Assembly (NCBI RefSeq): GCF_900177275.1
Contig: NZ_FXAG01000009.1
Coordinates: forward strand, 36,984 to 68,983
Direction: 5' to 3'
DNA from: Pseudogulbenkiania subflava DSM 22618
Lineage (GTDB): Bacteria; Pseudomonadota; Gammaproteobacteria; Burkholderiales; Chromobacteriaceae
Length of the DNA: 32,000 bases
In this document: in pieces, positions 1 through 32,000 of the stretch
Position numbering within the stretch: the first letter of the stretch is position 1
How the letters are laid out: each line of letters begins with the position of its first letter
The notes under the pieces: model-generated
Seen by the model: the letters and a program-made list of their open reading frames with translations, nothing else
The model's database searches: none
What the model was told of the DNA's origin: nothing
Translations under genes and position numbers: made by a program

Positions 1-2
1 TC

Positions 3-3000
3 AATCCTGCGCTGGAGGGCTTGGTTGGTGCCGAACAGGCAAAACAGTGGCGTCAAGTGGTGGATGAGCTGCTCGGGCGGTCGGCGTTGCGTGCCGCTGA
101 CGTGATTGATGCACTTGGGGCACTCGCAGTACCCCGATTGCGCACCTTGGAGTCATTGCCTGGCGCAAAGACTGAACTCACGCCACAGTCGTCAGCCCTT
201 GTGTCTAGTGCGGTACTGTTTCACCTTACTTTCATAGGTCAGGCGATCGGTGAAGATCTACGTAATCTACAGCAGCTGCGACCGAATGGCACAGGGCTCG
301 AAACCGCACTGAGGCTCAATAACACGACGAATGATGTAGCGAAGCCAGCAATGCCAGTGCGCGAGATCGACCGCTATTTTACCGTGCACAGTGACCCCTC
401 TCAGGAGGAGGCGGTGTTACTCGCACGGGACGTACCCGGACGACTTATCGAGGGGCCGCCTGGTACCGGTAAGAGCCAGACTATCGTCAATATGGTGGGG
501 GATGCAATCGGACGTCGCCGTAGCATGCTCATTGTTTGCCAGAAGCATGCTGCGCTAGAGGTGGTCTACAAGCGTCTGGTGGCCGAAGGCCTCGGCAATC
601 GTATCATCATGGTGAATGATGTGAACCGCGATCGAAACCCAGTAATCCGGGCCGTTCGAGAGCAGATCGAGGAACTGGTGCGACGTTCCCATGATGCTGC
701 GGCACCAATTCGACGAAAGCGTGATGAGATAGCGGCGCGAATTGAGGCTCTTGAAGGGATCCTGGATCGTCACCACGAGGCCCTACACCAAATCGATGAG
801 CATGTTGGGATTAGCTATCGGGCTCTGCTGGGCGAGCTGATCTGTCTTGAGTCACCGACGGGACCGATTGATGTGCCGGCGCTTCGCCCACTTCTGAGTC
901 GCCTCACGACTGGGGCACTTGCAGCGCTTGAAGAGGCGTGCGCGCCACTTGCTCGCTACTGGCTGCCAGCATGCTACGAAGGAAGTGCGCTCTCCATTTT
1001 GCAGGCGTTTACTCCTGATCCGGCCACGCTTGCCGACTTCCATGAAGCGTTCGACACATTTCGAATGGCAGAAGTGACTCGTGCCGATGTGCTGCTTACT
1101 CAACCAGCGCCTTTCGAGGTCGACGATCCTGCTCCACACCGTGCTTGGCTCACGACCTATGGGGATAAATTCCTTGCTCTGCCTGATGCGACACGTTTGT
1201 TGCTCGCCAAATGGTTGCCACTGTTCCGGGAAGCTGCGGGCGAGATGCCCAAGGGACTTGATTACCTCAAGCAGCTCGCGACTTTGCGCGAGACGCTCAC
1301 TACCTGCAATGAGGCAGATTTCTCAGAGAAACTGTCGGTGGCGGCCAGCGCTCTCGAGCCCGCTGCACTGGACACTCTCTATGCATATACGGTTGAGACC
1401 TGCGCGCCACTGCGGTGGATTGACCATCTGAATTTCAAACGGCACTTGCGCCGGCGTCTGGTGAATGTCTTTCTTATCGAGCAGGGCGCGATCCCAGATG
1501 CACCTCATGTAGCGCGTCTGAAGCGTGTACTGGAACTTGAAAGGCAGTGGCGTCCGCTGCGTAAGGCACTCGGGGAGTTGCACCAAGCATTGCAACTGCC
1601 TGCGATTGCTTCTGATGCGGGGCCGGCGTTGCTTAAGGATGCAACGGCAAGCTATGAGTTATTGCACCAAGTCGCCGAGCTTGCCTCTTTGCTCGCCAAA
1701 GCCCCTTGGCCCGACCGGGTGGACGCCGTTGCCAAAAGTGCGACGCACTCAGCCTTCCTCTCTCATTTTGCCGAGTACGATGCGGCATTCGCCCGGCACG
1801 CAGCGAGGACGGCGAGCCGTCAAGCACTCGCCCGGCTTGAGGGATGGACCATGCCTGAATGGTTTGTTGGCTGCGACTACGCGATTAATGACAATGAACC
1901 CAACCTGGCGAGGATCGCTCCGATCGAGTCGGCACTCCCCACGCTCGCTGCTTACCAGCAATTTCGTGGCCGTGCCGAGCGGCTCTCCGAGCAAGAGCTG
2001 GCCGCCTTTGCGGTGCTGCGCGGCAAGGAGGAGCTGCTGCGACTCATCCACCCAACGGAGCTCGAAGGAGAGATGCGCCGCATCCTTAACCGCGAAGCCC
2101 GTCTCGGCTGGAAACGAGTCATGGAGCAGGCTTCCCCGGATCTTGAACATGACCGAGAGGATCTTGAGAGCAAGGTAGCTATGCTTGCTCAGCTTGACCG
2201 CGAGATGCGTGAGCTTAACCGGCAGCTCCTGCGAGAGGATTATGATCTCGCGCAGATCCGGCCGCTGCGGGAGTGGGAAGACATCACACGGCTCACCGGT
2301 CAACGAGCTCGGCGACTGCGTGAATTCATCGATCGAGGCACTAGCCTGGGGCTCATGAAGCTGCGACCAGTCTGGTTGATGAACCCGGATGTGGCAAGCC
2401 GTGTACTGCCTCTCAAAGCACAGCTTTTCGATACGGTGATCTATGACGAGGCGTCTCAGATGCCCGTGGAATACGCTCTGCCGTCGCTGTTTCGGGCTGG
2501 CGTGTGCGTGGTCAGCGGCGATGAGAAGCAGATGCCGCCAACTGCATTTTTCTCGGGCCGTGTCGAAAGTGATGAAGGTCAGGTCTTCGATGGTGTGGAA
2601 CCGGACGAAGATGCAAGTGAAGAGGAGCAAGAAGCATTTGATGAAACCTGGAACCGGCGCGAGATCAAGGACTGCCCGGACCTGTTACAGCTCGCGCGCG
2701 GGTGTCTGCCCGCTTCCCGTCTTGCAATTCACTACCGATCGGCCTATCGCGAGTTGATTGGCTATTCGAATTCCGCCTTCTATGGCAACCACCTGCACGT
2801 ACCGGTGCGTCATCCCGAGTCGACCGTGCAGGCGGTGAAACCAATCGAACTGGTCGAAGTGGGAGGCACTTACCACGAGCAGACCAATCTCGATGAAGCC
2901 GAACGTGTGGTCGACATTCTCTCCGATATCTGGCGTAAACCACGAGACACATGGCCCTCGGTCGGAGTGGTGACTTTTAACCGCAAGCAGGCGGATCTGA

Positions 3001-3809
3001 TTGAAGAGCGTCTGGAAGCACGGGCTGAACTGGACGAGGCGTTCCGCGAAGCATATCGGTTGGAGTGCGAGCGGGTCGAAGACGGCGAAGATATGGGCGT
3101 GTTCGTCAAGAACGTGGAAAACGTACAGGGCGATGAACGCGATGTGATTGTGTTTTCTTCAACCTTCGGCCGCAATCGCCAAGGCTCCTTCCTACGCAGC
3201 TTCGGCGTACTCGGCCAGAAAGGCGGTGAGCGCCGCCTCAATGTCGCGGTGACCCGCTCTCGGCAGAAGGTTGTAATGGTCACCTCGATGCCGATCGACG
3301 ACATCTCCGATTTGCTCTCGACTCATCGCCCACCTGCTACTCCGCGTGACTACCTGCAGGGATACATGGCCTATGCTCGCGCCGTTTCAACAGGGCAACT
3401 CGGCCTCTCACGATCGCTGCTACAGCGTTGGACTGTGAGCTGCGACGGTGGCCGCGGGCATACAGCTGAGAGGGTAGGCGACGGTTTTACCGAAGCGGTT
3501 TCAGCATATGTCCGTTCACTCGGCTTTACCGTGAGCGAGAGCGTTGAGAATGATGTGTTTGGCCTCGATTTTGCGGTGGAGCATCCACAGACGGGGTTGT
3601 TTGCGATCGGCATTGAGTGCGATGCGCCGCGCCATGACCTGCTCGGCCGTGCCCGGGCCCGGGAGGTGTGGCGCCCTAACGTACTGCGCCGCGCTGTGCC
3701 CATGATTCACCGTGTTTCCTCGCAGGCATGGTATGGCAGTGGTGATGCGGAGCGCTTGCGCCTGCTGCAGGCGATCGAAAAGGCATTACAGATGGAGGTT
3801 GTCCAATGA
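3..3809 (+). CDS. SF1 (Upf1/DNA2-like, AAA_11/AAA_12-type) helicase with a C-terminal DUF559/MTES_1575-like PD-(D/E)xK endonuclease-fold domain; 5' end lies outside the window
   Basis: The frame is open from nt 3, with no stop before the track's TTG at 21. SF1B helicase motif set: Walker A GPPGTGKSQT (453-476), motif II VIYDEASQM (DEASQ 2445-2459), SGDEKQMPPT, HYRS, VENVQGDERDVIVFS, RLNVAVTRSRQKVVMV. About 650 aa are inserted between Walker A and motif II. The C-terminal FGLDFAVEH...IGIECDAPRH...IHRVSSQAWY (core 3567-3623) resembles the Vsr/DUF559 nuclease fold. Confidence 0.85.
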   Translation, partial: NPALEGLVGAEQAKQWRQVVDELLGRSALRAADVIDALGALAVPRLRTLESLPGAKTELTPQSSALVSSAVLFHLTFIGQAIGEDLRNLQQLRPNGTGLETALRLNNTTNDVAKPAMPVREIDRYFTVHSDPSQEEAVLLARDVPGRLIEGPPGTGKSQTIVNMVGDAIGRRRSMLIVCQKHAALEVVYKRLVAEGLGNRIIMVNDVNRDRNPVIRAVREQIEELVRRSHDAAAPIRRKRDEIAARIEALEGILDRHHEALHQIDEHVGISYRALLGELICLESPTGPIDVPALRPLLSRLTTGALAALEEACAPLARYWLPACYEGSALSILQAFTPDPATLADFHEAFDTFRMAEVTRADVLLTQPAPFEVDDPAPHRAWLTTYGDKFLALPDATRLLLAKWLPLFREAAGEMPKGLDYLKQLATLRETLTTCNEADFSEKLSVAASALEPAALDTLYAYTVETCAPLRWIDHLNFKRHLRRRLVNVFLIEQGAIPDAPHVARLKRVLELERQWRPLRKALGELHQALQLPAIASDAGPALLKDATASYELLHQVAELASLLAKAPWPDRVDAVAKSATHSAFLSHFAEYDAAFARHAARTASRQALARLEGWTMPEWFVGCDYAINDNEPNLARIAPIESALPTLAAYQQFRGRAERLSEQELAAFAVLRGKEELLRLIHPTELEGEMRRILNREARLGWKRVMEQASPDLEHDREDLESKVAMLAQLDREMRELNRQLLREDYDLAQIRPLREWEDITRLTGQRARRLREFIDRGTSLGLMKLRPVWLMNPDVASRVLPLKAQLFDTVIYDEASQMPVEYALPSLFRAGVCVVSGDEKQMPPTAFFSGRVESDEGQVFDGVEPDEDASEEEQEAFDETWNRREIKDCPDLLQLARGCLPASRLAIHYRSAYRELIGYSNSAFYGNHLHVPVRHPESTVQAVKPIELVEVGGTYHEQTNLDEAERVVDILSDIWRKPRDTWPSVGVVTFNRKQADLIEERLEARAELDEAFREAYRLECERVEDGEDMGVFVKNVENVQGDERDVIVFSSTFGRNRQGSFLRSFGVLGQKGGERRLNVAVTRSRQKVVMVTSMPIDDISDLLSTHRPPATPRDYLQGYMAYARAVSTGQLGLSRSLLQRWTVSCDGGRGHTAERVGDGFTEAVSAYVRSLGFTVSESVENDVFGLDFAVEHPQTGLFAIGIECDAPRHDLLGRARAREVWRPNVLRRAVPMIHRVSSQAWYGSGDAERLRLLQAIEKALQMEVVQ

Positions 3810-5161
3810 GTGGCCCGAAGGTTGTTCGTATCGTCACGCGGGAAGAACGCATCGCCATAGGCCAGCGACAACTAGCGGAACTTGACCGCTGTATCGAGGC
3901 ATGGCAACGGGCGGTAGCAATGGCAGGCGTTGAGGTAGGCGCAACGATTGCGAAAACCACTGCACACCGGACCAAGTTCCAGACGTTGCTAGCCGACGAC
4001 AAGTTTATGGAGCTGGGGCAACAAGTAGCGAGCGAAGTGGCATATCTGAAGTCCGAGACCGAGCGCTTGCAAGAGGTGGCAATCCAAGCCGCCGCCGAGA
4101 GAAAGGCCAACCGACTGCGTTTACGAGAAAACGCGGTGGTGCTCATCAAGGCCCTCAAGGAAAAAGGGCGAACCGAGAATGAGCCGCTTCTTGCCCGGCT
4201 CGAAGCGGTGCGTAGTGGACAAGGGGAGGTTACCGATATGGAGGTGTGCCTTTCCGAGGCGTTGCGAGCGCTCACCCCAGAGAAAAATGAAGTGATGCTC
4301 ACCGACGTCCAACGTGCACTTGCAGCGCGGCTCAATGAACCGGGTGAGGTGACAACTTTTGACGCTTGGAAAGCCGCGAATGCGGCACCGCTCGACTCTC
4401 GTATCGATCGTATCTACCGACAGTTAGCAGAGCTCGAACTCGCCGGGTTGCTTCCCGCTGCAGCGGTGTTTTCCAAGCGGCTGGAAGCAGTCGAGGAAGT
4501 AGTAGATATGCCAACGCGCAACCTGCGGCTCGATAGCCTGGTGCTCGATCTCGCGACGGCGGTGTGCGAGGCTAAGGCAGAGATGATGCTCATTGAGGAG
4601 GCTAGGGGGCTTGTAGCAGAACTTTCCGTGCGCGAGGAGGCTATCTGTCAGGAAATGGGCACTCAGCTCGAAGCGGCGCTGGGTGCGCGCGATATAACAG
4701 CATTGTCGGACCGGCTAAAAGCAGCAAAAGAAGCGCTTACTGCCGCACACATAGCCGCCGCCGCTGAGGCTCGCAGGCGTGTTCTTCTCGAAGGACTCGC
4801 GAAACTTGGATATTCGGTCCACGAAGGCATGGCCGGTGCTTGGGCAGAGAAGGGCCGCATTGTGCTGCAGAAGCCTTCGCTGCCTGGCTATGGGGTTGAA
4901 ATCGGTGGAAACACTGAAGGCGAGCGACTACAAGTTCGGGCTGTTGCTTTCTCCGCTGATCGGGACACTGCTCGCGACCGTGATGTTGAAACGATCTGGT
5001 GCGGGGAGTTTTCTAAACTACAGGAGGATTTAGCAGTAATTGGCGGGGGGCTAGATATCGAGCGGGCTCTCCTTGTGGGTTCAACGCCACTCAAGGTTGT
5101 TTCTATGACGGAGGAAAAATATGAACAGAGAAGAGTGGAGCACCACCAATTAAACCGGTGA
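3806..5161 (+). CDS. hypothetical protein: long Ala/Glu/Leu/Arg-rich predicted helical or coiled-coil region plus a C-terminal globular part of about 100 aa; translationally coupled to the helicase
   Basis: ATG 3806 overlaps the helicase stop (ATGA, 3806-3809). GGAGG lies at 3794-3798, 7 nt upstream. The ORF is 451 aa and uninterrupted. I recognise no catalytic motif. Confidence 0.7.
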   Translation: MSGPKVVRIVTREERIAIGQRQLAELDRCIEAWQRAVAMAGVEVGATIAKTTAHRTKFQTLLADDKFMELGQQVASEVAYLKSETERLQEVAIQAAAERKANRLRLRENAVVLIKALKEKGRTENEPLLARLEAVRSGQGEVTDMEVCLSEALRALTPEKNEVMLTDVQRALAARLNEPGEVTTFDAWKAANAAPLDSRIDRIYRQLAELELAGLLPAAAVFSKRLEAVEEVVDMPTRNLRLDSLVLDLATAVCEAKAEMMLIEEARGLVAELSVREEAICQEMGTQLEAALGARDITALSDRLKAAKEALTAAHIAAAAEARRRVLLEGLAKLGYSVHEGMAGAWAEKGRIVLQKPSLPGYGVEIGGNTEGERLQVRAVAFSADRDTARDRDVETIWCGEFSKLQEDLAVIGGGLDIERALLVGSTPLKVVSMTEEKYEQRRVEHHQLNR

Positions 5162-5237
5162 GCACTTGCAGCCTGATCAGGCTAAATGTCAGTTTCAGCG
5201 CACAATCCTGCGCCTCGCACCCTGTCGGTAATATCGA

Positions 5238-5267
5238 TTGATATGCAGACATTCGCGACTATATAAA
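5238..5267 (+). promoter_or_regulatory. candidate sigma70 promoter for the 5294 gene
   Basis: TTGATA (5238-5243), then a 17-18 nt spacer, then ATATAA/TATAAA (5261-5267), about 27 nt upstream of ATG 5294. This is the first AT-rich sequence after the GC-rich helicase operon. Confidence 0.45.
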
Positions 5268-5293
5268 TACTGTTAAATTTTGAGATACATCTC

Positions 5294-6124
5294 ATGAAAT
5301 ACTCAATTTACCTATCCGAAGAGGACAAGAAACAGCTCGAATATGAGGTTGTGTCGCAAGAGTTTCGGGTTCACTTAACCCGCCTTATTGAGCGAAATGA
5401 GAATTTCGCCCGGCACTTCTTCATGAATCAGAACTGGCTGATCAATCGCTCCAGAACATTGATCGGCAAAGCTATATACGTTTTGCAGGCCGATGACATG
5501 GGTGGGTACGAAGACTGCGAATACGCTTGGCACAATGGCGAATTTGAGCTTTGCTTTCGCCGCCTTGATACCAGCCGTTTAATTGAACTACTCTGTGAGG
5601 TAATAGATAGGAAATGGCTTGTCAGGAAAGATATAAACAACCTCCTGGAGCAAGAAGGAGCGTCTTTCCGCTTTGTAAAAGGAGCGGGCACAGAAGTCGA
5701 GGTGATTTCGATTGAGAAACTCGAAGAAGATGCTCCTCAGTCAAATGAACATCCAAACATCAGGGTTTTGGTCAATAGAATGGCTTCTGCGCTAGATAAT
5801 TTAGATTACGCTGGCGTTCTTCATTCTAGTGCATCTATATTCGAAACGCTTGCCAAGGATGTGGTCGGAATTGCAAGCGTACAAGGTCAAACATTGGCAA
5901 GTTTCTTTGATCGATACAAAAAAGATTCTCAGCTCCCTGCAGAAATTCAGGCCAAGGTTTTGGAGACATACAAGTCAAGGAATTCAACGCCTTTGGCTGG
6001 GCATGGAAGTACGCAGGCACCTTTGATATCAAAAGAGGAAGCGGTTACTTTGTGTGAATTGACAAAAGCTTTTGTCCGAATTGAATACCACCTACTAGCT
6101 GATAAGGTAGATGCAAAGAGCTAA
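5294..6124 (+). CDS. AbiJ-like abortive-infection protein with a C-terminal Abi_C/HEPN-type motif
   Basis: 276-aa ORF in the AT-rich block. The C-terminal half carries YKSRNSTPLAGHGS (5978-6007), which matches the RN....GHG signature I recall for the Abi_C/AbiJ HEPN clade. The N-terminal half (LIELLCEVIDRKW...SFRFVKGAGTEVEVISIE) resembles AbiJ N-terminal domains. Assignment is by motif only. Confidence 0.6.
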   Translation: MKYSIYLSEEDKKQLEYEVVSQEFRVHLTRLIERNENFARHFFMNQNWLINRSRTLIGKAIYVLQADDMGGYEDCEYAWHNGEFELCFRRLDTSRLIELLCEVIDRKWLVRKDINNLLEQEGASFRFVKGAGTEVEVISIEKLEEDAPQSNEHPNIRVLVNRMASALDNLDYAGVLHSSASIFETLAKDVVGIASVQGQTLASFFDRYKKDSQLPAEIQAKVLETYKSRNSTPLAGHGSTQAPLISKEEAVTLCELTKAFVRIEYHLLADKVDAKS

Positions 6125-6182
6125 CAAGCTTAGCCGTTAGGCACCCAAAAACTAGTTCTTTTAGATTGATTTTGCCAGACTT

Positions 6183-6211
6183 TTGACGTGAGTAATGCAT
6201 ACCGTTATATC
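6183..6211 (+). promoter_or_regulatory. candidate sigma70 promoter for the 6229-7130 micro-operon
   Basis: TTGACG (6183-6188), a 17-nt spacer, TATATC (6206-6211), followed by AGGAG (6215-6219) and TTG start 6229. Confidence 0.45.
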
Positions 6212-6228
6212 TATAGGAGTTAGATTTC

Positions 6229-6603
6229 TTGAGAGAATACAGATTTAAAATCTTGCAAGAAGGTGATTTCTTGTGCGGCCTCAGCGAGAAAGAAATGATA
6301 ATCCGTAACGCCAATGGCGATTATCATATTCACAAATTGTGCGGGCTTGATGGAGGTAAGCCAAGTTTCTTTAAGAGTTTCGAGGTTGTGGCGATACACG
6401 ACATTGAAGATGCATCTGAAAAAGTTACCTTAATTAAATTTGGCGAAGAATATAGAGCCTACAAAATTATCGGAATCCGGGAAGGGTTTCCGACTTTTGA
6501 CGAGAGCTTCTGCATTGTTGTAAAGCGTGGCATCGGGAAAATTGAGGTTTACGACTCGGAGACTGATCTTACTATTACTCTCCCTGCTATGGAGGGTGAA
6601 TAA
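6229..6603 (+). CDS. hypothetical protein (124 aa), first gene of the small AT-rich operon
   Basis: TTG start 9 nt after AGGAG (6215-6219). Its stop TAA (6601-6603) overlaps the next ATG by 1 nt. No motif recognised. The start codon is uncertain; an internal Met at MIIRNANG is possible. Confidence 0.5.
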   Translation: MREYRFKILQEGDFLCGLSEKEMIIRNANGDYHIHKLCGLDGGKPSFFKSFEVVAIHDIEDASEKVTLIKFGEEYRAYKIIGIREGFPTFDESFCIVVKRGIGKIEVYDSETDLTITLPAMEGE

Positions 6604-6863
6604 TGTCTAAAGAAGAAAAATGGGCTGCAAACATCGCGTTTGTTGGAAGCAAGGAAAAGGTGAAGGAGATTTTAAAAATGATAGAAAAGCTTGAAGAGCA
6701 AGGAGAGCTTGAGGACTATACAGGAATTGAGGGGCCATATGACTCTTTGCAATTGATGCTGAAGCGAAGAAATGAGAACCTGGCCCTTGAGGTTGGAGTA
6801 AATAACACCCAAGGCCAATTGAATGTCACTGGGGATTCATCGCAAATTGATGCAGATTCATGA
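6603..6863 (+). CDS. hypothetical small acidic protein (86 aa)
   Basis: ATG 6603 overlaps the upstream stop (TAATG). Its stop TGA 6861-6863 runs directly into the GGAGG of the next gene. No motif recognised. Confidence 0.5.
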   Translation: MSKEEKWAANIAFVGSKEKVKEILKMIEKLEEQGELEDYTGIEGPYDSLQLMLKRRNENLALEVGVNNTQGQLNVTGDSSQIDADS

Positions 6864-6872
6864 GGAGGTGTG

Positions 6873-7130
6873 ATGAACAGGCCGAGTGATCACCGGAAGG
6901 CACAAAACCAAAGAAGGATAATTGATTTAAATATGTGCCAGTTATGCGCATCGACAATTGGAGTTCAAGCACACCACATCTTTGAGTATGCAAAAGGAGG
7001 TCCTTCAACAATAGAAGGTATGATATGCCTTTGCTTGGATTGCCATCAAAGAATGGTACACAGAGATAGCCAAATACGAATCAAGAAGAGAGAAAATCGG
7101 ATAACAACATTTGGACGGGGTGGAGGTTGA
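6873..7130 (+). CDS. minimal stand-alone HNH endonuclease (about 85 aa)
   Basis: CQLC...AHHIFEYAKGGPSTIEGMICLCLDCHQRMVH gives CxxC, then HH (6972-6977), then N/G, then CxxCH, the beta-beta-alpha-metal HNH signature. GGAGG lies at 6864-6868. The track's GTG at 6870 sits too close to this SD, so ATG 6873 is preferred. Confidence 0.75.
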   Translation: MNRPSDHRKAQNQRRIIDLNMCQLCASTIGVQAHHIFEYAKGGPSTIEGMICLCLDCHQRMVHRDSQIRIKKRENRITTFGRGGG

Positions 7131-7383
7131 AATACAGGCCATTTCATTAAATGCCTGCAAGCGGACATAGCTAAGGACATACCAGAGATCGGCGGCTTTC
7201 TGACAAGTAGCGGCTAATGTCGCGAGGAATACGCACGGCAGCTTGAATCGATGACTTGAACCCAGCCGCCGCTCAGTCATAGTCGCCGTTAACGAACAGA
7301 ATCATAATGTCTGCTTGGTGCAAATTACAGACATTCCTTTATGTCAAAGAAAAAAACGCAATTAAGAATGCGAATAATTAAAA

Positions 7384-8625
7384 TTATTGGCGATCTATTT
7401 TTATAGCCATGGCCATTTCAGTGTCCGGGATTGAACTGAAATAGTCCTCATATCCGGAGAATTCATCATCTCCTGGAATGGTGCCGCCATTCAAATAAAT
7501 TGGCGGTCTTTTGAGTCCCATTATAAGTGGATTAAGGCTTTTCTGCTCCGCAAGACGCTGCGCATTACCCCGCAGTGCATTGGAAATGCTTTCAAAATAC
7601 CCGCCGAACTCATTTGCCATGCTTCTAAGTTTTTTGCAATACCCATCGTACATTAGATCAAAATAGTTATTACGTTCGTTTTTCCAAAAAGGAAGCAATG
7701 TAAATATTTCATTGACATCATTGTAATTTGTTAATTTGTGCAAATTCATTACAATAAAATAATATAAAATTTCACGTGGCCATTCACGGTTCAGCCTGAT
7801 AACATCTCTGTATTTCGCATCTTTATTGAGCTCGAAAGCGCATTTCTCTGCAGATGTTCGTAAAAAGTCATCAGGCATCATTAGGATAAAGGCCGATATC
7901 GCAGAAGCCATTCTATAGGCGGTCAACACGTCAGGCTCTCCTTTCTGCAAAGCCACAAAATGTGCCAGTGAATGATACTCTGGTAATTTCGAGTCATATA
8001 CGAACTTTGAAAACTCTTCAGTCAGGACTCTCTTCTCGACTACCCACGATTCGTCGTTTCTACTCAGCGCAACCCCTTCAATTAGCTCTTGCCATACTGC
8101 ATTGACCTCTAGCATGCTACCCAAATAAAGAGGAGATTTGCAAAAGTGACGGCGTTCGTTTCCTTTAAAAAAACAAAGTGAGAGATGTTCAATTTGTTCA
8201 AAAAATACAGGAATGCTCCTAGTGGAAACTATGCGCCATGGCAGTTCTGGAGTATTCACGGATTTATCCTTGAATACTTCTAGGCTGATGTTTTTCTTAA
8301 CCTCCCAGATTGCCTTTCTGTCCTTTGAGTTCTTCGCCAGTCTGAAAATATAATTTAAAATGGATAGCCCTCCTGGAGTGCAGTGCATGTCGACCCAGTG
8401 CCGAAATTCATGGACAACAGGTCTCAAAAGATCTTTAACAATATCATTTACATCTTCGCAGCGCTTCCATTTCTCCAAAAGCGTTAAAAATGACGATGTA
8501 TTGATTTGAAGTTGGATTATCTGGTTTAAATGACCATAGTAGGCGACTGAAGATTGGAGGCACGTGAAATCAGGACTTGGAAGTGAGATATTTGAAGGAG
8601 TGGGCGCGGAATTAAAAAATGACAT
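7384..8625 (-). CDS. hypothetical protein (413 aa) with an HExxH motif (possible Zn-metallopeptidase-like)
   Basis: Long uninterrupted ORF in very AT-rich DNA, convergent with the HNH operon. It carries VVHEFRHWVDMH (HEFRH encoded by 8398-8412 on the minus strand). No other recognisable motif, so the family is unknown. Confidence 0.6.
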   Translation of the reverse strand: MSFFNSAPTPSNISLPSPDFTCLQSSVAYYGHLNQIIQLQINTSSFLTLLEKWKRCEDVNDIVKDLLRPVVHEFRHWVDMHCTPGGLSILNYIFRLAKNSKDRKAIWEVKKNISLEVFKDKSVNTPELPWRIVSTRSIPVFFEQIEHLSLCFFKGNERRHFCKSPLYLGSMLEVNAVWQELIEGVALSRNDESWVVEKRVLTEEFSKFVYDSKLPEYHSLAHFVALQKGEPDVLTAYRMASAISAFILMMPDDFLRTSAEKCAFELNKDAKYRDVIRLNREWPREILYYFIVMNLHKLTNYNDVNEIFTLLPFWKNERNNYFDLMYDGYCKKLRSMANEFGGYFESISNALRGNAQRLAEQKSLNPLIMGLKRPPIYLNGGTIPGDDEFSGYEDYFSSIPDTEMAMAIKIDRQ

Positions 8626-8800
8626 AAGAGATTTCGATTAAAAATTAACAAATTCCATATTTTGTGACTACCGGCAGCTTGTGTTTCTCTACGCTTTAGG
8701 ACATGTAAAAAGTAGAGTGCACGGCAGATTGCAGCGCGAACCGGTCACTTTAATGATGGCTTTACAGGAAGGTACAGCGGTAGTTCCTAGCGATAGTGGA

Positions 8801-9110
8801 CATGCTAGCACATAGACATGTTCGTCTGCTTTAGCAGAACCATTGTGGCGGCCTGCCATGCGTCTGTTCTACCCGGATACCGGGCGTTGACGCTTTGACT
8901 GATCGGTCGGAAACAGGGGAGCGCGTGTGCGCATCCCCTGGTACAGAAAGCCGACTCCCGGTGCCAATGACAAAGAAATTGTCTGAATGTGGCCTTGGTC
9001 TGACTCCGGGTGGATGGGGTGGGCGAGCTGCGTTTGCCGACCTCTCGCCAGCATCACTTGACGGGTAGTCGGTCGGCCTTAGCAGACATTCATGCCCATG
9101 TGCTAGCATG
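8801..9110. repeat. GC-rich element of about 310 bp bounded by imperfect 35-bp inverted repeats (MITE-like or IS-end remnant)
   Basis: Left arm 8801-8835 is catgctagcacatagacatgttcgtctgctttagc. Reverse complement of right arm 9076-9110 is catgctagcacatgggcatgaatgtctgctaaggc. The outermost 13 positions are identical and 27/35 match overall. The interior has no convincing ORF and contains strong local hairpins, e.g. ggggagcgc-gtgt-gcgcatcccc around 8917-8939. Confidence 0.4.
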
Positions 9111-9165
9111 ACTATTGCCGGCCACAAGCGGATTAACGCCCTACATCGCAACCCTGGACGCAAGT

Positions 9166-9831
9166 ATGATCACTCTGCCGAAGTTCTTTCTCGCCTTGGC
9201 CAAACGCGGTTGGGCACAGCATGTAATTGAGGGCTTGGAGGGTGATGCTGTCGTTAGTGAACTCAACCGCGTTGGAGATCTTCTTGGAACACGTATCAGA
9301 GGGCGGACCGCTTCGCTCATGGAGGTTGTTCGTCCTCAAGCCGTAGATGATGCTCATCCGCGATCCTTGAGCGCGCGGTACGGTTTTGGTGCGTTACCGT
9401 TCCACGCCGAACTAAGCCACAGACCTCGGCCCTGCCGCTATGTCCTTCTGGGCTGCATAGAACCTGGCCCGCTAAGCACAGCGACGCTGCTGCTCGATTG
9501 GAGAGCCCTCGACTTTTCACCCGAGGAGCTTCACCTTCTCGAAAGCGCACCGATCTTTGTTCGAACTGGCCGGCGCTCATTCTACTCAACCATACTGTCT
9601 TCCGACCGCTCCTTCCTTCGATATGATCCTGGCTGCATTGAAGCCATTGATATGCGTGGACAAGCAGCCCTGCGACTCGTAGAACAACGGCTGGCTGAAG
9701 GTTTACCAGAAGTTCATCATTGGCACAGGGGCGACATTCTGATCATTGATAACTGGCGCGTTCTGCATGGGCGCGGGACGTCGGAACAAGACACTGGTCG
9801 GTGCTTAGCAAGGATACTTATCGATGCCTAG
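9166..9831 (+). CDS. TauD/TfdA-family Fe(II)/2-oxoglutarate dioxygenase-like protein
   Basis: PFHAELSH (His 9403-9405, Glu 9409-9411) together with HHWHRGDILIIDNWRVLHGRG (His 9766-9768) gives the HxD/E...H facial triad and the DNWR(V/L)LHGR signature seen in TauD/gamma-butyrobetaine-hydroxylase-type enzymes. ATG 9166 is preferred over the track's TTG 9115, which lies just past the right inverted-repeat arm (9076-9110), with nothing but that arm upstream of it. Confidence 0.7.
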   Translation: MITLPKFFLALAKRGWAQHVIEGLEGDAVVSELNRVGDLLGTRIRGRTASLMEVVRPQAVDDAHPRSLSARYGFGALPFHAELSHRPRPCRYVLLGCIEPGPLSTATLLLDWRALDFSPEELHLLESAPIFVRTGRRSFYSTILSSDRSFLRYDPGCIEAIDMRGQAALRLVEQRLAEGLPEVHHWHRGDILIIDNWRVLHGRGTSEQDTGRCLARILIDA

Positions 9832-10762
9832 CGATGTCTTTATTGCAATAAACAGCGATGCGCTTTATACGATGTCAAAGGTTTACATCGGCCGTGCACT
9901 GCTCAGAAAAGGGAGCAGCGATCTTGATGAATATCAGCTCTGGGCTTCGCTCGCGCTGGAACTGCTAGGAAAAGCTGCGCTCGCACATAAGCACCCGAGC
10001 CTCGTCGTCGATCCAACCCATTCCCCATCGATGTTTGTCGCAGCCGGCATCAATGTCACGACCGATGTAAAAACCATCACTGCGAAGACCTTATTCGAAC
10101 GCCTCGCACATCTCGTTCCAAGGTTCGACAAAACCATCCAGAAATTTTGCCTGGAAATTTCAGAACGTCGCAACGCTGAACTTCACTCCGCCGACATCCC
10201 ATTCCGGGCCATGCGACTCGACGCTTGGGAAGCCCGCTACTGGCATGCCTGCGACACAATTCTTCTCCATATGGGTTCTTCGCTGGAGCAATGGTTAGGT
10301 GCTGCGGATGCTAAGGCTCCACGTCATTTGCTCGATGAAGCGGCCAAAGCACTTGATGCAGCAGTGAAGCTACGCGTTGAGGCCGCCAAGGAGCAATTCG
10401 AAGCACTGAAGAAGGTCGAGCGTGATCGCCTGATGGCGGAGGCTGAGTTGCGGGAGCCTCAACACCTGGCTGGCCTTTTCAAAGGTAGTTACGATGAAAT
10501 TTGGAAAGAATGCTGCCCAGCATGTAAATGCCGTGCTTTTATGACTGGCGAACAGACTGGGGAAGACATTAATGAAGAGTGGGACGAAGATGCAATATGG
10601 GAAATTGTCGATCGCGAATTTGTTGGCGAAGAGTTTCACTGCCCGACATGCGACCTAACTCTCATGGGAAGCGATGAGATCAATGCAGCGGGTGTGAGCT
10701 ACATCCACAAAGATCAGCAGGAGCGCGAGATGGAGTACGAGCCAGACTACGGCAATGACTAG
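9824..10762 (+). CDS. HEPN-domain protein (Rx4H RNase motif) with a central coiled coil and a C-terminal 4-Cys zinc ribbon
   Basis: ATG 9824 overlaps the dioxygenase stop TAG 9829-9831 (ATGCCTAG), with AGGA at 9811-9814. The N-terminus is helical, with ALELLGKAALAHK and EISERRNAELHS (RNAELH 10169-10186), the canonical HEPN R-N-x3-H. The C-terminus has CCPACKC (10511-10531) and CPTC (10640-10651) followed by an acidic tail. Confidence 0.7.
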   Translation: MPSDVFIAINSDALYTMSKVYIGRALLRKGSSDLDEYQLWASLALELLGKAALAHKHPSLVVDPTHSPSMFVAAGINVTTDVKTITAKTLFERLAHLVPRFDKTIQKFCLEISERRNAELHSADIPFRAMRLDAWEARYWHACDTILLHMGSSLEQWLGAADAKAPRHLLDEAAKALDAAVKLRVEAAKEQFEALKKVERDRLMAEAELREPQHLAGLFKGSYDEIWKECCPACKCRAFMTGEQTGEDINEEWDEDAIWEIVDREFVGEEFHCPTCDLTLMGSDEINAAGVSYIHKDQQEREMEYEPDYGND

Positions 10763-11064
10763 ACTAGGCAGCGGTGCTGCATGAAAAAATCAGCAAGAGT
10801 TGCGGCCTTCAAGCGAGAACGAAAAATGGCGAGTCACCGCTCAACATATGGGGGCGGAACAGCCGAGTCGGGTCGAAAGTCCGAGATCCTGAGGGGCGAA
10901 TGCCGAAATTCGGTGCAGTGACAGGAAAGTGGCCGGTATGTGGCTCTGAGCAGACGTTCAGGCCAGATGGGGCAGCCAACCGCTTTGGCCGAAAAGCCGA
11001 GGCCCGTACGCGCATTGGTCAGTGACTATTTCGTAAACGACTACATTCCCAGGCCCTGAAAAAG

Positions 11065-11088
11065 GCCCTGCTTTTGCAGGGCTTTTTT
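11065..11088. terminator. bidirectional Rho-independent terminator at the island/core junction
   Basis: gccctgc-tttt-gcagggc (11065-11082) is followed by TTTTTT (11083-11088) on the plus strand. On the minus strand the same stem is followed by cttttt, so it can terminate nrdB as well as plus-strand island transcripts. Confidence 0.7.
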
Positions 11089-11101
11089 CAGGTTGTCAAG
11101 T

Positions 11102-11164
11102 GAGATTTCACACTTTGGCTATCGGAAATTTCATGCTTTGACTAGAAAATTTCAACCTTTCCGA
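11102..11164. repeat. three tandem imperfect direct repeats of about 21 bp (gaRatttca..ctttgRcta)
   Basis: R1 is gagatttcacactttggcta (11102-), R2 is gaaatttcatgctttgacta (11125-), R3 is gaaaatttcaacctttccga (11145-). R1 and R2 match at 16/20. They lie between the nrdB stop (11181) and the terminator. Confidence 0.6.
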
Positions 11165-11180
11165 TTTTTGACAATTGGCG

Positions 11181-12263
11181 TTAATCCCAGCTCAGCGCGC
11201 CGCCAGTCTGGTACTCCGTAACCCGCGTCTCGAAGAAGTTCTTTTCCTTCTTCAGATCAATCATCTCGGACATCCACGGGAACGGGTTGGTCACGCCGGG
11301 GAACATCGGCTCCAGGCCGATCTGCTGCATGCGGCGGTTGGCGATGAAGCGCAGGTATTCCTTGAACATGGCGGCGTTGAGGCCGAGCACGCCGCGCGGC
11401 ATGGTGTCTTCGGCGTAGGCGTATTCCAGCTCCACCGCGTGCTTGAACAGGCCGGTGATCTCGGCCTTGAATTCTTCGGTCCAGAGCTGCGGGTTTTCCT
11501 GCTTCACGGTGTTGATCAGGTCGATGCCGAAGTTGCAGTGCATGGACTCGTCGCGCAGGATGTACTGGTACTGTTCGGCGGCGCCGGTCATCTTGTTCTG
11601 GCGGCCCAGCGCCAGGATCTGCACGAAGCCGACGTAGAAGAACAGGCCTTCCATGATGCAGGCGAACACGATCAGCGACTTGAGCAGTTGCTGGTCGGTT
11701 TCGGTGGTGCCGGTCTTGAATTCCGGGTTGCACAGGGTGTCGATGAACGGGATCAGGAACTCGTCCTTGTCACGGATGGACTTGATCTCATGGTAGGCAT
11801 TGAACACTTCGCCTTCGTCCAGGCCGAGCGATTCGACGATGTACTGGTAGGCGTGGGTGTGGATGGCTTCGTCGAAGGCCTGGCGCAGCAGGAACTGGCG
11901 GCATTCCGGCGCGGTGATCTGGCGGTAGGTGCCGAGCACGATGTTGTTGGCGGCGAGGCTGTCGGCGGTGACGAAGAAGCCGAGGTTGCGCTTCACGAGG
12001 CGCATTTCATCTTCGGACAGTTGGCCGGTCTTCCACTGTTCGATGTCGCGCTGCATGTTCACTTCTTGCGGCATCCAGTGGTTGGCGCACTGCGCCAGGT
12101 ATTTTTCCCAGGCCCACTTGTACTTGAACGGGACGAGCTGGTTGACGTCGGTCTGGCCGTTGATGACGCGCTTGTCGCTGGCGTTGACGCGGCCGGTGCC
12201 GTGGGCGTCCATCGAGTTGTTGGCGGCGGTAACGGGGGTGATCGGGTCTTCAAAGCTCAGCAT
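11181..12263 (-). CDS. nrdB: ribonucleoside-diphosphate reductase class Ia beta subunit
   Basis: 360 aa. Sequence includes [57 protein letters not shown] and the C-terminal [11 protein letters not shown], typical of R2. AGGAG lies upstream of the ATG. Confidence 0.95.
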
Positions 12264-12299
12264 GCTAACTCCTGGTTATTCTTTCTAAAGTGTTTCGGT

Positions 12300-12335
12300 G
12301 GGCTTCGGCCAACCTTCAAAGGTTGGCCGAAGCCC
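12300..12335. repeat. REP-like perfect hairpin, family A (GGTTGGCCGAAGC core)
   Basis: gggcttcggccaacc-ttcaaa-ggttggccgaagccc, a 15-bp perfect stem in the intergenic region upstream of nrdB. The same arms recur at 13670-13697, with a collapsed copy at 29503-29519. Confidence 0.8.
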
Positions 12336-12466
12336 GATGTTTCAATGCCATTCCGAAACCGGCTCGGCGGAGCCGGCTTGAGAATGGAACAGGGAGCATG
12401 TGCCTGTCGGTCGAGGGATGGGTTGCGCTGTGCTTCACCCATCCTACGGTCACCTGCCTGTCTGTT

Positions 12467-13042
12467 TCAGTAGCCGCCGCTGACCTTGCCGGTGAGCGGG
12501 CGGATGGCGATCGACGACAAGTCATTCACCTTCCACACCCGGCGCATGTGCCCGAAGTCACGGCGCTGGGCGTCGCGCAATTCCACTTCCGACCGGTAGT
12601 TGAGGTCGAACCACACTTCGCCGAGGTAGACCGTTTCGCCCGCGCGGATGTCGAACGGCTTGTGCAGCGCAAAGTGCGTGATGCGGCGGTAAGAAGACCA
12701 CCACAAATCGTCATCGCTCCACTGGCCCCAGGCGTCCTGCAGTTCGTAGCGCCCCGGAGGCAGCGCTACCAGTTGTAGCTTTCCTTCCGCCGGGCTCATG
12801 CCTTCTTCGCCGAACACGGTGTCGGTGTTGAAGCTGGCCCAGACCGTGCCATGCCGGCTGTTATCCAGACCGCGCCAGTTGAGGTCGGCGCTGGCGCTGT
12901 CCGGGGTGAAGGTGCGCACCGTCATCGAAAAGATCGCGTAGCCCTGGCCCGGCGGCGGCTTCAGCGAGCCGTGCAATTGGTCGGCCATGGTGGTGCAGCC
13001 GGCGAGTAGGGCGATGACACACAGCAGCAGTAAACGGCGCAT
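12467..13042 (-). CDS. predicted lipoprotein of unknown function
   Basis: MRRLLLLCVIALLAGC has a signal peptide and a LAGC lipobox. GAGGAG lies 6-7 nt upstream of ATG 13042, which is preferred over the track start at 13072. GC content is host-like. Confidence 0.75.
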   Translation of the reverse strand: MRRLLLLCVIALLAGCTTMADQLHGSLKPPPGQGYAIFSMTVRTFTPDSASADLNWRGLDNSRHGTVWASFNTDTVFGEEGMSPAEGKLQLVALPPGRYELQDAWGQWSDDDLWWSSYRRITHFALHKPFDIRAGETVYLGEVWFDLNYRSEVELRDAQRRDFGHMRRVWKVNDLSSIAIRPLTGKVSGGY

Positions 13043-13152
13043 GGCAATCTCCTCGGCGACGTGAGGTCGCATGGGGTTTTGACTGGCCGGACGGGTGCGG
13101 GGTTTCGCTACGCGCTACCCCACCAGCCAACATAGTCATCGCCCACCCCGAC

Positions 13153-13467
13153 TTAAGCTAAAAACTCTAGCTCCGTTACGTCTAGCCAGTCTTTCTTTGC
13201 TAGAGCCGTTAACTCATTCACAAAAGATGACGGCTCTGCTGAGAAGGTCAGCTTGAATTTCATATAAGTTGTATCTGCCTCTATCACTTCGCAGGCGGAC
13301 AGGCCCAGATGACTTAGGCAATTCATAAGCGTGGTTGGCAGTTCTCCCCACAGCCACTGATAGTGCGTCCGGGCATCAATGCCCCCCATTTTCCTTCCCT
13401 CACAGCTGGCTAGCCACAGGAGGTATGGATCACTTGTCTGGCAGTGGGTGACAATCAATTGGCTCAT
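13153..13467 (-). CDS. hypothetical small protein (104 aa), visibly lower GC than its neighbours
   Basis: ATG 13467 is preceded by GGAGG (ATGGAGGCTTCTATG). The ORF is MSQLIVTHCQTSDPYLLW...ELEFLA. No motif recognised. It sits between nrdA and the lipoprotein gene. Confidence 0.55.
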   Translation of the reverse strand: MSQLIVTHCQTSDPYLLWLASCEGRKMGGIDARTHYQWLWGELPTTLMNCLSHLGLSACEVIEADTTYMKFKLTFSAEPSSFVNELTALAKKDWLDVTELEFLA

Positions 13468-13669
13468 AGAAGCCTCCATAAAAAATTTGGAAATAATTGC
13501 TGTCACTCGCTGCGCTTTGTACAAGCGTTAGACGCCATGTCTTCAGACATCAGGTCATTTGAAGAGTGATTCCAAATGGCCCGCTACGATAGTGTTCGTA
13601 CAACGTCTTGGTGAGTCTACTAATTCGCCCATCCCAAAACCGACTTTTTCAAATCGGTTTGAGGCTGGA

Positions 13670-13732
13670 GGTTGGCCGAAGCCTGCTTCGGCCAACCCTG
13701 GCGGAACGCCCCTGAAGGGGCTTCCGCCCTAC
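13670..13732. repeat. two adjacent REP-like hairpins (family A then family B) immediately downstream of nrdA
   Basis: Family A is ggttggccgaag-cctg-cttcggccaacc (13670-13697). Family B is ggcggaacgcccc-tgaa-ggggcttccgccctac (13700-13732). The family B arms recur at 28419-28455, with an inverted copy at 28346-28377. Confidence 0.8.
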
Positions 13733-13739
13733 AACTACC

Positions 13740-16589
13740 TTACTGGCAAGCCTCGCAATCCGGGTTGTCGATCGAGCAGAACTTGGCGTCGGTGGCCGGG
13801 GTGTTGTCCACTTCCGGCGCGGCGCTCACGGCTGGGGTGGTGGCCGATACTGCGTTCAGCTCGCCGCCGCGACCGGTCGACTTCTCGGCGCTGGTGGCTG
13901 CCAGGGTGCGCAGATAGTAGGTGGTTTTCAGGCCACGTACCCAGGCGTACTTGTACAGCTCGTCCAGCTTCTTGCCCGAGGCGCCGGCCATGTACAGGTT
14001 CAGCGACTGCGCCTGGTCAATCCACTTCTGGCGGCGGCTGGCGGCGTCCACCAGCCATTTCGGGTCCATCTCGAAGGCGGTGGCGTAGATCGCTTTCAGC
14101 TCGGTCGGGATGCGGTCGATGCGGCCCAGGCTGCCGTCGAAGTATTTCAGGTCCGAGACCATCACTTCATCCCACAGGCCGAGCTTCTTCAGGTCGCGCA
14201 CCAGGTGTTCGTTGGTGACGGTGAATTCGCCCGACAGGTTGGATTTCACGAACAGGTTCTGGTAGGTCGGCTCGATCGAGGCGGACACGCCGATGATGTT
14301 GGCGATGGTCGCGGTCGGGGCGATGGCCAGGCAGTTCGAGTTGCGCATGCCGTGTTCCTTGATGCGCTCGCGCAACGTGTTCCAGTCCAGGCGCTCGGTG
14401 CGGTCCACGTCGAGGTAACCGCCGCGCTCGGCCGCCAGCAGGTTGATGCTGTCGTGCGGCAGCACGCCGCGATCCCACAGGCTGCCCTTGTACGACGGGT
14501 AGCGGCCGCGTTCCTGGGCCAGTTCGCTGGACGCCGAGTAGGCGTGGTAAGCCACCAGTTCCATCGATTCGTCGGCGAACTCGACCGCTTCCTGCGACGC
14601 GTACGGGATGCGCTTCATGTGCAGGCAGTCCTGGAAGCCCATGATGCCCATGCCGACCGGACGGTGCTTCAGGTTGGAGTTGCGCGCCTTCTTCACCGGG
14701 TAGAAGTTGATGTCGATGACGTTGTCCAGCATGCGCATGGCGATGCGAACGGTGCGCTGCAGCTTGGTGCCGTCGAGTGTGCCGTCGGCCTGCATGTGGC
14801 GGGCCAGGTTGACCGAGCCCAGGTTGCACACGGCGATTTCATCGTCGTTGGTGTTCAGCGTGATTTCGGTGCACAGGTTGGAGCTGTGAACCACGCCCAT
14901 GTGGCCTTGCGGACTGCGGATGTTGCACGGGTCCTTGAAGGTGATCCACGGATGGCCGGTTTCGAACAGCATGGTCAGCATCTTGCGCCACAGGCTCAGA
15001 GCCGGGATACGCTTGAACACACGGAGTTCACCGCGCGCAGCCATGGCTTCGTATTCCTGGTAGCGCTTCTCGAAGGCAGCGCCGACCAGGTCGTGCAGGT
15101 CCGGGCACTCGGACGGCGACAGCAGCGTCCACTCGGCACCGTCCATCACGCGCTTCATGAATAGGTCCGGAATCCAGTTGGCGGTGTTCATGTCGTGGGT
15201 GCGGCGGCGGTCGTCACCGGTGTTCTTGCGCAGTTCGACGAACTCTTCGATATCGAGGTGCCAGGTTTCCAGGTAGGCGCATACCGCGCCCTTGCGCTTG
15301 CCGCCCTGGTTGACTGCCACGGCGGTGTCGTTGACCACCTTCAGAAACGGCACCACGCCTTGCGACTTGCCGTTGGTGCCCTTGATGTGCGAGCCCATGG
15401 CGCGCACCGGGGTCCAGTCGTTGCCCAGGCCACCGGCAAACTTGGAGAGCAGGGCGTTTTCCTTGATGCCTTCGTAGATGCCGTCGAGGTCATCGGCGAT
15501 GGTGGTCAGGTAGCAGCTGGAGAGCTGGCTGCGGCGCGTGCCGGAGTTGAACAGCGTCGGGGTGGACGACATGAAGTCGAAGCTCGACAGCACGTTATAG
15601 AACTCGATGGCGCGCGCCTCGCGTTCCACCTCGTTCAGCGCCAGGCCCATGGCGACGCGCATGTAGAAGGCCTGCGGCATCTCGATGCGGGTGCCGTTCA
15701 CGTGCAGGAAGTAGCGGTCGTACAGGGTCTGCAGGCCGAGGTAGCCGAATTGCAGGTCGCGGCTGGCATCGAGTGCGGCGCCCAGTTTTTTCAGGTCGTA
15801 CTCGCCCAGACGCTCGTCCAAGAGTTCGGCGGCGATGCCCTTCTTGATGGCCTGCGGGAAGTAATCGACGTAGCACTGGCCCATTTCTTCCTGGCTCACG
15901 GCTTCGCCGAGGATCTCCAGGCGGATGTTGTTGAGCAGCAGGCGGGCGGTGACGTAGTCGTAGGCCGGGTCCTGCTCGATCATGGCGCGTGCGGCCAGGA
16001 TGGAAGACTTGTTGACCTCTTCTTCGCTGACGCCGTCGTAGATGTTCTTCAGCGTTTCGGTGAGGATGGCGTCGACGTCGGTTTCGGCCAGGCCTACGCA
16101 GGCCGACTCGATGGTGGCGCGCAGCTTGGCGATGTCGAGCGGCAGCTTGGCGCCGTTCTTGCGCACCACGTTGATGGTGATCTGGGTCAGGGCTTCGCCA
16201 CGGGCGGCGCGTTCCTGCGAGCGCTGCTCACGGTACAGCACGTAGGAGCGGGCCACGTCGTGTTCGCCGGCACGCATCAGCGACAGCTCGACCTGGTCCT
16301 GGATGTCTTCGATGTGGATGGCGCCGCCTTCCGGCTTGCGGCGCATCAGCGCGCTGACCACCATCTCGGTCAGCTGGGCCACCTTGTCACGGATGCTGGC
16401 CGAGGTGGCGCCCTGGTGCCCCATGATCGCCAGGAAAGCCTTGGTCATGGCGATGGAGATCTTGACCGGCTCGAACGGTACGACAGCGCCATTGCGGCGG
16501 ATGGTCTTGTACTGGCTGAAGTCGGCTTGCGGTGCGGCGGCTCGGCCGAGTTCGGCGGCAGTTTGCCCTTCAAAGGTGGTCAGTTGCAT
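13740..16589 (-). CDS. nrdA: ribonucleoside-diphosphate reductase class Ia alpha subunit
   Basis: N-terminal ATP-cone region, then the catalytic core with SSCYL, NLCTEI, GLKTTYYLR and the C-terminal CxxC tail (DNPDCEACQ). Start ATG 16589 (MQLTTFEGQ) has AGAGGG 5 nt upstream. The track's longer start at 16679 adds 30 non-conserved-looking residues, has no visible SD and directly abuts the candidate NrdR box (16680-16695). Confidence 0.95.
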   Translation of the reverse strand: MQLTTFEGQTAAELGRAAAPQADFSQYKTIRRNGAVVPFEPVKISIAMTKAFLAIMGHQGATSASIRDKVAQLTEMVVSALMRRKPEGGAIHIEDIQDQVELSLMRAGEHDVARSYVLYREQRSQERAARGEALTQITINVVRKNGAKLPLDIAKLRATIESACVGLAETDVDAILTETLKNIYDGVSEEEVNKSSILAARAMIEQDPAYDYVTARLLLNNIRLEILGEAVSQEEMGQCYVDYFPQAIKKGIAAELLDERLGEYDLKKLGAALDASRDLQFGYLGLQTLYDRYFLHVNGTRIEMPQAFYMRVAMGLALNEVEREARAIEFYNVLSSFDFMSSTPTLFNSGTRRSQLSSCYLTTIADDLDGIYEGIKENALLSKFAGGLGNDWTPVRAMGSHIKGTNGKSQGVVPFLKVVNDTAVAVNQGGKRKGAVCAYLETWHLDIEEFVELRKNTGDDRRRTHDMNTANWIPDLFMKRVMDGAEWTLLSPSECPDLHDLVGAAFEKRYQEYEAMAARGELRVFKRIPALSLWRKMLTMLFETGHPWITFKDPCNIRSPQGHMGVVHSSNLCTEITLNTNDDEIAVCNLGSVNLARHMQADGTLDGTKLQRTVRIAMRMLDNVIDINFYPVKKARNSNLKHRPVGMGIMGFQDCLHMKRIPYASQEAVEFADESMELVAYHAYSASSELAQERGRYPSYKGSLWDRGVLPHDSINLLAAERGGYLDVDRTERLDWNTLRERIKEHGMRNSNCLAIAPTATIANIIGVSASIEPTYQNLFVKSNLSGEFTVTNEHLVRDLKKLGLWDEVMVSDLKYFDGSLGRIDRIPTELKAIYATAFEMDPKWLVDAASRRQKWIDQAQSLNLYMAGASGKKLDELYKYAWVRGLKTTYYLRTLAATSAEKSTGRGGELNAVSATTPAVSAAPEVDNTPATDAKFCSIDNPDCEACQ

Positions 16590-16679
16590 GGGGCCCTCTT
16601 GCTTTGGGTGGTGGATTGTCAGCGGGATGAAACCGCTGTGGACAAGTCTGTTGAAAAGCTGTGTGTTAGCTGTGGGCAA

Positions 16680-16726
16680 ACACTATATGTATTGTTGTGC
16701 TGCGGAACAGGCCCAAATTCTAGTGG
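16680..16726 (-). promoter_or_regulatory. candidate tandem NrdR boxes overlapping a putative nrdA promoter
   Basis: Box 1 acactatatgtattgt (16680-16695) matches 14/16 to the NrdR palindrome as I recall it (acaCwAtATaTwGtgt). Box 2 gcccaaattctagtgg (16711-16726) matches about 10/16, exactly 31 bp away, which is the typical tandem spacing. Box 2 overlaps a minus-strand TAGAAT -10 (16717-16722). Confidence 0.45.
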
Positions 16727-16942
16727 TGAGTGAGCGACAGAACAAGTCTTGACAGCGCGCTGGAAAACGGAAATCCGCGTGGTTATTGGCTTTGCGGCCC
16801 ACTTCCCGTTTTCGGTGCTTGCCGTGCTATTGCGGTGCGACAGGCTACAAGCCCCGTATTACAAGGAACAGGGCGCTGGCAACAAAACAACACCAGATGT
16901 AGTAGGCATGGCGTGTGGCGGCGATGCTACGCCGCAGGCATG

Positions 16943-16966
16943 AAAAAACCGCCACGGTGGGCGGTT
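16943..16966 (-). terminator. Rho-independent terminator downstream of pgeF
   Basis: On the minus strand, aaccgcc-caccgt-ggcggtt is followed by TTTTTT (plus-strand A-run 16943-16948), 23 nt after the pgeF stop. Confidence 0.75.
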
Positions 16967-16988
16967 CGTGTCGGAGCAACCCTGGTGG

Positions 16989-17732
16989 TCAGGGTTCGAT
17001 CCAGATCAGGCTGGCCATGCGTCCGGTGGTGCGGTCGCGGCGGTAGGAGAAGAAGCGCTCGCGGTCGATCACGGTGCAGAAATCGCCACCGTAAACCTCG
17101 TTGATGCCGAGGGCGGCGAGCCGCTGTCGTGCCAGCGCGTAGATATCGGCCAGGAACTTGCCTTCGCCGATGTCGGTGAAGGCTTGGGCGGCGGCGGGAT
17201 CGTGTGCCATGAAGGCGGCACGCACTTCGGCGCCGACTTCGAAAGCATCTGGGCCGATGGCCGGGCCGAGCCAGGCCATGAGATTGGCCGCCGGCTCGTT
17301 CATTGCGTTCACCGTGGCCTCGATCACGCCGTCGCACAGCCCGCGCCAGCCAGCATGGGCGGCGCCGACCACGCTGCCGTCACGGCTGGTGAGCAGCACC
17401 GGCAGACAGTCGGCGGTCATGATCACGCACACGGTGTCCGGCGTGCGGCTAAAGCTGGCATCGGCCTCTACCGGGGTCTCCGCCACCTGCGCTGCGTCCA
17501 CCACGCAGGTGCCGTGCACCTGGCTGAGCCAAGCCGGTTCTTCCGGCACGAAGCGGCGCAGCGTCTCGCGGTTGAGCGAGACGTGCTCCGGCAGATCGCC
17601 AACGTGGGTGCCGAGGTTGAAGCTGTCGTAGGGAGCTTCGCTGACGCCGCCCTTGCGGGTGGTGGTCAGCGTCTTGACCTTGGCCGGCGCCGGCCAGTCT
17701 GCCGTCAGCCAGTCGGGGTTAGTCGCGAACAT
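16989..17732 (-). CDS. pgeF: YfiH/PgeF-family purine nucleoside phosphorylase / peptidoglycan editing factor (laccase-domain protein)
   Basis: Collinear with E. coli YfiH: TTRKGGVSEAPYDSFNLGTHVGD, VCVIMTADCLPVL, AAHAGWRGL, LGPAIGPDAFEVG, FFSYRRD..TGRMASLIW. ATG 17732 (MFATNPDW) aligns best. The alternative ATG is 17747. Confidence 0.85.
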   Translation of the reverse strand: MFATNPDWLTADWPAPAKVKTLTTTRKGGVSEAPYDSFNLGTHVGDLPEHVSLNRETLRRFVPEEPAWLSQVHGTCVVDAAQVAETPVEADASFSRTPDTVCVIMTADCLPVLLTSRDGSVVGAAHAGWRGLCDGVIEATVNAMNEPAANLMAWLGPAIGPDAFEVGAEVRAAFMAHDPAAAQAFTDIGEGKFLADIYALARQRLAALGINEVYGGDFCTVIDRERFFSYRRDRTTGRMASLIWIEP

Positions 17733-18807
17733 ACAGCACCTCGACATCGTAGTCGTCGTCGTCCCAGTCCTCGTCGTCCTCGTCGAGGTCTCCGTGATCG
17801 GCCATTTCCTGGGGCTGGCCTTCGCCGCCCAGTACCGCGAGCAGGTGTTTCATGTCGTCCGGCAGCTTGGCCTTCCAGGTCATTTCCTGGCCGGTGGCCG
17901 GGTGAGTCAGGGTCAGGCTGTAGGCGTGCAACGCCTGGCGGCCGAGCGCCTTGACAGCCTCTTCGACCTCGTCCGGCATGGTGTGGCGCGGGTTGCCATA
18001 GAGCGGGTCGCCGGCCAGCGGGTGGCGCGCTTCGCGCATGTGCACGCGGATCTGGTGGGTGCGGCCGGTTTCCAGGCGGCACTCGATATACGAGTGGCTG
18101 GGGAAGGTGGCCAGCACGCGCACGTGGGTGATGGCCTGCTTGCCGCCGAATTTCACCACGGCCATGCGCATGCGGTTGTGCGGATCGCGCCCGATCAGGG
18201 TTTCGATCTTGCCGTCGAACGGCACCACGCCGTCCGCGATGGCCCGGTAGATGCGTTTGACGCTGCGCGCCTGCATCTGGCGCACCAGCTCGGTCTGCGC
18301 CGGGATGGTCTTGGCCACCACCATCAGGCCGCTGGTTTCCTTGTCGAGCCGGTGCACGATGCCGGCGCGCGGCACGTGGGTCAGGGCAGGGCAGTGATGT
18401 AGCAGACCGTTGAGCAGCGTGCCGGTCCAGTTGCCGGCCGCCGGGTGCACCACCATGCCGGCAGGCTTGTTGATGATGATGATGTGATCGTCTTCGTAGA
18501 CGATGGGCAGTTCCATCGCCTCCGGATGGTAGGCGAGCTGTTCTTCGGTTTGCTGGACAGCGACATCGATGTGCTCGCCGCCCAAGAGTTTGGTTTTTGG
18601 GACGGCAGGCTTGCCGTCCAGCAAGACGTGGCCATCCTTGACCCACTGGGTCAGGCGGCTACGTGAGTAATCCGGGAGGAGTTTAGCCAGCGCCGCGTCG
18701 AGCCGTTCGCCTGCCAGAGACAGGGGAACGTCGAACTGTTGCGTCGCGGATACCTCGTTTTCAGAGATATCGCTATAATCCTCGGAGTCAAAGTAAGGAT
18801 CGGTCAT
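17719..18807 (-). CDS. rluD: 23S rRNA pseudouridine synthase RluD
   Basis: S4 domain (RLDAALAKLLPDYSRSRLTQWV) followed by HRLDKETSGLMVVAKT, GRTHQIRVHM and QALHAY. There is no in-frame alternative start between ATG 18807 and the conserved core. An upstream ATG at 18864 is also possible. Confidence 0.9.
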   Translation of the reverse strand: MTDPYFDSEDYSDISENEVSATQQFDVPLSLAGERLDAALAKLLPDYSRSRLTQWVKDGHVLLDGKPAVPKTKLLGGEHIDVAVQQTEEQLAYHPEAMELPIVYEDDHIIIINKPAGMVVHPAAGNWTGTLLNGLLHHCPALTHVPRAGIVHRLDKETSGLMVVAKTIPAQTELVRQMQARSVKRIYRAIADGVVPFDGKIETLIGRDPHNRMRMAVVKFGGKQAITHVRVLATFPSHSYIECRLETGRTHQIRVHMREARHPLAGDPLYGNPRHTMPDEVEEAVKALGRQALHAYSLTLTHPATGQEMTWKAKLPDDMKHLLAVLGGEGQPQEMADHGDLDEDDEDWDDDDYDVEVLYVRD

Positions 18808-19597
18808 GAAAAGATACGTTGCAGCAATGTTGGTGGCGCTTAGCCTCGCCGGGTGTGCTTCCAATGAGCCGTATGATGAAACACGCAGTTGGACCGTTGA
18901 AAAACTCTACGCCGAGGCAAGGGACGAGTTGAACAGCGGTAATTATACCCGTGCTGTCAAACTCTACGAAACGCTAGAGGCCCGTTTCCCTTACGGACGT
19001 TATGCCCAGCAGTCGGAAATGGACCTGGCCTACACCCATTACAAGGACAATGAACCGGAACTGGCCATTGCCGCGGCCGACCGCTTCATCAAGCTGCACC
19101 CGACACACCCCAACCTCGACTATGTGCTCTACCTGAAGGGTCTGGTGTACTACAATGACGATTCCGGCCTGCTGGCCAAGTGGGCCGGCCAGGACATGAG
19201 CGAGCGTGATCCGCGCGCGACGCGCGAAGCGTTTCTGGCGTTCCGCGAGCTGACCAGCCGCTTCCCCAACAGTCAGTACTCGGCCGACGCCGCCGAGAAA
19301 ATGAACAAGCTGATCAAGGCACTGGGTGGGCACGAAATGCACGTGGCTCGCTATTACATGAAGCGTGGCGCCTACCTCGCCGCAGCCGGCCGCGCGCAGA
19401 ACGTGGTAAAGGAATACGCCAACACCGGTTATCTGGAAGAGGCCCTGGCGCTGACCGTAACGGCCTACGACAAATTGGGCGTGCCGCAACTGCGTGACGA
19501 TGCCCGGCGCGTACTGGAACTCAACTATCCCAAGAGCCAGTACCTTGCCAACGGTTGGCAGACGGAAGAAATGCCGTGGTGGAAGTTCTGGAAATAA
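18806..19597 (+). CDS. bamD: outer membrane protein assembly factor BamD (YfiO)
   Basis: Lipoprotein signal MKRYVAAMLVALSLAGC. TPR-like content includes YTRAVKLYETLEARFPYGRYAQQSEMDLAYTHYK, HPTHPNLDYVLYLKG and MHVARYYMKRGAYLAA. AAGGA lies 6 nt upstream. It is divergent from rluD, as in many proteobacteria. Confidence 0.9.
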   Translation: MKRYVAAMLVALSLAGCASNEPYDETRSWTVEKLYAEARDELNSGNYTRAVKLYETLEARFPYGRYAQQSEMDLAYTHYKDNEPELAIAAADRFIKLHPTHPNLDYVLYLKGLVYYNDDSGLLAKWAGQDMSERDPRATREAFLAFRELTSRFPNSQYSADAAEKMNKLIKALGGHEMHVARYYMKRGAYLAAAGRAQNVVKEYANTGYLEEALALTVTAYDKLGVPQLRDDARRVLELNYPKSQYLANGWQTEEMPWWKFWK

Positions 19598-19626
19598 TCC
19601 GGTTCGGCCGTTTTGGTTAAAGAGGA

Positions 19627-19654
19627 CGGGTCGCAACAGCGACCCGCTTTTTTT
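19627..19654 (+). terminator. Rho-independent terminator of bamD
   Basis: cgggtcgc-aaca-gcgacccg (19627-19646) followed by cTTTTTTT (to 19654). Confidence 0.85.
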
Positions 19655-19790
19655 GCGCCATGACGCGGCGGGTGGCCGCCAGAGGGAGGGCGTGCTGCCT
19701 GGACTTGAGAGGGCGCTACGGGTGGGTGCAGACTGAAAGGTGGGGCCAGGCGCGGGCTTGGTTGGTAGCGGGCAACGAGTTGGGATGGAC

Positions 19791-19819
19791 AAAAAAAACG
19801 GGTCGCATCAGCGACCCGT
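19791..19819 (-). terminator. Rho-independent terminator of the pga operon
   Basis: acgggtcgc-atca-gcgacccgt (19798-19819) is preceded by an A8 run (19791-19798), which is a T8 tail on the minus strand, 22 nt after the pgaD stop. The stem is nearly identical to that of the bamD terminator. Confidence 0.85.
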
Positions 19820-19840
19820 TCTGTTTTCCAGCCTTCTGTC

Positions 19841-20275
19841 TTAGGCTTTCGGTTCGATGCCGATGATCTTGCCATGGCTGTCGTGGTGGACCACGCAGAC
19901 CGAAGCGGAGCGACCGGCCAGGATTTGCTGTTCGCCCATGCCGAAGTGGTTGGCGTAGCTTTCTAGCGTTTCCTGCTGGTGGGCAGTGGCCTTCGGCTTG
20001 CGGGAAGGCAGTTGCGACCACAGCAGCAGGGTGCCGGAGGTACCCAGCAATGCCACGACCGAATTCTCCAGCGAACCCGACGACCCGGTGCTCAGCGTCT
20101 TGGCCAGCAGCTGCTGGTAGCTGGCGCCCCAGCTGGTGAGCCAGTTGGCGCCATTGACGATGGGGCGCCACAGGTACAGCCAGCCTGCCCATGCCGCCGC
20201 GGTGGAGGCATTGGACAGCAAGCGCTGATGCCAGCGCAGGTGATGACGGGCGTTGATGATCAGGTTGTCAGGCAT
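19841..20275 (-). CDS. pgaD: poly-beta-1,6-N-acetyl-D-glucosamine biosynthesis protein PgaD
   Basis: Small two-TM-like protein directly downstream of pgaC (MPDNLIINARHHLRWHQRLLSNASTAAAWAGWLYLW). ATG 20275 has AAGAGGA upstream. The track start at 20332 would overlap pgaC. Confidence 0.75.
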   Translation of the reverse strand: MPDNLIINARHHLRWHQRLLSNASTAAAWAGWLYLWRPIVNGANWLTSWGASYQQLLAKTLSTGSSGSLENSVVALLGTSGTLLLWSQLPSRKPKATAHQQETLESYANHFGMGEQQILAGRSASVCVVHHDSHGKIIGIEPKA

Positions 20276-20298
20276 GGAGAATCCTCTTTTCGATTCGA

Positions 20299-21567
20299 TC
20301 AGGCGCGAATGCCGCGGTCCGGGCTTACCCACCGGGCACGTTTACCTTCACCACGCAGCAGTACCTTGGGGAAGGCAACAATGGTTGAACCAATGTTAAT
20401 GATCCAGAACACCAAAGGATACCAGATCATCCAGTAATAGTTGCGTCCCAGCCCTCTGTCGTAGTGGCTATCGAGCCACTTACTGACGGCAAATTGCAAC
20501 AGACAGGTGGCACCCAGGATCACGCCGCTCCATTGGGGAATCAGCGGCGATCCAACATGGGGCAGCCAACCGGATGGCAGCAACAAACCGGCGGCCCAGA
20601 TGATCACCAGAAGCAGCATTACGTAGGACCAGAACAGACTCAGGCATAGTTCGAGCATCAATGGCCACAAATAGTTCTGGCTCGGGTGGCGAATGACATC
20701 GAGGTTCTTCAGCAAGACCTGGGCACCGCCCATGGCCCAGCGCAGGCGCTGTTTCCAGAGGCCCTTCAGTGTTTCCGGCATCAGGATCCACACCAGGGCA
20801 TTGGGTTCGAAGCGCACGTCCCAGCCATCGCGCTGCAGCTTCCAGGTAATGTCGATGTCCTCGGTCAGCATGTCGGCACTCCAGTAGCCCACCTGGTGCA
20901 CGGCCGACTTGCGGAAGGCCGTGATCACGCCGGACACGGTGAACAGGCGGCCGAAACTGCGTTGGGCACGCTTGATCATGCCGACGATGGAGGAGAACTC
21001 GCCAACCTGCACTCGTCCAAGCAGCGTGGAACGATTGCGAATGCGAGGGTTGCCCGTAACGGCGGCGACTTCCGGGTCCTGCACGAAGTGACGCACCATC
21101 CAGTGCGCGGCATTGCGGTCGAGGAGGGCGTCGCCGTCGATGCAGATCAGGATTTCATGCTTGGCGAGCAGGCTGCCGGCCTGCAGTGCCATGGCCTTGC
21201 CCTGGTTCTGTGCCAGGTGCACCACACGCAGGTGGCCGTACTTGGCGGCCAGGCGGTCCAGTACTTCAGCGGTGTTGTCCTTGCTGCCATCGTTGATGGC
21301 GATCACCTCGAAGTCAGGGTAGTCGGTCGCCAGGGCGTGGCTGATGGTTTCCTCTGCGTTATCCCCCTCGTTGAAACAGGGGATGAGGATGCTGACCGGC
21401 GGCGTGTCCGGCAAGGGGGTGGGCTGGGTGTACGGACCATCCTTGCGTTCATGGCGCCAGTAAAACAGCGCGGCGCCGATCATCCACAAATAGGACATGA
21501 ACAGCGGGTAGTAAAACACGAAACCCAGCAGTCCCTGCCATAGTGTTTTCAGTAATGCAATAACCAT
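20299..21567 (-). CDS. pgaC: poly-beta-1,6-N-acetyl-D-glucosamine synthase (GT2 family)
   Basis: VSILIPCFNEG, AINDGSKDNT, CIDGDA, GNPRIRN and QRLRWAMGG (QxxRW) are GT2 processive synthase motifs. The gene is flanked by pgaB and pgaD. Confidence 0.92.
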   Translation of the reverse strand: MVIALLKTLWQGLLGFVFYYPLFMSYLWMIGAALFYWRHERKDGPYTQPTPLPDTPPVSILIPCFNEGDNAEETISHALATDYPDFEVIAINDGSKDNTAEVLDRLAAKYGHLRVVHLAQNQGKAMALQAGSLLAKHEILICIDGDALLDRNAAHWMVRHFVQDPEVAAVTGNPRIRNRSTLLGRVQVGEFSSIVGMIKRAQRSFGRLFTVSGVITAFRKSAVHQVGYWSADMLTEDIDITWKLQRDGWDVRFEPNALVWILMPETLKGLWKQRLRWAMGGAQVLLKNLDVIRHPSQNYLWPLMLELCLSLFWSYVMLLLVIIWAAGLLLPSGWLPHVGSPLIPQWSGVILGATCLLQFAVSKWLDSHYDRGLGRNYYWMIWYPLVFWIINIGSTIVAFPKVLLRGEGKRARWVSPDRGIRA

Positions 21568-21575
21568 CAGTCTGC

Positions 21576-23543
21576 CTAGTGGATGTCCGGTGCGTTCGGC
21601 TTGCTGTCCAGAACCGGCTTGAGCACGGCTGGATCCGGATGATCGCGATGCAGGTTGTCAGGGTAGTAACCGACATGGCGTGCCCCCCAACCATACAGCG
21701 TTCGGATGGTGTCCGCCATTTCCTGGCTCGGCACCGGTTTGTTGCTACGCCAGTCGATGGCCTGCAGTTCGAATACCACCTTGTCCATGGCGTCCGGATG
21801 CTCCTTCACTTTATCGACTATTTCGTGCAGGAAAGCCATCGGATCGGCGGCGTTTTCCATGTACGGCATGGCCATGATGGCAGTGAAGTCGTAGTTGGCG
21901 AGCGAGTTGTCGAGCGATTGCGAGTACCACACTTCGGAGCGCGGATTGAGCGCCACGGTGGCGTAAAGGTTACGAGCCGTCTTCAGGCCCGGCTGCTCCT
22001 GGCGTACCACGTCGGCCAGTTCCATGGCGAAATTGTCGAGCGTGTTGATCTTGAGGATGGTCCAGCGCCCCAGCAGATCGTCATTGCTGCGGATTTCTTC
22101 CAGCGAGGTCGGCAAGCCCCATTCCTTATAGGTTTTTAGGGCCATCGGGCTGGCGTCTTCATAATCGGACAGCGTGACGTCGTCGTGGAACAGCAAGCCC
22201 TCGAACGGCGTGGAGCGGGCGAGGTCCTGGTAGAGGTCACGGATCACCTGGCGCACGCGCGGCGAGAACGGCGACAGGCGCGGATAGCCCATGGTGAGGT
22301 GGTTGGCCTTGTTGGGAAGCGTGACGACCTTGTCGCTCGCTGCCGGTTCGTTCTTCGGCAGTTCGAAAGCCAGCATCGGCATCCAGGCGTACAGGCGCTT
22401 GACCGGGGTGCGGGTGCGAATCTGCCAGGCCACGCGGTTGAACAGGTCGGCGCGCATCGGCAGGTGGCGGTTCGGGAAGTACACTGCATCGGCAGCGCCG
22501 TTGCCGTCCGGGTCGGCGTAGGCTTGCAGGTAGACAGTATTTACGCCCATGGCGACGATGCGATCGAGCAAGCGGCCCAGGTTGTGCTCCTGTTGCGCCG
22601 GATCCGGGTCGTAGATGTAGTCCAGATCGACGTGCATGATCTTGCCTGGACGATCGTTGTCGGAGATGTTGGCTTCGCGGATGGCGAGTTCCTTGCGGAA
22701 TGCGTCGAGCGTGATATTGCCCTCGATCAGGACGCGGCGCAGTGCGTGAAGCGGGGTTTGCTCGTTGTTGGCTCCGTCGTCCAGTGTCATGCCGATTGGC
22801 ATGCCGAGCTGGTGCGCCACGTCGCTCGACGTGCTGTTGTAGCGGCCGTACGGCCAGATCATGATGCGCGGCGCCTTGCCGGTGTGCTTGCGCAGCAGAT
22901 CGCTATTGCGCTTCAGGTCGGCGTAGATGCGTTTGCGGTAGCTGGCTTCGTCCTCGTAGCGCTTGAGCTCGGGCAGGTAGCGGCGTGCTGTGGCCGCCGG
23001 CTGCATATTGCCTTGCGGGTTGGCCAGGATGCCCTCGTGCATGTTGTAGGTGTGATTGGCGATTTCCACCAGGCCACTTTGCGTCATGGCGCGCACGTCG
23101 TCCCACATCAGCATGACGTTGCGCGGAACGGGCTTGCCTTCGAATCGCACGGTACCGTTGGTGTCGAGCCAGTTGCCGATGAGCGCGACCACCGCCGGTG
23201 CCTTGAACATCTTCAGAACCGGGAAGGCATTGGCGTACATCGAGCGGTAGCCGTCGTCGAAGGTCAGCAGTACGGCTTTTTCCGGCAGCGGCTTCTTGCC
23301 GCTGCGATCGGCCAGCACGTCGTCCATGCTGACGAAGTGGTAGCCATTGTTCTTCAGCCAGTCCATCTGGCGCACGAAATTGGTCGGCGAGACGGCAAAG
23401 GCCGGCTCGAGAGCATCACTCTTGTCGGCGATTTCGTGATAGGTAAGGATAGTCAGCTTGTTGTCCGGCGTAGCGGCCAGACCAACGCTGCTGAGCAAGC
23501 ACAGCAAGAATCCCCACAGCAAGGGCATCAGTCGAGTGGTCAT
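21576..23543 (-). CDS. pgaB: PNAG N-deacetylase / export protein PgaB
   Basis: Collinear with E. coli PgaB: LTFDDGY, MHVDLDYIYD, TVYLQAYADPDGNG, YAWMPMLAF, LLFHDDVTLSDYEDAS, TARNLYA, AIMAMPYME, VGYYPDN. It has an N-terminal signal peptide. Confidence 0.92.
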   Translation of the reverse strand: MTTRLMPLLWGFLLCLLSSVGLAATPDNKLTILTYHEIADKSDALEPAFAVSPTNFVRQMDWLKNNGYHFVSMDDVLADRSGKKPLPEKAVLLTFDDGYRSMYANAFPVLKMFKAPAVVALIGNWLDTNGTVRFEGKPVPRNVMLMWDDVRAMTQSGLVEIANHTYNMHEGILANPQGNMQPAATARRYLPELKRYEDEASYRKRIYADLKRNSDLLRKHTGKAPRIMIWPYGRYNSTSSDVAHQLGMPIGMTLDDGANNEQTPLHALRRVLIEGNITLDAFRKELAIREANISDNDRPGKIMHVDLDYIYDPDPAQQEHNLGRLLDRIVAMGVNTVYLQAYADPDGNGAADAVYFPNRHLPMRADLFNRVAWQIRTRTPVKRLYAWMPMLAFELPKNEPAASDKVVTLPNKANHLTMGYPRLSPFSPRVRQVIRDLYQDLARSTPFEGLLFHDDVTLSDYEDASPMALKTYKEWGLPTSLEEIRSNDDLLGRWTILKINTLDNFAMELADVVRQEQPGLKTARNLYATVALNPRSEVWYSQSLDNSLANYDFTAIMAMPYMENAADPMAFLHEIVDKVKEHPDAMDKVVFELQAIDWRSNKPVPSQEMADTIRTLYGWGARHVGYYPDNLHRDHPDPAVLKPVLDSKPNAPDIH

Positions 23544-23806
23544 CAGTCGTTTTTATATGTCGGTTTAAGTCGGGTCAGCGTAAACGGTGCCGCTAAACTC
23601 TGTGCCGGAGGCGACAGGGGCCCGGCGGGAGTCCCGGGAGGCGCGTCATTCTATCAGGAGTGGGCGTGATTGCGAGCGGGAAAATGAGTTTATGTGCAGT
23701 GCAAAAGAGGCGCTGTGGCGGAAAGGGGACGCGCTGGTTTCGTTAAGCTTGCCGTAATCTGTCTGTGTGACGAGGTGGATTGGCAAGCAATTGAATTAAA
23801 AGGGAT

Positions 23807-23829
23807 AAAGCGGGGTCTTGCCCCGCTTT
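23807..23829 (-). terminator. Rho-independent terminator of glnB
   Basis: On the minus strand, aaagcgggg-caaga-ccccgcttt is followed by atcccttttaa, beginning 9 nt after the glnB stop. Confidence 0.7.
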
Positions 23830-23837
23830 CGCTGAGC

Positions 23838-28275
<4,438 letters not shown>

Positions 28276-28298
28276 GCCTTTCCTCGCTGGCAATAAAG

Positions 28299-28325
28299 AA
28301 CGGACGCTTCGGCGTCCGTTTTTTT
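28299..28325 (+). terminator. Rho-independent terminator of purL
   Basis: aacggacgc-ttcg-gcgtccgtt followed by TTTTT (to 28325), 24 nt after the purL stop. Confidence 0.85.
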
Positions 28326-28345
28326 ATGCGCGGATTGGGCAGGGG

Positions 28346-28455
28346 GTAGGGCGGAACCGGCAGGGCCGGGTTCCGCCGCTTCCGGCTTGCAGTGGCCTGG
28401 CTTAATGGCTGGGCTTGTGGCGGAACGCCCCGGCTTGCCCAGGCTTCCGCCCTAC
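28346..28455. repeat. two REP-like family B copies between purL and the LysR gene
   Basis: The first copy is gtagggcggaacc...ggttccgcc (28346-28377; hairpin 28350-28358 with 28369-28377). The second is ggcggaacgcccc...cttccgccctac (28419-28455). The latter shares 13-nt and 12-nt arms exactly with 13700-13732, and its CCCTAC end contains the stop codon of the LysR gene. Confidence 0.75.
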
Positions 28456-29363
28456 GTGGGGAGGTTGTCCGGGCGCTGGCGCAGAACGCGCCGGCCCTGT
28501 TCGATGATGGTGGCGGTCAGTTGCCGCGCCAGTGCGACTTCCATTTGCCAGTGGTGCCAGTAGAGCGGCACGTCGAGGTGCCTGCCGGGTGCCAGATCGA
28601 TCAGCCGTCCGTCGTCCAGTGCCGCCTCTGCCATGCCTTCCGGAATCAGGCCGTAGGCGATGCCGGCCAGCGTGTAATCGAGAAAGCCTTGCACCGAAGG
28701 AAGGGTGAGCGCCGGGAAGTCGAGGGTAAACGCCAGTTGCTGCTGCAGGAATGCCTGGTGCAGGCTGTCCTTGCGGTCGAACAGCAGCGCCGGCGCCGCA
28801 CTCAACGCGGCGTGGCTGACACCGTCGGCAAAATAGCGCTCGACGAAGTGCGGCGCCGCCAGGCAGAGGTAGCGCATCGACCCCAGATAATGGCTTTCTC
28901 CGCCCTGAATGGTCTGGCTGCGGCTGCTGACGCAGCCGCTGACGTGGCCGCCGCGCAGCAGCTCGTGGGTGTGCTCCTGATCGTCGACGCGGATGTCGAG
29001 CAGAAGACGCGTCGCTTCCAGTGCCGGTCGTGCCGCGTCGAGAAACCAGGTGGCGAGGCTGTCGGCGTTCACCGCCACCGCCAGCGTCGAGAAGCCGGCA
29101 TGGCCGTCGCCTGCCTGCAACGTTTCCATCAGCTCGGCTTCCATCAGCGTGAGCTGGCGGAAGTGCTGGATCAGGTGGCGTCCGTGCGGCGTGGCATCGA
29201 CTGGCGTGGTGCGTGTCACCACCGGCTGGCCCAGGCGCTCTTCCAGTTGCTTGATGCGTTGGGACACGGCCGACTGGGTCAGGAACAGCGCCTTGGCGGC
29301 TTTATCGAAGCCGCCGTTTTCGACGACGGCAGCGAGGGCCTGCAGCAGCTTGGGGTCGAGCAT
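28452..29363 (-). CDS. argP: LysR-family transcriptional regulator, ArgP/IciA-like
   Basis: Collinear with E. coli ArgP: LQALAAVVENGGFDKAAKALFLTQSAVSQRIKQLEERLGQPVV, LAVAVNADSLATWFL, LHQAFLQQ, LIDLAPG...LYWHHW. Confidence 0.75.
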   Translation of the reverse strand: MLDPKLLQALAAVVENGGFDKAAKALFLTQSAVSQRIKQLEERLGQPVVTRTTPVDATPHGRHLIQHFRQLTLMEAELMETLQAGDGHAGFSTLAVAVNADSLATWFLDAARPALEATRLLLDIRVDDQEHTHELLRGGHVSGCVSSRSQTIQGGESHYLGSMRYLCLAAPHFVERYFADGVSHAALSAAPALLFDRKDSLHQAFLQQQLAFTLDFPALTLPSVQGFLDYTLAGIAYGLIPEGMAEAALDDGRLIDLAPGRHLDVPLYWHHWQMEVALARQLTATIIEQGRRVLRQRPDNLPT

Positions 29364-29534
29364 GTGTCGTGTGTCCGGTGGCCTGGCGGGTGCCGGGCAA
29401 AGTTATGTTAATGGTAGGGTCTTGGCAAATCTGCTAGGCTCTAGCCCACACGGCAAAGACCGTGGCGAACTCATGAAAAAAGCATAATAAGATATACGAC
29501 CTGCTTCGGCCAAGGTTGGGAGACAGGGGAGACT

Positions 29535-31913
29535 ATGCAGACAAGCCATGGCGACGAGCCATTGCATTCACTCAGCCGATTGCTTGGCTTTCGAGAGGAA
29601 GACGGCGAGACCTTACGACGTCATCAAGACAAGCTGTTGCTGGGCCGCGAGGTACTGGGTAAGGAGTTTTACTGGTACCTGCTGAAGAATCCGGAAACGT
29701 CGGCCTTGTTGCCTGCCATGAGCGGTGAGGGGCTGGACCGTCTGATCAGCCAGCAGATGGATTACTTCGAGGGCGTGGTGTCGCAGCCGCTGAGCGCAGT
29801 GCAGGCGGAGAAGGTGATCGCGCTGGGCCAGATGCACCACCGTATCGGCGTCAGCATGGTATGGGTGGCGGGGGCGTACGAGCGTTATCTGTCGCACATG
29901 CTGAGCCGACTCAACGACGCGCACTACCCAGACGAGGTGCGGCGGCCACTGACCCGGGCTATCCGCAAGCGCATCCTGCTCGACATGCTGCTGCAGCTGC
30001 AGGGTTTTCAGCAGTCGATTTCGGCCGAAACCCAACTGCAGCACCGCCACATGCTCGACATGTCTCGCATGTACGCCACCTTGAGCGGGGTGAGCCTGGC
30101 CTTGATCCACTCGCGTAGCCGCGACGAACTGTTTCACGCCATTTGCTCCACCTGCGTGGAAAAAGGCGGGGCGACCTACGCCGGCATCAGCTGGATCGAT
30201 ACCGCCACCAACCACCTCGAATACAAGGTCTTCGCCGGACCGGAATCCACCGATTTCATCCATCAGTTGTCACGGGCGTTATCGCTCGACCCGTCCAACC
30301 CCTACAGTAGGGGTCCGACCGGTCAGGCGGTGCTCACCATGACGCCACAAGTGGTCAACTGCTGCGAGGCCGAGCCGATGATGGCTCCCTGGCGCGCCTT
30401 GTTCGAGCGTGAAGGCATCAAAAGCCTGCTGGCGGTGCCGCTGTTCATGGAAGGCAAGGTGGTCGGGACGCTGACGCTGCATTCGCGGCTGGCGGATTTT
30501 TTCGATCTCGACAAGGTGGCGCTGGTACAGACCATGGCGAGCGAGATCGGCCACGCGCTGGAGCGCCTGGATGCGCTCGATCGCAGCTCGCGCGCCGAGG
30601 CGCAGATTCGTTATCTGTCGGACCACGACCCTCTGACAGGCCTGCCCAACCGCCAGAACATGCAGGCGTTGATACAGGGGCGCATCGAGCAGGGGGAGGG
30701 TGCTGAACCGGTGGTGGTGATTGCCTTGGCCATCGACAGCTTCCACCAGATCAACGCCCGTCTGGGGCATGAAGGCGGCGACCTGGTGCTGTGCGAGGCG
30801 GCCCGGCGCATCGAGCAGTGCCTGGGCGATACCGGGCGCGTCGGCCGTGTCGGTGCCGCGCGTTTTGTCATCACCAGCGGCTTCAACGACCGGCTGGAGA
30901 GCCTGCTGGATCGTCTGCTGCAGGTGATGCGAGAGCCGGCAGAGTGCCTTGGCCAGTGGGTCGACGTGCGTTCCAGCTGCGGGGTGGTGGTGAGTCATGC
31001 CGACAGCGATGCGGCGACGCTGCTGCGGCGTGCCGAGGTTGCGCTGGCCCGCGCCAAGGAGTCCGGGGGCAACCAGTACCGCCACTACGACCAGCGCATG
31101 GACGAGGAAATCCAGCGCATCCACAGCCTTCGCGCCGCGTTTGCCGAGGCCCTGGCGAACAATGCACTGGAGCTGTTTTATCAGCCCAAGATCGATCTGC
31201 GCAGCGAGGTATTGCAAGGGGTGGAGGCGCTGGTGCGCTGGAAGCGGCAGGATCAGTTCGTGTCGCCCGGCGAGTTCTTTCCGGCGATCGAGCACACCGA
31301 CCTCATGCGCGAGCTGGATTGGTGGGTGCTGCGTCAGAGCCTGAAGCAGATTACCGCCTGGAAGGCGCGTGGCCACGTCATCAAGGTCAGCGTCAACCTG
31401 TCCGCGATGACGTTGAAGCAGGAGGGCTTCCTGCCCGGCATTGAGCTGCTGCTGGCGAGCTTCCCCGACGCTGCCGGCCTGCTCGAACTGGAAGTGCTGG
31501 AGAGCGTGTCGCAAAAAGAAGCGGAGCAGGTGGTGCACAAGCTGGAGCGCTGCCGCCGGCTCGGCATCTCGATAGCGCTGGATGACTTCGGCACTGGAGC
31601 GTCCTCGTTGGTGCACCTGCAGCAGTTGCCGTTCGACACCATCAAGATGGATCAGAGCTTTGTGCGGGTGCTGCTGGAGGCGCCGGGCAACGAGGCGATC
31701 ATCCACAGCATGGTGGCCTTCGCCCGCTACACGGGACGTCAGCTGGTGGTGGAGGGGGTGGAGAGCAAGGCCATCTGGCTGCGGCTGCTGGAACTGGGGT
31801 GTACCGTGGGTCAGGGCTACGCGATTTCCCGGCCGGTACCGGCGGAGGTGCTGATCGAATGGGCCTTGCGACAGCAGGCTGGTGCGAATATTAATATTTC
31901 TTATACATCATAA
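29535..31913 (+). CDS. globin-coupled sensor protein: sensor globin - GAF - degenerate GGDEF - EAL (putative heme-regulated c-di-GMP phosphodiesterase)
   Basis: N-terminus: EFYWYLLKNPETSALL...LGQMHHRIGVSMVWVAGAYERY, a sensor-globin pattern with a proximal His. GAF: SLLAVPLFMEGKVVGTLTLHS. GGDEF domain: DPLTGLPNR...FHQINARLGHEGGDLVL, but the signature is GAARF (RVGAARFVI) instead of GGDEF. EAL domain is intact: QGVEALVRW, VNLS, ELEVLES, LDDFGTG, KMDQSF, EGVES, QGY. GGGGAG SD lies upstream. Confidence 0.85.
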   Translation: MQTSHGDEPLHSLSRLLGFREEDGETLRRHQDKLLLGREVLGKEFYWYLLKNPETSALLPAMSGEGLDRLISQQMDYFEGVVSQPLSAVQAEKVIALGQMHHRIGVSMVWVAGAYERYLSHMLSRLNDAHYPDEVRRPLTRAIRKRILLDMLLQLQGFQQSISAETQLQHRHMLDMSRMYATLSGVSLALIHSRSRDELFHAICSTCVEKGGATYAGISWIDTATNHLEYKVFAGPESTDFIHQLSRALSLDPSNPYSRGPTGQAVLTMTPQVVNCCEAEPMMAPWRALFEREGIKSLLAVPLFMEGKVVGTLTLHSRLADFFDLDKVALVQTMASEIGHALERLDALDRSSRAEAQIRYLSDHDPLTGLPNRQNMQALIQGRIEQGEGAEPVVVIALAIDSFHQINARLGHEGGDLVLCEAARRIEQCLGDTGRVGRVGAARFVITSGFNDRLESLLDRLLQVMREPAECLGQWVDVRSSCGVVVSHADSDAATLLRRAEVALARAKESGGNQYRHYDQRMDEEIQRIHSLRAAFAEALANNALELFYQPKIDLRSEVLQGVEALVRWKRQDQFVSPGEFFPAIEHTDLMRELDWWVLRQSLKQITAWKARGHVIKVSVNLSAMTLKQEGFLPGIELLLASFPDAAGLLELEVLESVSQKEAEQVVHKLERCRRLGISIALDDFGTGASSLVHLQQLPFDTIKMDQSFVRVLLEAPGNEAIIHSMVAFARYTGRQLVVEGVESKAIWLRLLELGCTVGQGYAISRPVPAEVLIEWALRQQAGANINISYTS

Positions 31914-32000
31914 TATTTAGTAGTTTTATTTATTTTTGGCGCGGGGCTAAGCTGTCGGCAACATTCGAATTCCGGAGCTTGCCATGTTCAACACACAGGT

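Follow-up and report, generated by a model that had tools for sequence, protein, structure and literature searches.

A conserved four-gene operon with a giant helicase-nuclease, a candidate bacterial defence machine

Positions 3-5161 of the window, the 32,000-nucleotide stretch of DNA analyzed here, cover the 3' end of an operon of four translationally coupled genes, the last two of which lie inside the window. With about as much doubt as confidence, we read the four genes as an unnamed multi-subunit helicase-nuclease machine of the defence type, most likely anti-phage or anti-plasmid, that is related to Hhe and ProA. The helicase and its partner, which were originally predicted as a pair, are only half of the unit because all informative relatives carry the same four genes. 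In order, these genes are:

Gene 1, upstream of the window: ClpB-D2-like AAA+ ATPase, ~607 aa
Gene 2, upstream of the window: NrdG-like radical SAM protein, ~214 aa
Gene 3: giant helicase-nuclease, ~2094 aa, with zinc ribbons, a degenerate kinase-like domain, DUF4011, helicase and nuclease
Gene 4: partner, 451 aa, of a family without a name

All 76 partner-seeded loci whose upstream DNA is long enough have the four genes in this order, and so do all three helicase-seeded loci; the dedicated partner is downstream of the helicase every time, in agreement with the dedicated partner of the original prediction. Each of the three gene junctions is an overlap or a 1-nt gap. The N-terminus and the upstream genes, which the original prediction had noted as missing, were recovered from relatives, adding two genes and 826 residues; the upstream part of the operon was read from the locus of an 87%-identical protein in Vogesella DC21W. 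The partner-seeded loci belong to Beta-, Gamma- and Alphaproteobacteria, Acidobacteriota and Chlamydiae. The operon is present in more than 200 bacterial species, including important Pseudomonas and Burkholderia groups, and of 185,579 species representatives, 206 matched in a pattern-seeded scan, which gives a minimum figure. The combination of a radical SAM activase, an AAA+ unfoldase and a helicase-nuclease is absent from the papers and libraries searched here, and the full-text literature searched describes neither ProA nor this set of four genes. The features in and next to the operon are as follows:

3..3809, + strand: C-terminal 1268 codons of the ~2094-aa giant protein, frame open from the window edge
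453..476, + strand: helicase motif I (Walker A) GPPGTGKS, aa 151-158, invariant in 78 homologues
684..2276, + strand: all-helical insertion inside RecA1, about aa 228-758 (AF2 model, helices only)
2445..2459, + strand: helicase motif II (Walker B) DEASQ, aa 815-819, invariant in 78 homologues
2709..3287, + strand: RecA2 half of the SF1 helicase (AAA_12), motifs IV to VI, Pfam E 1.6e-18
3486..3776, + strand: Vsr/DUF559-like PD-(D/E)xK nuclease domain (MTES_1575), Pfam E 1.2e-16
3794..3798, + strand: Shine-Dalgarno GGAGG inside the giant ORF, 7 nt 5' of the partner ATG
3806..3809, + strand: ATGA stop/start overlap (translational coupling), partner ATG 3806-3808, giant TGA 3807-3809
3806..5161, + strand: 451-aa partner protein, family without a name (many homologues, AF2 model)
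5164..11023, no strand: variable low-GC cargo slot from the partner stop to nrdB, context outside the system (Vogesella DC21W comparison)

The giant reading frame is open from base 3 to its TGA stop at 3807-3809. It extends beyond the edge of the window, which means that the gene does not start at the TTG at 21. The gene is 90.6% identical at the nucleotide level to positions 6196-11358 of a related locus (L001), and the full-length, 99%-identical protein P0121 has 2094 aa. The first ~826 residues, encoded upstream of the window, contain zinc ribbons, a kinase-like domain and most of DUF4011. In the kinase-like domain, neither the DFG aspartate nor the catalytic-loop asparagine is present, and phospho-signalling is therefore doubtful. 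Pfam places AAA_11 at aa 130-232 (E 1.7e-14), AAA_12 at aa 903-1095 and MTES_1575 at aa 1162-1258 of the window protein; these three and DUF4011 are all found in full-length relatives. Among the domains proposed for the Pfam check, DUF3320 is the exception, as Pfam finds no such tail on the giant protein. Motif Ia, SGDEKQMPP, HYRS, VQGDERD and GGERRLNVAVTRSR were also located, and 78 homologues show little or no variation in motifs I, II, III, V and VI. The predicted catalytic residues of the nuclease are D1189 (nt 3567-3569), E1205 and D1207 (nt 3615-3623); the aspartate of LDFAV and the E-C-D of GIECDA are invariant in 77-78 of the 78 homologues. Motif search and Pfam thus agree with the original prediction of an Upf1/DNA2-type motif set combined with a Vsr-like nuclease.

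An insertion of roughly 650 aa had also been predicted in the ATPase core. The spacing from Walker A to Walker B is indeed 657 residues, but the net insert is only ~530 residues in the AF2 model (m7ffbbcaba163), where its pLDDT is 85-93. No other part of the giant protein varies as much: the insert has a mean pairwise identity of 45%, as opposed to 70-75% in the RecA domains, and no significant fold match in PDB. The model of the helicase part is mediocre overall (pLDDT 68, pTM 0.38) and gives weak fold matches only, to Sen1, Ighmbp2, Upf1 and Dna2.

The predicted ATGA overlap and Shine-Dalgarno sequence at the junction with the partner gene were confirmed, and about 70 of 78 related loci share the 4-bp overlap. 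The partner is not a chance ORF, since one search gives at least 714 homologues and another 1317 clusters at 50% identity. It is always standalone in the loci compared, never fused and never present without the operon. No Pfam, NCBIfam or PADLOC family matches it, in line with the predicted lack of a recognisable motif. A PDB sequence-profile search returned only de novo helical designs at E >= 0.001, and Foldseek found nothing at E < 0.5 in PDB or BFVD. The AF2 model (pLDDT 82.5) has an N-terminal beta-strand, about 12 helices, the longest of 54 residues, and a C-terminal alpha/beta domain. The earlier description as a coiled-coil protein fits it only in part. The N-terminal 14-mer MSGPKVVRIVTREE (nt 3806-3847) is nearly invariant, with a mean pairwise identity of 93%; the helical middle is variable (34%), and the C-terminal domain (aa 320-432, nt 4763-5101) is conserved (60%). 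Two origins of the partner were rejected at hhalign probabilities below 1%, namely a split-off DUF3320-like C-terminal domain of Hhe and a duplicated domain of the giant protein.

The ClpB-like protein matches Pfam AAA_2 with 158 bits and retains both Walker motifs, A and B, as well as the pore loop GYVGY known from ClpB. NrdG is the glycyl-radical activase of anaerobic ribonucleotide reductase. The radical SAM protein of the operon keeps the Cys triad and GGEP, matches Pfam Fer4_12 and aligns to positions 12-150 of the 154 in TIGR02491 with 81.8 bits, below the 126-bit cut-off. It carries an RGSxNQ motif, also a feature of E. coli NrdG. It differs from NrdG in an extra C-terminal extension of ~60 residues, and the operon has no NrdD. 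A glycyl-radical substrate inside the operon is unsupported: the canonical motif R-[IVT]-[CSA]-G-[YF] is not conserved in any of the four proteins among 74-80 homologues, and the Pfam scan of the partner gives no family at all and so no Gly_radical match.

The nearest named relatives of the helicase are all anti-phage proteins. The original prediction named Nhi and Mokosh as examples of such helicases in defence; the closest relatives are instead Hhe, ProA and PDC-S37. As in Hhe, DUF4011, an Upf1-like SF1 helicase and a C-terminal Vsr-like MTES_1575 nuclease are joined in one giant polypeptide. NCBIfam NF042953 (Hhe) scores 287 bits with the window protein and 305-319 bits with full-length relatives, short of its equivalog cut-off of 2000 bits, and the PADLOC score for Hhe is 204-226 bits. 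PGAP-annotated Hhe on Klebsiella plasmids aligns only to aa 766-1248 of the window protein, at 30% identity. Hhe is a single-gene anti-phage system, in contrast to the four-gene operon, and the one Klebsiella hhe locus examined has no adjacent partner-like, ClpB-like or radical SAM gene. Going by its name, Hhe has a HEPN N-terminus, whereas that of the giant protein consists of zinc ribbons and Pkinase and has no HEPN match.

The best NCBIfam match is ProA (NF058533), which spans the helical insert: aa 121-1264 of the window protein align to profile positions 641-1709 of 1903 with 442 bits, and full-length relatives score 479-521 bits, where the equivalog cut-off is 1500 bits. The N- and C-terminal parts of this profile have no match, none of the ClpB-like, radical SAM and partner proteins matches a Pro-named NCBIfam family, and the paper defining ProA was not found in the literature searched. 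Since the scores are far below the curated cut-offs, the helicase is a relative of Hhe and ProA rather than a member, and their function is not transferable to it. Within PADLOC, PDC-S37 scores highest, with 431-495 bits over profile positions 289-1344 of 1550 and 54% of the protein. It is a single-gene candidate with no partner genes in its model; the match leaves out about one third of the profile, as well as ~960 residues at the start of the giant protein.

Other systems share individual parts. The type III-B CoCoNuT protein CnuH has a UPF1-like SF1 helicase, a large helical coiled-coil insertion after Walker A and a Vsr-like nuclease, and it works with coiled-coil partner proteins and an AAA+ NTPase (PMC11090510). 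The operon resembles it in the helicase, the insert after Walker A and the fused nuclease. However, CoCoNuTs centre on homologues of a McrB-type GTPase (CnuB) and McrC (CnuC) (PMC11090510), whereas the operon has a ClpB-D2-like AAA+ protein, a radical SAM protein and an unrelated 451-aa partner, and no McrC-type gene is among its four conserved genes. MkoA of Mokosh has the same COG1112-type helicase core (100-163 bits), but the MkoA and MkoC matches cover the helicase core only; the operon nuclease is Vsr-like, with no PLD domain (Pfam) and no PLD nuclease partner, and Mokosh membership was rejected. Nhi membership was likewise rejected, as PADLOC gives no Nhi match at E <= 0.01 for the window protein or at E <= 0.001 for full-length relatives. 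The ClpB-like protein matches DolB of Dodola (75 bits), but no operon protein matches DolA (DUF6414). Further PADLOC matches of operon proteins, besides DolB, are mad6, PD-T4-6 and PDC-M37B. The original statement that the pair matches no named system stands, as none was found.

The operon has a GC content of about 58%, near that of the surrounding chromosome; at 5-9 kb of the window GC is 41-45%. Homology to Vogesella DC21W stops at 5163 and resumes at 11024, and the same slot in that genome holds genes with AAA_13, HD-CE/HATPase_c_3, SIR2_2 and DUF87/HerA-type domains. A perfect 14-nt palindrome lies 9 nt past the partner stop. The operon of P. paraeruginosa has BREX and an AbiO/Nhi-like gene as neighbours, and unrelated cargo abuts the partner-stop end in Pseudomonas, Stenotrophomonas and Paraburkholderia. 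Other neighbours are ssb and uvrA in Cupriavidus, recO near the operon in Comamonas, and cytochrome bd. The operon behaves like an accessory element: operons at least 90% identical at the nucleotide level often have 0 of 8 kb downstream in common and only about 100 nt upstream, and the spread across phyla implies horizontal transfer. In P. aeruginosa, the operon flanks the defence hotspot cDHS1, and its genes are core in every isolate and have been treated only as hotspot flanks (PMC10250203).

The ProA, Hhe, PDC-S37 and further PADLOC scores, the SIR2_2, HerA-type, AAA_13, BREX and AbiO/Nhi-like neighbours and the position beside cDHS1 point to a putative role in defence. Counting against it are the core status in P. 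aeruginosa, which is unusual for a defence system, the absence of the operon from phage genomes, its restriction among plasmids to replicons of at least 424 kb, and the housekeeping neighbours in several genomes. In a defence machine, the giant protein would serve as effector, moving along DNA or RNA and cleaving by means of its nuclease, and the partner would be an obligate subunit that regulates or targets it. The two fastest-evolving regions, the helicase insert and the partner middle, are both helical; they are a possible interface, at which the variable body of the partner may touch the equally variable insert. The ClpB-like AAA+ protein may turn the complex on or off by remodelling one of the subunits or pulling it out, with the invariant N-terminal 14-mer of the partner as a candidate handle. 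The radical SAM protein would supply radical-based activation or modification of a substrate. The roles of the partner, AAA+ and radical SAM proteins are proposed from domain logic only.

It is a more tentative suggestion that the operon is a new class of immune system, in which the dedicated 451-aa subunit gates an Hhe-like effector together with an unfoldase of the ClpB type and a radical SAM enzyme resembling NrdG. If so, radical chemistry and protein unfolding would be control steps of nuclease-based defence. The core flank of cDHS1 would itself be a defence system in every P. aeruginosa isolate, and the reading of the best-known defence hotspot of this species would change, as its boundary marker would also be an immune gene set. 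Clear mutants for a test follow from the catalytic motifs, which are intact, from the unvarying N-terminus of the partner and from the strict order of the genes.

In an unlikely but serious alternative, the four proteins would maintain the genome as a housekeeping complex, for instance in repair, in replication restart or by clearing R-loops or other aberrant structures. The substrate of the helicase-nuclease would be DNA or RNA of the cell itself, with the remaining three proteins serving in assembly or regulation. The core status in P. aeruginosa, the ssb, uvrA and recO neighbours and the chromosome-like GC content fit such a complex, as does the fact that Upf1/Dna2/Sen1-like helicases, the best of the weak fold matches, include housekeeping enzymes. 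However, the pattern-seeded scan, which gives a lower bound, matched few species representatives, near-identical operons have differing flanks, and the closest named relatives are all anti-phage. Comparative-genomics papers on P. aeruginosa also report indels in PA2727, called similar to DNA helicase. PA2727/PA2728 is presumably this giant gene, and if PA2727 is, the indels suggest that the gene is dispensable. Even in a repair machine, it would be unusual for aerobes to couple a radical enzyme of the NrdG type to a helicase-nuclease.

A specific variant of the defence reading, and an improbable one, is an abortive-infection switch. The partner would be an antitoxin-like inhibitor of a toxic helicase-nuclease, and on infection the ClpB-like unfoldase would remove it by its N-terminal tag. 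Coupled translation favours co-production of the two proteins, the 14-mer is conserved on an otherwise fast-evolving partner, the pore loop and Walker motifs of ClpB-D2 are retained, and Dodola and PDC-M37 also have AAA+ ClpB-like subunits. Against this, partner residues 2-10 form a beta-strand in the AF2 model (pLDDT about 78), so the tag may be buried rather than exposed, and the switch gives no role to the radical SAM protein. Most improbable by far is a recombination-hotspot module, in which the helicase-nuclease promotes gain and exchange of the DNA immediately adjoining the operon: the end of Vogesella DC21W homology 2 nt past the partner stop codon, the unrelated cargo at the same point in three genera and the palindrome would suit it, but no conserved integrase or recombinase adjoins the operon, the variable upstream flank fits an operon simply sitting in variable regions, and ordinary housekeeping genes lie downstream in several genomes.

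The giant helicase-nuclease and its 451-aa partner belong to a unit of four translationally coupled genes that is strictly conserved and in which the partner is a dedicated component. The features of this region in the window are as follows, with amino acid positions of the giant protein in window numbering and both operon genes on the plus strand.

3-3809, plus strand: 3' part of the giant open reading frame, open from base 3; 1268 codons, TGA at 3807-3809
aa 130-232, plus strand: AAA_11 (Pfam)
aa 151-158, plus strand: Walker A, GPPGTGKS (motif search)
aa 815-819, plus strand: DEASQ (motif search)
aa 903-1095, plus strand: AAA_12 (Pfam)
aa 1162-1258, plus strand: MTES_1575, a Vsr-like nuclease family (Pfam)
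3794-3798, plus strand: GGAGG, 7 nt 5' of the partner ATG
3806-3808, plus strand: ATG of the partner gene (451 aa), overlapping the giant stop as ATGA
5164-11023: variable cargo slot between the partner stop and nrdB; 5.9 kb, GC 41-45%

The original prediction described a protein of more than 1262 aa with a full helicase motif set and a nuclease, and the 1268 open codons bear this out. The Upf1-type set is complete (Walker A, Ia, DEASQ, SGDEKQMPP, HYRS, VQGDERD and GGERRLNVAVTRSR), and MTES_1575 is present. The predicted insertion of about 650 aa exists as a helical insert, but the 657 residues are the spacing from Walker A to Walker B, and the insert itself is about 530 residues long. An AF2 model of aa 69-1268 is mediocre overall (pLDDT 68), with the all-helical insert modelled confidently; the hits of a fold search with this model, Sen1, Ighmbp2, Upf1 and Dna2, were weak and confined to the core. 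The ATGA overlap at 3806-3809 and the strong Shine-Dalgarno sequence, GGAGG, are as first described.

The N-terminus and upstream genes were correctly said to be missing from the window, and relatives supply 826 residues and two genes. An exact look-up of the window's partner found no entry; an 87%-identical protein of Vogesella DC21W is recorded, and its contig shares 90.6% nucleotide identity with window positions 1-5163. In Vogesella DC21W, Cupriavidus and Pseudomonas, two genes precede the giant/partner pair: first one for an ATPase of about 607 aa with an AAA_2 domain of the ClpB-D2 type, then one for a Fer4_12/radical SAM protein of about 214 aa. The true start of the giant gene is an ATG in a 4-bp overlap with the radical SAM stop, giving a full length of 2094 aa. 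Most of DUF4011 falls within the first 826 residues, as do a Pkinase-like domain and, N-terminal to it, two zinc-ribbon-like Cys motifs.

A partner-alignment scan with one genome per species gave at least 206 confirmed matches. The 80 loci returned cover Beta-, Gamma- and Alphaproteobacteria, Acidobacteriota and Chlamydiae. The four genes occur in identical order and orientation in every locus with enough upstream DNA (76/76). All three helicase-seeded loci (Comamonas, Ralstonia and Acidovorax) have them in this order too, and in both sets the partner lies downstream of the helicase. The 4-bp giant/partner overlap is retained in about 70 of 78 loci. At one Ralstonia nicotianae locus (L086, 12024-13184), the partner is called as 386 aa, 165 nt past the giant gene and not overlapping it; the copy may be decayed or wrongly called.

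Alignments of 74-80 homologues show that the signature motifs of the helicase, nuclease, AAA+ and radical SAM protein are conserved. The helicase motifs, with K157 in Walker A, are invariant or nearly so, and the nuclease D and E-x-D residues, D1189, E1205 and D1207 in window numbering and predicted to be catalytic, are invariant in 77-78 of 78. Walker A, Walker B and GYVGY, the pore loop of ClpB-D2, are retained in the ClpB-like ATPase. In the radical SAM protein, the Cys triad and GGEP persist together with RGSxNQ, a motif also present in E. coli NrdG. The best NCBIfam match of the radical SAM protein is NrdG, the anaerobic ribonucleotide reductase activase; it scores 81.8 bits where the cut-off is 126, and the match covers positions 12-150 of the 154 in the profile. 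A search of the operon proteins found no conserved canonical glycyl-radical substrate motif. Apart from a few short entries, all of the best 120 helicase relatives carry Pkinase, AAA_11, AAA_12 and MTES_1575, and nearly all carry DUF4011. The most variable region of the giant protein is the helical insert (45% mean pairwise identity). In the kinase-like domain (3720-4900 of the Vogesella contig), HRD is kept. The aspartate of DFG is Gly in 72 of 78 homologues, and most have Thr, Ser or Ala at the position of the catalytic-loop asparagine. Judged by these residues, the domain is probably not a conventional kinase, but a pseudokinase or an atypical one.

The partner is the fastest-evolving protein of the operon, with 42% mean pairwise identity versus 59-69% for the other three. 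Identity is 93% over residues 1-14, 34% in the helical middle and 60% over residues 320-432. Clustering at 50% identity divides its family into 1317 clusters. The best 150 are without exception standalone, unfused proteins, nearly all of about 435-480 aa, with a few short entries. The description of the partner as long, helical and free of motifs stands in that it has about 12 helices and matches no Pfam, NCBIfam or PADLOC profile, but the AF2 model (pLDDT 82.5, pTM 0.69) also has residues 2-10 as a beta-strand and ends in an alpha/beta domain. A structure search of PDB and BFVD found no match to this fold, nor did a sequence-profile search. Profile comparison detected no kinship of the partner with Hhe, nor with any stretch of the giant protein.

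The suggested likeness to Nhi and Mokosh fared less well: the giant protein does not match Nhi, and its Mokosh match is confined to the helicase core. Among named families, the best matches are two of anti-phage proteins, ProA (442-521 bits versus a 1500-bit cut-off) and Hhe (287-319 versus 2000 bits), together with the PADLOC candidate PDC-S37 (431-495 bits, partial coverage). The alignment with Hhe, annotated by PGAP on Klebsiella plasmids, is limited to the RecA2-plus-nuclease part at 30% identity, and partner-like, ClpB-like and radical SAM genes are all absent beside hhe at the single locus examined. The nearest published architecture is CoCoNuT type III-B, in which a UPF1-like helicase carries a helical insert behind Walker A and is fused to a Vsr nuclease (PMC11090510). 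That system depends on McrB and McrC homologues, whereas the four-gene operon has neither. PGAP labels for the four genes are generic only. The operon is a four-gene form of an already known type of defence protein, the helicase-nucleases, and is unnamed and functionally undescribed in the libraries and literature searched.

The observation behind the original prediction is confirmed and its interpretation partly supported. We infer a defence system akin to Hhe and ProA, directed against phages or plasmids, in which the giant protein would be the effector, the partner an obligate subunit that regulates or targets it, and the unfoldase and radical SAM protein would provide control steps. The chief alternative, a housekeeping role in genome maintenance, is supported by the core status of the operon genes in P. 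aeruginosa.

Homology of the window with DC21W ends 2 nt past the partner stop and resumes just before nrdB. The DC21W slot (9.6 kb) has no homology to that of the window and carries AAA_13, HD-CE/HATPase_c_3, SIR2_2 and DUF87/HerA-type domain genes; in P. paraeruginosa (L045) this junction adjoins BREX and further defence genes, and an AbiO/Nhi-like gene and one for a UvrD-like helicase also lie there. Operons at least 90% identical in nucleotides often have nothing in common over the 8 kb that follow and no more than about 100 nt on the upstream side. Neighbours at other loci are ordinary: ssb and uvrA, xanthine dehydrogenase, or cytochrome bd. The operon was not found in phage records, and plasmid-borne copies occur only on replicons of at least 424 kb. 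Across differing flanks (L004, L028, L033, L037, L039, L056 and other related loci), only about 100 nt 5' of the ClpB-like gene stays homologous, which suggests a conserved promoter or operator travelling with the operon.

Within the window slot, a perfect 14-nt palindrome, AGCCTGATCAGGCT, lies at 5170-5183, 9 nt past the partner stop and just within the non-homologous cargo; a consensus scan detected no terminator on the plus strand downstream of the operon. The first cargo gene (5294-6124, plus strand, 276 aa) may be a defence gene; it resembles AbiJ N-terminal domain 4 (E 0.0096) and the PADLOC candidate PDC-S32 (E 1e-4) only weakly. A 413-aa reading frame in the low-GC cargo (7384-8625, minus strand) has no match in Pfam, NCBIfam or PADLOC. 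At 9115-10762 (plus strand), a 238-aa reading frame aligns with no more than the C-terminal third of the TauD/TfdA dioxygenase profile and may be truncated or divergent; it overlaps the start of a 312-aa frame with only a very weak DUF3644 match. Positions 11181-31913 are ordinary core: nrdB, nrdA, an RluD-like pseudouridine synthase gene, bamD, pgaC-like and pgaB-like genes, purL and a gene for a globin-GAF-GGDEF-EAL protein.

Follow-up and report, generated by a model that had tools for sequence, protein, structure and literature searches.

HEPN RNases are among the commonest effectors in bacterial immunity and in toxin-antitoxin systems, and how they are restrained is a central question. 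They are known to be controlled by protein antitoxins, by MNT nucleotidyltransferases through AMPylation, by cyclic-oligoadenylate sensing and by Abi partners. In the HepT-MntA system the HEPN RNase toxin is neutralised by an enzyme partner through covalent modification. In brief, the MNT nucleotidyltransferase AMPylates a Tyr beside the active site.

In HEC-08 (Payne et al., bioRxiv 10.1101/2024.01.29.577857), an N-terminal HEPN domain of the DUF3644 type precedes zinc-ribbon-like domains at the C-terminus. HEC-08 occurs in defence loci, and defence requires the His of its Rx4-6H motif (bioRxiv 10.1101/2024.01.29.577857). The Ishtar anti-plasmid proteins (bioRxiv 10.64898/2026.07.06.735840) also combine an N-terminal HEPN domain (DUF4145/DUF3644) with a C-terminal beta-rich domain, and they are patchily distributed and associated with defence loci. 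AbiV, part of a two-component Lactococcus antiphage system (PDB 9bj6/9bj7), is an abortive-infection effector of the HEPN RNase type, and its HEPN motif lacks the canonical His (PMC3710099).

The locus described here lies in a window of 32,000 nucleotides from Pseudogulbenkiania subflava DSM 22618. It consists of gene A, which encodes a predicted Fe(II)/2-oxoglutarate (2OG) oxygenase of the TauD family, and gene B, which encodes a probable HEPN protein with a probable zinc ribbon. A preliminary description of the window knew of no described system that pairs a TauD-family oxygenase with a HEPN protein. The search here agrees: the literature, PADLOC, Pfam and NCBIfam gave no catalogued pair, and we found no paper linking TauD with HEPN or describing the A-B pair. 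In PADLOC-DB v2, A-family proteins have no match to any model up to E<=1, and no one system covers both genes. The features of the locus are listed below, with their basis in brackets.

8626-9165, forward: intergenic region 5' of gene A, presumed promoter region; outside the conserved unit except for the last ~16 nt
9166-9831, forward: gene A, minimal TauD/clavaminate-synthase-like Fe(II)/2-oxoglutarate oxygenase, 221 aa (Pfam and family profile)
9403-9411, forward: codons H80-A81-E82, predicted iron ligands 1 and 2, HxD/E (conservation in 45 A-family members)
9766-9813, forward: codons of H201 (predicted iron ligand 3), R203, R212 and R216, the last two forming an R-x3-R pair (conservation in 45 members)
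9810-9831, forward: junction, with an AAGGA ribosome-binding site for gene B inside gene A and the overlap ATGCCTAG (sequence)
9824-10762, forward: gene B, HEPN-like protein with a probable zinc-ribbon domain, 312 aa (family of 1121 clusters; AF2 model)
9845-10273, forward: N-terminal HEPN-like domain, residues ~8-150 (AF2 model, Foldseek)
9872-9874, forward: codon M17, private substitution at a near-invariant lysine (homologue alignments)
9959-9973, forward: codons E46-x3-K50, acidic Ex3[KR] motif in helix 2 (conservation in 90 relatives)
10169-10186, forward: codons R116-N-A-E-L-H121, Rx4H motif closing helix 3 (conservation in 90 relatives)
10301-10450, forward: long helical linker, residues ~160-209 (AF2 helices 160-193 and 197-209)
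10496-10729, forward: C-terminal beta-domain with two CxxC knuckles, probable zinc ribbon (cysteines, model strands)
10730-10759, forward: flexible acidic C-terminal tail ending in ...E-P-D-Y-G-N-D-COOH (90 relatives, low pLDDT)
10763-10853, forward: ~90 bp 3' flank common only to the closest relative and unconserved in other loci (DNA comparison)
11055-11092, no strand assigned: hairpin between an A-run and a T-run, likely a bidirectional terminator common with nrdB (sequence scan)

Gene A starts with ATG at 9166 and stops with TAG at 9829-9831. An alternative TTG start at 9115, giving a longer protein, is possible; we prefer 9166 because the homologues measure 215-228 aa. The gene matches the Pfam family TauD, PF02668, with 50.1 bits (E=4.5e-13; gathering threshold 27 bits), and PF02668 was present in 120 of 120 gene A homologues among the matches listed. 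The preliminary description had assigned gene A to this family and called its facial triad intact, and both points are borne out. The motif FHAELSH provides H80 and E82, and DNWRVLHGR provides H201 and R203, so that the 2-His-1-carboxylate triad is complete. H80 and H201 are each kept in 44 of 45 A-family members; 30 members have E at position 82 and 14 have D. R203, R212 and R216 are each found in all 45.

The A-family profile matched the solved structures 6daw (2e-16), clavaminate synthase CAS1 (7e-15), the lysine 3-hydroxylase KDO1 6f2a (6e-14), AsnO 2og5 (1e-8) and VioC 2wbo (9e-8). By these matches, the nearest solved relatives of gene A are clavaminate-synthase-like beta-hydroxylases of amino acids (Asn, Arg, Lys). 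The ligand motifs align to CAS1, KDO1 and 6daw, with FHAELSH placed on FHTE of clavaminate synthase and LHTE of KDO1. The Arg of DRWL in CAS1, 6daw and KDO1 is the counterpart of R212, and the second Arg that of R216, so that the pair matches the arginines of DRWLHR in clavaminate synthase. By analogy with known structures, we give R212/R216 the putative role of 2OG-binding Arg. In TauD-family oxygenases, the Arg that binds the C5-carboxylate of 2OG is expected ~10-14 residues past the distal His.

Gene A shares the HxD/E...H triad, DNxRxxH(G/A)R and R-x3-R with AsnO 2og5, VioC 2wbo, KDO1 6f2a and CAS1 1drt. Those are enzymes of 324-358 aa from biosynthetic clusters with free amino acids as substrates, whereas gene A encodes 221 aa and is found only beside gene B. 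Solved relatives overall measure 273-399 aa; residues 49-221 of gene A align to 149-335 of KDO1, and ~100 N-terminal residues of the solved relatives are missing. Gene A looks catalytically competent, given the conserved triad, R203, R212 and R216, and nearest solved relatives that are hydroxylases. It should be noted that this competence is uncertain because of the N-terminal shortening.

The start of gene B overlaps the stop of gene A by 8 nt (9824-9831), as first described, and an AAGGA Shine-Dalgarno sequence (9810-9814) lies 9 nt 5' of its ATG. The same 8-nt geometry is found in about 27 related loci, and in more distant pairs the overlap is 4 nt, or the genes are separated by 1 nt. An MntA-like gene placed upstream and co-translated with its toxin would parallel this order.

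Gene B runs from ATG 9824 to TAG 10760-10762 and belongs to a family of 1121 clusters at 50% identity. It falls in no Pfam or NCBIfam family, and its PADLOC matches are marginal and below threshold. An AF2 model built from 90 diverse sequences (mean pLDDT 94.9, pTM 0.90) replaced an earlier one built from close homologues, which had a pLDDT of 73 and gave an uninformative fold search. In the new model the N-terminal domain is all-helical, with four core helices (H1 11-30, H2 34-56, H3 103-121 and H4 132-149) and a conserved insert at 57-102. This topology agrees with the HEPN definition in PMC3710099. The Rx4-6H motif of HEPN proteins, which closes helix 3 and has a polar residue (N/D/H) right after R, is present as R116-N117-A-E-L-H121 (RRNAELH encoded at 10166-10186). 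The helix-2 acidic motif, typically Ex3[KR], is present as E46-x3-K50 inside H2. Among the 90 diverse relatives, E46 is found in 90, K or R at position 50 in 90, R116 in 90, N117 in 89 and H121 in 89.

The top Foldseek matches of this domain in the PDB are HEPN proteins. HepT 7bxo_F is best (prob 0.87), and AbiV 9bj6, 1ufb, 4nqf, 1wol, Csm6 8jbc and 2q00 are also among them. None of the PDB matches is individually significant (best E=0.24), and a profile search of the PDB with gene B gave nothing significant. For the HEPN fold proposed in the preliminary description, the topology and the identity of the best matches thus stood up, and a significant match was not obtained. We consider gene B a probable HEPN protein on the grounds of topology and motifs.

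Of the systems introduced above, HepT, from the Shewanella pair SO_3166/SO_3165 (PDB 7bxo, 6m6w), is the best structural match to the N-terminal domain of gene B. Unlike HepT, gene B is much larger, with a linker, a probable zinc-ribbon domain and a tail, and the partner here is a TauD-family oxygenase instead of an MNT protein. AbiV is also a top structural match, but a non-significant one (E about 1), and it has neither a zinc-ribbon domain nor an oxygenase partner. The resemblance to Ishtar proteins, compared by description only, extends to the domain order; these are monogenic, with no oxygenase partner described. HEC-08 likewise acts as a single gene, whereas intact, tailed gene B was never found without gene A, and the YGND-COOH tail is not reported for HEC-08. 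The HEC-08 model of PADLOC gave no match to gene B of the window and matched 3 of the 90 relatives (E>=1.3e-3). The PADLOC model for DUF3644 matched gene B of the window weakly (E=0.009), as it did 8 of the 90 relatives. Aligning gene B with a DUF3644 alignment of low diversity (73-91% identical internally) by hhalign gave a probability of 0.7%.

The HEPN-like domain is followed by a segment first described as a coiled coil, which is a long helix, as a prediction only. The C-terminal beta-domain has strands at residues 225-302 of the model and carries CPAC (C231/C234) and CPTC (C273/C276), whose four Cys are kept in 89-90 of 90 relatives. Its matches to zinc-ribbon Pfam families and to PF0385 2k5c are marginal. 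We regard the zinc ribbon of the preliminary description as probable. The acidic tail noted there is present and proved to be a conserved motif in itself, with the consensus [DE]-Y-G-N-[DE]-COOH and low pLDDT in the AF2 model. An end of the form [YFW]-x-[ND]-x is found in 80 of 90 diverse relatives, with N at position -2 in 79 and Y at position -4 in 78.

At position 17 a lysine is found in all 115 of the closest full-length homologues and in 88 of 90 diverse relatives; M occurs only in the window. The copy of gene B in the window may be attenuated through K17M.

Each of the 42 distinct loci examined whose gene B is intact and tailed has gene A directly upstream on the same strand. The pairing holds down to about 25-29% identity of gene B and extends to Proteobacteria, Actinomycetota, Planctomycetota and Armatimonadota. 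Divergent carriers are a Streptomyces plasmid (gene B 29%), a Ralstonia megaplasmid (25%), a Planctomycete and a Chthonomonadales MAG. If A and B were functionally unrelated neighbours that hitch-hike together, an idea to which we give next to no credence, this adjacency would have been kept across four phyla, with overlapping frames and to about 25% identity, while the other neighbours changed. Gene A is the less conserved of the two, with 48-69% identity vs 73-87% for gene B, which fits the expectation for a modulator.

The conserved unit is A+B alone. In the closest relative, L047 (92%), the DNA similarity starts only at about 9150 and spans 9150-10853, and other neighbours, TrlF excepted, change between loci. 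The shared unit, which extends 16 nt 5' of gene A and about 90 nt 3' of gene B, is promoterless. A consensus scan of the region upstream of gene A gave no sigma-70-like site, and a search of it for operator-like palindromes gave one weak inverted repeat only. An RNA element in the flanks was rejected, since an Rfam scan gave sub-threshold matches only and none at the gathering score. An origin as an integron cassette was also considered: no convincing core or inverse-core sites were seen by eye, and the 3' flank is conserved with the nearest relative only. Other genes of the island in the window (413-aa, HNH, 276-aa, 124-aa, 451-aa and helicase) were considered and rejected as parts of the module; they are absent from all related loci.

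The surroundings agree with the defence-like island and the intermediate GC content of the first account. Genes upstream in the window match candidate defence families, and the GC content of the pair (0.53-0.55) lies between that of the upstream DNA (0.40-0.45) and that of the downstream nrdAB core (0.60-0.65). Neighbours across the A-B loci include a PDC-S37-like helicase-nuclease, Gabija, type I and ISP restriction-modification, AbiV/AbiH, VapBC, HipA, integrases and a TrlF/Ppl-like ATPase. Plasmid records number 33. As a compact, horizontally mobile cassette of two genes, the pair occurs in islands of defence genes or mobile elements and also on plasmids. A metabolic cluster such as taurine or carnitine utilisation, which the preliminary description had allowed for, was not found around gene A: 41 loci have no metabolic genes in common, and their neighbours are variable apart from TrlF.

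The recurrence of TrlF raises the question of whether A-B is an accessory of a three-gene system led by this TrlF-family (Ppl-like, PHP-ATPase type) protein, with the window as a remnant that lacks it. In about 11 loci, plasmid pSinA among them, TrlF lies 31-61 nt 5' of gene A (82-88% identity), and in another arrangement it lies 3' of gene B on P. aeruginosa megaplasmids. It is absent within 10 kb in about 30 of the 42 loci, the window included, and the most divergent pairs lack it, the P. aeruginosa megaplasmid copy excepted. In addition, the shared DNA stops 16 nt before gene A, the window holds no TrlF remnant, and TrlF has a partial NCBIfam match to the anti-phage protein Ppl. Our literature search on 'TrlF' gave nothing relevant. 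We consider such a system improbable.

The pair could also be a cellular regulatory device, either for RNA processing that responds to oxygen, iron or 2OG, or as a nucleic-acid-binding zinc-ribbon regulator with a non-toxin HEPN-like domain. Gene B is unusually conserved for a toxin, at 73-95% identity across alpha-, beta- and gammaproteobacteria, and no homologue was found in phage genomes and BFVD, nor any known inhibitor. Against this, the pair has a patchy distribution with horizontal transfer, lying on plasmids and beside integrases, toxin-antitoxin, restriction-modification and Abi genes, and its GC content differs from that of the host. Degraded copies exist (L025, L027, L036 and L039-L046), and the catalytic HEPN residues of gene B are invariant. 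A cellular role of this kind seems to us quite unlikely.

The tail of gene B covaries with gene A. Among intact gene B copies, the conserved tail is found only where gene A is present (42 loci against six tail-less ones). For the seven tail-less B-like genes at the six loci, a search up to E<=10 gave no A-family ORF, and one tail-less lineage pairs with a different upstream protein of ~230 aa. A Fisher test of tail against gene A presence, 42 vs 6 loci, gave p of about 6e-8 with kinship ignored. Two 5'-truncated remnants of gene B (L027 and L039) carry the tail without gene A. Since the tail and gene A covary, we read the tail as a predicted interface between A and B, to which this pattern points.

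We lean, with slightly more belief than doubt, to the view that A-B is an autonomous mobile conflict module of the defence, abortive-infection or toxin-antitoxin kind, in which a HEPN RNase effector is under the control of an oxygenase, possibly through hydroxylation of the tail. In brief, gene B would be a metal-independent RNase effector, and gene A would be its enzymatic controller, in the role that the MNT nucleotidyltransferase has toward HepT. By the most likely route, the arginine-rich active site of gene A would take up the flexible acidic tail of gene B and hydroxylate one of its residues, with the near-invariant penultimate Asn as the prime candidate. The activity of gene B would then be tied to O2, Fe(II), 2-oxoglutarate and ongoing synthesis of gene A. 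Infection, or loss of the element, would bring gene B into its other state and lead to RNA cleavage and growth arrest. The modification could either silence or license gene B; the sequence fits both.

The specific form of this proposal is more tentative, and we doubt it more than we believe it: gene A as an antitoxin or licensing factor that hydroxylates the penultimate Asn, or the neighbouring Asp or Tyr, of the tail, making gene B a toxin gated by O2, Fe(II) and 2-oxoglutarate. Clavaminate-synthase-like TauD enzymes are best known for acting on free or carrier-bound amino acids, not protein tails. Gene A might instead hydroxylate a free metabolite, for example an amino acid, and so make or destroy a ligand that switches gene B, or it might itself be an effector that poisons metabolism. 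The tail would then have another purpose, such as oligomerisation or autoinhibition. We hold small-molecule coupling of this kind to be unlikely. The closest solved relatives of gene A do act on free L-Asn, L-Arg, L-Lys and beta-lactam precursors, and its R-x3-R pair also occurs in those enzymes. Such coupling leaves the joint gain and loss of tail and gene A unexplained, and the loci have no conserved transporter, ligand-binding domain or biosynthetic neighbour. Furthermore, the ~100 N-terminal residues of the small-molecule relatives are missing from gene A, which we infer would open the active site.

Annotations everywhere give gene A the generic name 'TauD/TfdA family dioxygenase', and at least one paper reads the acquisition of a dioxygenase gene so annotated, possibly other than gene A, as herbicide degradation. 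A widespread HEPN-like family in which a catalytically intact Fe(II)/2OG oxygenase is the invariable partner would bring a new principle to the control of these RNases. If gene A does hydroxylate the tail, this would be a prokaryotic counterpart of switches of the FIH/HIF type, and post-translational hydroxylation would form a new class of toxin control. Clavaminate-synthase-like enzymes would then reach from small molecules to a protein substrate, and an immune or addiction toxin would be linked to the oxygen and central-carbon status of the cell.

Gene A, encoding a TauD-family Fe(II)/2OG oxygenase, and gene B, encoding a HEPN-like protein with a zinc ribbon, were both read directly in the window sequence, as the preliminary description had it. 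The genes of the region are as follows.

21-3809: SF1 helicase, 1262 aa, MTES_1575 nuclease domain at the C-terminus; hit to the PADLOC candidate PDC-S37 (E=2e-129)
3806-5161: 451-aa protein, overlapping the SF1 helicase gene by 4 nt
within 5294-8625: 276-aa protein with weak matches to PDC-S32/AbiJ_NTD4
within 5294-8625: 124-aa orphan
6870-7130: HNH protein, 86 aa
7384-8625, minus strand: 413-aa orphan, no match in any library
9166-9831, plus strand: gene A, 221 aa, ATG at 9166
9824-10762, plus strand: gene B, 312 aa
11181-12263, minus strand: nrdB (Pfam Ribonuc_red_sm, E=6e-92)

The ATG of B and the TAG of A have the octamer ATGCCTAG (9824-9831) in common, confirming the start/stop overlap, and an AAGGA ribosome-binding site for B lies inside A, 9 nt ahead of the ATG. 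The GC content of the pair is indeed intermediate (0.53-0.55, against 0.40-0.45 in the upstream DNA and 0.60-0.65 in the nrdB/nrdA core downstream). A 432-aa plus-strand ORF at 11175-12473 was rejected as a gene, being the shadow of minus-strand nrdB. The upstream neighbours, namely the PDC-S37-like helicase, its 451-aa partner, the PDC-S32/AbiJ-NTD4-like protein, the HNH protein and the 413-aa orphan, agree with the defence-like island described earlier. Pfam, PADLOC and NCBIfam give no match for the 451-aa protein; together with the helicase it may form a second two-gene defence candidate in the window. Positions 5294-8625 form a low-GC block (0.40-0.45) of four genes, none of which accompanies A and B at other loci, and none of the other island genes of the window travels with the pair at related loci.

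Among the 46 genome loci found with B, every full-length B gene directly follows A on the same strand. About 27 related loci share the 8-nt overlap geometry, and the pairing is kept in much more distant versions: a Chthonomonadales MAG (49% B identity), a Planctomycete MAG (42%), Pseudomonas aeruginosa megaplasmids (40%), plasmids of Sinorhizobium chiapasense (32%) and Streptomyces anulatus (29%), metagenomic contigs (27-29%) and a Ralstonia solanacearum megaplasmid (25%). DNA similarity to the nearest relative (92%) runs from 16 nt before the start of A to about 90 nt past the stop of B. B homologues were found in 33 plasmid records and in no phage record. A and B form an obligate pair of overlapping genes, a horizontally mobile cassette that sits among defence genes and mobile elements, and coincidence as the reason for their adjacency is essentially excluded.

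The roughly 90 bp 3' of B (window 10763-10853) are conserved in the nearest relative only, locus L047, where a 49-aa ORF is called; no Rfam family covers the segment, and its function is not evident. At loci L025, L027, L036 and L039-L046 B, and sometimes A as well, is frameshifted, truncated or reduced to fragments, as would fit a cassette that is costly or toxic and often decays. The R. solanacearum Po82 megaplasmid carries the pair (L066, 2862-4765) with a ...YEDDNNE-COOH tail, in Moko and plantain strains. A Ralstonia outbreak paper lists an acquired 'TauD/TfdA family dioxygenase', read there as herbicide degradation, and a 'CxxC motif protein'; these may be the same pair.

For the B protein, neither Pfam nor NCBIfam has a matching family. 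A word-indexed search returned 1030 hits, the best 120 of which are all about 312 aa with 73-95% identity and come from alpha-, beta- and gammaproteobacteria. By exhaustive profile search the family comprises 1121 clusters at 50% identity, 162 with E<1e-30. Conservation was assessed in 90 diverse relatives whose identity to the window protein is 24-64%, and a structure was predicted from their alignment (pLDDT 94.9, pTM 0.90). The predicted elements are as follows.

Residues 11-30: helix 1
Residues 34-56: helix 2, bearing E46-x3-K50
Residues 57-102 (window 9992-10129): conserved insert
Residues 103-121: helix 3, closing with R116-N-A-E-L-H121
Residues 132-149: helix 4
After helix 4: a 34-residue helix and a shorter helix
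Residues 225-302: beta-domain containing both CxxC pairs
C-terminal end: floppy tail

The all-helical N-terminal domain claimed earlier corresponds to helices 1-4 of the model (residues 11-149). Its HEPN motif is nearly invariant, with R116 in 90/90 relatives and N117 and H121 each in 89/90; in helix 2, E46 is present in all 90 and position 50 is always K or R. The two CxxC pairs are equally well kept (C234, C273 and C276 in 90/90, C231 in 89/90). Inserts between HEPN helices 2 and 3 are usually poorly conserved, whereas the insert of B is its most conserved stretch in close relatives (PSLVVDPTHWQSMFVAAGINVTTDVKTITAKTLFERL), and may therefore be a binding surface.

HEPN domains have an insert between helices 2 and 3, Ex3[KR] in helix 2, and an Rx4-6H motif that ends helix 3 with a polar residue following the R (Anantharaman et al., PMC3710099); the predicted layout of B is the same. 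The top Foldseek hits in the PDB are all HEPN proteins (HepT 7bxo_F with prob 0.87, AbiV, TT1696, 4nqf, ST0689, Csm6 and 2q00), none individually significant (best E 0.24). The PADLOC models DUF3644 and HEC-08 weakly match 8/90 (best 1.6e-4) and 3/90 relatives, respectively, and a profile-profile comparison with DUF3644, using a low-diversity alignment of that family, was negative. Since fold and profile evidence of homology is weak, we regard B, from its topology and motifs, as probably a divergent HEPN protein whose homology falls short of statistical proof.

A matches Pfam TauD with 50.1 bits (threshold 27). Across 45 family members taken from related loci the reportedly intact iron-binding triad holds: 44/45 have H80, 44/45 have H201, and at position 82 there is E in 30 and D in 14. 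D195, N196, R203, R212 and R216 are invariant, and six arginines (R47, R152, R198, R203, R212, R216) are invariant or nearly so. Compared with solved structures, the family profile falls in the clavaminate-synthase-like branch, matching the non-heme iron hydroxylase 6daw (2e-16), clavaminate synthase 1 (7e-15), L-lysine 3-hydroxylase 6f2a (6e-14, over A residues 49-221), asparagine oxygenase AsnO 2og5 (1e-8) and arginine hydroxylases such as VioC. Since A aligns with these enzymes at the iron-ligand motifs and at the R-x3-R pair, and its N-terminus is about 100 residues shorter, it is very probably an active but minimal oxygenase. The first-ranked rival to direct control of B by A, coupling of the two through a small molecule, would accord with such relatives; A appears to be without the N-terminal portion of the small-molecule enzymes.

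The acidic tail of B is also conserved: 80/90 relatives end in [YFW]-x-[ND]-x-COOH, typically E-P-D-Y-G-N-D, with Asn at -2 in 79, Tyr at -4 in 78 and Asp or Glu at -5 in 79. A variant, ...D-D-N-N-E, ends the protein in Ralstonia and is longer by one or two residues in two further lineages; all these lineages carry A. Near the seven tail-less B-like genes, at six loci (P0343, P0247 and the paralog beside it, P0365, P0388, P0329, P0384), no A-family ORF was found, even at E<=10; one of the proteins also lacks the RNxxxH motif. In one lineage a variant module stands twice in tandem (L055, 2261-3951 and 4613-6277), each time a tail-less B-like gene behind an unknown gene other than A, for a protein of about 230 aa; the two upstream proteins share 65% identity and are not TauD-like, suggesting that the HEPN-Zn-ribbon scaffold can swap partners. 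Tail and A occur together in 42 loci and neither in 6 (Fisher p about 6e-8, uncorrected for phylogeny). The conserved, flexible, acidic tail occurs only with A, except in two 5'-truncated B remnants (L027 and L039) that have the tail but no A. Of the clues to the A-B connection, this covariation is the best at hand.

The sole recurrent neighbour of the pair is a TrlF-family AAA-like ATPase (NCBIfam NF045780, E=8e-214) with a partial match to the anti-phage protein Ppl; a literature search on TrlF found no paper. In about 11 loci, at 82-88% identity, it precedes A by 31-61 nt in an operon-like TrlF-A-B order (plasmid pSinA, L051, 2337-5312; L001, L002, L003, L005, L008-L011, L022, L036). It is also present at L052 (7118-9964), and in P. 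aeruginosa megaplasmids it stands on the opposite side, downstream of B. Dependence of the pair on TrlF, which this order could reflect, ranks second among the rivals; about 30 loci, the window among them, are without TrlF.

Other neighbours include Gabija GajA/GajB, type I and type ISP restriction-modification, AbiV, AbiH, VapBC, HipA, Fic, nSTAND3, bona fide DUF3644 proteins, a PIN protein, a GIY-YIG nuclease, integrases and T4SS coupling proteins. Neighbours of this kind typically mark defence islands and mobile elements; a regulatory role of the pair outside conflict ranks third, below dependence on TrlF. One bona fide DUF3644 (HEPN) protein of about 391-399 aa lies 28-48 nt 3' of B (L015, 10964-12160; L001, 10984-12165) and is, like B, very highly conserved (74-98%) across alphaproteobacteria. 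In several cases the longest contig given for its homologues has the same length as that given for homologues of B, so that the two may share contigs.

Two described architectures come closest to B, those of HEC-08 and of the Ishtar proteins. In HEC-08, a single gene with validated defence activity, a DUF3644-type HEPN is joined to C-terminal Zn-ribbon-like domains, and the motif His is required (bioRxiv 10.1101/2024.01.29.577857); Ishtar anti-plasmid proteins join a HEPN domain to a C-terminal beta-domain (bioRxiv 10.64898/2026.07.06.735840). The window's B does not belong to HEC-08, as it has no match to that model and is not monogenic. In logic HEPN-MNT comes closest, but A is not an MNT and has no PADLOC match at all. 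Full-text literature on TauD/2OG oxygenases with HEPN or defence yielded no described HEPN and TauD-family pair, in line with the preliminary description.

The window copy of B may be attenuated, because residue 17 is Met in place of a near-invariant Lys (115/115 closest full-length homologues, 88/90 diverse relatives), through a single AAG-to-ATG change at 9872-9874.

We suggest that B is an RNase effector and A its enzymatic controller, in analogy to the covalent control of HepT by MntA. Modulators usually evolve fast, and A evolves faster than B (identity 48-69% versus 73-87%), which would agree with such a role. We propose that A binds the B tail and hydroxylates it, the penultimate Asn being the prime candidate, because relatives of A hydroxylate Asn, Arg and Lys, its six conserved arginines would suit an acidic ligand, and it appears to lack the N-terminal portion noted for its small-molecule relatives. 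Such hydroxylation, whether it silenced or licensed B, would tie B activity to O2, Fe(II), 2OG and the continued expression of A. We rate the pair as a conflict module built on a HEPN effector, with a partner of a class that has no precedent.
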